The notes beneath the pieces were generated by a model. The model searched no databases. It was not told the origin of the DNA and saw only the letters and a program-made list of their open reading frames with translations. From Botryllus schlosseri (Eukaryota), in NCBI GenBank assembly GCA_051294905.1, contig CM119381.1:14198001-14262000 (forward strand): 64,000 nucleotides of DNA, in the 5' to 3' direction. A program made the translations under genes and the position numbers. Below, piece after piece: positions 1 to 64,000 of this stretch (position 1 is the stretch's first letter; each line of letters starts with the position of its first letter).

Positions 1-3000
1 TCAAGATGGCTTCCGGAGTCAACTCGGCCGCTTCGGATTCCGCTCTGGAATAAACGGTGATTTCAAGTAACTTCAAAACGGCGGAAATATGGATTTCGAA
101 ATAAGGTTTGAAAACTTTCGCGGCGCTCCCGACTGTTAAATTTTAAAAAAGCGCAAAAGTTAAGGCTATATCTTGAAATTCGTCAGAAAATTACAGAAAA
201 AAAGCCCAGAGAAAGACCCGATATAGGACCAATACAAGAAATTGAATGAGAGTGAGGAAGCGTTAAGAGATCAAAATCAAACACTGTTACATAGGGCATT
301 ACACCAGTAGGCCAAGGTCTTTGATCGATCAGCCGCACTTGGTCGTTTTGACTTTATCGTAACGCATTGTCTCATTTATCACATTGTGACATTGTACCTA
401 CATTATGTGTCTTGAGCGGATGAAAATAGAATCTCTGATAATGATTACGTTATCTGTGGTCCGGGAAGACAACTAATATCCGTTCTGGAGAATAAAGTCG
501 GTCGATATGGGTAACGTGCGTCGTGCATGTACTCGTTGCCCGTAAATGTTGAACGAGCACCATTAAATCAAATAAATGCGATTAAACTTGGTCTTGAATC
601 GTTTTTTGTTACCCTTAAGACGAGAAAGCTTTCATTGGATAGATGCGTAATTTCCAATACAAACTTCCGGATGCAGTCAAAATAACATTTTTCCTTCTCT
701 CTTTTATACAAAACATTGCATTACACCAGTAACACGAAGCTCATCATGATCATATCACTGGTAGGCCTACTAGTCGACACCGATTAAGCATAGTTTTGTA
801 TCGCAAATTCGTACGTTTTTTCCCTCATCGGTCAACAGAAACTATTTTTCTCTCTCAGAGAATAAGGATTCCTCCGTGAACATCACGATTTGTGAAATAT
901 TCATGATAAGAAAAATCCAACATCTCTGGCAGGCGCATTTCAATTTTAATAATTAGATAAGCAAACCAAGCATACAATAGTGGAGTTATATTTTAATATA
1001 ACTGGGCTCCATATATGCATAACCTCATCAACGCAATCATAATTACCTGATCGTTGCATTGTGTTATGTACATTAAATCCTGCTAGATGGGTGCCACGCA
1101 AGTGAATTTATAGAGAATTTGAAAAACCCCTCAATCGTCTCAAAGTGCCCCCTTTTTTCCACTGTCTACAGCAGTGGTTCCCAACCTTTTTCGACTCATC
1201 ACCCCCTTTTGAAGCTCCACACCGATCATCGCCCCCCAAATATTGGGAACCGAAAAGCAGCACTTTGTCACCCCCTAAAACGTGGGTCTTTGGCCCGATA
1301 GGGGGATAAACCTCCTCAAACCCCCCGTCAGCCAGTGGGCTTTTTTCGCTACATATCAGCTATACCCTATTTCATGTACTGTTTGGTGAGTCACCGTATT
1401 TTGCCTAAACACGCGAAGTGCCACAAATTTATATAATTCATGTTTGAATCAGTCAATATGGTCGGGAATTGCATATATATTGCTATCAATTCTTTCATCC
1501 TCTTTCTGCTCACGCAATCATATTTACCGGTAGAGCTGAGTGTGGTGTGTTGGAAAAGGTAGGTCACCCCTAAATAATAATTAAACATCTTCGGGCGTAT
1601 ACCTGTTGGCAGGAACGAAACAGCACTTTGTAAGGCCCCCCAAAAAAACTTTGGTCTTGGGCTCCAATAGGGTGATAAACCGACCCCCATCACGTTGGTC
1701 GCTTTTGTCACGAAATTAGGCGAAATCGTTGTTATATTGACTTCGTTCCGTGATGCTATCTCGTGACCTCCTATATCTGCTATGTCAGAAGATCTGGAAA
1801 TCGTCAAAACGTACCAATCTAAAAGACGCACATGATTTCAAATTATTATTTCTTAACAGGCAAATAATTTAATCTTTGCGGGATTGTCCTGTAGGGTTAA
1901 GGTCGCCAAGACAAGAACATTCGACGCCAGCCATCGAGGCACATGTAGACAATTAAACATATATGTATATATATCGAAGTTTTCGGTCAGCACAAGGGCA
2001 TTCCTTTACGGCCAAGGTCTTCTCGCTGCTGATCGTTCTGGCACACTTCTCGGAGTCGCATGTTACATGGCCTCTAACTTCATATGTCTTATGGTACGTC
2101 GTGGCGCAGTAATGGCTGACGCCAAAGTCATCCATTTCAATAAATCATGCGTATTTTTGTTAGGGGACGGGTAGTCGGGTACCCCAAAGTCAAGATGAAT
2201 GAAAATATAAAATCGCGCGCAGCGCGAAAATTTTTTGAAAAAATTGCATGAAGTTTTAAAAAAGTACTCTACAATTTATGTTAATTCACTAAATAATTTT
2301 TGCCCACCTTCGAGTTCGGGCCCCCCACCCCCAATTTGGGGGTTTGGGGTGCGGTAGTTACGGTCCCGACTCTAATATAGCCGTCTCAACCCGCCATCGC
2401 CCCCTTCGTTGTTTTGGCCCCCTATCGCCCCCTTCGTCCGTTTTCGCCCCCCTATCGCCCCCTTTGTTATTTTCACCCCCCTAGACCGCCAAATCGCCCC
2501 CTGGGGGGCGATATCGCCCACGTTGGGAACCACTGGTCTACAGCCTTTGTTGTTAGAAAGCAGACTGCCATGAGGGATCCAGACGTCCAATAGTCTACAT
2601 CAAGTTCAGCATCTTGTAGCTATGGAAAATTTGTTTAAGATTATATTATCGAGTCCGAAAAGATGTATTGCCGTCGTATGGAATGAAACAAGGGACTAAC
2701 CGAGTGTGCTATTGTACGGCGCAAGTCGTGAGAAAAGAGATAATACAGCATTTACTATGCTTGTTTCGCAAACAGCCGCGATATTTGAAGTCTCATACCT
2801 CGAGTCATTGTCCGCGTTGTCAAATTCCCCGTCTGTATTTCTTCGTATTGACTTTTCGCTCCTACAAAACAAACATCAGGTCCGTCCAGGTCAATATTGC
2901 CCCGTGAGCGATTATGGTATCAGCTACGACCGGCCATTAATCCACGACGAAGGATATACCTCTGTTTACCGAAGTCGTCAAATTCAGCTGTGCGCTATTA

Positions 3001-6000
3001 GCGGATTTTCGTTAATACAAAAGAGTACAAGGGACTACAGTACAGACAAAAGTAGGGCTGAATGAAATGGCTGGAGCTTCATCTTACTTATTGGTCCCAT
3101 GTAACACCAACCTAGTCTTGGCTCTCTGATACAGACAACAGCCAGGGCTACAGCAAAAATGTTTGCCTTTGGTGTTACGATGAACCCAACCGCAAAGCGC
3201 TGTTAACGCACATTCGGCAAGCGTGGAATATGGTAAATGGTGGTTGAGACTAACGTGACATCACAACTTTCCCAAAAGAATGAACTCAAAACCTTACGAC
3301 GGCCAGCAAGAAACCGACCTAGACTCTCAGACAACTGCCCCAGAGACACGCCGAAAAAAAACATGTTTGCAAACCACTGTGCCTGAGCTGGATCTTGTTT
3401 GCCTCCGGGTCTCGTGAACTTTGCCCCATCGACTATTTGTTTACTAGGATGGTTAAAATACCAAGGTGTGGAAGCATAAAACATGGCATAGCCCCGTAAA
3501 CGGTTGCTTATGAAAGCAAACTCTAACAAAATTTGAAAAGTACGAATCAAATCATGTCTCGTCACTAGGGCCGGACGAGTACGCTAGGACTCGCCTGGAT
3601 TCGTATCTGAGTCCAGTACTCGACTACTATATTATGACGTCATACCTAGTACAACACCGCATGGTTGAGTTACCAACTATGTATGGGCACAATGATTGAT
3701 TACGTGTCAATGAATCGTATCCAGAGGTTCAAATTTGCTCTGACAATCCGTGAACTCCAGCAATACGTCAGAGCGCGGTGATTTGTTATCGGCAAGTGCT
3801 TGGTATATCTATGGTTGCCATACCGTCCTTATTTCTCAGATTTGTCCTTATTTTGAAGGGCGATGTCTTATCATGAGTCGGTGTACATGCCGCAAAAACA
3901 TCAAGGACAAAAATAAACTACGCCCTTATAAAGCTACAATGTCCTCATTTCTAAGATTTGTCCTTAAGTTTGATTGGTGTCCACATTTTGTGCCTATTGT
4001 TGGCACTGAGGCCGTGATTAGGACTGAGCGACAGAGAATAAAAAATGAACATTTTACTCATCAGTTTACAAATTTTGTGGTGGTTAAAACCAGTTGGAAG
4101 TTTTTGGCCGTTCCAAGTTTTTGATCCATGATCATGACATAGCAACTTCGGGTATATCAAATAGCCACCATACAAGATCAAAAATTTGTGTTGCAAGATA
4201 CAGAAGAATCACAGAAATCAGAAATCGTTACTTGAGTTACCAAGTCCAACCCACATCAGGCAGCTAAAGCCCTCACCTTAAATCTTTCGAGCCTGCGTGC
4301 TTGTCTTCGTTGTCGGAAGCGGCGTTCAACGAATCGTGCGATTTTTGCAACGTCGCGTTACCGGCGTCGTTGCTGATGTCTAGAAGGTTGGATGGGTTGA
4401 CAATCGATGACGCGGACGCAATCAGAGCGTTTGTGGACGAGAACAATCCTACCCAGGGGGTGCGCATGCATGCAATCGTAATGAAACAAAACAAAAGCGA
4501 AACACAAAACGCGTGCGACTCACCGCCGACGGGGTCTTTGCTCGATTTTGGCCTCTTCATCATCCTTAATTTGCTGTGTCTCTGTTTCGAGTCTTCGAGC
4601 ATGGATTCCATGCTGGCCGAGGACCAAGGCCGAGGGGTGTATGCCTAAAAGGTGTACAATATATTACAGTATATTACACAGAGGTGGTCGGAAACAAAGT
4701 GCATCTACTTTTTTGGAGTACTAAGTTTGCCTATTTGCACCACCAAGTGGTCGCTATTTTAGACTACTTTTACTGCTACTCGACACTTACATTAGTAACT
4801 TGGAAATGCCGTAGCTACTTCGACTTGAACTTGAGCAGAAATTCAACACATTACTTCTACTACTAATGGAGTACCGCCGATAACTACTTTTACCATATGA
4901 GATATTACGAAAGTGATCTAAATACAGATTATGTTACGAACGTTGATGAGAAGTCAAGAGAGAGTACAGTAGCGTTGATTTGGTACGGAAACCTATATGT
5001 AAATACGCATCAAAACGAACGTCAAAACAAGTGGTAAAATGACATTTCACACTGCAGGAGAAAACCGACAAGAACATCGAAAGGAATCTTACAGGACGGT
5101 TAGGACGTAGCATGGATCCGATTCGCGACGTTATTTTGCTCTTCTTCTTACCAGTCCAATAAGTTAGCAATCTTTCCAACGCGTCCGTCTTTGCGCTCCT
5201 GAAAAACATTAGGATTCGAGTTGATTGTGCAATTTGAAGCGGCACGCCGGTATCGTCACATAAACAGCAAGAACAGCATAAAAATTGTACACAGTACACG
5301 GACAGAGCTGGTCGTACCGGGACTGCGGCAAGAGAAACAATTGGGGCATTGATTTTTACATGGCAATTTGGAACGCGCATCAATCCACTACTTTCGAAAA
5401 ACCAGAATCATATTCTATTTGGCTCTCAAAGCAGCGATAATTTGATTCCGAATAAAGCTCAAATATGTAACTTTTCTACAGCCGTAAACAAAAGTATTGC
5501 CAATGAAGGTAATTTTGTATTTTTTGACTATGCCTATTTTACATCACTTCTAAGACAATGCTGCTATTTCCCAGTAACGTCGCTTCCGCCAACGTGCGCA
5601 GCCTTGTACTACAGTTTCTAGGTTGCTGGGTTGGTTTCAAGGCTTCTATGGCGAGAAGAAAGTATCGAAGCTATAATCATTGTCGATGAAATACATCACA
5701 CTTGCAAGTGGGTGTAATTTCAGTGCTTATTATCTCACAACTCAACCAGAATCGTTACAATTAATACTCTCTTCATATACGAATCATTGTACCCAGCCCT
5801 AATAGGAGGCACTAGATCCACGTTACGTTTTTTGAGATTCCGATTCGTCGGCGCCGGTCTGCAGCTGCGCCAGATCGTGCAGTAGCGGCGAGACGATGTC
5901 GTCCACCACTTTCACCACTTGACCGTCGGCCAAAGGGAACATTACTTTGTCTTCGCCGTAGCAGTTACTTAACCCCTTGTCCCGCGTGCTGCAGTATTGT

Positions 6001-9000
6001 TCCAGTTGGCTTTTGACCTAAACGAGAAGTAGTGATTGAAAACCGAGTACCAACAGTTAATGTTGGCGTCGTACCGTTTTTAAAGCGTGCTGGGCGACAG
6101 GATCGAACAATGATCGCAGGGCGTCGTCTGATAAACTGCGTGATTGGCAATTATCGACTGAAAAAAAAAGAACAGACAGCATAAAATCAGAGTTCTGACA
6201 TAACACTTTGCACATTTGCAACTTTAAACAGACTCACAATACTTCAATATCGCAATAAACTATATATTGATATTGCCAAATTTATTCGACTCCAAGCTGC
6301 TTTGCGGTTAACCGAATGTGAGATATAGATAGAATTTTGTTGTTGTTACGTAAACACGTAATAACAAGTGAACGGACTCGCGGACGACATACAACAACAC
6401 ACAGGTAACGGTACAACAGCAGCTCACGCATTTAAAGTCATGCGTTCAAGCACCTCGTAAAGCAGCACCGTTTGATAAAGATGAATAACTTAGCATACCC
6501 TCTCCCGGTGACCACATTGGGTTGACATCTAAAATTGGGTGGTCGTGCACGACACGAAATTGGTAAAACTGATCGACAACATCAAAGCGAATGCATTCAC
6601 TGTTGCTTCTATCCAGAGGGGGCTAGTAATACAGTACATCTACTTGTTCAGAGTACTCTAGCAGGTTTCGCCTGCTTGCTCTACTTATTCGAGTGGTTGT
6701 GTTTTACTCAATCACGCCATCTGCATTGTAGGCCTACCGACAAAAACAACCCGCAATGACAACTGTCTCGCTTCTGTCAACGCACCTGTGCTTTTGGCGA
6801 TACCTTCATCCAAGGGCACTTTTAAAGGCTAAAACAGAGACAGGAGTTACACAATGGCGACTTGCACGCGCAAAGCACAAACGTCTCACCGCGTTTTCCA
6901 TCAAATAAGTCTTGATGATATTGTCCGCCAACTTATACAATTCCTTCGTCGTCGAAGTTTGACGATATATTTCCGTCATCAGCACCAGCAACTGAATTAA
7001 TAACGGGAATCGTTCAGTGTCATAGCGGCCAGACGCTGTTTATGTAACAAAAACAAACCAGATGCGATGGGTCGTGTGAGTGAAAAACATAGTTTAAAAA
7101 CACTGCGGCGTGGGCGTGTTTCGTCTTCAGTTGGTTGAAGTCTAAAAATGGTCCGTGATTCTGCGGCTGTAAATGGAGCAGGAAAAAGAGTTTGAGTAAG
7201 TCCTGACGACACCCGTCATGACAGGCCTGAGGGGTGGACAGTGGACACCGCATAACTTAGGCATCATAGGCATACCATGGTGAAAGCTGTCGAACGTGTT
7301 TTTAGAGAGTGTAATGACTTTTTCAATATCGTAGGAGGCTAAGGTCGGTAAAACATAGACTTGGACACATCTGTTTTATCTGGCTGGGGAGAAATACGGG
7401 GGTGAAAAGATGTTGTGTCACAAAATTGTCCACATTCATTTGGATCAGAGGTGGGGTAAGTGACAAAGAACTTCAACTTTTTCAGAGTGTTGCCTACCTG
7501 CACCACTTACTGAAGCGGTCTTGATTGTAGACTTCTACTACTTCTTGGCATAAAATAGGCTACTAACCTTTTTAGCTTGGAAATCATGACCATACTTCTA
7601 TTTGCAATGATACATTGTGGTGACGAGACAATCAAAAACCAAGACCACTTATATATATATAATCAATTAATGCTTGTCTAGAGAAGTTGGAATTGATGTG
7701 TATCAAATCAGAGATCACATATCTTGATCAGGTCAAAATTAAAATATGCCAATATGCCAATGGAAACATTCTATAATAAAACACAAATTTATGTTAAAAA
7801 CATTTTCGGTCCACTTTAGGGGATATTAAAGAGTATAATCGAAACATTTGATCGAGAGACATTTTCTCTCTTTTTCTAGAGCTCTAATGATGAAAACCCT
7901 AGCCTTCCACGTCTATCATACAGGAATGAATCCAATAAGTGTATGAAAAATCAACTAAACAATTTTACAGCCAATAGATTGTTTTACAATAAGAAGCACT
8001 GTAGACGCAAGAGTTGGTCAAGAAGGGCTATTATGAATTCAGTATTATACTTTGACCAACACCAGACATTTATCGAAGAATGTCAAATCTCGGCATTCAT
8101 CACTTGAAATTTAATTTCAAAGGGCAATCCTCAAGTGCGCAAATATCAGACGCAACGCAATAAAAATGCGTTTGCGTGTGAATAAATAATGGCCCACGCA
8201 GGATTCTGACATCAATCAATGACCTTTTACAACCTAACGAAGTCTACAGACACACATGCCAATGGATTTATGCCTTAAGTTCCTTGTGGTGATGGTCGGG
8301 ATGCCATTCCACTGGCAATGCTTATCAATACATTCAAAAATGGTGCAGTCAGATACCTTGAATTGTCAATTTCAAAACAGATTTGCAATTTTCACTACTC
8401 TTGTTTTAGATTGAGATTTACACCTAACCACACAACAATGACTTACTCTACCTAGCCAGGTGATTAGATTGATTTCAAATTTTGAACTAACCGATGACTC
8501 TTCTGCTAACTCTTCGTCTTCAAAATTGATAATAGGCTTGGTCGCTTTGGTTGGGTCTCGTGATTTCTAAAAAATAACGGCAATTTTTACATGTCACTAA
8601 ATCATCACCGGTACAGAAATGTTATGGCAGATGGATGCTTGTTAACGAGTAAGGCAAAACTTGACCTATTACACTAACAACACACATAATCTGTTACTCT
8701 CTTCGGTCAGGGTTATTAAAGTTTGAAGACACTATTTCATTGTAAAGGGTATGTATGCAACTGCTGCAACTACTTTCGCTTTCAGTGGGATAAGATTGCA
8801 GATAAATATCCATCACAGGGCAGTTGCATAAACAACATTCCGATTTGACTATAGTCTATTACAAACAGCCACAATCCCGCAAGGTAATTCATTGCGTGTT
8901 GAAACAACAACAACAATATTTAAATCATGATGCATCTATTTGATGCTGCCGCTAGCTTGGTTGCATGTATCAAACAACAGCTGTTGATCAAGACAAAAAA

Positions 9001-12000
9001 AATATTCTTCGGTCTGTTATCTCCAAATTGATGAATTGTTCGGAGAATGCCACGGTAGTACACAGAACCGATTGACAAGCAAAAGTATGGGGTGAGAGAA
9101 ACATACATCTACATTTTATCGAATACAAGTAAGGTACCAGTACCGTAGGCCTACACAATTTGTCAAATACACGTAGCCTACATTGTATGTGTGCATTGTA
9201 CAGCTGCTCTTGTTATAAAAACATCTACTGGACAGGAGCTAGAGAATCACTCGGTGAATACAAAGCACTTTTCTCATTACAATATATCATTTTTATAGAG
9301 AAGATGCTGTTTGTATTGCTAGATTTTCTACATTTTACATTGTTTGACGTTTCTCTCCATGCAATACAGACATGAAGTGGAACACCAGGCTACACATCAC
9401 AACAGAAGACCAACAACAACGATAAAGGAGAAACAGACTTTGGATTTCATTAACAAATTTAGGTCAAATTCGCTATTTTTCTCATCTCATTTCCTCATAT
9501 ATCTTGTTAAAAGTCAGTGTCATCAGTCTATCACACGATTCCATAGTAAGATTCCTACTGAATTTCATATTGCTCAAATTCAGTAATTGGCACTAAAGCA
9601 GGTGTTTATCCATGTGCAGCTTAACCTGTCATTGGAAGTGTCATGCAAATTTACGGGTACAAAACCCAACATGAAATTACTAGTCAACACCAGTTTGGAC
9701 ACAGAGAGATACCAGAGAATGCCTTTCACTACTACACATCCAAATACTTCCAAACTTGATATTATTCATGAATCTGTCTGGCATTCGATTTCCATGCAAA
9801 TACCCGCTATCTAGTACAAGATACCAATAGAGTTACCAACTAAAACCATTAGTTTCAACTATTTCTATTTAGGCATGGATGCACTCACATTATAACGCAA
9901 TGTTTTCCTTCTACATCACACTTTCCCAACAGAACACTAAGTTGGGTCCAGACGCACTCGTTAACATTATGATGTCACAGTCTCAGAAGTTACATCATAG
10001 TTGAAACTACCTTCCATTATTCCAAACTAAGGTCAAACATTTTTTCCGATACAACTCCCTACATTTATGGCAGAGTATTTGAAAATCACATAAAATTGTC
10101 TAAACCACCAATAGCTTCGTAAAAATAGACAAGCCAGTTCTAAGAAAGTACAGGAAAAGACGGGCGATTACAGCTTTACAAACCTTGCGTATCGCCTTGG
10201 ACCGTTGTCTTGTAATCCTAACACTTCCTTTCTCCGTACCGGCAGAGGACTTGTCTGAAAAGCTGACGCTTCTCGCGGGGTATCTCCTTGAGCCCTTCCT
10301 CTCAAACGGGATGCTAAAACTGGAGCTGAGCTGTACTTTCTCGCGTTCGTCGGGCTCCTGCGTATCCGAGTCGGCTGACCAAGCCTGTTTCCTCACAGTG
10401 CCATGGTTAAAGTCTCGATTCATTTTGTGGTATGGTGTCGGGTTGCAATCAGGCAGCAAAGTCCCATTTACACTTATATCCGCCATTGATTTCGGTCTTA
10501 CTCTAAATTTGTCAAAAGCCATACTTTTCCGTTACGACACACCAATAGATAGCTACAGCGCTGATAGCACGACGAAACTGATATCTCTCGAAAGTCGAAC
10601 AATAAAAGCAAACCATGGCACGATAACAGAACTAAATTACCCTACCAAAGTTAATAATTACTCGGAATCCTCGGGCACGACCCTAAGATTCATAACAGCC
10701 TCATATTAATCAAATCGATCTGTGGGGTTGGCACTCGAGACTGATGTTTACTTTGACATATTTGATCTCCAGCCTAGAGCAAAGTAACACAATGTGATTC
10801 CCTCACTTATCCGCTGGCTGCGACGCGCTGTCTTATATGTCAAATAAATGGTTAACCAAAATGTTCAGTATAACCTCGGACAGCAAAAATGCAATAAATC
10901 AACAACGCAACCTGGTATTTCAGCTAACTGAAAATAACTTCGGACAGTTCATGTGTGCAAAGAACGCCGTAGAAATGACTGATCCTGGGTGACATCTTGT
11001 GGAAATCAATTCTAAACATGGCGAGCCCGTCGGAAACTGGGATTGGCCCGACGTTCGAGTCAATATAAAGTTGATCGATGTTGACACTGGGCTGATAGAA
11101 GACGGCAGACTGCTAAGTCAGCATCAAAGTCTACACTGAATAACTAAAACAACAACTTCTCAAACGCACATGAAACACAGGAAGTAAGACTCTGACAAAA
11201 CGCTGATTCGGTTGACGAAGCATAAAACGAGGTTAGATCGATTTATAATCTATAACAGGCAACTACCCAGCCGGACTGACTAGTAAACAGCTTATTTCAA
11301 GTCCAGGTGATTATTATACACACAAGAAAAAAAGTAGGGGAACTTACCTCAAGATTACCCTGTTCTTCGTTAAAAAATAATTCTGGTTCATCTGCGAAAA
11401 TAAATTGTCAAATTCAAGTTTCAATGACGTAGACCAGTGGTTCTAAACCGCCGGTTCGTGGCAAGTTTCCTGCCAGATATAATAGAATTTGATATCACAA
11501 TTACAAAATGCAAGAAGTTGGGCGCTTGTCCATGAAAAAGATGTCAAATTTTAAATTGATTTAAAAGTTGGGAATATATTTTTGTATATTGTCGCAATAT
11601 AGCGAGTTCATGGTCTATTTTGGGAGCGTGTCACAATGGTGCAGGTGTTATAAGAAACTGTGTAAAAGTAGCCTACAACTTGTTTCGGACAAGCTATACG
11701 GGAAAGCCACAGACACTTTTAATCAAACTTCGTCAAATTTCGACAGTGCAATCAACTGACACTTGGCAGAGGCTATAGCAAATAACAAAGAAGCATTTCT
11801 TTATTCAAGCTACATGCATTTGTCGTAATCGAATTTTGGGTAAATTTAGGTTTTTGAAGGTTCAGCGGTCCTTGTTTTGAAGTTTTACAGGTCCACCCCC
11901 TTACTGGCTCAATAACAGTTGTTAATCAATCCAGAGTGTAATTACAGGACGAAGAACTGAAGCTTTAATTAAATGTATTTTTGATACTACACCGATACGT

Positions 12001-15000
12001 CTGGTTTTCGTGGTTCTGTTGCAGTTTCTGCAAGGTTAAAATCACCAACTCGACTTCGCTGTTTGCTAGATTCTATTGCACTGTCAAACTTCACCAAACT
12101 GTCAAATATGTCAACTTTTGTTTGAAAGTCTTCTTGGCTTTCTGATATTACTGGCCCTACACGAGTTGTAAGCAAATTTTAGACAGTTTGTTGCAAAACT
12201 TGCAGTGTCGTGTCATATTGTACAGTGTACAAGTACCTAGTATACTTCTATATAGTATACTTACTGAACTCTATATCCCGACAGAAAGACTTCCAATTAC
12301 GTTGTAAATTTTAAATCTGTTTAAAATTTGGTGTTTCGTTTTTTAAATTAATGGACAAGCCTGCAACCTCATGTATTCTGCAATTGAGAATAAAATGGAA
12401 ATATATTTGGCGGTCCGGGCAGAAGGTAGACGCGGACCAGCGTTCGAGAACATGTTATCTAAAAGATTGATAAGGCAGTTTTAATTGTGATATGATGCAG
12501 GAAAAATTACAGCACTTGGCATTCCAGTACAGGGGCGGCTTCAAGAGGTCAAGTTTGAATACATATATAGCACGTCAACTCACCCATGCTGACAGATCCT
12601 GTCACATGATTGCTTGGAGGCATATTTGCCAGTTTCAGCTGCCTCGAGCTTTCAACCTGCGTATAAGACTTATATCAGCATGTAGGTACTGAGCCTACAA
12701 CAGATGCAGCCGAGAAAAATCTATCATTCAGCGGAGAACACAAGAAAAAGTCATGCACAAAACGAGGTCTTCAAGTAACACTTCGACACGTGAATAATGC
12801 TCGATATGAGATACAAAATAAGTGAAACATGCGAGTGGAGAATGCAGGACTCAACTCAACACGATCAAACTGACATTGATGTCAGGCAAGTGACGGCATG
12901 GGGTCAATACAGCATGGGAGGAAGTGATGATTATGATGAATAACGTTTTCTAGGCCGCACATCACAAGTAATGGCTGGTTTGTGACTCGAAGTGATGTGC
13001 CAGCGATGATATTTGAGTGAGAAGCATATTTGATGGGTGGGGGCGGACAGAGAAAAGCACCAATGCTTGGTGCTGCACTCACTAGGTACCAGTCCTACCT
13101 CTGCAAATACATTGAACTAACGTACACGGCCTTGGTCACAATATTTCACAGAAATATCGCAGTTGCGCGGGTATTTAGGCTCAAAGTGGAAACCAAAGTT
13201 TCCAACATACTATGCTATCTTTAATGTGCCTGAAGCCTTCTGTACGAGAATAAGTAACCCCCGAATAGAGATCCGGTTTAGGTCTAACGTATCGGATTAT
13301 CGAATTCAGGTATCATTCGCTGTTACCACCTTCCACAACTGCTTCTCCAAGTCCTGTTGCAGCTTCTGGGCGCCGGCCAGATCCTCCAGTAACTTCTTAT
13401 CTGGATTTCTCGCATATTCCTCCTTGATACGCTTTGTTCAAAATCAAATTCAACTTAAACACATGCACAAACGAACGCAAACGAAAAGCTAAATATAAGA
13501 AAACGCAAGCTGATTTCGGGCTTTTGACCATCCAACAAACGCATAGCTAATAGCTGGCAACTAGATATCAGACCGCGAACAGTTTGAGATGATTTGGAAT
13601 CTGATAGTAGCAGCCGATTGATTTCACTACTTGAAACGCCAAGAGCTACCTAGAAAATATCACAGTAGTTAGTGGTACCGCTTTTTGACATACCCCACTG
13701 CCTTTGACAAGGGCAGTTCAATATGACTTTAATCGCAGTTATAGAAGCGGTACGAAATTGAGCTTGGGTGGCACTGGTACTCCATGGAATGTACTCAATC
13801 CACCCAGCCACACAGGTAAGCAACCAATATGAATTGGCTTGAATCGAAGATGTGATGGACACGAACACATAATGTACCACTGGTATGAATTCTGATACAT
13901 ATTTCAACGGCACGAAATGAGGCATGCAAATGTAAAAGGTCAATCAGAGGCAAATAATCATTCAACGATTAATTCATTCAGAACACTAGTTGGAATACTG
14001 TTGCGGCAATGTATTTGTGTTACGAAACGGGTAGGACAACTCTCAAAGCAAAGTCATTAGTTTACAAAAGCTTCACTCACGTATATATAATAAGTGAAAC
14101 GGTGCGCTGACGCACTACCGGTATGCATTACTTACTGCAGGGACAATGCATAAATTTGCAATCAAGTCAACACCGTCATATTTAACATCCTCTTGCGTGA
14201 ACATTGTGTGATGTACAAAGCGCATTACATCATCTTCACAACCCATTGCTGTGTCACAATAATCATGCCTACTTGTAGTTAGATGCTGTATTTTCTCATC
14301 GATTATCATTGCATTGTAACTACACCGTTTCGTACGACAACTATCCTTAGAACTAATGTTAGTGTCACAGAGTGGCAGCTCAGACTGTCCCATAGTGGAA
14401 TAAACCACAGCTCATTACAGCTTACTGACCGACTATCCTTAAATAAGAAGTGGTTTTCTCAATTTGGAGCTGGGTGTCATCAATTTATGTACCAATTTGC
14501 CTTAGTTATAAAAAATCCAGGAACACAACGTGAAAGACACACCACCAGTGCGTTATCAAAGCATGTGAATTGTATTTATGCGTTTGATCAAGCAAAAAAT
14601 GGTAAACACAGTGATAGCATAATAGAAATATTAAAAACTTTGCTCACTTCAACTTCTTCTTTCTCAGATTCCAACATCTTTTTGATTGTTTCTACTTTCA
14701 CGTCGTGAAGGGGATCTGAAACCTGCAACAAAACCGATTGGTAACAATCGCCAGACAATTTCACGCTCGCAAAATATGAAAGTATAAATATATTCCCAGA
14801 AAGCAGTGAATGTACATACTCGTATAAAAATCACAAAAACGGTGAATAGTGTGTTTCAATACCGGCATTCTGTGTGAACTACACTAAACAATTAGAGTCA
14901 TTGATGCAAGAATTTCATTCTTACCAGCACACTATTTATTCTTTTTGCCGGTTGTCAGGATTTTCTATTTAAACTTTCAAGCAACATGTTTGAGGCCGAC

Positions 15001-18000
15001 TATACAATCTCCAAACGTTATACAGTGTGCGAAGTCTGAGAATCTAATGTCCCTAGCAACACGATACACAAAGGGTGAGTTGTGAATATAGATTGACTCA
15101 AAATATCAATTCCTTCCACAATCAAAGATTTTCCTATAACGAAATTATTGGAGAAAAATCCCACACTTTTGATTACATCAAGACCACGCTGCTATATCTC
15201 ATCAGATAGCGGAACGCGACAAATAACCGGTTAGATAGAGTTTCAGCATACGCAAAGTATGCAACCATCCATATCTCAGGGACAGAATATCCGAAACATG
15301 TAAACAAATGCAGGAGCATAAGTAGGCAGTGTCTGTACTCGCAAAGAGCCACATCAGACCTTACAAGTATTAACACTAAGTAGGTTACTGCACTAACATT
15401 TTCAAGTGGATCGAAGATACCCTGGAGGCTTAAGTCAAGACAGTGACATTCTCATAGTTACAAAAAAGTGGGTGAAAATCGAAATATTTTTACACTTTGA
15501 TTTCCAGCCACGTTACGATTGACATCATTACGAGGGGGGGGGGAGATACAGAGAGAATTTATTATGGTGTCAACATTTAATCACAGCACATTTATATAAT
15601 CACTTTACCAACATCAAAATTGCTGACGCAGATGTCAGGTTTTGGATCGTCAAAACAAGAGAAAGGCCATGTATCAACAACATTCATGATCCAATTTTGG
15701 TTGGTATCACAACTCTTATTTTGATATCAGAGCGACAGAACAGGATATAAAAGAGATGTTACGTAGGCAAACCCCGGCTTAGGAATGAAAAAAGTTTCCA
15801 TCACATATCCTCATCAATGCAATCATAATAAATTTTAGGCAGTTCCAAGCCCGCATGCAGGCGCGGACGCTATTCGTTGTTCAGCCATTCATTTCTAGTC
15901 ACAACAAAATTAAAAATTCATGGAGGTGTAAGGAATCAGCGTAGTAAAGGCTTTCAGATCACGTAGAACAGTTTTCCCCCTAATTGACTTTGTGATGAAA
16001 ACAAGCTCCATCTATTCATCAACAGAGCTTCTTCCGTATCGTCGAATCAAAGTAGCTTACGTCCATTTTTAAAATATTGAGAAAATCAAGTTATTGTAAA
16101 AGTTTCTTTTTTTGCCATGGTTTGGTTATGTTAGGTTTGTCACATTGTTTCAATGTTAACCAGGGCCAGGACACGGGCATAAGCTACTCTGATAGTACAG
16201 CGACAACATGAGGGCGATCTCAGGTGTGAAGCAATGGAGAACTACACACAGAACAGAATGTCAAAATAAAACAGGGATTCCTGCATACAGCTGTCGACCA
16301 CCAAAATTGTGCTAATACTAAGGTCTAAATCATCAGCATATTTTGTGCCCCTACTAAGGTGCATTTTGTCTTTATACATCTCCTCTCCTTATCTTGCCAT
16401 CAAGCAGTACATGGGGCCGGCAGAAAATCACTACATAGATTCGGACCATAACAGAATATGCGTAACAATCACAAGTCAGCCTACCGGTGTGGATATCGGA
16501 CGTGTAACTGGTAATGGTGGAAGTTCTTGCATTGGTCCACTAGGCCTACTCTCTTCCGGCGAAGCATTCGGACTGAACAGCGTCAATGTAACGTGGTTCT
16601 CGGCTGAAACCAAAGCACAATATGATATAGTCGACACATTTATTTTGAGAATTTTTAGGTATGGCATTCAGCACAAAAGGATCAGAGAAACTTGACGTTG
16701 TATTGTCCACACAAACTTGAAATTAACAAAGGGAAAAACATGAAATACGCGCAGCTATCGATACAGTGATCAAGTCACATTACGCAAGGATGCAAATACA
16801 ATTAGAAGCAAATAACACCAGGATACATATATTTTCTAACCATCCAGGAGTAATACATTAATCTGTGACTAATTCTGGTGACACCAACACGATTTTAAAG
16901 CGACTGCAAATTAAAATTTACAACATAGATACCTTTAAAACTTTCCATGATAACCGACACAACAGCCTATCGCTGAGATGACTGCTAAAATACTAGGAAT
17001 GGGGATTCCCAACACTCATTCGCCTTAGCCAGCACCGGCACTACTGCCATCTAGTTTTGCGAGAGACACAAGCGAGAGCCTTTCCACATTTCCTGTTTGC
17101 TAAAGTGACAGTTTTCTCGTATGAATGCGGCTACGTCACAGCATCGAGCAACGAGCAGCCCGTGTCATTCCAAACAACTTCCTTCGCGATTACCAAACTA
17201 TTGAAATCAAACGTGGAAATATATCTGCGACACGCACCACACCAACGGTACGCAATCTCAATTAAAATTTCAAGGAAAAAGAAATGGCGACAGCCATTAT
17301 AAAAGCAGACCCTCCCCTAAATAGTTTACTTTCAAACTGACCTTTGATAAGCTTTACCACTTCAATATGGTTGGATTCGATAACGTTGATCCCGTTTACC
17401 TAGAAAGAAACCACAACTGAGTACTGTGATAACAAAACGACCGATTGACGACAGCACGCCTTTCGAAGGGCAGTCACACTTTTCATTCCGTGTCTTACCT
17501 TGTATATACGATCACCCTGCAGTACACCTGCCATCATAGCAGCGCCATCTGCATAAAAAGTGATATAATTAACATATGATGCGTATTGCAATTGTTACCT
17601 TCGGATAAGTGAACGACTTGATAAGAGCGTAATGCTTTAAACATGAGCGGAATATTATAAACGCATCAACCATAAACATAATTCATAGGCGGGAACACAA
17701 ACTGACAAACTTACGCTCTTTGACTGATTGTACATAAACCGGATTGTCTCCGCTGACCGTTAGTCCGAATCCCTTTTCATCTTTTTTTATCACGACACAA
17801 CGGAGAATAACTGTGCATATAATAAGGAATCAAGAGAATGAATGCGTTAACAGTTCAGGGAACACTCAGCAGCATTATTGGTAACGTTATGATATCATAT
17901 TATTATTCGCAACGAGCATTTGAAAGTAGCAAGCTGAAGTGCTATACCTCGCTGTTCCATTTTTTCCGAAGGCAATTTTGCTTCTTTGATAACAGGACCA

Positions 18001-21000
18001 CCGATGTCCGCTTTTGATATCCTATAAGTAATTCACAATTAAAATATAATGAATTAATCATGCATACTGAAAATTAACCATTAATCAAGGCGGGTACATA
18101 GGAATGTACACTAGGTATATGTATATGTAGGTATAGTAGTGCGATAGTAAGTCAACTCCGTAAATGTAAAACGACCACAAACAATATGAACCTGTATTCT
18201 TTAGGTCCGCCATGCTTGTCCCTTCTGCTGCTCATCCTGTAAAAATAAAGCAAATCTGATTGGTGCCGGAAAGGATAGTCATCATAATAGAGGGTCCTGG
18301 CATCATCATTTTACAAAGGCCCACATGAAAGATAAGTGAGATATTTCCACATTGAGTTCCAAATATTTCGTGGCAGGCCTATCAATAATTCAATGGTGCT
18401 GCTGCCGTGGCATAGGCAAATGAAGGCATCGGCAGAAAGTTCATATTTTGCCGGTTCTGAAACGATCAAATTGACGTCATTGTTCAAATTATAGTACTCT
18501 TTCGTATCGTTTTCACATTCAGTCACTTGGTGAATTGTAACCTTTCAACATCTGAAAGGTTGTGATTGTGATGCAAGTATTTTTATACCATACTTTGGTT
18601 GGAGACAGGAAACCTGACTACACATCTATTACTTGAATTCACATACTTCTAGACGTTTGATGGGTCAAGGCTAATCTTGTGAGTGACATTGAATTTGCTT
18701 CAGGAAGACGATATCAACTTTCATAACCAAATCAATTGAATGGGTTGCTTAATTTTGTCGATGACTCAACAACCTAATTCGATTGGGCATGAATTATTGA
18801 CAATTCATTGTCATCACCATAACACATCTTAGTATAGCACAATTAGGTCCAAGAACATATCAACGAATAAGTGCGCAGCAATACTAAATACACATATTTT
18901 CAATCACATTATGATGTATACCAGTCAAATGTCTTAAATATGAATTGGGAGACATATCAGGGTGCAGACTAAAAAGTTTCAGTGTTCAAACTGGCAGCGA
19001 AAAACATTAAATCTTAGCATGGTATATATATTTAATGACATCAAATGCATGATAATGATGATACTAACAATAAAAAAGCAGATATAGCTCAAATTTAGTC
19101 TTATATATTTTATAGATTGAAAGCACCTAGTAAATGTTAATCATAAAAGGATAGGAAAAAGCTAAGCAGCTAAGCAGCTAAATAAAGTAGATTGATAGCA
19201 CACCTCCTTGACCTACAATGGTACAGAATCAAAAACCATAGTAAACAGAAAAGTAGATATAGAAAGGTGCAAACAAAACAGCCATACTAACATATATGGA
19301 AGAAGAGGGTGTATGATTATACAAAATCAATGTAACAAGTCTGGGTTAGCAAGGCAAGAACTAGTGTGTGGGTGGAGCCCAATTCCTCTGCTGAGTAGCG
19401 ATTCTCTACTCAGCAACCATTTCGTTACTCAAATCACGCCAAAAAGTATACTGACACTCAAATGTGTTCGAATCGGCACTCAAATTTAAGATAACGCCCA
19501 ACCAGACTGAAGTGTTGATTTTCATGGCAGAGCAGCCAACTGTAGGCATTTTAGGCAACACTCGCTGCAGGTTGGCCAAATACCGGAGTTCCGGTACGGT
19601 CGTATTCGATAGGGTGGGGTGGGGGAATTTGAGTGTATTTTCAAGTTCGGGCAGCTGTCATTTTCATAAACTGTCCAGTAAAAAGGTGTTTGGTTGATAT
19701 TTGTTACATTGTATGCTTGAATTTTCAGTTGCAAATCAATTGAAGATTCAATCTGCTCACAGTAAAAAATATTGTGATTTTTATTTTACAAATTAGTATA
19801 CTCAATTTACCCCAATTTTGTGGGAAAATTGAGTATACTGTTCAAATTGCACTTCAAGCCAGCCTTATCCCTATGTTATACCCGAATGACCCATTGTATG
19901 GGCAAACTGAGTATATTTACAGGTTTTTAAAAAAGATACTGGAACAAGATCTGTTACATAGCTGCTTAAACAGAAACTTTTCAGTTAAGGAACAGCTGAA
20001 CGAAATAATTCGATTTCAAATTTTCACCAATTGTTTACATTCATATCAAATTCGAGAATCCCTCTTCTTTCTGAAGTTGCTGCTTTCACTTTGAAATTAC
20101 TTAATTGAATGAAATAGAAAATGTTCTCAACATCAATGTTTGAGGGATAGGAAAATATGCAACTGGCTGCTATATTCAAATCAAACAAAAAATTATGTTC
20201 GAATGTTTCACCGCCTCCCATCATATTTCCTACCTGCCCCAGAAACTTTATTTGTCTGTATTGTATAACCAGCCAGACCAGCTCCTTCATATCCTCTTTC
20301 TGAACAGCCTGAAGTGTTTCAACTCCCCTAAGTCCATCTCAGAACTGTATTTTGAGTGGCTACTTCCTGCTCATCATGGTCACTGACCACAGCTTCATTG
20401 CAGTTTTGACCTCTTGCATTTAAGCTTTCATACATTCTCTTCATCTTAAAGTCTGGCCATGCTTTCTTCTGATGTCAGCACCTCACCAGTTATGACCAGA
20501 ACAAATGAACATGCCTCCTTTTGGCATAACTATGTCATTTCTGGTTTCTCTTTTCATTACTTGAGAGACTACTGTAGTAATAGCCTGAGTCAAACTTTTC
20601 ATTTCGTCACTTCAACTGATTCTTGCTGTTGGGGCTACCATTTTCTGTGTTGCTCTAGTTAGCTTTCTTAGGAGTGTTTCATAGAGATTCTTTCCAGACT
20701 CTATTATAACAGCTCTTTCCTGTCTTACCATACTTTCTTTGACAGCCTGATCCAATTCCTGTGGTACATATTTAGGGGTTCGCTTCTTCTTATATTACCT
20801 GATCATGTCTGTTACTGTTTTAACTCTCTAATTATGTAACAAAATCAACATAACAAGATTCAAAAGAGTATGTACAATAGGGCTGTTCAAAAATAATCTT
20901 TTTTCCTGAATTTTGCTGGTTACTTGATTAAATCGTTAGGTTGCCTTGAAAAACGACGCACACCAAATTTGAATTCATTCCAACCAATATTCGCGGATTT

Positions 21001-24000
21001 CGTAGAGTTTGAAAATTTTGAATTTGCCTGGAAATAAGAAAATAAAAAAAATTTTCAAATTTTTATGCCAACCACATGAAATTGTTGCGCTGTCTTCAAA
21101 AACGATGCAAAACAAATTTGACTCAATTCGAAGCCGTAGAAGTGGAGTTATTTCAGTTTTTCTTTGATAATTCTGGGATTATCCTTGATTGGTGGATCAT
21201 CCCAGAATGATCATCAAAAAACTTGAATAACTCCGCTTCTGCAGCTTGGAATTGAGTCAAATTTGTTTTCCATCATTTTTGAAGACAGCGCAACAATTTC
21301 ATAAGATTGGAAGGAAAATTTGAAAAAAAATTTTTTTTGCATTTTTAGGCAAATTCAAAATTTTCAAACTCTGCGAAATCCGCGAATATTGGTTGGAATG
21401 AATTCAGATTTGGTGTGCGTCGTTTTTCAAGGCAACCTAACGATTTAATCCAGTAACCTGCAAGATTCAGGAAAAAAGGTTATTTTTGAACAGCCCTAAT
21501 GTACAACCTCTCTGATGATGGTGCAACAAAGAAAGTCCTCGTTCAATAGTGTACTCAATTTACCCCATACCAAATTTATACTATACCCAAATTACCCCAA
21601 AAAAATATTCTTCAAATTAAAACTTACTCTTACCACCATTGACAAAATGCATTATCATACCTTGTAGTATGATCAACTATCACAAACTTGAGCAATATTT
21701 AGATATGCAACGACAATTTTTATGCTGTCTGCAAGGAAGTTGAAAAATGGTGTAAAAAATGAAAAAAAAAATTCTAAACTTTCAATTCCACATGGAAGCT
21801 ATAATCTGCCTTTGATAAGAATGGTTATTAGTCTCATCTAGAGCTGACATAGTGAGCTAATGAATAAATGCAGAACTGATGAATTTGAAGCTGATATGTT
21901 TAGAAAGCAAAAGTTTTAGTCGAATGTACTCAAATTCCCCCACCTACTCAAGTTCCCCCACCCTACCCTAGTGAAATAGTCTTATTGCGTTCCACTGAAT
22001 GAATGAAATCAGTGGTGCCTGTACCAGTTCGACTTATTGTGCGGCATCTTCGGTTTATCGGAATGGTAACTTCTGCTGTGTGAATTCGTTAGCGTCAAGT
22101 TTATGTTGAATGAATGAGTGAGATGGCGCTCGGGTGGATTTTGTTGCATATAATTTTTTTTGTACAAAAGTCATGTCAACTGCCTTCGGAAATTTATAGA
22201 TACAGAAATGGCGACAAAGGGCGATCGTCAAGCCAAACTGACACATTTTGTGCCGCTGCTAGCTATTGAATTTAACGCTGCCAGTATTTAACGATTGCTC
22301 CCCCGACAATTACAATTAAATTTAGTCGGCAAAACATCCAAGTGAAGAGAATAGGCTGCATTTGGGTCGAATATGATTGAATTTTGTAGTTCTGAAATAA
22401 CAGTGATCTATTTTATTTGTTAGCATGGAATATAATTTAGTAATATCGAGTCAATGTTAAATATTTTTGGAGAATGTTAAATGTCAATCAAAATCCTGTG
22501 CTGGGGTTCGAATTACCTTGGAGAAGTAGCCATAACTTAATGCCGATCGAAGACAGGTGCAACTATATGTACAGAAAATTTGTTGAGTCAAACAAATAAG
22601 CTGACCGATGCGAAGACACGCTATATATTGGATTATTGGATTGAGAGGTCTGCAAGGTACAACATTTGGTCGTTTGCTGCCTAAAAAAACACAACTAATG
22701 GCATCTATTTGGAATGCGCTAAAATACAATGACAGACACTGCGTAAATTTTCAGGAATTTCATAACAAGACTAGCTATTTTCAATATAGATCAGTCCTTC
22801 TTGAACTTTTCAACGCCCGTACCGCTTGAGCTTTCAGTAAAATTTCTCGCACCCCCTTTCTATTTCAAACGCAACTTCTGATGGTAGGCTACCTATTTTA
22901 AAATTATATCGACCGTTGACATGAGGTCGTGCGTGCATCGAAAATAATTTTGGATTTAAGTAAAATCTAACCATATTCCATTTTTTGGTGGCTCGTAAAA
23001 TAATTTTGGCTTCGTGATTCGGACCCCTGGTTAGGAACCTATGCTACATATAGACATAACCAAGCAACTTAAAAATCCAAACACACATTTATATATATAT
23101 ATATTGTATTACATGAATTGTAAAATTTGGACGAAGAAATGCTGGACATGGTCCTTAGCATCAACGATAGCAGATAGTTTGATTTGCGATTGCAATTACG
23201 ACTGTAGAGCGAGACATACGAGTACAAGACTATGCATCATGATTAGGGTAAAGGTGTTGTCGATATGACATACTATTATTGATGTCAAATTGAGACATCA
23301 TGGCTTGGGACTATTTCATGCATAGTGCATAGGAGCAGGTGCTGTTAACACTTTATTTTTATATTTCCTGGTTTACTTACGAATTGATACCTACGTGTTT
23401 CCCTGGAATACTTTATTATCAGGCCGATATGTAGTAGTCCCATGCATTATATCACGAATCATAGCTCTATTCTAGCAACACCTTTATTTGCAGACGATGG
23501 AATTCGCAAAAATACGGTAATATACCGATTGAAAGCCCACAGTTATAAAGAGCCAAAACTGGCTCCTACGACGATAGAGTCGGCCTATTTCTCCCTTTGT
23601 TTTAGTTGTGACGCGGCATTGTCGTATATGAAAAGATCCTTTTCAACATTTTGTCTAAAGGGATTAGGCCTACTGATATGAAAGTATTTCTTACTGAAAA
23701 TCTCAACTTTTATTAGAAAGATGCTGGAGTGGATAATGCAAGACTTTTTCTATTAACTTACAATTACTCCGAGAGTCGGATGAAACGGATGTGGCCCGCG
23801 GGCCGTACTTTTGACACAAGTGCAAGATAGAAAGAAGTCGAAGCCACACGGTAGTTTAGGAACTTTATTGAACAAACACCGATATCTCTGAACAGAACTT
23901 CTGTGTTTTCCCTGGACCCGCAATTCATCCCCATTCCCGACTCTGTTTAGGATCAAGTTTCGACATAGCAAGGAGGAACATGGTTTGTACATATGCATAA

Positions 24001-25032
24001 TTTATTTCTGCATATATGATATGATGTTCAAGTTGGATAACAATAATGAAGTGAAGGGGTGCCGTACCATACGGGGATATAGCAAAACCTGGAGATTCCT
24101 GCGTTGGCCTATACCCTAACAATACCAACATTAGTCACTCACCGACCAGAGTGGAATCGGTGGCAACGGCACGCGCAACGTCACGCGAGCATTTACATCT
24201 GATCACGCCGATTACCATGAGTTATACTGACGTCACAAAGCGATACCAGAGTCCAGATCCTGAATAAGGCGCTTGCGCTTTACAATGAACGCAAGCAAGC
24301 GTGGAATTTGCGCAACAGCGAATATACGGTGCATCCAAGTATCCCTAGTCCGGCGTATACCAGGTCTGTTTTAGCACATTGTGTCGTTTAATAAGTAATT
24401 CAGTATCAAATCAGAGCGAAAAATATTTCCGTCACGCGGATGAAATTTTCCAATCACGCGAGAAATCCATCTGTCACGCACAACATGTTGTCGAAAACAA
24501 CCACCGATTCCAGTCTGGCTCATCGACACCTCCCTACTAGTAAGATGTGAACATAGTGAACAAGCCACATCAATTGACGGTCACAGGGTGGTGAGCGGAT
24601 CAGTGGTCATAGGAGTATAGATCACATCTCAACATTGTGTTATTTGTTTTTTGTTTACTTTGAAGTGTCCCTTGGATTACAGGCCTTTTTAATTCTTTGT
24701 TTCTGTCATTTATTCACCAATGTCGTATAATTTTGTGATAGCAATTGATTGATCGATTGAGATAGTAATAATAGTAGCAACCTACTCGTTAAAAATGAGC
24801 CCAATCAGCCTGAGCCTAACAGACTGAATGAAAAAGATAAAATATCAACAATCAATGTTTGTATGCATTTTGTATATGAAATATTTCATTGTATGGATAC
24901 TGTATGTTTGAATGATGTTCTAATGCCAGCATAAACCAATTCATTGTATTGATACCAACAAACACTTTTGCAAGTCGATGTGATATCCTACCTTTCGTGA
25001 TGGCTTGTTCCGGTTCCGGAATGATTATCCAT
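1..25032 (-). CDS. ARHGEF12: PDZ- and RH(RGS-like)-domain RhoGEF, ARHGEF11/ARHGEF12 (PDZ-RhoGEF/LARG) co-orthologue; 3' part (DH/PH) lies beyond window start
   Basis: Phase-consistent GT-AG exons (minus): 24992-25032 (candidate first coding exon MDNHSGTGTSHHER, lower confidence), 18192-18236, 17948-18021, 17715-17810, 17499-17548, 17342-17399, 16485-16603, 14648-14722, 13327-13431, 8492-8566, 7059-7166, 6890-6991, 6786-6828, 6075-6157, 5827-6017, 5093-5198, 4524-4644, 4277-4448, 3375-3443, 2799-2861, 1-44. PDZ: CVVIKKDEKGFGLTVSGDNPVYVQSVKEHGAAMMAGVLQGDRIYKVNGINVIESNHIEVVKLIK; coiled coil IKKMLESEKEEVERIKEEY; RH: GPFLDFNQLKTKHAHAAVFLNYVFHSHDPSHL...SQLEQYCSTRDKGL. Assignment to ARHGEF12 versus ARHGEF11 cannot be resolved from the sequence. 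Confidence 0.9.
1172..2535. mobile_element. Non-autonomous hAT element (1364 bp) in RhoGEF intron
   Basis: TIR CAGTGGTTCCCAAC (1172-1185) / GTTGGGAACCACTG (2522-2535); perfect 8-bp TSD GTCTACAG at 1164-1171 and 2536-2543; ATCGCCCCC subterminal repeats at 2395-2515; no transposase ORF. Confidence 0.9.
4679..4880. mobile_element. Degenerate fragment of the CAGAGGTGGTCA hAT-MITE family
   Basis: Starts CAGAGGTGGTC followed by CTACTT/AGTAG-rich repeats, as in the full copy at 36680-37904. Confidence 0.55.
10184..10522 (-). CDS. Candidate alternative first coding exon of the RhoGEF (113 codons)
   Basis: ATG at 10522 with an in-frame TAA 4 codons upstream; open for 113 codons (MAFDKFRVRPKSMAD...RKGSRRYPARSVSFSDK...KAIRK); ends at AAG|GTTTGT in phase 0, matching the phase-0 acceptor of exon 8492-8566. 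Confidence 0.55.
19612..21968 (-). mobile_element. pogo/Tigger-like (Tc1-mariner superfamily) internally deleted DNA transposon
   Basis: TIR GGGTGGGGTGGGGGAATTTGAGT / ACTCAAGTTCCCCCACCCTACCC with TA TSD (19610-11, 21969-70). Decayed minus-strand coding remnant from ATG 20806: MIR*YKKKRTPKYVPQELDQAVKE (HTH_psq-like), VITGEVLTSEESMARL*DEENV, and WLVIQYRQIKFLGQV...IFSYPSNIDV; no DDE core seen. Confidence 0.8.
20878..21498. mobile_element. Fold-back (fully palindromic) hAT-type MITE, 621 bp, nested in the pogo-like element
   Basis: Ends TAGGGCTGTTCAAAAATAA / TTATTTTTGAACAGCCCTA; inverted arms of about 300 bp meet near 21185-21193; 8-bp TSD ATGTACAA at 20870-20877 and 21499-21506. Confidence 0.9.
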
Positions 25033-25807
25033 AATATCTCTTTGAAATGAAACAACTTTGGTCAAGACAAAAGTTCAAAATCTAGTTTCGCCATCGTATC
25101 CACATGTCGTCAAGTTTTACTGATCACCATTACTAAGAATACAAGAAAAATCTGAGAATTCGAGAAAGATTACGCAAGTTCGGATCAGCGGAGGGATGAT
25201 AGCTGGCTAGCAAGAGCCTGCTATCCATCAGAAATTCTTCGATCTTGGCGTCACTCCGAAACCGGATTAACCCGGATATTGCTACGGAATACGGATATTT
25301 TGTGATTTCTGATCGGCATCTGTAAGATCTTGAAAAATGCGAAGGCACCGGCATCATGTTTATTTATTGATGTTTTCTGAATAAATGTTTCAGCTTAGTG
25401 ACTTTGAGAGGCTGCATAGATACTTGTTGATGACTTGGCAGGGATAGTTGGCGCAGTGGTGACATCCACCTCCAGCCAACAAAATAATATGCCAACAAGG
25501 TTTGAATCTCATCAATAACCAAACCATCGGAGGTTAATCTGAGCACCTCCTCCCTTGTTCCCCTCGTTCTTACGGTGTCAAAAAAGCCCTGAGCAATACC
25601 AGATTAACGGCATATAGTATGAATCGAACGAAATGCAAGAAAGAGCGTCTAAAAAGACAACCGAAAGATAAAATCTAATACCGTTACCGGAAACGCTGTT
25701 ATATCGGGCACAAGGCTGGCCGAGGTGGGTGCATTAATTGAGTGAATTTCATGACTGCTTTTGCTCAATCAATGAATCGAAAGATTATATTTTCATCTGC
25801 CCAAGAC

Positions 25808-26780
25808 CAATGTTCCCTCTAATTTTTCAAGAGTCTGCGCAAACACGCCAACTCACTGCGCAGGCCCTCGGACAACAGTGCGTATAACCACCCTCCAATA
25901 GGGTGATAAAACTAACTACTGGAGGGCTTCGCCCCCCAGACCCCCCTACGGCTCTAGCCTTCTTCCGGTACTTATCAATCAATTTCAATACTTCATGATT
26001 GCATCGGCCAATATGATCGGGGATTGCATATATATTGCTATCAATTTTTTTCCTCTCCCTGCTCACATAATCAGATTTACCGGTAGAGCTGATCCAGTGA
26101 AGTGTGTTGGAATAGATAGGCCCTCTAAATAATAATAAAACATCTTCGGGCGTACCCGTTGATATAATGACTTCGTTACATGATGCTATTTCGTGACCCC
26201 CTATCTGCTATGTCAAAAGATATTGAAATCGCCAAAACGTACTAAAGTAAAAGACGTACACGATTTCAAATTGGTATTTCTTAACTGGAAATAATGTTCC
26301 CTCGATATGGCATTTGTCTTGTTGTGGGACTCGGATTGCCAGGACAGGAACATTCGGCGCCAGCCATTTAGGCGCCCATCATGGACATGGACAATTACAC
26401 ATATATTTGTATATATCGAAGTTTTCGGTCAGCACCGGGGCAGTCTTTTTCGCCCAAGGTTTTCTCGCTGCTGATCGTTCTGGCGCACTTCTTGGATTCG
26501 CATGTTACATAGCCTTTAACTTCATATGTCTTGGCGCGTCATGGTGCGGTAATGGCTGACGCCCAACTGCCCATTTCTATAAATCATGCCTAATTTTTGT
26601 TGGGAAAGGGTACCCAATAATCAGATATCTGACATTAATAAAACGCGCGTAGCGCGAAAAAAATTCCTGGAAAATTTCAAAAAATACACCATGATGTATG
26701 TTAATTCTCGAAATAATTTTGGACCCCCTTCGAGCTCGGCCCCTCCAATTGGGGGGTTTGGGGTGCGAAAGTTACGGTCC
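25808..26780. mobile_element. Truncated hAT-like element sharing a ~0.8-0.9 kb internal segment with the 1172-2535 element
   Basis: Left end CAATGTTCCCTCTAA (same TIR type as 36424); 25995-26780 aligns by eye with ~1445-2367 (e.g. GCATATATATTGCTATCAAT, ...GTTACGGTCC); no right TIR or TSD found. Confidence 0.7.
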
Positions 26781-28281
26781 TGAGTAAATCTTACCACTAC
26801 GCTATTTCCCCTTCTGGGGCTTTTCTTTGTTAGTACGCCGTAAGAGCGACGCAAGGGTCGAGGTACACAGAGAAATATCTGACCTTTCGAAACAGCCCGA
26901 CACTCGAATCACAACCTCTCGCGAACTCCCCCATTCGTGATATTTCCAACATATTAGACACATCAGTACTAAGGTATCACAGCGGTATCGTCACTCAAAT
27001 GCCTGTTCGAAACCCAAAGCATGGATTTCATCGGTAAGCAACCAAATAATTGGGCATTGGTCGTAAATTCAACAGTGCAGAGGCCCCAATAGAACTTGGT
27101 CATTTCTAGCTTCCTTGTGTCACCAATCTTGCTCAGTAGCGAATTGTTGGTCGCAAATTACGCTAGCAAAATTACGAAGTTGTAGATAGGACACGGAGCT
27201 GTCCACAGACTGCAAGGGAATTTTAAGGGTTTTTGATATCCATCTCTATCCCTATACAGTGAAAGGAATACGAGCAGTCAGTAGTGGTATTTCATCCTGC
27301 CTGTCACCTCCATGCAACCTCAATTTCAGTCCTCGATCGCAATCACAACTCTGACTAGTGGTTGTGACTACACAGCTAATCGGACAGGCGCAAACATGAT
27401 AGCTCAAGTTGAATATTTTCCACATTAATTCTATATTTTCCTGCTAGCAGACTGGGTCTCATATGCATGAAAGTATTTCATCAGTCAAAATTGTCATGAT
27501 GGCGTTTGAGCCAAGCATGAACCGGTCATTCACACAGTGAATAGCTGTAGAATTGTCAGAGTGTTATATAGAATTCAATTTCATTTAGCTTTGTGCTATT
27601 TGCTAATTATTTGATGAATGATGACATAGCAAGTAGTGGGGCGAAATGTTTCAGTCTGCCCTGAAATTACTAATTCACCATGAACTATAAGCAATTGAGC
27701 ATAGTTGCATATCTTTCAACGATAAGGTACCTTATTTCTATGCCTATGGTGCACGAAACTTCAATCCCACAAGAATGTTTAGAACTGAACAATATCATAA
27801 GATGCAAAATGACATTCTTATTCAACAAGGAGTAGCAATGAATACTGGCTGGGATACTACCATTCCAGATTACAACCAACTGTGAACAAGACTTCTGCAT
27901 GATTGTGCATAGTAAGTAAAGCTGTAACACTAGCTAATACAAGTTCAATGAGAAATCATTTCATCATAAAAATTCTCACGAAACCTGGAAATCCAGCTAT
28001 TGTTGTGGGTCATTCACGCATGAAAACATATGCCAGGTATTAGTTCCAATGCCTAATCAATAACACAATATAGAAGCGGCTAAATCAGATACAGAAACAA
28101 ACCAGGAATAAGATATTAATATGGCGTACAATGATCCCAGCCTTCTGTCACATTAAATAAATCTCACAAACAAGAAATACATGAACGTAAGTACATCACA
28201 ATTCAACATCAAATACACATCAACGCTTCAGCGCGGGCAGTATGAAGAATGAACACACTTAATATGGGGGCACAAGTCTTA

Positions 28282-30399
28282 TCATGATTCAGACGCTATC
28301 TCATGTTTGGAAGGCAATATTCCGTACTGCACGAGGTACTCCTCCAAATCGGGAGCGTAGAAATCTTCGCCCAAAGCGTCACTGATTCGAACGAAATTAC
28401 CTATCACCAGATTTTCCTTGTAGACAATGATGGTCGGAAGTCCGTTTTCAAGGAAATTCGACGACATCTGGGCTTCCCGCACGTTTATCTTACAGAATTT
28501 GACGGTTTTGTATTTGGCCGCGAGGACCTTCATGCAGCCGTTGACAGTGACGCAAGCCGGCGTGTCGTCGTCGTAAATGTGTATGACGACGGTTACAAAT
28601 CCTTTTTCGTTCTCGATAGCCTCTACAAAGTTTTCTCTGTTCAGCTCGACGACGTTGCCGAACGCAATCTCGGACCAGCGCGACGCGTACTTCTGCTGAA
28701 TTTCCAAGATACGTTTTTGCTTATACCATTCCATGAACTGCTCGTCGTCGTCTTCTTCGTCTTTCGCTATGTCGCTCTCGTTCTCTTCCCGGAAAGACTT
28801 GCAAGTCATCGCCAATTTCTTGCACAGTTCGGTTTTTTCTCGGTTGTTTTTTTCCCTTTCTTCCACCTCTAATTGTTTGTATCTTCGCCAGTCTTCAATA
28901 ACTCCTTTTGGTCCTGGGTGAAATAAAGTGTTGCCGGTTAATATGAACAATATAATAACAATAAAGTCGCTCTAACTTAAAGTACAATAATCGCAATGTT
29001 TTTACTGCTGCTACCATGTTTCAAAAAATGTTGCAGGTGGAAATCACCAAAGGTGGTCAGTAACAAAATAATTATACTTTTTTGGGGTATTCCAGTAGGT
29101 TTCGCCTACTTGTACGACATAGACCACTTCCACTACTACGTGAAATTACTTACTTTTACGCCTTGTATTTTGTAAAGCAGAAAGTAGTTCTAGGATAGGT
29201 TTGCATCACCATTACGAGAAAGAGCCTCTGTACCATAGTAACAGAAGATATTTTGGAAAATTACGCTTATTTGTAGCGCCATCAAATCATTTTCAGTCAG
29301 TCACAAAAATGCACCCCGCAATTTTGAAATAATCCAGCTCCGATCCATTGATAAAAACAAAATATGCGACACCTCGACCAAATCTACTCCATGAAACTGC
29401 TTACTTGAGTACTTTTCGTACCCTCAGTATAAACTTGAATTAGTCTTGACATGTCATGAAAATCGCAACTTCTACTTGTAATTGAGTAGGAATTTACGCC
29501 GTTACTTCTGGTTTTACTTGACTACACGAGTATCAATGTTGACTACTTTGGGAAATCACAGGTTACTTCTGATGTTTTATAAGTAGTCCTGACCCGCATA
29601 ACGCTTGAAGTGGCATTCAACATTATTTAAAAGCCAATCATTTTTCAAAGTGATCAAAGCCGTTCCATATGCTAAGAACAGAAGTATAAATAGTCTTTAT
29701 GCATATGTCTCTACACCTTACATAGTATGTACGATTGTACGGTATGGACGATATCGGTGGTTATCAACTGATACTAACCTAGGAAACACTTGCGCTAATC
29801 TACAAACATTCTCGGAACACCATATTTTTGCCGAGTGATAAAACAAAAACCAAGCCTACCATAATATCTACACATCAAATACATCACATTACTATAGATT
29901 ATTCAAATGCTGTAGTGTAAGCTAAGGTGGGTGCCTGATTAATTAAAAGACTACTTACTCCAGGTCGTTTCGGCACCCTCCTACCTTTTCATTATATCGC
30001 AATCTTGTGGTGTATTGATTTGATAAGAATTTGAATAAACCGATGATGATGTTGAGAGTAATGGTGCACAAAATGATCTGTACCTCAACAGAGTGTTAAA
30101 AAGTACAAAGCCATTGAAATATGATTCCCACACAAAACGAAAACATTATGATGAATATTTATGGCAAATCATTGCGAATTATACTGCTCCCTTTCAGACA
30201 CCAGTTCAGAAATGCAAGGCTTCATCTTAGTATATGTACCTGTTTGAATAGCTCTCTCATTTCTTCTTGCAGACTGGCTGATCCCAGATCTTTCAGGAAT
30301 AACGGATTGTGGACTTTCATCTTCACTATCTTCATCTGAACTGCAATAATTATGAGGCTTTTCGCCCAACAGTTTATCGTCCATACTTTGGAGAGCCAT
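28282..30399 (-). CDS. PDCL: Phosducin-like protein 1 (PhLP1), 263 aa, two coding exons
   Basis: Exons 30240-30399 (MALQSMDDKLLGEKPHNYCSSDEDSE...QT) and 28282-28913 (GPKGVIEDWRRYKQLE...thioredoxin-like domain VVIHIYDD...CVTVNGCMKVLAAKYKTVKFCKI...LPTIIVYK); phase-1 GT-AG junction recreates the conserved TGPKGVIxDWR motif. Confidence 0.95.
29048..29594. mobile_element. Degenerate copy of the CAGAGGTGGTCA hAT-MITE family in PDCL intron
   Basis: Starts CAAAGGTGGTCAGTAAC with the family's TACTT/AGTAG-rich subterminal repeats at both ends. Confidence 0.6.
29700..30050 (+). mobile_element. Decayed 3' end of a CR1/L2-clade LINE
   Basis: 3'UTR block AGGTGGGTGCC...AAGACTAC...TCGTTTCGGCA matches 32738-32790; ends AATAAAC followed by (GAT)n. 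Confidence 0.55.
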
Positions 30400-32154
30400 G
30401 GCTGTTTGACCGGTACGTTTTATATATTATTATGCTAAGGTAAAAAAGAAAAGGTAGTTTCAGACTGAAACAAGTTGTGTTGCAGTTTACATAATAAGCA
30501 ACAAAATGCAGCATATCGGAAGACTTTTCCAATGTGACTAATGTTTACGCTTGTCATGTGTCTATTGGTCTATCTGGAACTGGCAATTCCAAACTGAATG
30601 TTAGGGTCTTGCTTATATGCGACGCCCTTGTCCATACACAACATTCTCTGCCTCTATGCAGCCTTCCTCGAAATGAGGTTGTAGATTGGTAGCTAGCTTG
30701 GATGATAAATTTATAATTTATAACAAAAAATCATTCAGTAAGCTGCTAATCCGAGTAATCCCATGTATTAAACCACAATTACATGCCAAGTTGATGCAAT
30801 TTTCATTTGGGTCAATAATGAATCTTGCTATTAAGCAAATGACAGAACAAGAAAATGTGAACTTTTATGAAAGCAAAACAGATTCAATTTTGCCAATGTA
30901 ATGCGAATGTCAAATTTAAAATAATAGAAGCTTAACGCCTCAAATTATGGCAATATACATTATTATTATTGTGGCTAATTTGGGATGATTTTTCAAGACC
31001 TCCAAGAATCACAATACAGTAATAAAAGATACTACAAAAGTCCTAGAAAATATTCCCAAGTTGGAATCCCAACAACTTTTGTATAAATAAAGCAAGGGAC
31101 CCGAAATCCTATATTTAAATATTTGTACTGCAACATTAATCTCGGGCCGAACCAAACACAAATTCAAATTAATAGTAGCTTCAAACCTAGCGTTCAATTG
31201 TTTTGCAGAAACATATGTTCAGAGGACCTGTATGAAAATTCCCGTACCGGTACACCCAGAACCAGAAGTAAATCGCATGGTGAATAATGTCCAGGTCAAA
31301 TACATCAAGTGACATAGTCCCGTTCAAGTGTCAACATAATTCACGCAACTTTGTCGAAAAAATTAACACCGGTAGCCTAAACACTTTTGGCTGCAGCCTG
31401 CACCCTGCAGTTGTGGTCTCCTTGAATAAAATCCCTCTAGCAAATAACATTTTGCTATATCAAGCAAGCCTATATAAATTCTCTTGAACATAACGAATAT
31501 ACTACATTTAAAGTAATTCGTTTGTGACATATACATCTTTGGACTTTGGAACAGTTGTGCAACATGAAATAATGATCATCCGAATTCGGGTTTCAAAGGC
31601 TATATGCGAAAACGGTCGGCCAGCTATAGGTGTTTGCAAATTATACAGGGACGTCTGGTGACAATTAATTTCTCGTGAACACGGGGCGTGATATTTTTAA
31701 CTCCCTTAGCAACATCGATATTATTGACACTACTTTCCCTCGGTAGTTAGCAAGGCATGGTGAACCAACTAATTGCACGAAAATATAACTATCTTTAGAT
31801 CAGTAGCCAAACGTCTAAAAATATGCTACCAATCCCAGAATAGTCGAGCCAAACGCGTTTCAAAAACGCCAAAATCGTGAATATCAACAGCCATCAAGGC
31901 AAGCCCGCAACCAACCGATGGAAACTGCGATGCTCAGAGTGCCAACTCCGAATGAACCAAAATCAGAGCTGAACTGGTGTTTAAAATCGCTAGATGTCGC
32001 AAAATCGAGCAAATATCGCTAAATTGAATCAGAATATTCAGACATAGCAATTTACAACGTAGCTAAAAAAAGTCGACTTTCTGGCTCAAATCCCGAAAGG
32101 CTGCCGGATCGTTAATTGAGTGCTCATTTCCTATATCTCAGTCCAATTTTCAAA

Positions 32155-32287
32155 TACCATTTAACCAAAATTTTCAAAAAGAGGACAAATCCTCAAAAAA
32201 GAGGATATTTGGGCCTCCTCCGAGGACACTTTCAAAAAAAGTCAAAAAAGAGGACAAATCCTCTTTAAAGAGGACTATGGTTACCCT
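32155..32287. mobile_element. Right-end fragment of the TAGGGTTACCAT hAT-MITE family
   Basis: GAGGAC-rich subterminal repeats ending ATGGTTACCCTA; reverse complement of 35973-36100. Confidence 0.7.
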
Positions 32288-32319
32288 ATATAAAGGCTAT
32301 GCAGCATGCATGGTCTGCG

Positions 32320-32870
32320 GATCATGGTCATAACCACTCGATATAGGCGTGTTACGAACTATGCCGCTGATAGGGACGATACGACACACGCGGCTGATAC
32401 GACAAACATGCGTCCACGTCGTCCAACTATCATATGTTTGACTAAAAAGATCATCGCTCTATCAAAAATGCCGGACCTGAAGTGTGGAACAGTATCTCGA
32501 CGGCTATCCGACAGTCGTCGACCATGTCCACTGTCCAGCTGCCCCCATTCAAGTCGAAATACGAGCAATTTCTGCTGAATGAATACTAGTCAGCCCTCAT
32601 CACCATTTACCGGACCACGTCCTGACACATCGATCTCGCCTTCCATCAATTGCCACCTGATTTTATCGCTTGACACTTTATATTATCTTCTTTTACTTTC
32701 ATTCAGTGTGCATGCCTCCTCTTTACATAGCCTAGGCCTAGGTGGGTGTCCGATCTTAAGACTACTCCTAGTCGTTTCGGCATCTTCCTATCATTCATTG
32801 TATTGTAGTCTTGTGATGTTTTGAAGTGATGAAATTTTATGAATGAACTTGAACTTATACTCGAGTCATT
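32320..32870 (+). mobile_element. 5'-truncated CR1/L2-clade LINE fragment (RT C-terminus plus 3'UTR)
   Basis: Frameshifted HGHN-TRYR motif, then KDHRSIKNAGPEVWNSISTAIRQSS...FKSKYEQFLLNEY*, typical of the CR1/L2 ORF2 C-terminus; 3'UTR shared with 29920-30050; ends in TGAACTTGAACTT. Confidence 0.7.
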
Positions 32871-33797
32871 GCACATGAATCGGACCAAGTCATGTGACTC
32901 GAGATGGGTCTATCAAGACAGGCATTTCATTGTCATTTCGAAGAATAGTAAAGTTAGCACACTACTATTATTTCGTGTATCAGTACTGGTCTGAGTTGTA
33001 GCCAAGTCACAAGGCTCCGAGTCACAAGTTAATCTCACTTTTATAGTTTTGCCTCGATCGAGTCATTTTCAATTCACCACCGAGTCAAGTCCGAGAGCAG
33101 AGGGTGGAGACCGAGTCATGGTATTATGACTCTCGAGTCCGTTTCCAAGCCATTGTGTTGACTCTTGACTGATGCTCACTTTCCAGTAAAAGTCTTGGTA
33201 AACTATAGGGTTACCATTAGAGGTGGTCAGTAACGAAGTACTTCTACTTTTTTGAAGTAGGCCCTACTCAAGTAGTTTCCTCTACTTCTGGTACTTACTC
33301 AAGTAGATCTGATTTTCGCTACTTCTACTTCGTAATATTTTGTGATATACTTAATTACTTACTTTTCGCTATTTTCAGTTTGTCAAGTAGAAGTAGTTCA
33401 ATCTTCCAATCAGGAAGATAGCCTGAGAATTTTCGTCGCGCCTCGCGCGCAGTGCTGGATACGGAGTGACCAGTATGATTTCACGAAAGTATCCGTGAAT
33501 ATACTTTCCGGTAGAGGGTTGGCGTGATTCTGTTCACACTACCGTGTCGCCCTTCGTCCATATCAAATAATTCATCACAGTATATATCGTTTGAAACTGA
33601 TGTTTCGCAATCTAGCATTCATATCGTTATCTAGCATGTCCATGACGGACTTCTTTTTAGTTTCAAAGCTGTTTTAGCATACCACCTTTGAAACTTTCTG
33701 GACTAAAAACATGAAATACTTGTTCTGCTTTTAGAAGTAGTATTTATATTTCACTTTCAATTCCCTGTAGGCTATCATATACTTCGAGTTATAATTA

Positions 33798-35449
33798 TTA
33801 CCGACGCAGAGTTACTCGTGATTACAACAAAAGACACATAGTAGTACCTGGACATGAGTTCAAGGTGGGAGATCGCGTCTGGATTCCGGACTGCAAATCG
33901 CAGGGTGTTGTGGAAAAACTTGACACTGACACTCAACCCAGATCCTTGGTTATCAGAACTGGGCGTGGCACCTTCAGAAGAAATCGCTGAATGGTGCGAA
34001 GATACCAGACGGAGAATGCCCCGCAAGAAGGCGTCTACATTACCGCCAGTGAGGCAGCTGAATTCTTCAAATTTCCCAATCAGGGAGGAGATAGCAGTTC
34101 GAGCGCTACTAGTGTCGATCGCGATGACCATCATGAAGCAGCGATAGTCCGACGGTCGGATCGGAACAGAACCGCACCTCGCAGATACATCGAGGAGTAC
34201 TGATGTAGTTATTGGAGTAGTGTGTTTAAATATGTTGTGTTCTTCATTCACCTTTTGCCTGCCAATTGCTTCATACCTTTGCAGTGTTGCGATGACTCGA
34301 GTCACCTTTTTCGCATGACTTGACTTGACTCGAGTCACTTTGCTAAAATGACTTGACTTGACTTGACTCGGCACATCAGAAATGTGGATTGACTCGTGAC
34401 TCGGACCAAAATTCACGAGTCAATTTCAAGTCATTAAGTAATAATCGGTGTGGATAAAAATCACTGTATCTTGCATATATTCGGATTGTTCGCAAAACGC
34501 TGGTGTAACCCGTGAGAGCGAATAATCATTCAAATATTGTGCGTTTCACTAAGTCTCGATTGTTCTCTCACAAATAAATTGACCGCAAACGAAGTGATTG
34601 AAGCTTACAGCTTACGTATTCGTAACTTGAGTACTAAATTAATAAAATAGCGAAATGTCTATATTTCTGTTCTCTGTTCTTACCTTAACCAAACCAAACC
34701 TTTTGTCTTCTTGAAATCGAATATAGTTTATATAGTTCTCAATCATTGGCGCAGGCTCGAATTGTATCATCAATTTGTAAATGGGTAATGTGTTGCATCT
34801 TATAATAATGTTTGTCTATTCTCTATTTTGGCTGGTAACTATAAACTGAGGCTATGCAAATACGTATAGTTTAACAGTTCTACGTATATGTGAGCGATAC
34901 AGCGTCTTCTTGCGAGTATATTTAACTATGTATTCGTTCATCGGTTCGGAAGTAATGACCACTCAATCTGTATTTCAGACAGCTAGCAAATTGCAATGAC
35001 GTAATAATGCATCATGCTTCGAAAATGCAACTTGACTTGAAATGTGACTTGACTCGTGACTTGACTTGACTCGACTTGACTCGAGTCACCTCCAAAAATC
35101 GAGTGACTTGACTTGACTCGAGTCACCTTTGAAAATCGATTGACTTGACTTGACTCGAGTCAAAATGTGCAATGACTCGAAATGACTCGTGACTCGAAGG
35201 TAGTGACTTGATCCCAACACTGTACCTTTGTACCGCTAACTGCCTCAATTCGGATTGTTTATTGTCTTCATTCTGTGCTTGCGTTGTATATGTTGTGCTG
35301 CTTATAAGCTTTTGTGCTTGTCCCGAGAAGGGAGATGTAGTGGTAGCTCTATGGCGCCACTAGGGTGTGACGACATCGCAGGTGCTTCGGTGCTTGGTCG
35401 TCACTGAATACATGGCTGCTTGAGAACTACACGTCTCGTATATTAGACA
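33798..35449 (+). mobile_element. Gypsy/Ty3 LTR retrotransposon 3' fragment (integrase C-terminus, PPT, short 3' LTR)
   Basis: Frame 33802-34203: RRRVTRDYNKRH...FKVGDRVWIPD...PRSLVIRTGRGTFRRNR*...RRSDRNRTAPRRYIEEY* with one premature stop; polypurine tract GAGAAGGGAGA 35325-35335 directly followed by TGTAGT; LTR ends in CA at 35431 (ACTACA) or 35449; no 5' LTR. Confidence 0.8.
34282..35222. mobile_element. hAT MITE (941 bp) with GACTTGACTCGAGTCA subterminal arrays, nested in the Gypsy fragment
   Basis: TIR CAGTGTTG / CAACACTG; perfect 8-bp TSD TACCTTTG at 34274-34281 and 35223-35230. Confidence 0.9.
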
Positions 35450-35972
35450 GATGTGCAACATTTTACAATTCATGTGAACGAATTAGGATCGTTATCATAA
35501 CTACTTACTTACTTGAGTAGGCTACTTTTAAAGTCAGTCAATTCTACTTCAAGTAGTTTTAGGTTGCTAATGGAAGAAGTACTTCTACTCGTACTTGAGT
35601 AGATTTCTTGACTACTTTGACCGCACCTCTGGTTATTATATTGTGGAATCGGGAAAGAAGGACACTTTTTCAAAATTTTCAAACTCAGAATACCGGAGGC
35701 AAATCCTGAAAAATTCAAAAAACTTTCCACTTCGTGGTCGGTTGACTAAAAAAGGTCAGCTTTCCGGCTCAACTCCAGAAATACAGTTTTTCTTTCACGC
35801 TTTACGTTGGATGACTAAAAAAGCATCATTTATTCTCATTTTCAGTCGAATCTATCCACTATCATAGCTCTAGGCAGCTCTAAGCAGTAAAGGAGGACGA
35901 ATTGCCGAAAAGGAGGACATTTAGGCGTCCTCGGAGGACATTTTCAAAAACCTGAAAACGGAGGACGTATGG

Positions 35973-36411
35973 TAGGCTTACCATACGTCCTCTTTTAAGA
36001 GGATTTGTCCTCTTTTTTGACTTTTTTGAAAGCGTCCTCGGAGGACGCCCTTTTGTCCTCTTTTTTGAGATTTTGTCCTCTTTTTTGAAAATGTAGGTCA
36101 GATTTAGAGCAAATTGCGAGTGATATACCGTAAATTAGTACAGAAGTGACGCCCCGGAGGGTATTTCGGAGCGAAAAACGCTATATTGAGCCCCGAACGG
36201 AAAGATGACCTTTTTTTAGTCATCCACCTAGCAATGCGGAGAGAAAAACGGTATATTGAGCTCTGAGTGCGGAGAGATGACCTTTTTTTTAGTCAACCGG
36301 TCGCAAAGTGGGAAAAATTCACCGGTTTTTGAGAACTCTACTCCGGTTTTGCAAGTCTCAAATTTCTGAAAAAGTGTCCTCTTTTTAGATTTCCAAAATA
36401 TGGTAAGCCTA
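35973..36411. mobile_element. hAT MITE (439 bp), TAGGCTTACCAT family, inserted into the right TIR of a related copy
   Basis: TIR TAGGCTTACCATA / TATGGTAAGCCTA; perfect TSD ACGTATGG at 35965-35972 and 36412-36419. Confidence 0.9.
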
Positions 36412-36423
36412 ACGTATGGTAAC

Positions 36424-36568
36424 CAATATTCCCTCTAAGCTGCGCACATGCGCAGTGCTGACACGGTCTTTGCGCACATAAAATCTACGTTGCGCACAAG
36501 AAATCCGAAGTGATGACCTTTTTTTAGTCGTTACGCGCTCTTGTCCAAGGGTCCAAGAGAAAACATTG
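36424..36568. mobile_element. Tiny hAT MITE (145 bp)
   Basis: Imperfect TIR CAATATTCCCTCT / AGAGAAAACATTG; perfect TSD ATGGTAAC at 36416-36423 and 36569-36576. Confidence 0.85.
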
Positions 36569-36679
36569 ATGGTAACCCTAGTCCTACGCTAAACCCACAT
36601 TTTATACCTCTGTTTGGTGATATCGAATGGTTCGCATTTATAATATACTGATTTTCCTCACTTAGATAGCAGTTTCTGG

Positions 36680-37904
36680 CAGAGGTGGTCAAAGTAGTCA
36701 ACAAAACTACTCAAGTAGACGTAGAAGTAGCGAAAATCTACTCAAATACAAGTAGAAGTACTTCTTCCATAAGCCACCTAAAATTACTTGAAGTAGAAGT
36801 AGAATTGACTGACTTTAAATCTACTCAAGTAAGTAAGTAGTTTTGAAAGCAGTCTTAATTCGTTCTCATGGACTGTCAAAAGCTGCAAATTGAGCTATAT
36901 GTGGAAGGTGCAGAGAGCTTGATTTGTATTGATGCATCCTAGGAGGTATCAATTTTCGACAGAATAAGCATTCTTTCGCACCATGGTATTCAAATCATAG
37001 TATTGATACGAAAATGCGATACTAACCCATTGTTTACTAGAAGAACCCGTTTTAGGAAATATTATGGCATGATGGCGCCCGACCCCACATTATAAGGCCC
37101 CAAGTAGGCGAAGTGCAATACTAAGAAGTTCTATCGGATACGGTTTCAACACTTTGCGCGATTAGTATACGTTAATAACAAATATTGTGGATCGTAAAAT
37201 TTATATTTAGTGGAGATTTATTTTAGGAAAAGAGAGGCACTTGAGGGACAGTTGCTCCTATGCTTCAACATGTATGTTCTGCAGGCAAAAGAACTGAAAG
37301 TAATTAGAACTCAAAGTATATGATACTCGGAAATGAAAGTGGAATACAAATACCACTTGTAAAAAGCGCAAAATATTATTTAATTTCTTTTTTCCATAAA
37401 GATTCAAATGTGATCTGCTAAAACAGGAGTAACGTTAAAAAAGCCGGATTTTTCAGATAAGCAGAACACGTCATGGGCTGCTAGATTCCGAAACGGTAGT
37501 TTCAAACGTTATGAAATATTTGATATGGGCGATAGATAATGCGGTGTGAGCGGAACCAGGCAATCCGGTACCTAAATTATATTCACTGATAATTTCGTGT
37601 AAACATATATGTAACTTCAAAACTACTGTGCGCGAAGCGCAACAAAATTTCTGGGCTTTACTTGACTTTTATGAACATTAAATGTTAGTACTCCGTGAAA
37701 ACAGCACCGAAACTCATGCTATCTTTGGTATTGGGATATTTAACTACTTCTACTAGACAAACTGAAAATATCGAAAAGTAAGTAAGTAGATCACAAAATA
37801 TTACGCAGTAGAAGTAGAGAAAATCAGATCTACTTGAGCAAGTACCAGAAGTAGAGGAAAACTACTTCGAAAAAGTAGAAGTACTTCGTTACTGACCACC
37901 TCTG
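36680..37904. mobile_element. Full-length hAT MITE (1225 bp), CAGAGGTGGTCA family
   Basis: TIR CAGAGGTGGTCA / TGACCACCTCTG; perfect TSD GTTTCTGG at 36672-36679 and 37905-37912; AGTAGAAGTAG subterminal repeats. Confidence 0.92.
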
Positions 37905-39345
37905 GTTTCTGGTCGCATTTTCAAGTACCAGTAGGCCAGCTACCAATAGACGAAATCCCATTAGTGAGGTTACTTGACTATTCTTCGAAATGTCAATGAA
38001 ATGTAGGTCATGGCACTAAGTCTCGAGTCACATGACTTGGTTTGAGTCATGCGCAATGACTCGAGTCCAAGTCGACTCAATACACAGATTGAATCGAGTC
38101 GAGTCATTTCCGTATTTTGATAAAATGACTCGCGTCAAGTCGAGTCATCAGAAAATCGTCTCTCGAGTTATTACAACCCTGGTACTGCTACTTGTAAATG
38201 CTACCGGAAAAATGTTATAAGTTAGGAAAATTAGTATATTATGAACGCGAAACATTCGATATCACCGAGCAGATTTGTAAAAACTGGGTTTCACGTGACA
38301 TTAACTCGGAACTGCACAGTCAACATAATGACTTGGACTCGAGTCTAAACACTACACTGTAAAAATTAAAGGTGGATTTTAGGGTGGAATTAGGGTGGAA
38401 ATATTGTTTCCGCCCATGATCAAAGGAGGGTGACTATAATACACCTCCTGAAAGGTGATATCCTTCTTTCCACCCCTATTTGACTGTGGATGATGAATCT
38501 GCCTTTACGCGTGAGGTGCGCATACGGGGTTGTTGTCGCGAAATTTAATGCGTTTGCCCAAGGTGGCTGGTTAAACACACATATGAAGGCCGGAAGGACA
38601 TTGGTATGTAATATGTGACCCTCATATCGGTACACAGAGACAGCGAGATAATAGTTATAAGCCATCGCGCAACCGTGCACAATCATTGAATGAAAATCTC
38701 TATCTTCATTGCGGGGAGCAGATATTTGTTCAATGTTCAGTTTGAAAGTGTTGGAATCAAAAATTATTCAATCGTCCGTTGGTCGTCCGCTGTACTAGTA
38801 GTTCGTCCGTTACTATGTATATGTTATGTTACTATGTTACTACGTATATTAGTTATATGCCGTTACCGTATATAGTTAGAAGTTTGTTGTTGCCATTGTT
38901 ACGGTGCGAGTTACTGAGTCTGCGATTTTTACTGTGACGTCAGAATGATACAAACGGTGAATGAAATCGTCAGACTGATGCCTGCTTCTGATTGGTTGTT
39001 GTATCACTAAAAAGTTCGGGTGGTAAAAAGATGGCGCCGACAACACAGTTGTCTGCGACAAATTTTGTAGTAAGAGAAGCGAGTTTTTTTGAGTCCATGG
39101 AGTATACGAGAGGGAGATAGTTGGCTTTGGATTATGGATTGGCGTTGTCATGCTTGTATTAGAAATGCGTTATCGTGTTGGACATACTTGCCCAGCCTGT
39201 CAAGTCTTCGGCTGTGAAATTGGATCGTGCAATCACGTTGCCACGGCATGCAACAGCTACAGATGCCATTTAGATTCTCATCACATGACGGTGCAGGCCA
39301 GATATTCATGAACATTTGCTAATCAATCTGTCTGTTTAGGTAGCC

Positions 39346-41990
39346 ATGAAATTGTTAGTTAAGCTATCAAATTATTGTCCGCTGATTACTGTCGACGACG
39401 CTTCTGAGATAAGAGAGGTTTCGGAAATACACAAAGGTGAACTCCATGACCGTGACTTCGAAATTCAGTGTTATGGCAGAAGATTAGGCCAGTATCTAGA
39501 TCTGGAGTATGCGGATGTCGGAGATGATGACGTCTTCAAAGAGGACATTGCAATATGTCAAGTAATTGTAAGTAAGCACACACTGAATTCACATCATTTA
39601 CTTGCTGCTAGCTGAACATTTTTAGTTGTCCAATTCTGGTGCGATAGGCGTTACATTTCTATTGTCGAATTTATCCAGCGTATAATTCACTGGTAGCCGT
39701 GGCCCGTCGGTATACATGTTTTGTAGGACTGAATTCTGCAGTACACTCCTTGTTTTGTAATGCCACACCTGGTCTGCTCATATACCTGCCTTTGATTGCG
39801 TAATATTGATAGTACATTGACTCTTGCTGGTGCGAGAAAACATTGTTGTGTTTAAGAACTACGATTGGTGGTGTGTCGCACGTCCAACAGCTTTCAAAAA
39901 TGCTTCATGAAGACTAAGTTTCGGTGTCACTGTACTGACTGTCCTATCAAGTTAATTCGAATTATTCCACGCCCGCAAAAGTAAAGTATATGCATATTGC
40001 ATATTGTATATCCACACAAGTGCATGCCATCTCACAGTTTGAAAGGCAATGCTGCAAAGCCAATTTTGGTTCCGTCAGTATTCCTTGATCCCATAAGTAC
40101 ACTTCTCTTTACCCAGGTAAATATTGCATTGCCGAGAAAATGAATGATCCATTGGATGTGCTGTCGGAAATCGCCCTCAATTTGACGCCAGGTACTCATG
40201 ACGGAAACGACCGTTCTGGTGAGTTATAGTAAATTTTGAACTGAGCTGTTGGTTTTAACAGAACTTACGATCTCGTCAATTATGCAATCAAGTATTTAAT
40301 TGTGATCCATTATTTGCCATATGTGCTCATTAGTCATGTTCAATTGTACAGCAATCAACATCAGGACTTGCCATGAGTTTTTGTGCCGTTTTTGATCTAT
40401 GCCAGGGGGGTCAACCTGTAGCCTTAGAAGCCGATATGAATAAATAGGTGAGCTCGGAGTATAAAATAAATGGACATAATCGACATTTTAATGCGGATAT
40501 TTGGCTTCCAGTTGGTGCATTAGGACTGTGCGCTGGAATGCGGCCGCGTGCTGTTTTAATATTAGGAAATCAGGCCGTGAATAGCAAAAAGGTTGGTCAA
40601 CCCTGATCTACAGCAATGCCTCCATAGCAAACAACACACTTATGCTCTGTAAGTTGGTTGTATTTTGTATTACAGAATCTGGCGATCTGGACTGGATCTG
40701 CCATTTTCCTCACAAATAAACTTCTTCCTGTCTGATCAGGTACGAATATTTATCGATATTATCAAGCAGTTGTTTGATTTGAAGTATACATAATTCGGGA
40801 CTGTCAGAACGATCCGACAGTCCTAGTCGAACTTTGCATTTTATAGCAACTATGTAATTGTAGTTTAAACACATTTTTTCAACGGTATACATCCCATTGC
40901 TATTAAATCGTTTTTAGTCTGGCAGTTTTTCATAACTAATCATTTGGCTGGAAATTCGACAACAGAGCAGTCATGTTTTTTATAGCTGCAACCGATGAAA
41001 TAAGATCAGATAAGGGCATTTGAATATTTACTCCTCAAACGCCCTGCTGTTGACAAGCCCGTGCACCCTTTTCATCGCAGTCGCAGTGAAGCAGTGGTGT
41101 ACAAATGGCGTTTCGCAAAGCAATTTCTGGGTGTCCACACACTCAATTGGCAACATGAATGATAACCTAATTTTTAGGCCCAGATTCAGATCATCACGCC
41201 GTATATTTAGGCGATTACAAGTATATAAGTGGTGATCTGCAAGCCATGTTAGTGTTATATACTTCAAGTGGACATCTTGAGTAGTACAGCTTTTTCAAAA
41301 AGTAGAACTAAACGCATAATTTTAGCTGTATTTCGAAGGTGGCCACTTTTCAACTCGATAGGTGCATATTCGCAACTTACTCAATATGAGTAATAACATG
41401 ACAGTTGCAGTAAAACAGAGTTACAAATTTAAAAACTTTTGAGGGTGTCCAGCCCGCAGGACTGGACGGTCAAAAAGAGGTCGGCATGGTGACGACAAAA
41501 AGTTGGTGTCAGCGTGAGCTGCTGACTAACACCTGGTTGTCAAGTCCATCTAATGTTCATATGCCCGAGCCAGTGGCGTTAAACGCAGTTAACAAGGCTA
41601 TACTGAAGTAGAAGTAGGAAGACATAATTTTACTCGGTACGAGTTATGTTGTAAACCAGCTACAAGTAGAAGTAGTTTGACAGTCTTTTGATACTACTCA
41701 AGTGAGCATGTATTTTTGAATAGTTATAATACGCTGCCAATATGTATGTTTAACCTGTTTCACAATACCAAACCTTTCTTCAGATGCCCAGATCAGCCTA
41801 CCTTACAATTTGTTCTGCTGTGGAAAAGAAGGAGTGGGCCATCTACTTTGATAAGGAGACAGTCCGAGATATCAACAGCTTCCATGAGGGATTTGCAGTG
41901 ATGCTTTCAGTCTACTGGATATTCGACATACAGTTTTCGACAAACATCAGAAATTCCCTCACTTTCATATCAGTTCTAGAATACTGTTGA
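39346..41990 (+). pseudogene. Decayed spliced accessory (non-transposase) gene inside the CACTA-like element
   Basis: Exon-like pieces at 39346-39565 (MKLLVKLSNYCPLITVDD...ICQ), ~40037-40220 (contains an in-frame TGA), ~40676-40740, ~41177-41220 and 41784-41990 (AYLTICSAVEKKEWAIYFDKE...SFHEGFAVMLSVYWIFDIQFSTNIRNSLTFI). The last piece resembles the C-terminus of transposon-borne 'SAMD3-like' proteins (recognised from memory, not searched). Confidence 0.45.
40403..40605. mobile_element. Small degenerate hAT MITE nested in the CACTA-like element
   Basis: Ends CAGGGGGGTCAACC / GGTTGGTCAACCCTG; imperfect TSD ATCTATGC / ATCTACAG. Confidence 0.55.
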
Positions 41991-43907
41991 AAGAGATGAG
42001 TTCTGCTGTTCGCACCAAACTTGGTAAAATCTGTGACTAATTTAAAAATAAAGTTTTGGAATAATGGCCATGTTGTGATTTATGTCAACGTGAATTATGA
42101 AGATTTAATTCGGATTTTGTGCGCATCTACGTCGTTTGACGAAGACATCCGGATAGGATGAGGTGGTATCTGGATAGGCTGATGAGGTGGTTTACCGATA
42201 GCATAGGGGAGGGAAATTTTCCACCTAAAATAGGTGGGGGTGGAGAAAATACCACCTCCTTTGGGTGATTTTTGAAACACCTCTGTAAGGTGGCCACAGT
42301 TTTTACAGTGTATGACTCGGACTCGGCACGCTACTCCGTGACACAGACTTGACTCGGTGGTGAATTGAAAATAACGCGACTTGACCCGAGTCAAAACTAT
42401 AAAAGTGAAATTGACTTGTGACTTGTAACCTTTGTGACTTGGTTAGATGGTTACATAACCCTGGTCGAGTCGCAGTGATGACCTTTTTTAGTCAACCCAA
42501 CAAGATTTCCAGTAAATATTTGAAGATCAGCTGTTTTCAATTATCTTTTATGATTTGATAGTGTCCTCGATTTCTAAATATGGTATTGGTAACCTTACTC
42601 AATAGCCTGCTTCTAAATGGTTTCCAAAGCACGAAAATTGAATACCCTTTGCCAGATTGCTGCCACGGAGTTGCCATTTCTTGTTGGTGGCCAACATTCG
42701 AAACTTCCACTTTATGACTTTGGTGAAGACTCAACCAGAACTCGCTGCTATATTGCCTAGCTTTCCCGTTAAAACACGGGTCCGAGTGTTGAGAATTTGG
42801 TAAGATTTGGAAAATTATCCTCATTTCACACACTGACTAGACTAGACGGTGCCTTAAGGACCCACTCTACCGACACTCAATGATAATAATTGATGACAGG
42901 CTCAAAAGGTAAATAAACACTGGTCTAATATACATTGCAAATTAGACCCTGGCCGTGGCTACGTTGTCTATATCTGGTGGTAATTGTCCGTATGGTCATA
43001 CTTGTTTTTTTGGAAGTATTTACACGAGTATGGCATAATTTTACAACCTGAAAAACACATTTTTTTTTCAAAAAGGTCTTTTTTTTAAACACTGTTCAAA
43101 ACATGTTTTAAACAAAGTGTTTTAAAACACCGTTTGTTTTAAATGCAACACTAATGGAAACCCTACAATATGGCGACGCCAAAAGTTCATTTGAAACGCC
43201 GTACTTGCAGGATGTTCGTTCTATGAGCTGTATTTGAAGGAGACACGAATATAACCACGGTTGGGCTGTTACTATTAGAAGTTTGATCGGATTCTCCCTC
43301 ATCGCACATTGCACTCACGTACGAGTTGAGTGCTGGGTCATCCATTGTGCGCCTGTGTTTAGTTTTTCCACAATGATTAAAAATTGAATCTACTGAATTC
43401 TCCCTATAAATTTTAATCGCGATGAAGGTTCTGAAAAATAGGACGAGGGCCTACGACAACTTATCGTAATTCGCCCCGCTCTTCGACGGCCTAAAGGACG
43501 ACGATATAACCACTTAACCAGTTTCTAAGAATGAACATAACGGCTAACCAACGAAGAGGAAGAAACAACGTTAAATCTCATCGCTGTATTTCAACCGCAA
43601 ACGCCCACATAAACTAAATCGGCACACGATATTCCACCGACATTCCTCTATCATCAGGAGTTGCTAAAATCGCGAAAATAAACATGAAATTCAAGTAATA
43701 GGCAGTTAGTTGGGCTTAGCGCTGGCCAGCCCGAGTCGGCATTCTGAACATACGCTATGAACAGCGTGCGAACACGCGCCAGCAACGGAACAGACTCCGC
43801 CCTCCCTCAAGCCGGAATCTCCTCCATTATAGCCTATTGCACTGATAGCGGTCCCCGTCTCCAGCACGCGATCCCGTTTCGAAGCAAGCACACCGTGTTA
43901 GCGCGGA

Positions 43908-46900
43908 TCACACCAACTGAGGCTTGAACTTACCGCCACCGCACGCTTCTTGATATGATGGCAGACTGGTGTCGCAACGCACGCCGTGATGGTTCCTACT
44001 CGCTGGACACGGCGGGAAAGAAACTCTGACAGTGTCGTCACGTGACATCACGTGTCTATACACGACCTTAGCCGGCGCAGTGTCGATGTCTACACAAGGC
44101 TGATTGACTTCGGGTTGAGTTGCTTCTACTTCCAACGCTAGAAAGTTATCGTGTCGGTTATCATTGGTGGCCACTGACACGGTTTCGGATTTGTTCCGTT
44201 TCTTGAATATCCCGCGAATGTACCCGTTTCGCTTCTTGGCGGGATACGTCAGGCATACGACTAGGCCTATAATCAAAACCACGATCAAGACCGACAAAAG
44301 ACCAACTGTGATGCTCTGCGTCTTGCTGATGCCATCGCCGTCTTTCGGGTAAATGATGATTTTCGTGTTCTGCGCCGAAGCGTTCGAGTCCTCGCCCTTC
44401 TCGCACTGCGTGCCGGTATATCCGTCCATGCAAAAGCACGAATACTTCCCCGCGCCTTCGCGCTGGCAGATGCCTTCGTTCATGCAGGGATTGTCGCCGC
44501 ACGGGTCTTCCAGCTCGCAGGCGTCTCCGTAGTATCCGTTCTGGCATTTACACGCAGCGATTCCGTCTCGTTTCAAGCACCAGCCGTGCTTGCACTCCTT
44601 GGAGCATACTGGACTCGTTTGACGACAGGACGACCCGGTGAAACCGCTCGGGCATACGCATTCTGCTCCGTTTCCGTTGGATTTGCATGTTCCTCCTGGG
44701 AAGTAATGTTGCATTTAGATATTCGGCAGGTCTCCGCGCGCGAGGTTCTAATGGCCTTGTGGGTCTTACTCAGAGATAGCTAGCCAAAGTAGTCACATTT
44801 GTCAACACAAATAGGCGGACTTATCGAAGTTCCCATGATACAAGGGCTGCGATGACTATTTCACTAGTCAATGTAACGCAAAACCCGTCCCACAACTACT
44901 CTTTACTTTACAAAACCCAAATAGGTGGAATTAGTTGAAAAGCATCCACTTTAAGTAGCGTAAGTAGGAACCTGCTTGAGTAGTCCCAAAATATAGAAGT
45001 GTTTCGTTTATGAGCTTATAAGCCTAGGGCACAAGCAGGGCCTACCACAGGCTTATACGAAAGTATAGGCCCGACATTAAAGGACCATAGGCGGTAAAAG
45101 ACCATGAGACCAGAAACAACAACAAACGAACAGTGCGCTACAATTACAGCACGGTAACGGAAATTCACGTTCTCGCCTTTTAACCGTTCTACGAATAATG
45201 TCAAAATTTCACTATTATTTGTGTACGCAAAAAGAAAGAATAACCTATACAGCCACTATAATTTGACGTAGTAAGCAAGTAGTGGAAAATTGCGGATGAC
45301 TGTGACGTCGCGGGCCATATTATCATGTAAGACCGTCAACTGTCTGCGGGCCCGCGGGCCGTGTGTTGCCCGTCCCTGTTCTAACGCGTGTGTCAAGTGT
45401 GTTAATCATGATGAGGCAGGTCATGTGGTATTCAAGTCGCACGCACATAGTTGCTGTTTGTAAAGCCGTATTGGTTCAACAACATCGATTATGGATATAA
45501 TGCCTTGTAGTCATGTCTACTGCAGACCATATGGACTTACTGTTAAGTCGAAGCGATAATTATATTTATAGGTATCCAGAAACTGCTAAGATCATCGCCA
45601 ATCGGAAATCTCCAATTCTTTGGTCAATCGCACATTATACATTACATATTATCCGACTAAATCATCACGTTTCACGTGAACACCAAAAGTGCAATGAAAT
45701 GCAATAAACCAGATGTTTTCCTGTAACCTGTGTAGGCAAAGCTTTTGCTCACGTTGCTTTGCAGTATGTATCGCTATTGGAATTGCGCTAGGTCATTCAA
45801 AACACCGATTTTCTCACGCAACCGCAGAGCTAAGCCGTCCCCAGCGGGATAACCGAACGAAATCAACCGTCTCCATAATACTCTCTTAGCAAAACGCGGT
45901 ACTAGAGTCGCGCATAGTCGCGTCAAAACGGCTCCTCCACGCTGGGAAGCACCCCGCTGCGATACAGCTTACTATAATCGCCGCTATCTTGAGACCGTCT
46001 GTTGTCTTTCGGATTACTGGCTTATTTCATACAAGCACAATGCGATCGCACCTCTGCAATCAGTTACAAGACTGTGTTTTCGCAGCGTTGATTGCCTTTA
46101 ATCGCAACCGTACTGGAGAATTCCCTTCACGTCGCAAAGACATTTGCATCGCGGTATTGCGACAGCGAATGGTTCATTGTAAATCTCCCCATCAGCGTCA
46201 AGACAAATAAATAAAAGATACGAGACTGTTGATACAAAAAGTTGTTTTGAATTCTCTACTAGTTGCTGACGATTACCCAGACTAGTTCCAGTCGAAAATA
46301 TTCGGGTTTATTTCAATATGATTATATTATTTATAATTGTCTACAAATTATTAACAAACTCAACTTAGTCGAATACCAATTACATTATTTCGTGCCTTAC
46401 ATCCCAGCAACGTATACAGAACATATAGTTTGTTGACGTGGGCCGCAATTTCAATACCGATATGTGACGATGGTGAACGACACAGTTTGTGACGATGGTG
46501 AACAACACATACTCTGGCGTATTTCAGGTTCTGTAGGTCGAAATGATCAATGCTTCAGAAAAACCCGGAAATAAAATTTAACGAGGTCGCGAAAGAAAGT
46601 ATACCATGCTCGATTACATCATCGTTGAATTGTGGAGAAGGCGGACTTCTTGAATTTCATAAAGACCGCACTTTTCATCCGTAGTCTATCGCATAGTGCC
46701 ATGGTATAGCGCACAGCCGCACAGGCGAAATTTGAATGAACTCCGAATACATATACCAGTGCGGGTCACATTAGCCCAGTAATTGAACGCACGCACATTT
46801 AACACCTTAACACGGTTTCAATGTAATTAGCCAAAATATCATTGTCCCGGTACAACAGCTAATGGATTTTACCATAATATGTCACAAAGCGTCTGCTTGA

Positions 46901-49827
46901 CCCATTTGTATCGCTTGCCGCAAGAAAGTAACCAGATACCTATACTATACCAGGCTCGCGAGCGTACACAGCACAGCGCTACAATAGGGCGGGAACGCGA
47001 TATCGTCTGGAAATTACAAACCATGGGAAAATCGACCATTTTTCAAAATAAGGTATCGATTTACCGTTGATTGATTCAAAGAGTAAATAATACACCGGTT
47101 TTGCTTACGGCGTCAATCAATAGCGCATCACCGTGTTAACCACAGCACTTCTATTACCAGCGCGGTATAAATAGAAGTTGAGCATATATGAACTCATTTT
47201 CTGGATAAACATAAGCGTCTTACCATTGAAGCAGACAACTTCCGAACACAGCGACCTTCGACGCTCGCATTGCTGACCCACAAAGCCAGGTCGGCATTCG
47301 CAACGATACCCTGTCAGGCCTTCCGGAACGCACGAGCCACCGTTTTTGCATGGATTGTTCAAGCATTCGTGATCCTCGCACAGCGACCCCGAATAACCCG
47401 GCGAGCATTGGCAAGTGTAGCCGCTAGACGTTGCCTGTAATCATAGTAATCAGGTTTCGGATATTTGGCTTACCCACACCTAAATGTACGCGGCCACGTA
47501 CCTTGCATTGCCCGCCGTTTTGGCAGGGACTTGCGTCGCAAATGTTTGTGGAATATTCGCACCGCTCTCCCGTAAAACCGGGCTGGCATTCGCAAGCGAA
47601 GGTGCCGAGACCGGCGTTGCGACAACGCGCGCCGTTCTTGCACGGTTTGTGATGCACGCAAAAATTCAAATCTATACACGAAACAATATCAGTGTTTTGG
47701 GAAAATTCTCTCAGAAACCGCGCTGCCAGTAATTACTCACCGAGGTTGCAGAACATTCCACCCCAGCCCTGCTTGCAAATGCATTGGAAGGGCGATTGGC
47801 ACGTGCCGTGTCGACAGCGCGGTTCCGGCACGCATTTCTCGCAGAGATTGCCCTGCCATCCATACCGGCACCTGATGAAAAATCGAGATTTAGCTCCTAA
47901 ATTTACACCGCACAAGTGTGCCTGCGAAATGTTTTGACCTATATCGATAACGGGTGACTTACAGGCATAATGACTCCGTCTGAGTGGGTATTAAAATCAA
48001 TAGGTAGTGTTATCAGAACATGAATGTTTATTGTTTATGTACTCAAGGTTCTGGGAAAAGTTTCTTGGCCGTATATAATGTGAACGTAACTTACTGGCAC
48101 TCGTTCGGTTGCTTGCAGAATCCATGGGCCGTGCTGCATCCTGGGCGACATATAGCTGTAACATGGACGGAATCATCATTTTTGAAGCATAAATACGAAG
48201 CCAGAATCGTACATGGTCGTGGGCCCGAACATATGCGTAACCAAACAGATACTCTTTCCATTACTCCGGGTATGAGTTGCATATTAAAGTCGATCGTACG
48301 CTATAAGACGGGTTGTTGATTGTTCGGATTGTTCCATAGATACAGACCGCGGGGTTAAGAATCGGGCGTTATCAAGAGGATCAAAGCTTGTGATGTAAAA
48401 GGCGATAGACCTAACATGAATGCTAATTTGCCGCAACGGGTAGGCGAGTTACATCTTCACATCTCAACCTAGAAGTGTGAATGTAATGAAATCACTAATT
48501 GAATGGCGGTCCGCCGCCGTAATTTAACGATTCAGATGAACACCTCAAGATAGCAAGGAACGAGGAGCTTTGACAATAGTTAGTTGTCGCGTAATAATAA
48601 ACCAATTACTTTTACACACTTCTACCGAAGATGTGAGTGAAGCCGTTCTTGTTTACTCACGTTCTAAGCAGTAGTTCCGCGACGATCTTGATTTCCAGCC
48701 ATCGAGGCATACTTTCTTTCCATCGTTATTACAAGTCCAGTGTCCGAAGCGGTCGTTCCGAGGCTTACAGTAATTGCTGCACCCACTCCCGTAGTAGAAT
48801 TGTTTGCAACGGACTCTATAGGAAAATCTCATTAGTCGGCCTTGCTGGCTCTGTGTTTCCGTTTTCCACGTCCTGCCAGGTCGGAGTGGCGATATATCTT
48901 TGGTCATGCTAGCGATGGACGGCCCTAGAATAACAAAAAGAGTTGCAATTTGGAGGGGCTGTTCACACTTCCATTTGTGTGCCTTGAAGTCGACTTCTAT
49001 CAAAATACACCAATCAAAACTCTTGTCAGGAAAAGGAGTTCGTATACCACATAAAAATAGTACATTGCACGCTCTCTCATTCGAAATTTCATGCCAGTGA
49101 CGTCATATTTTGTTACGATTGTTGATATACAATGTTGCTGTACTAGTTGCTGACGATTACCCCTGACGAGTGTCAGCCGAAAATATTCGGGTTCATTTCA
49201 ATATGAATATACGATGGCATTGTTTCGAATTGGTGTCATACCTGCAATCTTGCCTTCGATCTGATCATAAGCCGTGATAAGCAATGAAAGCGAACCCTGA
49301 AGTGTGAATTGTGATAAAACAATTATTCGTCCAATACAATTGATACAAGGTCTTTGACATACCGGCCACGTGAAATTGAAGTCCGCCGTCAGTATGTTAT
49401 CAGCGTAGTCGCGTAGGTTGAATTCAAAAGCATTTCCGCCAAGAGTTGCTGATCGCCGGGAACCAAAAGTACATCCGGCACGAGATTTGTAGTGTGTGAA
49501 GCAAACGTTGAACGCCGTTCTGCACTGAAGGCTGCACGTACTCCCATGGTTAAATTGCGAATTATCTTGACAGCATCTACCCTGCGCGTCTCTGCCACCA
49601 TTATTTTGGAATTCCTCTATTCGAAGTTGAACAACGCCAGATCCGTATACCTGGAACGAAAAGAAACAGCTAACATATCCTGCACATGGCTCGGTTAAAA
49701 CTTAAACCTTTACCAACATACGATCAATCTACTGACACTACAATCATTCAATAAACAATCTCACCTTTTGAACATTTAATAAGGCTAATAGAAATATAAA
49801 ATTCACAACAAAAACGCAGCTATTCAT
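43908..49827 (-). CDS. Delta: Delta-type Notch ligand (signal peptide, MNNL/C2, DSL, 8 EGF repeats, TM, short cytoplasmic tail), 676 aa
   Basis: Nine phase-consistent exons: 49765-49827 (signal peptide [21 protein letters not shown]), 49363-49650 ([14 protein letters not shown]...FNFTWP), 49242-49296, 48661-48924 (DSL: [30 protein letters not shown]), 48095-48155, 47741-47871, 47502-47671, 47224-47434, 43908-44695; total 2031 nt. There is no cysteine-rich (vWC) domain, so this is Delta rather than Serrate/Jagged. Confidence 0.95.
46227..46322 (+). repeat. Hammerhead-family repeat copy with mutated core (CAGACTA instead of CTGACGA)
   Basis: TACTAGTTGCTGACGATTACCC...CGAAAATATTCGGGTT...TTTCAATATG matches 49141-49205; U4 and G8 core positions are changed. 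Confidence 0.75.
49079..49212 (+). repeat. Best-preserved copy of a ~130-150 bp dispersed repeat family containing a hammerhead motif
   Basis: Shared from ATTCGAAATTTCATG...TGACGTCATATTT...ATTGTTGATATACAATGTT through TTCATTTCAATATGAATATAC with copies at 46227, 55361 and 56896/56968. Confidence 0.85.
49149..49194 (+). ncRNA. Minimal type I hammerhead ribozyme motif, canonical core
   Basis: ACCC (49159-62) CUGACGA (49163-69) G-UGUCAGC-C GAA AA-UA-UU C^GGGU (49189-92): stem I ACCC/GGGU, 1-bp stem II, palindromic AAUAUU helix III, NUH triplet UUC with predicted cleavage after 49188. Activity has not been tested. Confidence 0.75.
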
Positions 49828-52328
49828 TCTTAATCTTTGGCCAGCTCCGTCGGCCGAAACAGTTACAATAATATCATTTTCTGCAAGGAGACATAGATTC
49901 ATCAGCATTGCACTGACGTCGCATCTAGAGAATTCAGCTCCCTCTCTCACAAGAACACCAACCGACTGACCGATGGTCGAGTGAGAAAGCCTTTTTTCTG
50001 CCCTAATTACTACGCTCGCTTTCCATATGTCGCGAATCGTAGCTTTTAGATAGCGCATCTTCGAGACAAAGTACTTTTACCTTTTCGACGTTTACTTAAA
50101 TTGTATGATATCTCCACTTCAACTTCAAGAAGGGTTTATAAATACTTATACTAATAAACTGTGTCCCGCATCAATTTATTTGTGACTCAGGTTTGTATAC
50201 CAGTTCACACGCTGGGAGCTGAAGTCAAGTAGGTCGAAGTCGCAAGTGGCGATTGACTTGCCTACGAAGTCAGGTTCTCTATCCCATGATATATGAACGT
50301 ATAGGATCTATCAAATATAATGCATTTCGCATAGGAGTCCACTTAATAAACAGTAGTTCTCTTGAGAGACCACTTCAAGCAGTGCGTCTGACAATCGCTG
50401 ATAATTGGTAATACCTTGATTGTTAACGGATTAACTGGCTTATGTATTACGAACTTCCAGACAAACGTCGTATCAATGTGAAGTCCATGACCTGCGGATA
50501 TCACCGAGGCATGCCAATAGCTGCGCGAAGTAAGTATAGACATCTGGCTTGCTGTGTTGTCGTCTGCCTCACCCGCCAGCTGCTGGTAACAGCGAGAGCT
50601 CTTTTCTGCGTCGGCTACCCGCGATTTATGTAAACAAATAACTGCGTTCGGTACAGAGAATGCCGAGCCTCGTCTTACTTAAAAAACTTTGTTTTTCCTT
50701 TCTATGAGAATGTTATGTAGCTGGAAACAATGAAGCAGGAATATCCGTCTGAAAGGCGACTCTTTGAACAAACGTAACGCAGTTTGGGCGGCAACAGGCA
50801 TTTAGAGAAACCAATCCTCGCCGATGACTACCAAACAAAATGTGTTGTATTGCCGGCGTTTCTTTTTCATTTCTAAAAATAGGTGGGTGACCGACAAACC
50901 ATAGAAATTTACAAACAACCACGTCTACGGCCTTTCGATCCAACTTCAAATTTCTGCTCAATGTAATAGTGTTTAAAGACACCGTAACAACAGCGAAGGA
51001 ACACTTCAAAACCGTGAATCGAATATCAGTCTGTGGGGCTGACGACCGCTTATATCCAACTTACCAAGACACTGCGAGTAAATCACCAGATTGTATCTGC
51101 CTTGCAATGTGCATTTGCTGCGACAAGGCTGCCGTACGCTAGTCCCAAGCAGTTGACAGCAGATACAATAGAATTTACAGGAATTTAAAGCCAACAGTGC
51201 TAATTGCGGATCAATTCTTGCAAGCCAGAGCTCTTCTTCCTGACCGCTGTCTTGTACGAACCCACTCGGAAGAACGCTGCATACCTTACCCGTCAGACCT
51301 ATCACAGCACCTTTCCTTGATAAGTTCGGATGCCCCGATCCTTCACGGTAACCACCATCAATGCTGACGGCCGGGTTTCGACTTCCTGAAAAATGCTCGT
51401 TTCAGAGTTTCCAGCCTCCTTCCAGCACTACGCCACGTCTTTACAAATAATAAGCCCAGACAGAAACTAGGATAAGCAAATATAATAACGTATTAAGGAC
51501 CACACGATCGAACACTAGGCGAGGTCTTGGTCGTTTCAGCATCCTCCTATCTCTTCATTACACAGCCGAATAGAACTTAAAACCGCCGATTGCTATACCG
51601 TAACTGCATCGATACAAAGATATACGAGAATCTCAAGGCATTCGGCGACGAGCCTCAAGAACCTTATCAAACCAAACGCGTGCAGCACGAATTTGCTCAT
51701 CCGCAAGCCTGCGAAATTGAAGGCGACTTTATTTTGAAAACATCCTCCAGTATAAAACGACAAAGACAATCGCGCTAATCCAGCGGCCGCCAACGGATAC
51801 AACACGCTACCATCACGAAGGGCTGGGCATACCGATTCAAATACGAAATTATCCGTACCTCGGCATTGTGATGTTTTTATCAACAGGAATCAGTTTAGCA
51901 TTCCGAGCTCGTAGCACATGGCTGGACTGGACAATACGTTCACGACGATTATCGATAAAGGCAAAATGTTCAGAAATTACAAATCAATCTTGATTGGCAT
52001 TCTACACTCAGAAAATTTGTCTGTTACGGCATCATGTGCTATACTCGATTTTTGCCCAACCCTTCTCCTAAGAGTTCTAAAAGTTCCTGCTTCTTCGTCG
52101 AACCGCCTGGATTCAACACGAGCAAGCAAGACGACATCAAACAAGTGGCTAAAACGATCTTCCTCGTGCTCCGACTACAGTCGCATTAGCACATGATCAG
52201 GATCCTATTGGTATGTACAAAAACGGATCATTCGGGATACAAAATAAAATCACGCTAAGAATGTCTCGAAGCACTGGCAGTCCCAATCATCGTCAAAAAT
52301 CTCATCCCGCTACGCCGTGGCCCCGGCT

Positions 52329-55300
52329 TTACTTGGGCTGGTACCCTTGCTGGCCGTAGTATTGCTGGTAGTTGGTGTAGTAGTTTTGGTACTGACTTTG
52401 TGCCTGCTGCTGATAGTACTGAAGCCACTGCTGTGAGTAATCCTGTGTAATAATGAAAAGGATTTAGAGCACTAGAGTTGCACTAAAATCTAATGATGAT
52501 CGCCAGAAATGTTAAAATTGGTAATGTGAAGTCGTGGAAATTACATTGCATTGCACATAAACATGTCCGATTGAATGCCGGAAACATAAATTTCACACAG
52601 CGTTGGCAAAAGTTTCGTGCCGACCACGCTGAGAGATGGATGGATCGGTAAAATTACCTTTTTGATACCACTTTATTTCCGAGACGCAACCGTCGTGGGC
52701 AACACCATCAACACCAAGTGGTAAGTAACAAACTAGTCTACTATTTTTTCACAGTACTTGAGTAAGTGATATTTTTATACTATATATAGTATATATTATA
52801 TTATATTACGCAACAGTTTTTTAAAGTTATTTTTCTTCGTTTCTCAACAGATTTTTCCCATTTTCGACTCGGTTATGTTCGCGTCACTTTCTCAAGTGAA
52901 AAAATAGCCGCTGTGGCACAGTAACTGAATACATTTTCGAAACTACACCATTTGAGGTATCTTTTATCATTTCGTGTTAGCCGCAATGACGCAGCCTTCC
53001 CTTTCGAGAGTGGCCCGGCCGCCTTCCAACAACTGCTGAAAGTATGCGACCTATCGACCAAACTTACTTTTTGAAACTACTTACTTCCAGTACTTTCAGA
53101 CATGGCTTCGAAATCACTACTTCTACTTGTGATTAAGCACAAACGCTGACTACTTTGAACGTGTCTGATCTTTCCGCACGGGATAAATTTTGATTGAGCA
53201 ATCTGTTGAATGACGAAACGAGTTCGCCCGCAAGAGACAATACAAGTCACTGTGACAAGAATAACACGGCGAATACCTGTTGCTGGCCGTAACCCGACTG
53301 CTGATACCCCTGTTGGGTTTGGTTGGTGTTTGACGGCTGGGAGAAGTTGTATCCCGTCGACGGATATCCGCTTGTGTTTTTGTTGGTGTTGGAAGAGTTG
53401 TACGACTGATGATGATTGATGTACGAGTAGGACTGGAAGGAGGACGATGACGATTGGAAATCCATAATTTCAATCGATACTCTCGACACTCACCGAAGCC
53501 GATTGAGGAGCCCCAGATTGGACCGATGCGCCGCGCTTTCCGGCACTGGAATTTTTCGAGTGGTCACCGCGGCCCTTGTTTCCTCCGAAGCTTTGATTTT
53601 GTCTGTAAAAGGCGAGATCACGCAATTTTGCTTAAACCGAATATCGAACTGCCTTACCTGTTGTAGCCACCGTAGCCTCCCCTGTTCTGGCTTCCTTGAG
53701 ACTGCCACCCTGCAAAGACCAAGCAGTGAGATCGTACCACGACACCGCACAGGCAGTGTGGATCTTTCAATTTTTAAAGTAGACATCTTCGATTAACCGC
53801 TCACAGTATGCGACTCCACAATCGAATCTATTTTTTTAAACTATGACAGTACTTTTGACAGACCTAGGAAATTACTACATCTGCTTGTGTATTTGCATCA
53901 AAACTTACGCTATTGCTTCTACTAAGGGCTGTCACCGAGTCACAAGGTTCTGAGTAGAATTCACAGTGCAGAGGGTCGAGTCTGAGTCGTAGCATTGTCA
54001 TTGTGTTCACTGTTCAGTCACGAGTACAAGTCATGCCAAAATCACTTTTTTACAACCCGGATCGGATGACATCGAATGCTTCGCATTCTTATACAAAATT
54101 TCCACACTTTTAGCACTTTCTCGCTATATTTTCAAAGTACCACCACCGATAAACGAAATGCCAATAATGTGGTAACTTTACTATTCCTCAAAGTTACAAT
54201 GAAATGTCCATCTTGGACGTCGAGTGACAAGTCTTATGACCCGAGTACCAGTTGAGTCATACACAAATTGACCAAGTCGAGTCGAGTAAATTTCACTCAA
54301 AATCATTCGCGTCAAGCCGAGTCACCAAAAAATCGCGACTCGAGTCATTACAACCCTGCTACTACACGAGAACCAACCAATGTTAAATACTTTGACCGCT
54401 GCTGCATCGGAGCAATACTATTAACAGTTAGTTAGGTACTTTCGAGGTTACGTTTTACCGACACCGATCTAGCCCGCACCTTTGTTGGTCTGTCCGAATC
54501 CTCCCCCGCGGCCTCTGTCGCCTCTCGAAAAGTCTAGAACACCCGAGCGAAAAATCGTTACAGGCGGGCCAAATCAAACCTCAAACCCATCACACCGACC
54601 TCTTCTGCCATGGTTGAACGGGCGGGACCCATATCCACCACCCCGTCCGAGTGCCGGTGGACCGCCACCGTACGGCCGCGGGAAGTTCATCATGCCGCCA
54701 CGACTCCCAGGCCTGCTCCAAGGCGCGGCCGGGCCACCGAACCGCTGGGCCTGCCCGCGAAATCTCGGCTGCTGGTGTCTGAAACCCCCGCCTCTGCCAC
54801 CTCTGTTCCTGTTTTGATTGTCCTGAGAGGCTGAGACAGATGCAAGATTATTAGGGAAGCAACAAAGTCATCGGTGACATGGGTGCACATTAGGGCTCTT
54901 TTTTTACTAATTTGACTAGACTCCGAGAAAAATGCATCACGCCAAATTTGGCTCAATTCCAACCAGTAGATGGGAAGTGATGACAATTTGAAATTTAGTC
55001 CATTTTTACGGTGACAAAGTTCGTCACTTCGCCATGACTGAACATTGTGTTCCAGGAATGCCGAGAGCACAGCTTTCTCACGCATTTCCATCTCGAGACG
55101 GGCCTGTAGTAGCGTTTAAATAAAGAAATTGCTAATCGATGATAAAATTACGACGTTGATGAGCTGGAAACTAGACTACTTCGTTGAAGATATATAGGAA
55201 AGTATGTTTGCTAAATGATGGTCAATAGCTGAACTGAAATGCATGCCTTGGAGGTGACTTTTCTCGAAAGACGTCAACTAAATGTGTGCCAACAGGAGTT

Positions 55301-58300
55301 CGTGTACAATGTACATCTAAAATTGGAACATTGAGTCTAAGCGATCTATGCGCCTCGATTATTCGAAATTTCATGTGACGTCATATTTGGTGACACCATT
55401 GTTGATATACAATGTTCTTTCCAATTCTCTACTAGCTGCTGACAATAGCCCCTGATGAGAGTCAACTGAAAAAATTTGGGAGCATTTCAATACGATCACA
55501 CTATTCAATTGAACTGAAATTGTCTTTGTGCGAAATTTGAACAGCCTAGTGTACCTACTTCGAGCTCGTTTTTCGGGAGGCGGCGCGTTCTTCGCCCCCT
55601 CCTCGCGGTACTTCCCCACCAGCTTTTTCGCTTCTTCCTCGGCCAGATCGGTGAAAACTACGCTATCAAAGAGATTTCCTTTCTCCGGAACGGTAAAGTT
55701 GGCTGTGACAACACAAAATTGAGTCAGCACGGCGGCACAGGCGGCGTTTTGACTACCCCGTCCCAAATTTACGAAGGCCGCGACACAAACACCCCAGAGT
55801 TCAGAAGCCGAGAGTAAATATCCCGACATTACGATACCTTTCATTTCAAGCACGGCCACTTCAGGCACCTCTTCCCCCTCGTCCGAAGTGCGTTTGTCAA
55901 AACGAGTCTTAAACTCCTCCTCAGATGGTACAATTACAACAGCCTTGCGCTGAAAGCCCGCAAACGGGCGCATTTTCCGCCTCTGGGCTGACGCGTACAC
56001 ATTTGTCTTATGTTGCATTCGCGTTTTGACGCACACGTCAAGCAGGCGGCGCCCATCGTAAATTTATCATGTCGGACCAACGACAAGCATGGGCAAAAAA
56101 AGAAGCAAAGCAACGATTCAGTTTCTTCAGTTAGATATCATTTTACAATGATCTGCAGAGTACACAAAATCGATATCGTTACGTCACACCAGCTAACGCT
56201 AACGGTCCTTATCACTTACCTGTCGAGCCACCTGGAACAGACTAGGACAGAGGGGCGGGCTCAAAATCGACCAGCTGCCATCCAAAACATGACCACGCAG
56301 TTGCAAAACATAACAAATTAACCAATATCAGTTAATGGAGTACATTCAGTCTTGACGTAGAAAACACTAAAACCAAGACAAGGTTAGGGGAAAGTCGAAA
56401 CCGTCATGTCTGGCGTGTGATAAAACTTCCGCATTCTCTCAATTTTCTACGTTCAGAGTCAGATGCAAGTGCAAAGGCTGTAACAAACTTTGCTGAAGCA
56501 ACAGCACTCATGCAGAATCGATAGGCTATTCAAGGACAGCATCCAAGTTCACATTTCATCCAATTTTGTTCACTGAATCTCGTTTCATCTTATGTTGTAC
56601 GGGAATTCTTTTAGGGCAAGCGGTTTTTCAGCATTGTAAAAGACAAATAGTCAGTATAGAGTAGAATAAAATAAGCTGCCAACAATGATCCCATCTAGTT
56701 GAGGAGAAGGTTCAAAACAGAATATTTAGATATGAACCATCCACACCAGACATGGCCTGACAACTACAAGTGCCGAGTGTCTGATTTCCTATTGGAATCA
56801 TGACAGTCATCCAATAGACTAGCTAGTTAGAATGGCAACGTATGGCAGAAATTTGTCAAGTCGCTACCTACTCCGAAGCATGTACACAGTAACAGTTACC
56901 CCTGACGAGTGTCAGCCGCAAATATTCGGGTTCATTTCAGTATGAATATACTATTTAACAGTAACAGTTACCCCTGACGAGTGTCAGCCGCAAATATTCG
57001 GGTTCATTTCAATATGAATATACTATTTAACAGTAACAGTAGTAAAAGAATACATGCAACATTCAGAAGGATTGTGGTGTTGTCTGGAGATATTCGACAG
57101 GCATCCAATTTCTATAGTCACATTCCATACAAACATACACCCTCATAAATACCAAACTGCGCAACTCACATTCCGGATGGCAGCAATTTCGTTCTCTCGC
57201 CCGCCCCAGTCCTCAAACGCAATTTAAAAGCGGGATTATCTTCCTACCTGATCGATGATGAAGTTCCTTCGCTTCCTGGACGCAATTTGCAACAGCCGGT
57301 TCAAACATTGAGTGGCATTATGGATCAAAAGCTCCCAACGGTTTGCATAGTTTTGTTTCCGACTCACACCCATAACCTGAAACGCAAACGTCGTGAGTGA
57401 CATAATTTGGAAGTGTTCATATTTCGCCTTATGTCTATGCTATTTTCAATTCAATGATGCTACGGGACACCGCTACAATGGCAATAGCAAGCAATGTCAA
57501 CATGTTCCTACATACATAGACTTGAACAACATCCCCCGCACACGGGCGATGGGTAATAAATAATGCAAGGAACAAGGTAGGGTTTTGTACCGAGCGCACA
57601 CGGCAAATGTCTACATCACGCAAACGGCGGTTAAAATGAAGGTTCATTACACTGTGTGCAACCTGACGGATCATAATCATAATCAAGCAGAATTGCAAGT
57701 AACTGACATTGCTATTGTATTTGGCCATGGTGCAGATGCAGCCTATATGGCAAGTGATCAGTGAGTAAGGGTCAAAAACACTTACCTGAGCAGGAATCTC
57801 CGACTGCTATGTGAAAAACAGCAGAAGCTACGAGATGAAATTTGGTTGTTACGATATAGAAATTATTCAACATTACATTATTATATTCTTTATATACAGT
57901 AAAACTGGTAAATACGCACATTTCCGGGGAGCAACCCGCCCACAAGGAAAATGGCGAGATTGGAGTAAACTTTTAAAATTTCAGTAATGCAATCAAACTG
58001 TTGTTCCTATGCAATACACGAAGACATAGGCGCTGAACTCAGGCATGCTAGGCATGCAGCGCATACCTAGGGATTTTTTTGGGTATGTGGCATACCCAGA
58101 ATTCGGTCAGGGCTGTAATTGACTGGCTGGTGAATTGATCGATTTAGAAATAAGCAATGTATTTCGTAGTGCTGCTGAACACGTAACGAAATCAGCAGCA
58201 ACACATTCAGGCGCGTAGCAAAATCCCGTCCTTTTGAAATGACCATTCTGACGCTAATATCCAGTTGCAATTCAGTTAGTCGTATTTTATCAGTGTTGCG

Positions 58301-61300
58301 CGCGGCCGCGGCCAAATAACGAGACGCGCGTTTCCAGTTAGCGAGAATCGTTAGTACAAAATGTAACGCAACGCGATCTCCCGCTGAATGATTGCGAGAT
58401 CAGTTTATTGATTGACGCGTGCTCGGCAATGGTCGCTGGCGTGAGTCTTAGCGTTTCCATCAAGCCTAGTTGCGTTGGCTTGAAGAATCCAATCTGCAAT
58501 AGGCCCGAAGCGTACTACACCATCGCTGGCCTGCGCACGATACCATCGTTGGCCTACACAATTGCGTCTGCAATAGGCCTGGAACGAAATATATCATCGC
58601 TGACAAAACTGTCGTGTATCGGGCCTAGCATGCTTTGGCTCCTAACTCTCGATTGTGATAAAGATTGATATCACAGAACTGAATGACATCGAATGTCCGC
58701 AAACATGTGCGTGCGTACGTGCGTACTTGATTTTCGCTATACTTGAACATAACCATCAAAAGATGTGTGTCAAGGCTTGAGTTTTAAAAGATGAGAAAGG
58801 TTTGAACCACCTGAAATCGATGCCATTCTAAAACAACTCAGCTATGCGCCTGAATACATTGATCGGCGCGAGTATTTGGAAGACGCAACGCGAGGCAATA
58901 AGACCAAGAGCTCGATACTAAAGATGTCAATTTCTACAGGCGCGAAATGTTACGATTGTCATCTCCTGCTGTGTAGGAATATGATATCTGATGCGCCGGC
59001 CGGAACTATCGCGTCTTCTGTGATTGTGATGTCAGACTGGCTCAGATATTGAACATGGACAGAATTGATTGAAATACATACTGTACTGACCTTGAACAGA
59101 CAGCGGCGTAATAACATATACGCTAATACTTGAACAGAACGATTAGAAAATGGCTTGCAGGCTCTCGATATCGAAACTTCTGACTTCTCTGAAATCAGAG
59201 TCACTAATGGATAGAGTCCAGAACAGACTTCTATTTGGGAAGATAATTCCTGTAACTTTGATTTATTAGCCGCCGCCGCCGAAGATGCGCATTCGTTTGT
59301 TCTCGGGGCGGAGTGACTGAAATGTCCTGATAGTCGGCGCGCGTGTTGGCAAATATGCTGCGGGAGATTGCGAGCTCGCTAATTGACTGCACAGTCGGAG
59401 TCGCTAGTAATCTTATAGTAGCGTGATGTGTCGAGTATATAGATATATCATACGTGCGAGTCCGTTACACAAGGCTGCTTATCCGGTCGATGTATTATCG
59501 GCATTGGTGCATATACTTAAGTATTATAAACTGATACTACCTTTGTAAATTTGAAATGAATTCAATCAATTGAGCAAGCGGCCGGCTGGCTACGCGCCTG
59601 GTTAATGGTATCGTAATTTTGTCGCCATATACAAGTGTCAGATGATATTCAATGCTTGCGAGTCGGATAAATTCTGACGCACCATGACGTCAGCCCTTTG
59701 TGACGTCATCGGCCTCGCATAGAGTTCAGCGCCTATGCACGAAGATGTCAGATTACAGAATTGCAGTAGATGAAGAATTGGGAAGGGTTGCAGAGCAGAG
59801 GTAAGGATGATTGAAAATGAAGAATAAAAATTACAGAAATTATGGTATTTACGAGCAGAAGTGTAATTTTAGGCCTTCCGAAGGATATGCAGAGTGCCCA
59901 ATAACGTGATCTTTTGGATCACGTCGAATCAAACGTTGTTATTATTATTGTTAGATTACATTATATCATCAATTGCATTGAATTGCGTGATTCTTGAAGT
60001 TCCTACACATCACAAACATTTTCACCAATATAACGTGAACATTGTTTCGTTCCACAGTCAGTTCCACAGCTTAAAGAACAACTTCGACCCGACAGCTTGG
60101 TATTAAGGACGAAATCAAAAGAGTGTTGAAACTAGGCCGGAAACTACTTTCACAGGAACACTCAGCTGTTACCACCACCTTGTCTGATGTGCGTACTGAG
60201 ATAGCAGCAGGCAAGTCCCCAACACGGAAATCGGAAACGCAGACATTAAACTCCGATAATGGATAAATTTACTGTTTCGCCAGCATTAGTCCATTCACAC
60301 TCCCATACCCGCATTTTATCCATGATGTAATTCGTTCCGAGTACATTGTACCGTTTTTCCGGTTGTTCCTTCATCAGCTCCCTGCAGTAATGCGTCTTTC
60401 CAGACCCCGGCAGGCCGCACATCATGAGCACCTGAAACGGTACCGCAATTGCAAGGCAGAGGAAAAAGCGAATCGGTCGGTAGCGCATTTCTCATCTAGA
60501 ACGAGATATTGCCATATCCAGGACTGGATTGGAAACATTATGTTGATAAATATTGAAAATGACAGGATTTACTGATCTTTTGACAGTGACGGGTCACCCA
60601 CCTCGCATTCGCTCCTCGAAGTCGGGCCTTTAGCGGCTCGAGTTTTTTCTTCCGCCGGAAGCTTTGCGATGAAGACAAAGTCTTTTACCTCTTCAGGGAA
60701 TTCGGAAAGCGGTTGCTCCTGGAAATAATTCGATCCCAGCACGTAAAAGAGGCGCTAAGTCACGTTTCAGCGATACAAATTCATGCCGTCTGCAGATCGC
60801 AATTAACGAGCGTAATTTTTCAAGACGGTCAGTAACGAAGTGCTTAAACTTCTTCGGATTTTGCGTATTTTCACTAGATACTCAAGTAGTTGTGTTTTAG
60901 ATTAGTTCCACTTGTAGCACAGCAGTTTTCAGGAAAAATGTAATTACAATTACGATTTTGAAATGTAGAAACTAGTTTTGGGATAAGTTTGCATTACTTT
61001 CAGGAATGAAATTGTCATTACCACGCGACGTAACCCCCGCATCATGGCAACTGATTACACTTTCGAGGAGTCCATCTGTTTGTAGAGTCATCAGTCATTT
61101 TACATTAATCTTAGTTTTAAAGCAGCCGCCTTCTATTAAATGCAAAAAGTACGAGACCCCTTGACCAAATCCATTTTGTGAAGCTACATACTCAAATACA
61201 AATATATATTTTTACTTCTACTTGAAATAGCTTTGACATACCGTACCATGGTAACTAACTGCCACTTCTACTTGTAATCGATTAGAAATCCAAGCCCTCA

Positions 61301-63436
61301 CTACTACTTCTACTCAATAGGAATACTGACTCCTCTGACCGCCTCTGGTCATAGTTACAAAAATATTTGGTAGGCCTAATATAACTTGGCCTCTGGTAAC
61401 ATTTGCGTACCTTCTGACCGAAATTCAGCTCGACGCTAGAGTTCTTGCACAACACGTGCGGGAACATCACAAGGCCAGGCGACTTCTTTTCGGTGCAGGC
61501 CACGCCGAGATATTTCCCGTTCTTGGTGTACGAAATGCTCATCGAGTCTTCCTCGGAGAAATCCTGCAACGAAAAAAAGTGCGCGTTGCAAGCAGGGCTG
61601 CGGAGTGGGGCTATTGTTGAATATTGTCTCGCTGGAGTCTAAGAGTCACATAGATTGAAGAATGGGTGCATAAGTACTATTTTATCTGTTGGAATAAACA
61701 CGTTAAGAGTGAGAAAAATGAGTATATTATGAACGAGAGGCCTTCGATATCGCCTAAGAGTAAGAGCAGGTACGGGCAATTGTTTTTTCCCGTGGACCAA
61801 ACCGGCGCTCTCCGGTCAGAAAAGAAAAACTCACAATGAAACATCCGATGATATCGCCTTCGTGAAACGACTCGCCGTAATCCGTGAACTTCCTGTCCAC
61901 GGAAAATTTTCCAGTGCCCCCGTACCCGAATGACAGCGGCTCTTCCCCCAACTGCAGACCGGCGCTCTCCGGGGACCACCCGACACGAACCACCCGCGGA
62001 TGGGGTTCGTCCGTGGGCAGGTGTCTCGCGGGGTCCTCTTCCGCGACCTGAACGTAATCGGATTATTCGCAAGCGCTCAAAGGTCTAGAAACTAGGCATG
62101 GACGATTCGAGTTGAGCAGTAAGAGATGATCTTCCACTAAGACTTATTTGTGATCGACGGGAATCGTAGTTTCGATACTTTTTTTCACCCCATGGAAGCC
62201 TTGAAATCTCGACTGGGTGTACCATGGCATACAAAACATGCAGCACAAAGCTATATGCGTAAACAGGAATGACATTTCAGAAAGCGCAGTGAAATAGGCA
62301 TGGTCGATAAAGTACCAAATGATCTTTACGTGGGGTAGAACCGGCAGTATTTTCTTTGTGTTACCTATTAGAACTTTCCACATCCTCATGAGTGATAATT
62401 GAATGCTCGACTCAGAAGTCTAATACTGGATTTGGAATCAAATCGCTCAGGACACTAGATTGCACCCAGCCTTACTCAAAACCAGATACATGCCTTGCAT
62501 TCGAAGCACACTTTGCCGCTCGAAACGCCGTAGGTGGCCCGCGTGCCGCCCCAGAGATACGCGAAACCCTCCATGGTCAGAGGCTGCCCGCCAGTGCGGT
62601 CTCTCGTGACTTTGAAATTTAAGTCGGCCCGGTAGGTGTCCAAAACGACCAGGCTATCGTCGAAGTTTTCTTCGGGCTCTTCTTCCGGGGGCGGGGTCCT
62701 AGTGTTATCACAAGGATATATAATCAAATTATGTGTGAGGGCCATCGCGTTATACCCAACCTAATCAAACTTGGGCCAAAATTGGGTAGGTCTACACTAG
62801 CCTAGTCTACCCTAGTGTCGTCTGTGTAGACACCATGACTTTCTAACACTAAGTATTCGAATTATTAAAAAAGATTTTTGTTCAGAGCTCATGTACAAGA
62901 ACATACAGTATATCGATTGTCCATCTAGATTTCCAACAAATTCCTTCAACAAACGAAACCGCCAAAATACTATTAATAATAATAATCGTCAGATTATGTT
63001 TTCATCTGCCCAAGACACACACAGTGTACAATGTGATATACAAGACACGGTGCGAACCAACATGAGTACTCACTCCATCCTGTGCTGACGGGGAGGTCGA
63101 TCCTCATGCTTTCTCTTTCTGCTTTGAGATTGGCCAACGTCTTTATCTTAAAAGCAGTAAAATATAATTTCAAACCGCGATTACACGAAGGAGCAGACAG
63201 CAGTGTCCTATGATTACGGACTGCGCCCGAACGAAGTGGAATTTAGAATTGGCCGCACAACACCGTATAACTCATGCAAAGAACTTGTAGTACCGTATCC
63301 TACGGTGACATGCTGTATTACTCAGTAAACCGCAAGACCTAGTTAGAGACCATACTTGATGCATCTGTAGCTTCAGACACTGGTTCGACGGTAGCAGTGG
63401 CCAACTTTTCCTCACTGGCGGCAGTCTGATCAGCAG
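52329..63436 (-). CDS. HNRNPUL1: hnRNP U / hnRNP U-like (SPRY, P-loop AAA_33, RGG and Q/Y-rich tail); 5' exons (SAP domain) lie beyond the window end
   Basis: Exons (minus): 63356-63436, 63074-63146, 62494-62698 (GC donor), 61835-62047, 61411-61563, 60602-60718, 60309-60431 ([14 protein letters not shown]), 57248-57376, 55838-56006, 55555-55702, 54600-54808, 54480-54533, 53658-53709, 53494-53602, 53277-53432, 52329-52442 ([13 protein letters not shown]...*). SPRY: [39 protein letters not shown], closest in memory to HNRNPUL1; probably co-orthologous to HNRNPU/UL1/UL2. Confidence 0.93.
53924..54358. mobile_element. GACTCGAGTC-family hAT-like MITE in hnRNP U-like intron
   Basis: Left end AAGGGCTGT, right end GACTCGAGTCATTACAACCCTG; partial TSD CTACTA; related pieces at 32870-33170, 38005-38181 and 42311-42463. 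Confidence 0.65.
55361..55495 (+). ncRNA. Hammerhead-family repeat copy with intact core boxes but diverged helices
   Basis: CCC CUGAUGA G-AGUCAAC-U GAA AA-AA-UU U GGG (core 55452-55477); G.U at stem II, helix III palindrome broken, triplet UUU. Confidence 0.6.
56886..57040 (+). repeat. 72-bp head-to-tail tandem (2 units plus 11 bp), each unit carrying the hammerhead motif with an A13>C change
   Basis: Units start at 56886, 56958 and 57030; each reads CCCCTGACGAGTGTCAGCCGCAAATATTCGGGTTCATTTCA; the two full units differ at 1 position (56940 G vs 57012 A). Confidence 0.9.
58025..59737. mobile_element. Non-autonomous hAT element (1713 bp) in the largest hnRNP U-like intron
   Basis: Perfect 16-bp TIR CATAGGCGCTGAACTC / GAGTTCAGCGCCTATG; perfect 8-bp TSD CACGAAGA at 58017-58024 and 59738-59745. 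Confidence 0.9.
60822..61347. mobile_element. Degenerate CAGAGGTGGTCA-family MITE in hnRNP U-like intron
   Basis: Left GGTCAGTAACGAAGT, right CTGACCGCCTCTG, with TACTTCTACT repeats. Confidence 0.6.
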
Positions 63437-64000
63437 CTGAAATCATGAAATACCAATAAACATGAACATAACAGTTGATCACGCATATCGTTTGATGCTT
63501 TAATCAACTCCCAATGACAAAGTGACACAGTTACACTACATTGTAGTATTGCAAAAGGCAATGCTCACAATATATCGCAATAAAGCTGGTGACCATGGAT
63601 TGAACATGGAGGCAGTACTATGTTTCGACTAAAAATGCAACCCACTGCAAAATCCTCTATGTAAGCTCAAATTTCGGAGAAACCAGAATGGATCGTGTCT
63701 ACAATTCTACAGTGAATCATCTACAACAGTGCTTCTCGGCCTTTGCCAGTTCACGACCCACACTCATTATAAGTATCATAGTGCGACCCACACTGAGATA
63801 TGACCAAACGAATGAAAACAAATTACTGAGAAATGAAACAATGCTTTCTACATACATCCAACATACGGTACTATTGTCGTAAAGTCGAACTTGCAAATTA
63901 GATATTATCGGATCAAGTCTAGGCTTGATTGGAGACAAGCTCACACCCAACGTAACAATAAGAGTCTCCGTTTTCAGGCTGTACCTAGTCATAGATTTGC

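What the first reader, a model, noticed from the sequence alone, without database searches (positions are those of the whole stretch)
49079..49212. Dispersed short repeat family built around a minimal type I hammerhead ribozyme (retrozyme / Penelope-type mobile RNA candidate)
Seen in sequence: five related copies (46227, 49079, 55361, 56896, 56968) share a 130-150 bp unit. The 49159-49192 copy has every canonical hammerhead core nucleotide (CUGANGA...G-C...GAAA...UH), a 4-bp stem I and a 1-bp stem II. Helix III is only the palindrome AAUAUU, which cannot close as a monomer hairpin but can pair between two RNAs. Established: minimal type I hammerheads with palindromic helix III that cleave as dimers occur in Penelope-like element pseudo-LTRs and animal retrozymes. 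Inference: this is a non-autonomous, ribozyme-bearing retro-element family mobilised by a PLE-type RT; no RT or GIY-YIG ORF is present in this window.
Basis: partly seen in the sequence, partly recalled or inferred. Interest (0 to 1): 0.85.

Follow-up and report, generated by a model that had tools for sequence, protein, structure and literature searches.

The report
Hammerhead ribozyme tails of Penelope retrotransposons
The five repeats are broken-off 3' ends of an abundant, protein-coding Penelope-like retrotransposon whose tail carries the already known minimal hammerhead ribozyme motif, so this is an ordinary finding with one less ordinary structural detail.

Summary
Five related copies lie in the window, and the copy at 49159-49192 has every hammerhead core nucleotide, a 4-bp stem I, a 1-bp stem II and a loop-less AAUAUU helix III.

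The repeats are not a separate non-autonomous retrozyme family. They are 5'-truncated 3' tails of an autonomous 2.69-kb Penelope-like element (PLE). [quoted passage not shown] The exact 34-nt hammerhead occurs 3,093 times genome-wide.

Minimal, dimer-type hammerheads in PLE repeats, mostly as solitary truncated copies and close inverted pairs, were described in 2014.

The added detail is that stem II is completed by a 6-bp pairing between loop II and a box 7-9 nt upstream of the core. This pairing covaries in 13 related PLE lineages. Hammerhead pseudoknots of this kind, including one with a 1-bp stem II, are also published.

RNA-seq shows the tails transcribed passively on both strands, with no read ends piling up at the predicted cut site.

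Four of the five window copies are mutationally dead.

The parts
48957..49223 (+). Copy B: a 5'-truncated PLE tail matching unit positions 2412-2688 at 88% identity. It may run from 48938 to 49242 if the weak TGCAAT flank repeat is a target-site duplication.
   Evidence: blastn and local alignment to the tandem unit of L051; flank words
48948..49065 (+). Remnant of the last ~39 codons of the PLE ORF (end of the GIY-YIG region). The stop codon TGA has mutated to TGC.
   Evidence: tblastn of the 859-aa frame, residues 821-859, E=2.5e-9; sequence read
49149..49154 (+). Leader box GCUGAC, the 5' strand of the pseudoknot that completes helix II
   Evidence: Perfect 6-bp complement of 49172-49177, duplex -8.1 kcal/mol. 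Covaries in 13 lineages.
49159..49192 (+). Intact minimal type I hammerhead. It comprises stem I ACCC/GGGU, core CUGACGA, the G10.1-C11.1 pair, loop II UGUCAGC, GAA, palindrome AAUAUU and C17. The predicted cut is 49188|49189.
   Evidence: Sequence; identical 34-mer found 3,093 times in the genome; homologous motifs at the same place in related PLEs
49172..49177 (+). Loop II strand GUCAGC of the pseudoknot. It can also pair with core CUGAC 49163-67, which would give an inactive hairpin.
49182..49187 (+). Helix III palindrome AAUAUU. It has no loop and can pair only with a second copy.
   Evidence: Sequence. Relatives carry other perfect palindromes at this place: AAGCUU, AGUACU, AGCGCU, AACGUU, AAACGUUU, AAUAUAUU, AACAUGUU.
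49203..49205 (+). ATG that starts the PLE ORF in full-length copies, 14 nt after the cut site. The insertion ends a few codons later.
   Evidence: Translation of L051 and sequence
46217..46343 (+). Copy A: a truncated tail matching unit 2568-2691 at 84% identity. The hammerhead remnant at 46275-46307 has the CUGANGA box destroyed. The leader at 46265-70 is kept.
55244..55509 (+). Copy C: an old truncated tail, about 75% identical to the unit from position 2435 on. It is flanked by an 11-bp direct repeat TGAACTGAAAT (55230-40 and 55510-20). In the hammerhead remnant at 55448-55480 the palindrome is lost, C11.1 has become U, and loop II has one mismatch to the leader.
56896..56957 (+). Copy D1: a 62-nt tail fragment that starts 2 nt before stem I and so has no leader box. 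GAAA is mutated to GCAA (A13 to C at 56919).
56968..57029 (+). Copy D2: a duplicate of D1 with one difference and the same GCAA mutation. ACAGTAACAG stands before, between and after the two copies (56886-95, 56958-67, 57030-39). This means the fragment and its target-site repeat were duplicated together after insertion.

Best explanation
The five repeats are dead, 5'-truncated insertions of one Penelope-like retrotransposon family.

The full element is a 2,692-bp unit with a single 848-aa ORF. [quoted passage not shown] It also has a ~150-nt 3' untranslated stretch.

In tandem or partial-tandem copies, this stretch plus the first codons of the next unit form the pseudo-LTR.

The hammerhead sits in the pseudo-LTR, about 100 nt after the stop codon and 14 nt before the next ATG.

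Inferred mechanism, following the published model for PLEs:
- Read-through transcripts of tandem copies are cut after C17. This releases an RNA that begins just upstream of the ORF.
- Helix III exists only as a palindrome, so two hammerhead copies, or a protein helper, are needed.
- Helix II is built from one closing pair stacked on a 6-bp pairing of loop II with a leader box upstream of stem I.
- Target-primed reverse transcription from the 3' end, with frequent early termination, then scatters tails that all carry the hammerhead.

Shown here: the element's anatomy, its copy number, the truncation pattern, and covariation of the hammerhead helices.

Inferred only: that the RNA cleaves, and that it cleaves as a dimer.
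For: 1. All five window copies align to the 3'-terminal 63-290 nt of one unit. They share an end at unit ~2684-2699 and have different 5' starts.

2. Genome-wide, 48 copies in 30 loci show the same pattern: 3' ends lie within 13 nt of each other and 5' ends are scattered. About half have a head-to-head inverted partner. The listing shows many close (-,+) pairs.

3. Longer copies run upstream into an ORF. A tandem array with a 2,692-bp period has intact 859-codon frames.

4. RVT_1 matches at E=7.8e-9. GIY-YIG matches weakly in this protein (E=0.026) but in 9 of 14 aligned homologues (best 3.9e-6). There are 842 homologues with RVT_1-containing domain sets. A profile of the alignment weakly hits telomerase and group II intron RTs.

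5. The exact hammerhead 34-mer is present 3,093 times, against 0 for the control.

6. In older copies the hammerhead carries fewer mismatches than the rest of the tail: 0.084 per site, against 0.150 in the upstream UTR, 0.224 at the ORF end and 0.123 downstream.

7. Related PLEs (41-64% protein identity) have a hammerhead at the same place with compensatory changes:
- stem I differs in sequence and is 3-8 bp long
- the core pair changes from C3-G8 to U3-A8 in L082 and L170
- helix III is a different perfect palindrome in each lineage
- the leader-loop II pairing is kept in 75 of 78 cells, with 4-5 pair types at each of six positions

8. Leader-loop pairing is specific. Matched pairs reach >=5 contiguous pairs in 11 of 14 lineages, against 13 of 178 cross-lineage pairings (p=3e-9). 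Offset windows give 13 of 17 against 9 of 312 (p=1.6e-14).

9. Literature:
- Minimal hammerheads in PLE pseudo-LTRs occur mostly as single truncated copies or close opposite-strand pairs and are thought to act as dimers (PMC4209133).
- 5' truncation, inverted upstream copies and a 30-40-bp tail are PLE hallmarks (PMC8557442).
- In the Anolis Poseidon element the hammerhead overlaps the ORF start (PMC11167929).
Against: - No Rfam hammerhead model matches.
- For the hammerhead stretch alone, the minimum-energy fold is two unrelated hairpins (-10.5 kcal/mol). The double-hammerhead fold evaluates at only -0.2 to -4 kcal/mol.
- The AAUAUU self-duplex is worth only -0.2 kcal/mol.
- RNA-seq shows no place where reads begin or end at the predicted cut site, although depth there is 200-1000.
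- Reads cover both strands equally and 64-96% run on into unrelated flanks. The 5' part of the ORF has no coverage. So bona fide element transcripts were not sampled, and cleavage is untested.
- Published work found low in vitro activity for PLE hammerheads (PMC4209133).
- Published work also found that hammerhead mutants do not impair insertion in vitro (PMC11167929).
- The conservation excess over the immediately adjacent 12 nt is small (0.084 against 0.094). The loci were found with queries that included the hammerhead.
Confidence: 0.9

Rival explanations
1. The repeats would be a separate non-autonomous, ribozyme-bearing element (an animal non-LTR retrozyme or SINE-like RNA). It would be copied in trans by a PLE enzyme and would perhaps circulate as a small circular RNA.
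For: - Short copies far outnumber full-length ones. One search finds 3,093 hammerheads. The first-look candidate counts are 1,546 for the 140-nt tail query, 2,362 for the 268-nt copy C tail query and 2,569 for the ORF piece.
- One 72-bp tandem duplication lies in the window.
- One same-strand pair 212 nt apart appears in the listing.
- A 2026 preprint argues that animal retrozymes derive from PLE pseudo-LTRs (10.64898/2026.07.22.740005).
Against: - Copies have no common 5' end, and their starts are scattered over more than 130 nt.
- Longer copies continue without a break into the PLE coding sequence.
- Copies B and C still encode the ORF's C-terminus.
- The 72-bp tandem carries a core-killing A13C mutation, lacks the leader, and includes the duplicated target site, so it arose after insertion.
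- No unit-length back-joint typical of circles was seen in RNA-seq.
Confidence: 0.04
2. The conserved tail motif would not work as a ribozyme in this family. It would be kept for another reason, for example as a binding or priming structure for the element's RT, or as part of the pseudo-LTR promoter and 5' UTR. On this view the hammerhead likeness is a relic.
For: - Alternative hairpins are thermodynamically favoured.
- The helix III palindrome is very weak.
- There is no cleavage signature in RNA-seq.
- In the Anolis PLE, hammerhead mutants insert normally and no reads end at the cut site (PMC11167929).
- Naiad PLEs thrive without hammerheads (PMC8557442).
Against: What is conserved across lineages is exactly what a hammerhead needs and little else:
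- the invariant core letters
- the U3-A8 double change
- a 10.1-11.1 pair
- A15.1 and U16.1 at the ends of a palindrome
- a non-G at position 17
- a stem I of varying sequence
- a pseudoknot of the type shown experimentally to speed hammerheads (PMC3088659)

The core-loop II hairpin that dominates the energy model is not conserved in relatives.
Confidence: 0.12

Closest known systems
Minimal hammerheads of metazoan Penelope-like elements (Cervera & de la Pena 2014, PMC4209133; Lunse, Weinberg & Breaker 2017, cited in PMC6765202)
   Same: - Type I topology with a short stem I (3-8 bp).
- No helix III hairpin; instead a palindrome at positions 15.x-16.x that implies action as a dimer.
- Location in the pseudo-LTR of an RT plus GIY-YIG element.
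- Thousands of mostly solitary truncated copies, and close opposite-strand pairs.
- The U3-A8 core variant is seen in relatives.
   Different: - The published metazoan consensus has a long helix II hairpin (6-8 bp) with one unpaired nucleotide after A9. More distant relatives found here (L087, L094, L100, L116, L162) have that form.
- This family and its closer relatives have only the 10.1-11.1 pair. They make the rest of helix II with a leader box 7-9 nt upstream of the core.
- I could not read Lunse et al. 2017, so I cannot say whether they already drew this form.
Pseudoknot-stabilised hammerheads (Perreault et al. 2011, PMC3088659)
   Same: - A 4-6-bp Watson-Crick pairing between loop II and nucleotides flanking stem I holds stems I and II parallel.
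- About 40% of known hammerheads use such a pairing.
- One tested construct has a 1-bp stem II with a 6-bp pseudoknot, and mutation with compensation controls its speed.
   Different: - The tested 1-bp stem II example is a type II hammerhead from a metagenome.
- Those ribozymes have a normal helix III and act as monomers.
- Here the pseudoknot is combined with a loop-less palindromic helix III inside a retrotransposon.
Poseidon PLE of Anolis carolinensis, PAc (PMC11167929)
   Same: - Canonical N-terminal domain, RT and C-terminal GIY-YIG order.
- Tandem organisation.
- The hammerhead overlaps or abuts the ORF start.
- No RNA-seq reads end at the cut site.
   Different: [quoted passage not shown] Here the ATG lies 14 nt after the cut.
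- PAc activity was shown to be protein-assisted. Nothing was tested for this element.
Animal non-LTR retrozymes (PMC7229834; preprint 10.64898/2026.07.22.740005)
   Same: They carry a type I hammerhead with a weak palindromic helix III, and they are linked in evolution to PLE pseudo-LTRs.
   Different: Retrozymes are ORF-less 170-400-nt units in tandem arrays, expressed as small circles. The copies here are dispersed truncation products of an ORF-bearing unit.

Membership tests
Hammerhead ribozyme, type I | Conserved core: C3 U4 G5 A6 N7 G8 A9, G12 A13 A14, A15.1-U16.1, and H17 before the cut | tested here: met
   Copy B at 49163-49188 has all of them. So do 3,093 identical genomic copies. The other four window copies fail.
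Hammerhead ribozyme, type I | Stem I formed by the 5' and 3' ends, supported by covariation | tested here: met
   ACCC/GGGU in this family. In 13 related lineages stem I is 3-8 bp with different sequences.
Hammerhead ribozyme, type I | Helix II closed by the 10.1-11.1 pair | tested here: met
   The closing pair is present in all lineages (G-C, C-G or U-A). The rest of the helix is supplied by a 6-bp leader-loop II pairing: 75 of 78 cells paired, p=3e-9 and p=1.6e-14 against controls. It is a pseudoknot, not a hairpin.
Hammerhead ribozyme, type I | Helix III | tested here: inconclusive
   No intramolecular helix is possible because the loop would be 2 nt. A perfect 6-8-nt palindrome is kept with different sequences in every lineage, which fits pairing between two copies. 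However, the AAUAUU duplex is worth only -0.2 kcal/mol.
Hammerhead ribozyme, type I | Match to a curated covariance model (Rfam RF00163 and relatives) | tested here: not met
   No match at the gathering score or at E<=10. The whole-genome RF00163 search found nothing, but its controls did not ring either. This is expected for a motif that lacks the helix II and III hairpins.
Hammerhead ribozyme, type I | Site-specific self-cleavage | tested here: inconclusive
   RNA-seq shows no pile-up of read ends at L051 7342|7343. The reads come from passively transcribed solitary fragments, and ordinary libraries are a weak test.
Penelope-like element (canonical, C-terminal EN+) | Single ORF with an RT of the PLE/telomerase-like kind, including the DKG motif | tested here: met
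   RVT_1 matches at E=7.8e-9. PDKG is invariant in alignment A1. The profile weakly hits telomerase RT and group II intron RTs. There are 842 homologues.
Penelope-like element (canonical, C-terminal EN+) | C-terminal GIY-YIG endonuclease with the CCHH motif | tested here: met
   The motif VVYEYRCHCDCGYVGRT...RINQHV is in the translation. Pfam GIY-YIG is below cut-off in this protein (E=0.026) but matches 9 of 14 aligned homologues (best 3.9e-6). C731, C733, H752 and H791 are invariant.
Penelope-like element (canonical, C-terminal EN+) | Tandem or partial-tandem copies forming pseudo-LTRs, strong 5' truncation, and inverted 5'-truncated partner copies | tested here: met
   A 2,692-bp tandem array is present. 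5' ends are scattered and the 3' end is common. Head-to-head partners occur in about half of 30 loci. Two classes of 3' ends about 35-40 nt apart fit the published tail (PMC8557442).
Penelope-like element (canonical, C-terminal EN+) | Hammerhead motif in the pseudo-LTR | tested here: met
   In L051 the hammerhead at 7313-7346 lies between the stop codon (7209-7211) and the next ATG (7357).
Animal non-LTR retrozyme | ORF-less unit of about 170-400 nt with a defined length, in tandem arrays, giving small circular RNAs | tested here: not met
   Copy lengths are variable, the copies are collinear with the PLE ORF end, and they are dispersed. The window's only tandem is a 72-bp post-insertion duplication of a dead fragment. 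No circle-type joint was seen.

The most novel reading that the evidence does not exclude
The clade of PLEs to which this family belongs may use a hammerhead architecture not yet described for retrotransposons. Helix II would be reduced to one pair and rebuilt by a 6-bp pseudoknot with a leader box at a fixed 7-9 nt from the core. Helix III would exist only between two copies.

In this family loop II can pair either with the leader (active form, -8.1 kcal/mol) or with the core's own CUGAC (inactive form, -4.7 kcal/mol). The leader could therefore act as a switch. Under that switch only transcripts that start upstream of the box, meaning read-through from a preceding tandem copy, would be able to cleave.
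Probability: 0.3. Interest if true: 0.55.

Novelty: new member of a known kind. Interest (0 to 1): 0.33.

Why it matters
This gives a clean, very abundant example of a PLE family that looks recently active. It has more than 3,000 identical hammerheads, intact ORFs and tandem arrays.

The hammerhead is stripped to the minimum and leans on a covarying pseudoknot. That makes it a convenient system for an open question: whether PLE hammerheads really cleave in vivo, and whether tandem context, dimerisation or the element's own protein switches them on.

For genome annotation, the practical point is that these short repeats should be masked as PLE tails. They should not be called a new retrozyme or SINE family.

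Tried and rejected
- **Rfam scans of the window.** The gathering scan and the E<=10 scan over 45.5-57.5 kb found no hammerhead. The only weak hits (snoZ182, Atu_Ti3, HOTTIP_3) are chance.
- **RF00163 search of the whole genome.** It found nothing, but the control genomes did not ring either, so it says nothing.
- **Simple CUGANGA...GAAA...UH pattern.** It is not specific: 38 hits against 17 +/- 10 expected.
- **Energy models.** RNAfold and cofold do not recover the hammerhead. They prefer two hairpins. These tools cannot score the pseudoknot, so I used duplex energies only. One search crashed without output.
- **PDB searches.** Sequence and profile searches gave only weak RT hits and no GIY-YIG hit.
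- **Strict palindrome-plus-4-bp-stem descriptor.** It found only 6 of 82 related loci. Many contigs lack the tail, or their motif deviates from the strict descriptor. A descriptor restricted to short loop II (5-9 nt) gave 17 distinct motifs.
- **MAFFT alignment A2.** It puts the leader boxes out of register. I therefore did not use the count of structure pairs and counted pairs with my own register search. That search picks the best leader and so leans slightly towards pairing. The controls cover this.
- **Lunse et al. 2017.** It could not be read.
- **Read laying.** It gave no support for cleavage or circles. Because full-length transcripts were not sampled, this is not evidence against them.
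- **Rejected readings.** It is not a MITE, because there are no terminal inverted repeats. It is not a tRNA-derived SINE, because the copies are collinear with a coding element.
Full report
**1. The observation**

The window holds one repeat family with five members. They share a 72-nt core at 46262, 49147, 55436, 56886 and 56958.

In copy B the sequence reads ACCC-CUGACGA-G-UGUCAGC-C-GAA-AAUAUU-C-GGGU, at 49159-49192. It has every invariant hammerhead core nucleotide, a 4-bp stem I, one closing pair for stem II and a six-letter palindrome in place of helix III. The cut would fall at 49188|49189.

The other four copies are damaged:
- Copy A has lost the CUGANGA box.
- Copy C has lost the palindrome and changed C11.1.
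- The two short copies D1 and D2 have GAAA changed to GCAA.

No Rfam model sees the motif.

**2. What the repeats are**

A search of the window's own 495-Mb genome with 49079-49218 gave 1,546 first-look candidates.

In the 30 loci fetched, copies end within 13 nt of each other at the 3' side but start at scattered points. About half have an inverted partner joined head to head.

Comparing the loci with each other showed that some copies continue upstream for 850 bp or more. They run into an ORF with the GIY-YIG signature VVYEYRCHCDCGYVGRT.

A search with that upstream piece found copies 97-100% identical. Among them was a tandem array with a 2,692-bp period. The fetched array (L051) has two intact 859-codon frames.

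The protein evidence is as follows:
- The frames carry RVT_1 (E=7.8e-9).
- GIY-YIG is weak in this protein (E=0.026). It matches 9 of 14 aligned homologues.
- There are 842 homologues in public data.
- The DKG motif and the CCHH residues are invariant in the alignment.

The hammerhead lies at L051 7313-7346. That is about 100 nt after the stop codon and 14 nt before the next unit's ATG, so it sits in the pseudo-LTR.

All five window copies align to the last 63-290 nt of this unit. Copies B and C still encode its last ~35-40 residues. The window has no RT.

The exact 34-nt hammerhead occurs 3,093 times in the genome. The reversed control occurs 0 times.

The repeats are therefore truncated tails of an autonomous Penelope-like element. 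This is the situation described by Cervera and de la Pena (PMC4209133): thousands of minimal hammerheads, mostly single and 'probably related to truncated PLEs', some close together on opposite strands. The truncation, inverted partners and short tail extension are listed as PLE hallmarks in PMC8557442.

**3. Is the hammerhead real?**

Within this family, older copies carry fewer changes in the 34-nt motif than in the rest of the tail:

| Region | Mismatches per site |
|---|---|
| Hammerhead (34 nt) | 0.084 |
| Upstream UTR | 0.150 |
| ORF end | 0.224 |
| Downstream tail | 0.123 |

The contrast with the adjacent 12 nt is small (0.094). The sample was also chosen with hammerhead-containing queries.

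Stronger evidence comes from relatives. I fetched unit-length contigs and metagenome loci that encode proteins 41-64% identical. They have a hammerhead at the same place, with these differences:
- different stem I sequences
- the U3-A8 double change in the core in two lineages
- a different perfect palindrome in each lineage

More distant relatives (24-30% identity at the C-terminus) carry the published form, with a long helix II hairpin and one unpaired base after A9.

**4. The pseudoknot**

In this family and its closer relatives, stem II is a single pair that closes a 6-8-nt loop (7 nt in this family and most relatives). Six of the loop letters are complementary to a box that ends 7-9 nt before C3. 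In the window this is GCUGAC 49149-54 paired with GUCAGC 49172-77.

Across 13 lineages, 75 of 78 positions pair, with 4-5 different pair types at each of the six positions.

The pairing is specific:

| Comparison | >=5 contiguous pairs | p |
|---|---|---|
| Matched leader and loop | 11 of 14 | |
| Cross-lineage combinations | 13 of 178 | 3e-9 |
| Distinct motifs, true leader window | 13 of 17 | |
| Offset control windows | 9 of 312 | 1.6e-14 |

The 6-bp helix can stack on the 10.1-11.1 pair to give a 7-bp helix II, the length of the hairpin in other PLE hammerheads. That geometric step is inference.

In this family loop II can also pair with the core's own CUGAC. That hairpin is weaker (-4.7 against -8.1 kcal/mol) and is not conserved in relatives. 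The 'switch' noted by another first-stage reader (s1-234323) is therefore at most a family-specific extra.

Pseudoknots between loop II and nucleotides next to stem I are a published and tested hammerhead feature, including a construct with a one-pair stem II (PMC3088659). An earlier follow-up of this scan on another piece of the same genome (s1-231978) reached the same reading, and I confirmed it independently.

**5. Does it cleave?**

This was not shown.
- Energy models favour other folds.
- The AAUAUU duplex is very weak.
- In three RNA data sets the tail is covered at a depth of 200-1000 on both strands.
- Between 64% and 96% of reads run on into unrelated sequence.
- The 5' part of the ORF is uncovered.
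- No position shows reads beginning or ending in excess.

The reads therefore come from solitary fragments carried inside other transcripts. A dimer-dependent ribozyme would not be expected to cut in that setting.

The published record is similar. PLE hammerheads show low activity in vitro (PMC4209133). The Anolis PLE shows protein-assisted cleavage, no effect of hammerhead mutants on insertion, and no read ends at the cut site (PMC11167929).

**6. Verdict**

- The ribozyme assignment and the PLE link are supported.
- The retrozyme reading is not supported.
- The finding is a new member of a known kind.
- The one point that may go beyond the literature I could read is the pseudoknotted helix II combined with the dimer-type helix III. 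I could not check it against Lunse et al. 2017.

Noticed in passing
window 49100-49107 and 55378-55385; L051 7242-7249: The palindrome TGACGTCA (a CRE/ATF-like site) is conserved in the tail about 60 nt upstream of the hammerhead. Related PLEs instead show repeated CCAAT-like boxes and a TATAAA just upstream of their hammerhead (L084, L106, L131). This may be the internal pseudo-LTR promoter.
   Followed up: no
window 56886-57039: A 62-nt PLE tail fragment and its 10-bp flank ACAGTAACAG are duplicated in tandem, so the flank stands three times. Both copies share the A13C mutation, so the duplication came after insertion.
   Followed up: partly
window 47265-47595: Three copies of a 39-nt repeat (TCGCA...GCATTCGCAA, 64-74% alike), spaced 111 and 181 nt apart. 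It is unrelated to the PLE tail.
   Followed up: no
L082, L164, L166, L167, L168, L170, L171: Unit-length (2.7-4.1 kb) contigs of related PLEs from marine metagenomes and Logan assemblies repeat their first 30-100 nt further on: after the stop codon, mostly at the contig's end. This is the assembly signature of tandem arrays or circles. The closest named homologue is a reverse transcriptase from the octocoral Chrysogorgia stellata (45% identity).
   Followed up: partly
L051 7370-7375 and 7408-7418: RNA-seq loose ends show two classes of insertion 3' ends about 35-40 nt apart. This fits the 30-40-bp 'tail' extension described for PLEs. All window copies belong to the short class, except possibly copy B.
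   Followed up: partly
L051 7371: T>C is seen in 35-60% of RNA reads and in most contig depth, which points to a subfamily polymorphism of the tail rather than editing.
   Followed up: no
L168 around 198-247: In one related PLE the ORF's ATG lies inside loop II of the hammerhead, as reported for the Anolis Poseidon element. In the family studied here it lies 14 nt after the cut.
   Followed up: no
window 47915-47971: A weak match to the plant snoRNA model Z182 (21.9 bits against a gathering score of 80, E=2.7), which is almost certainly chance.
   Followed up: no
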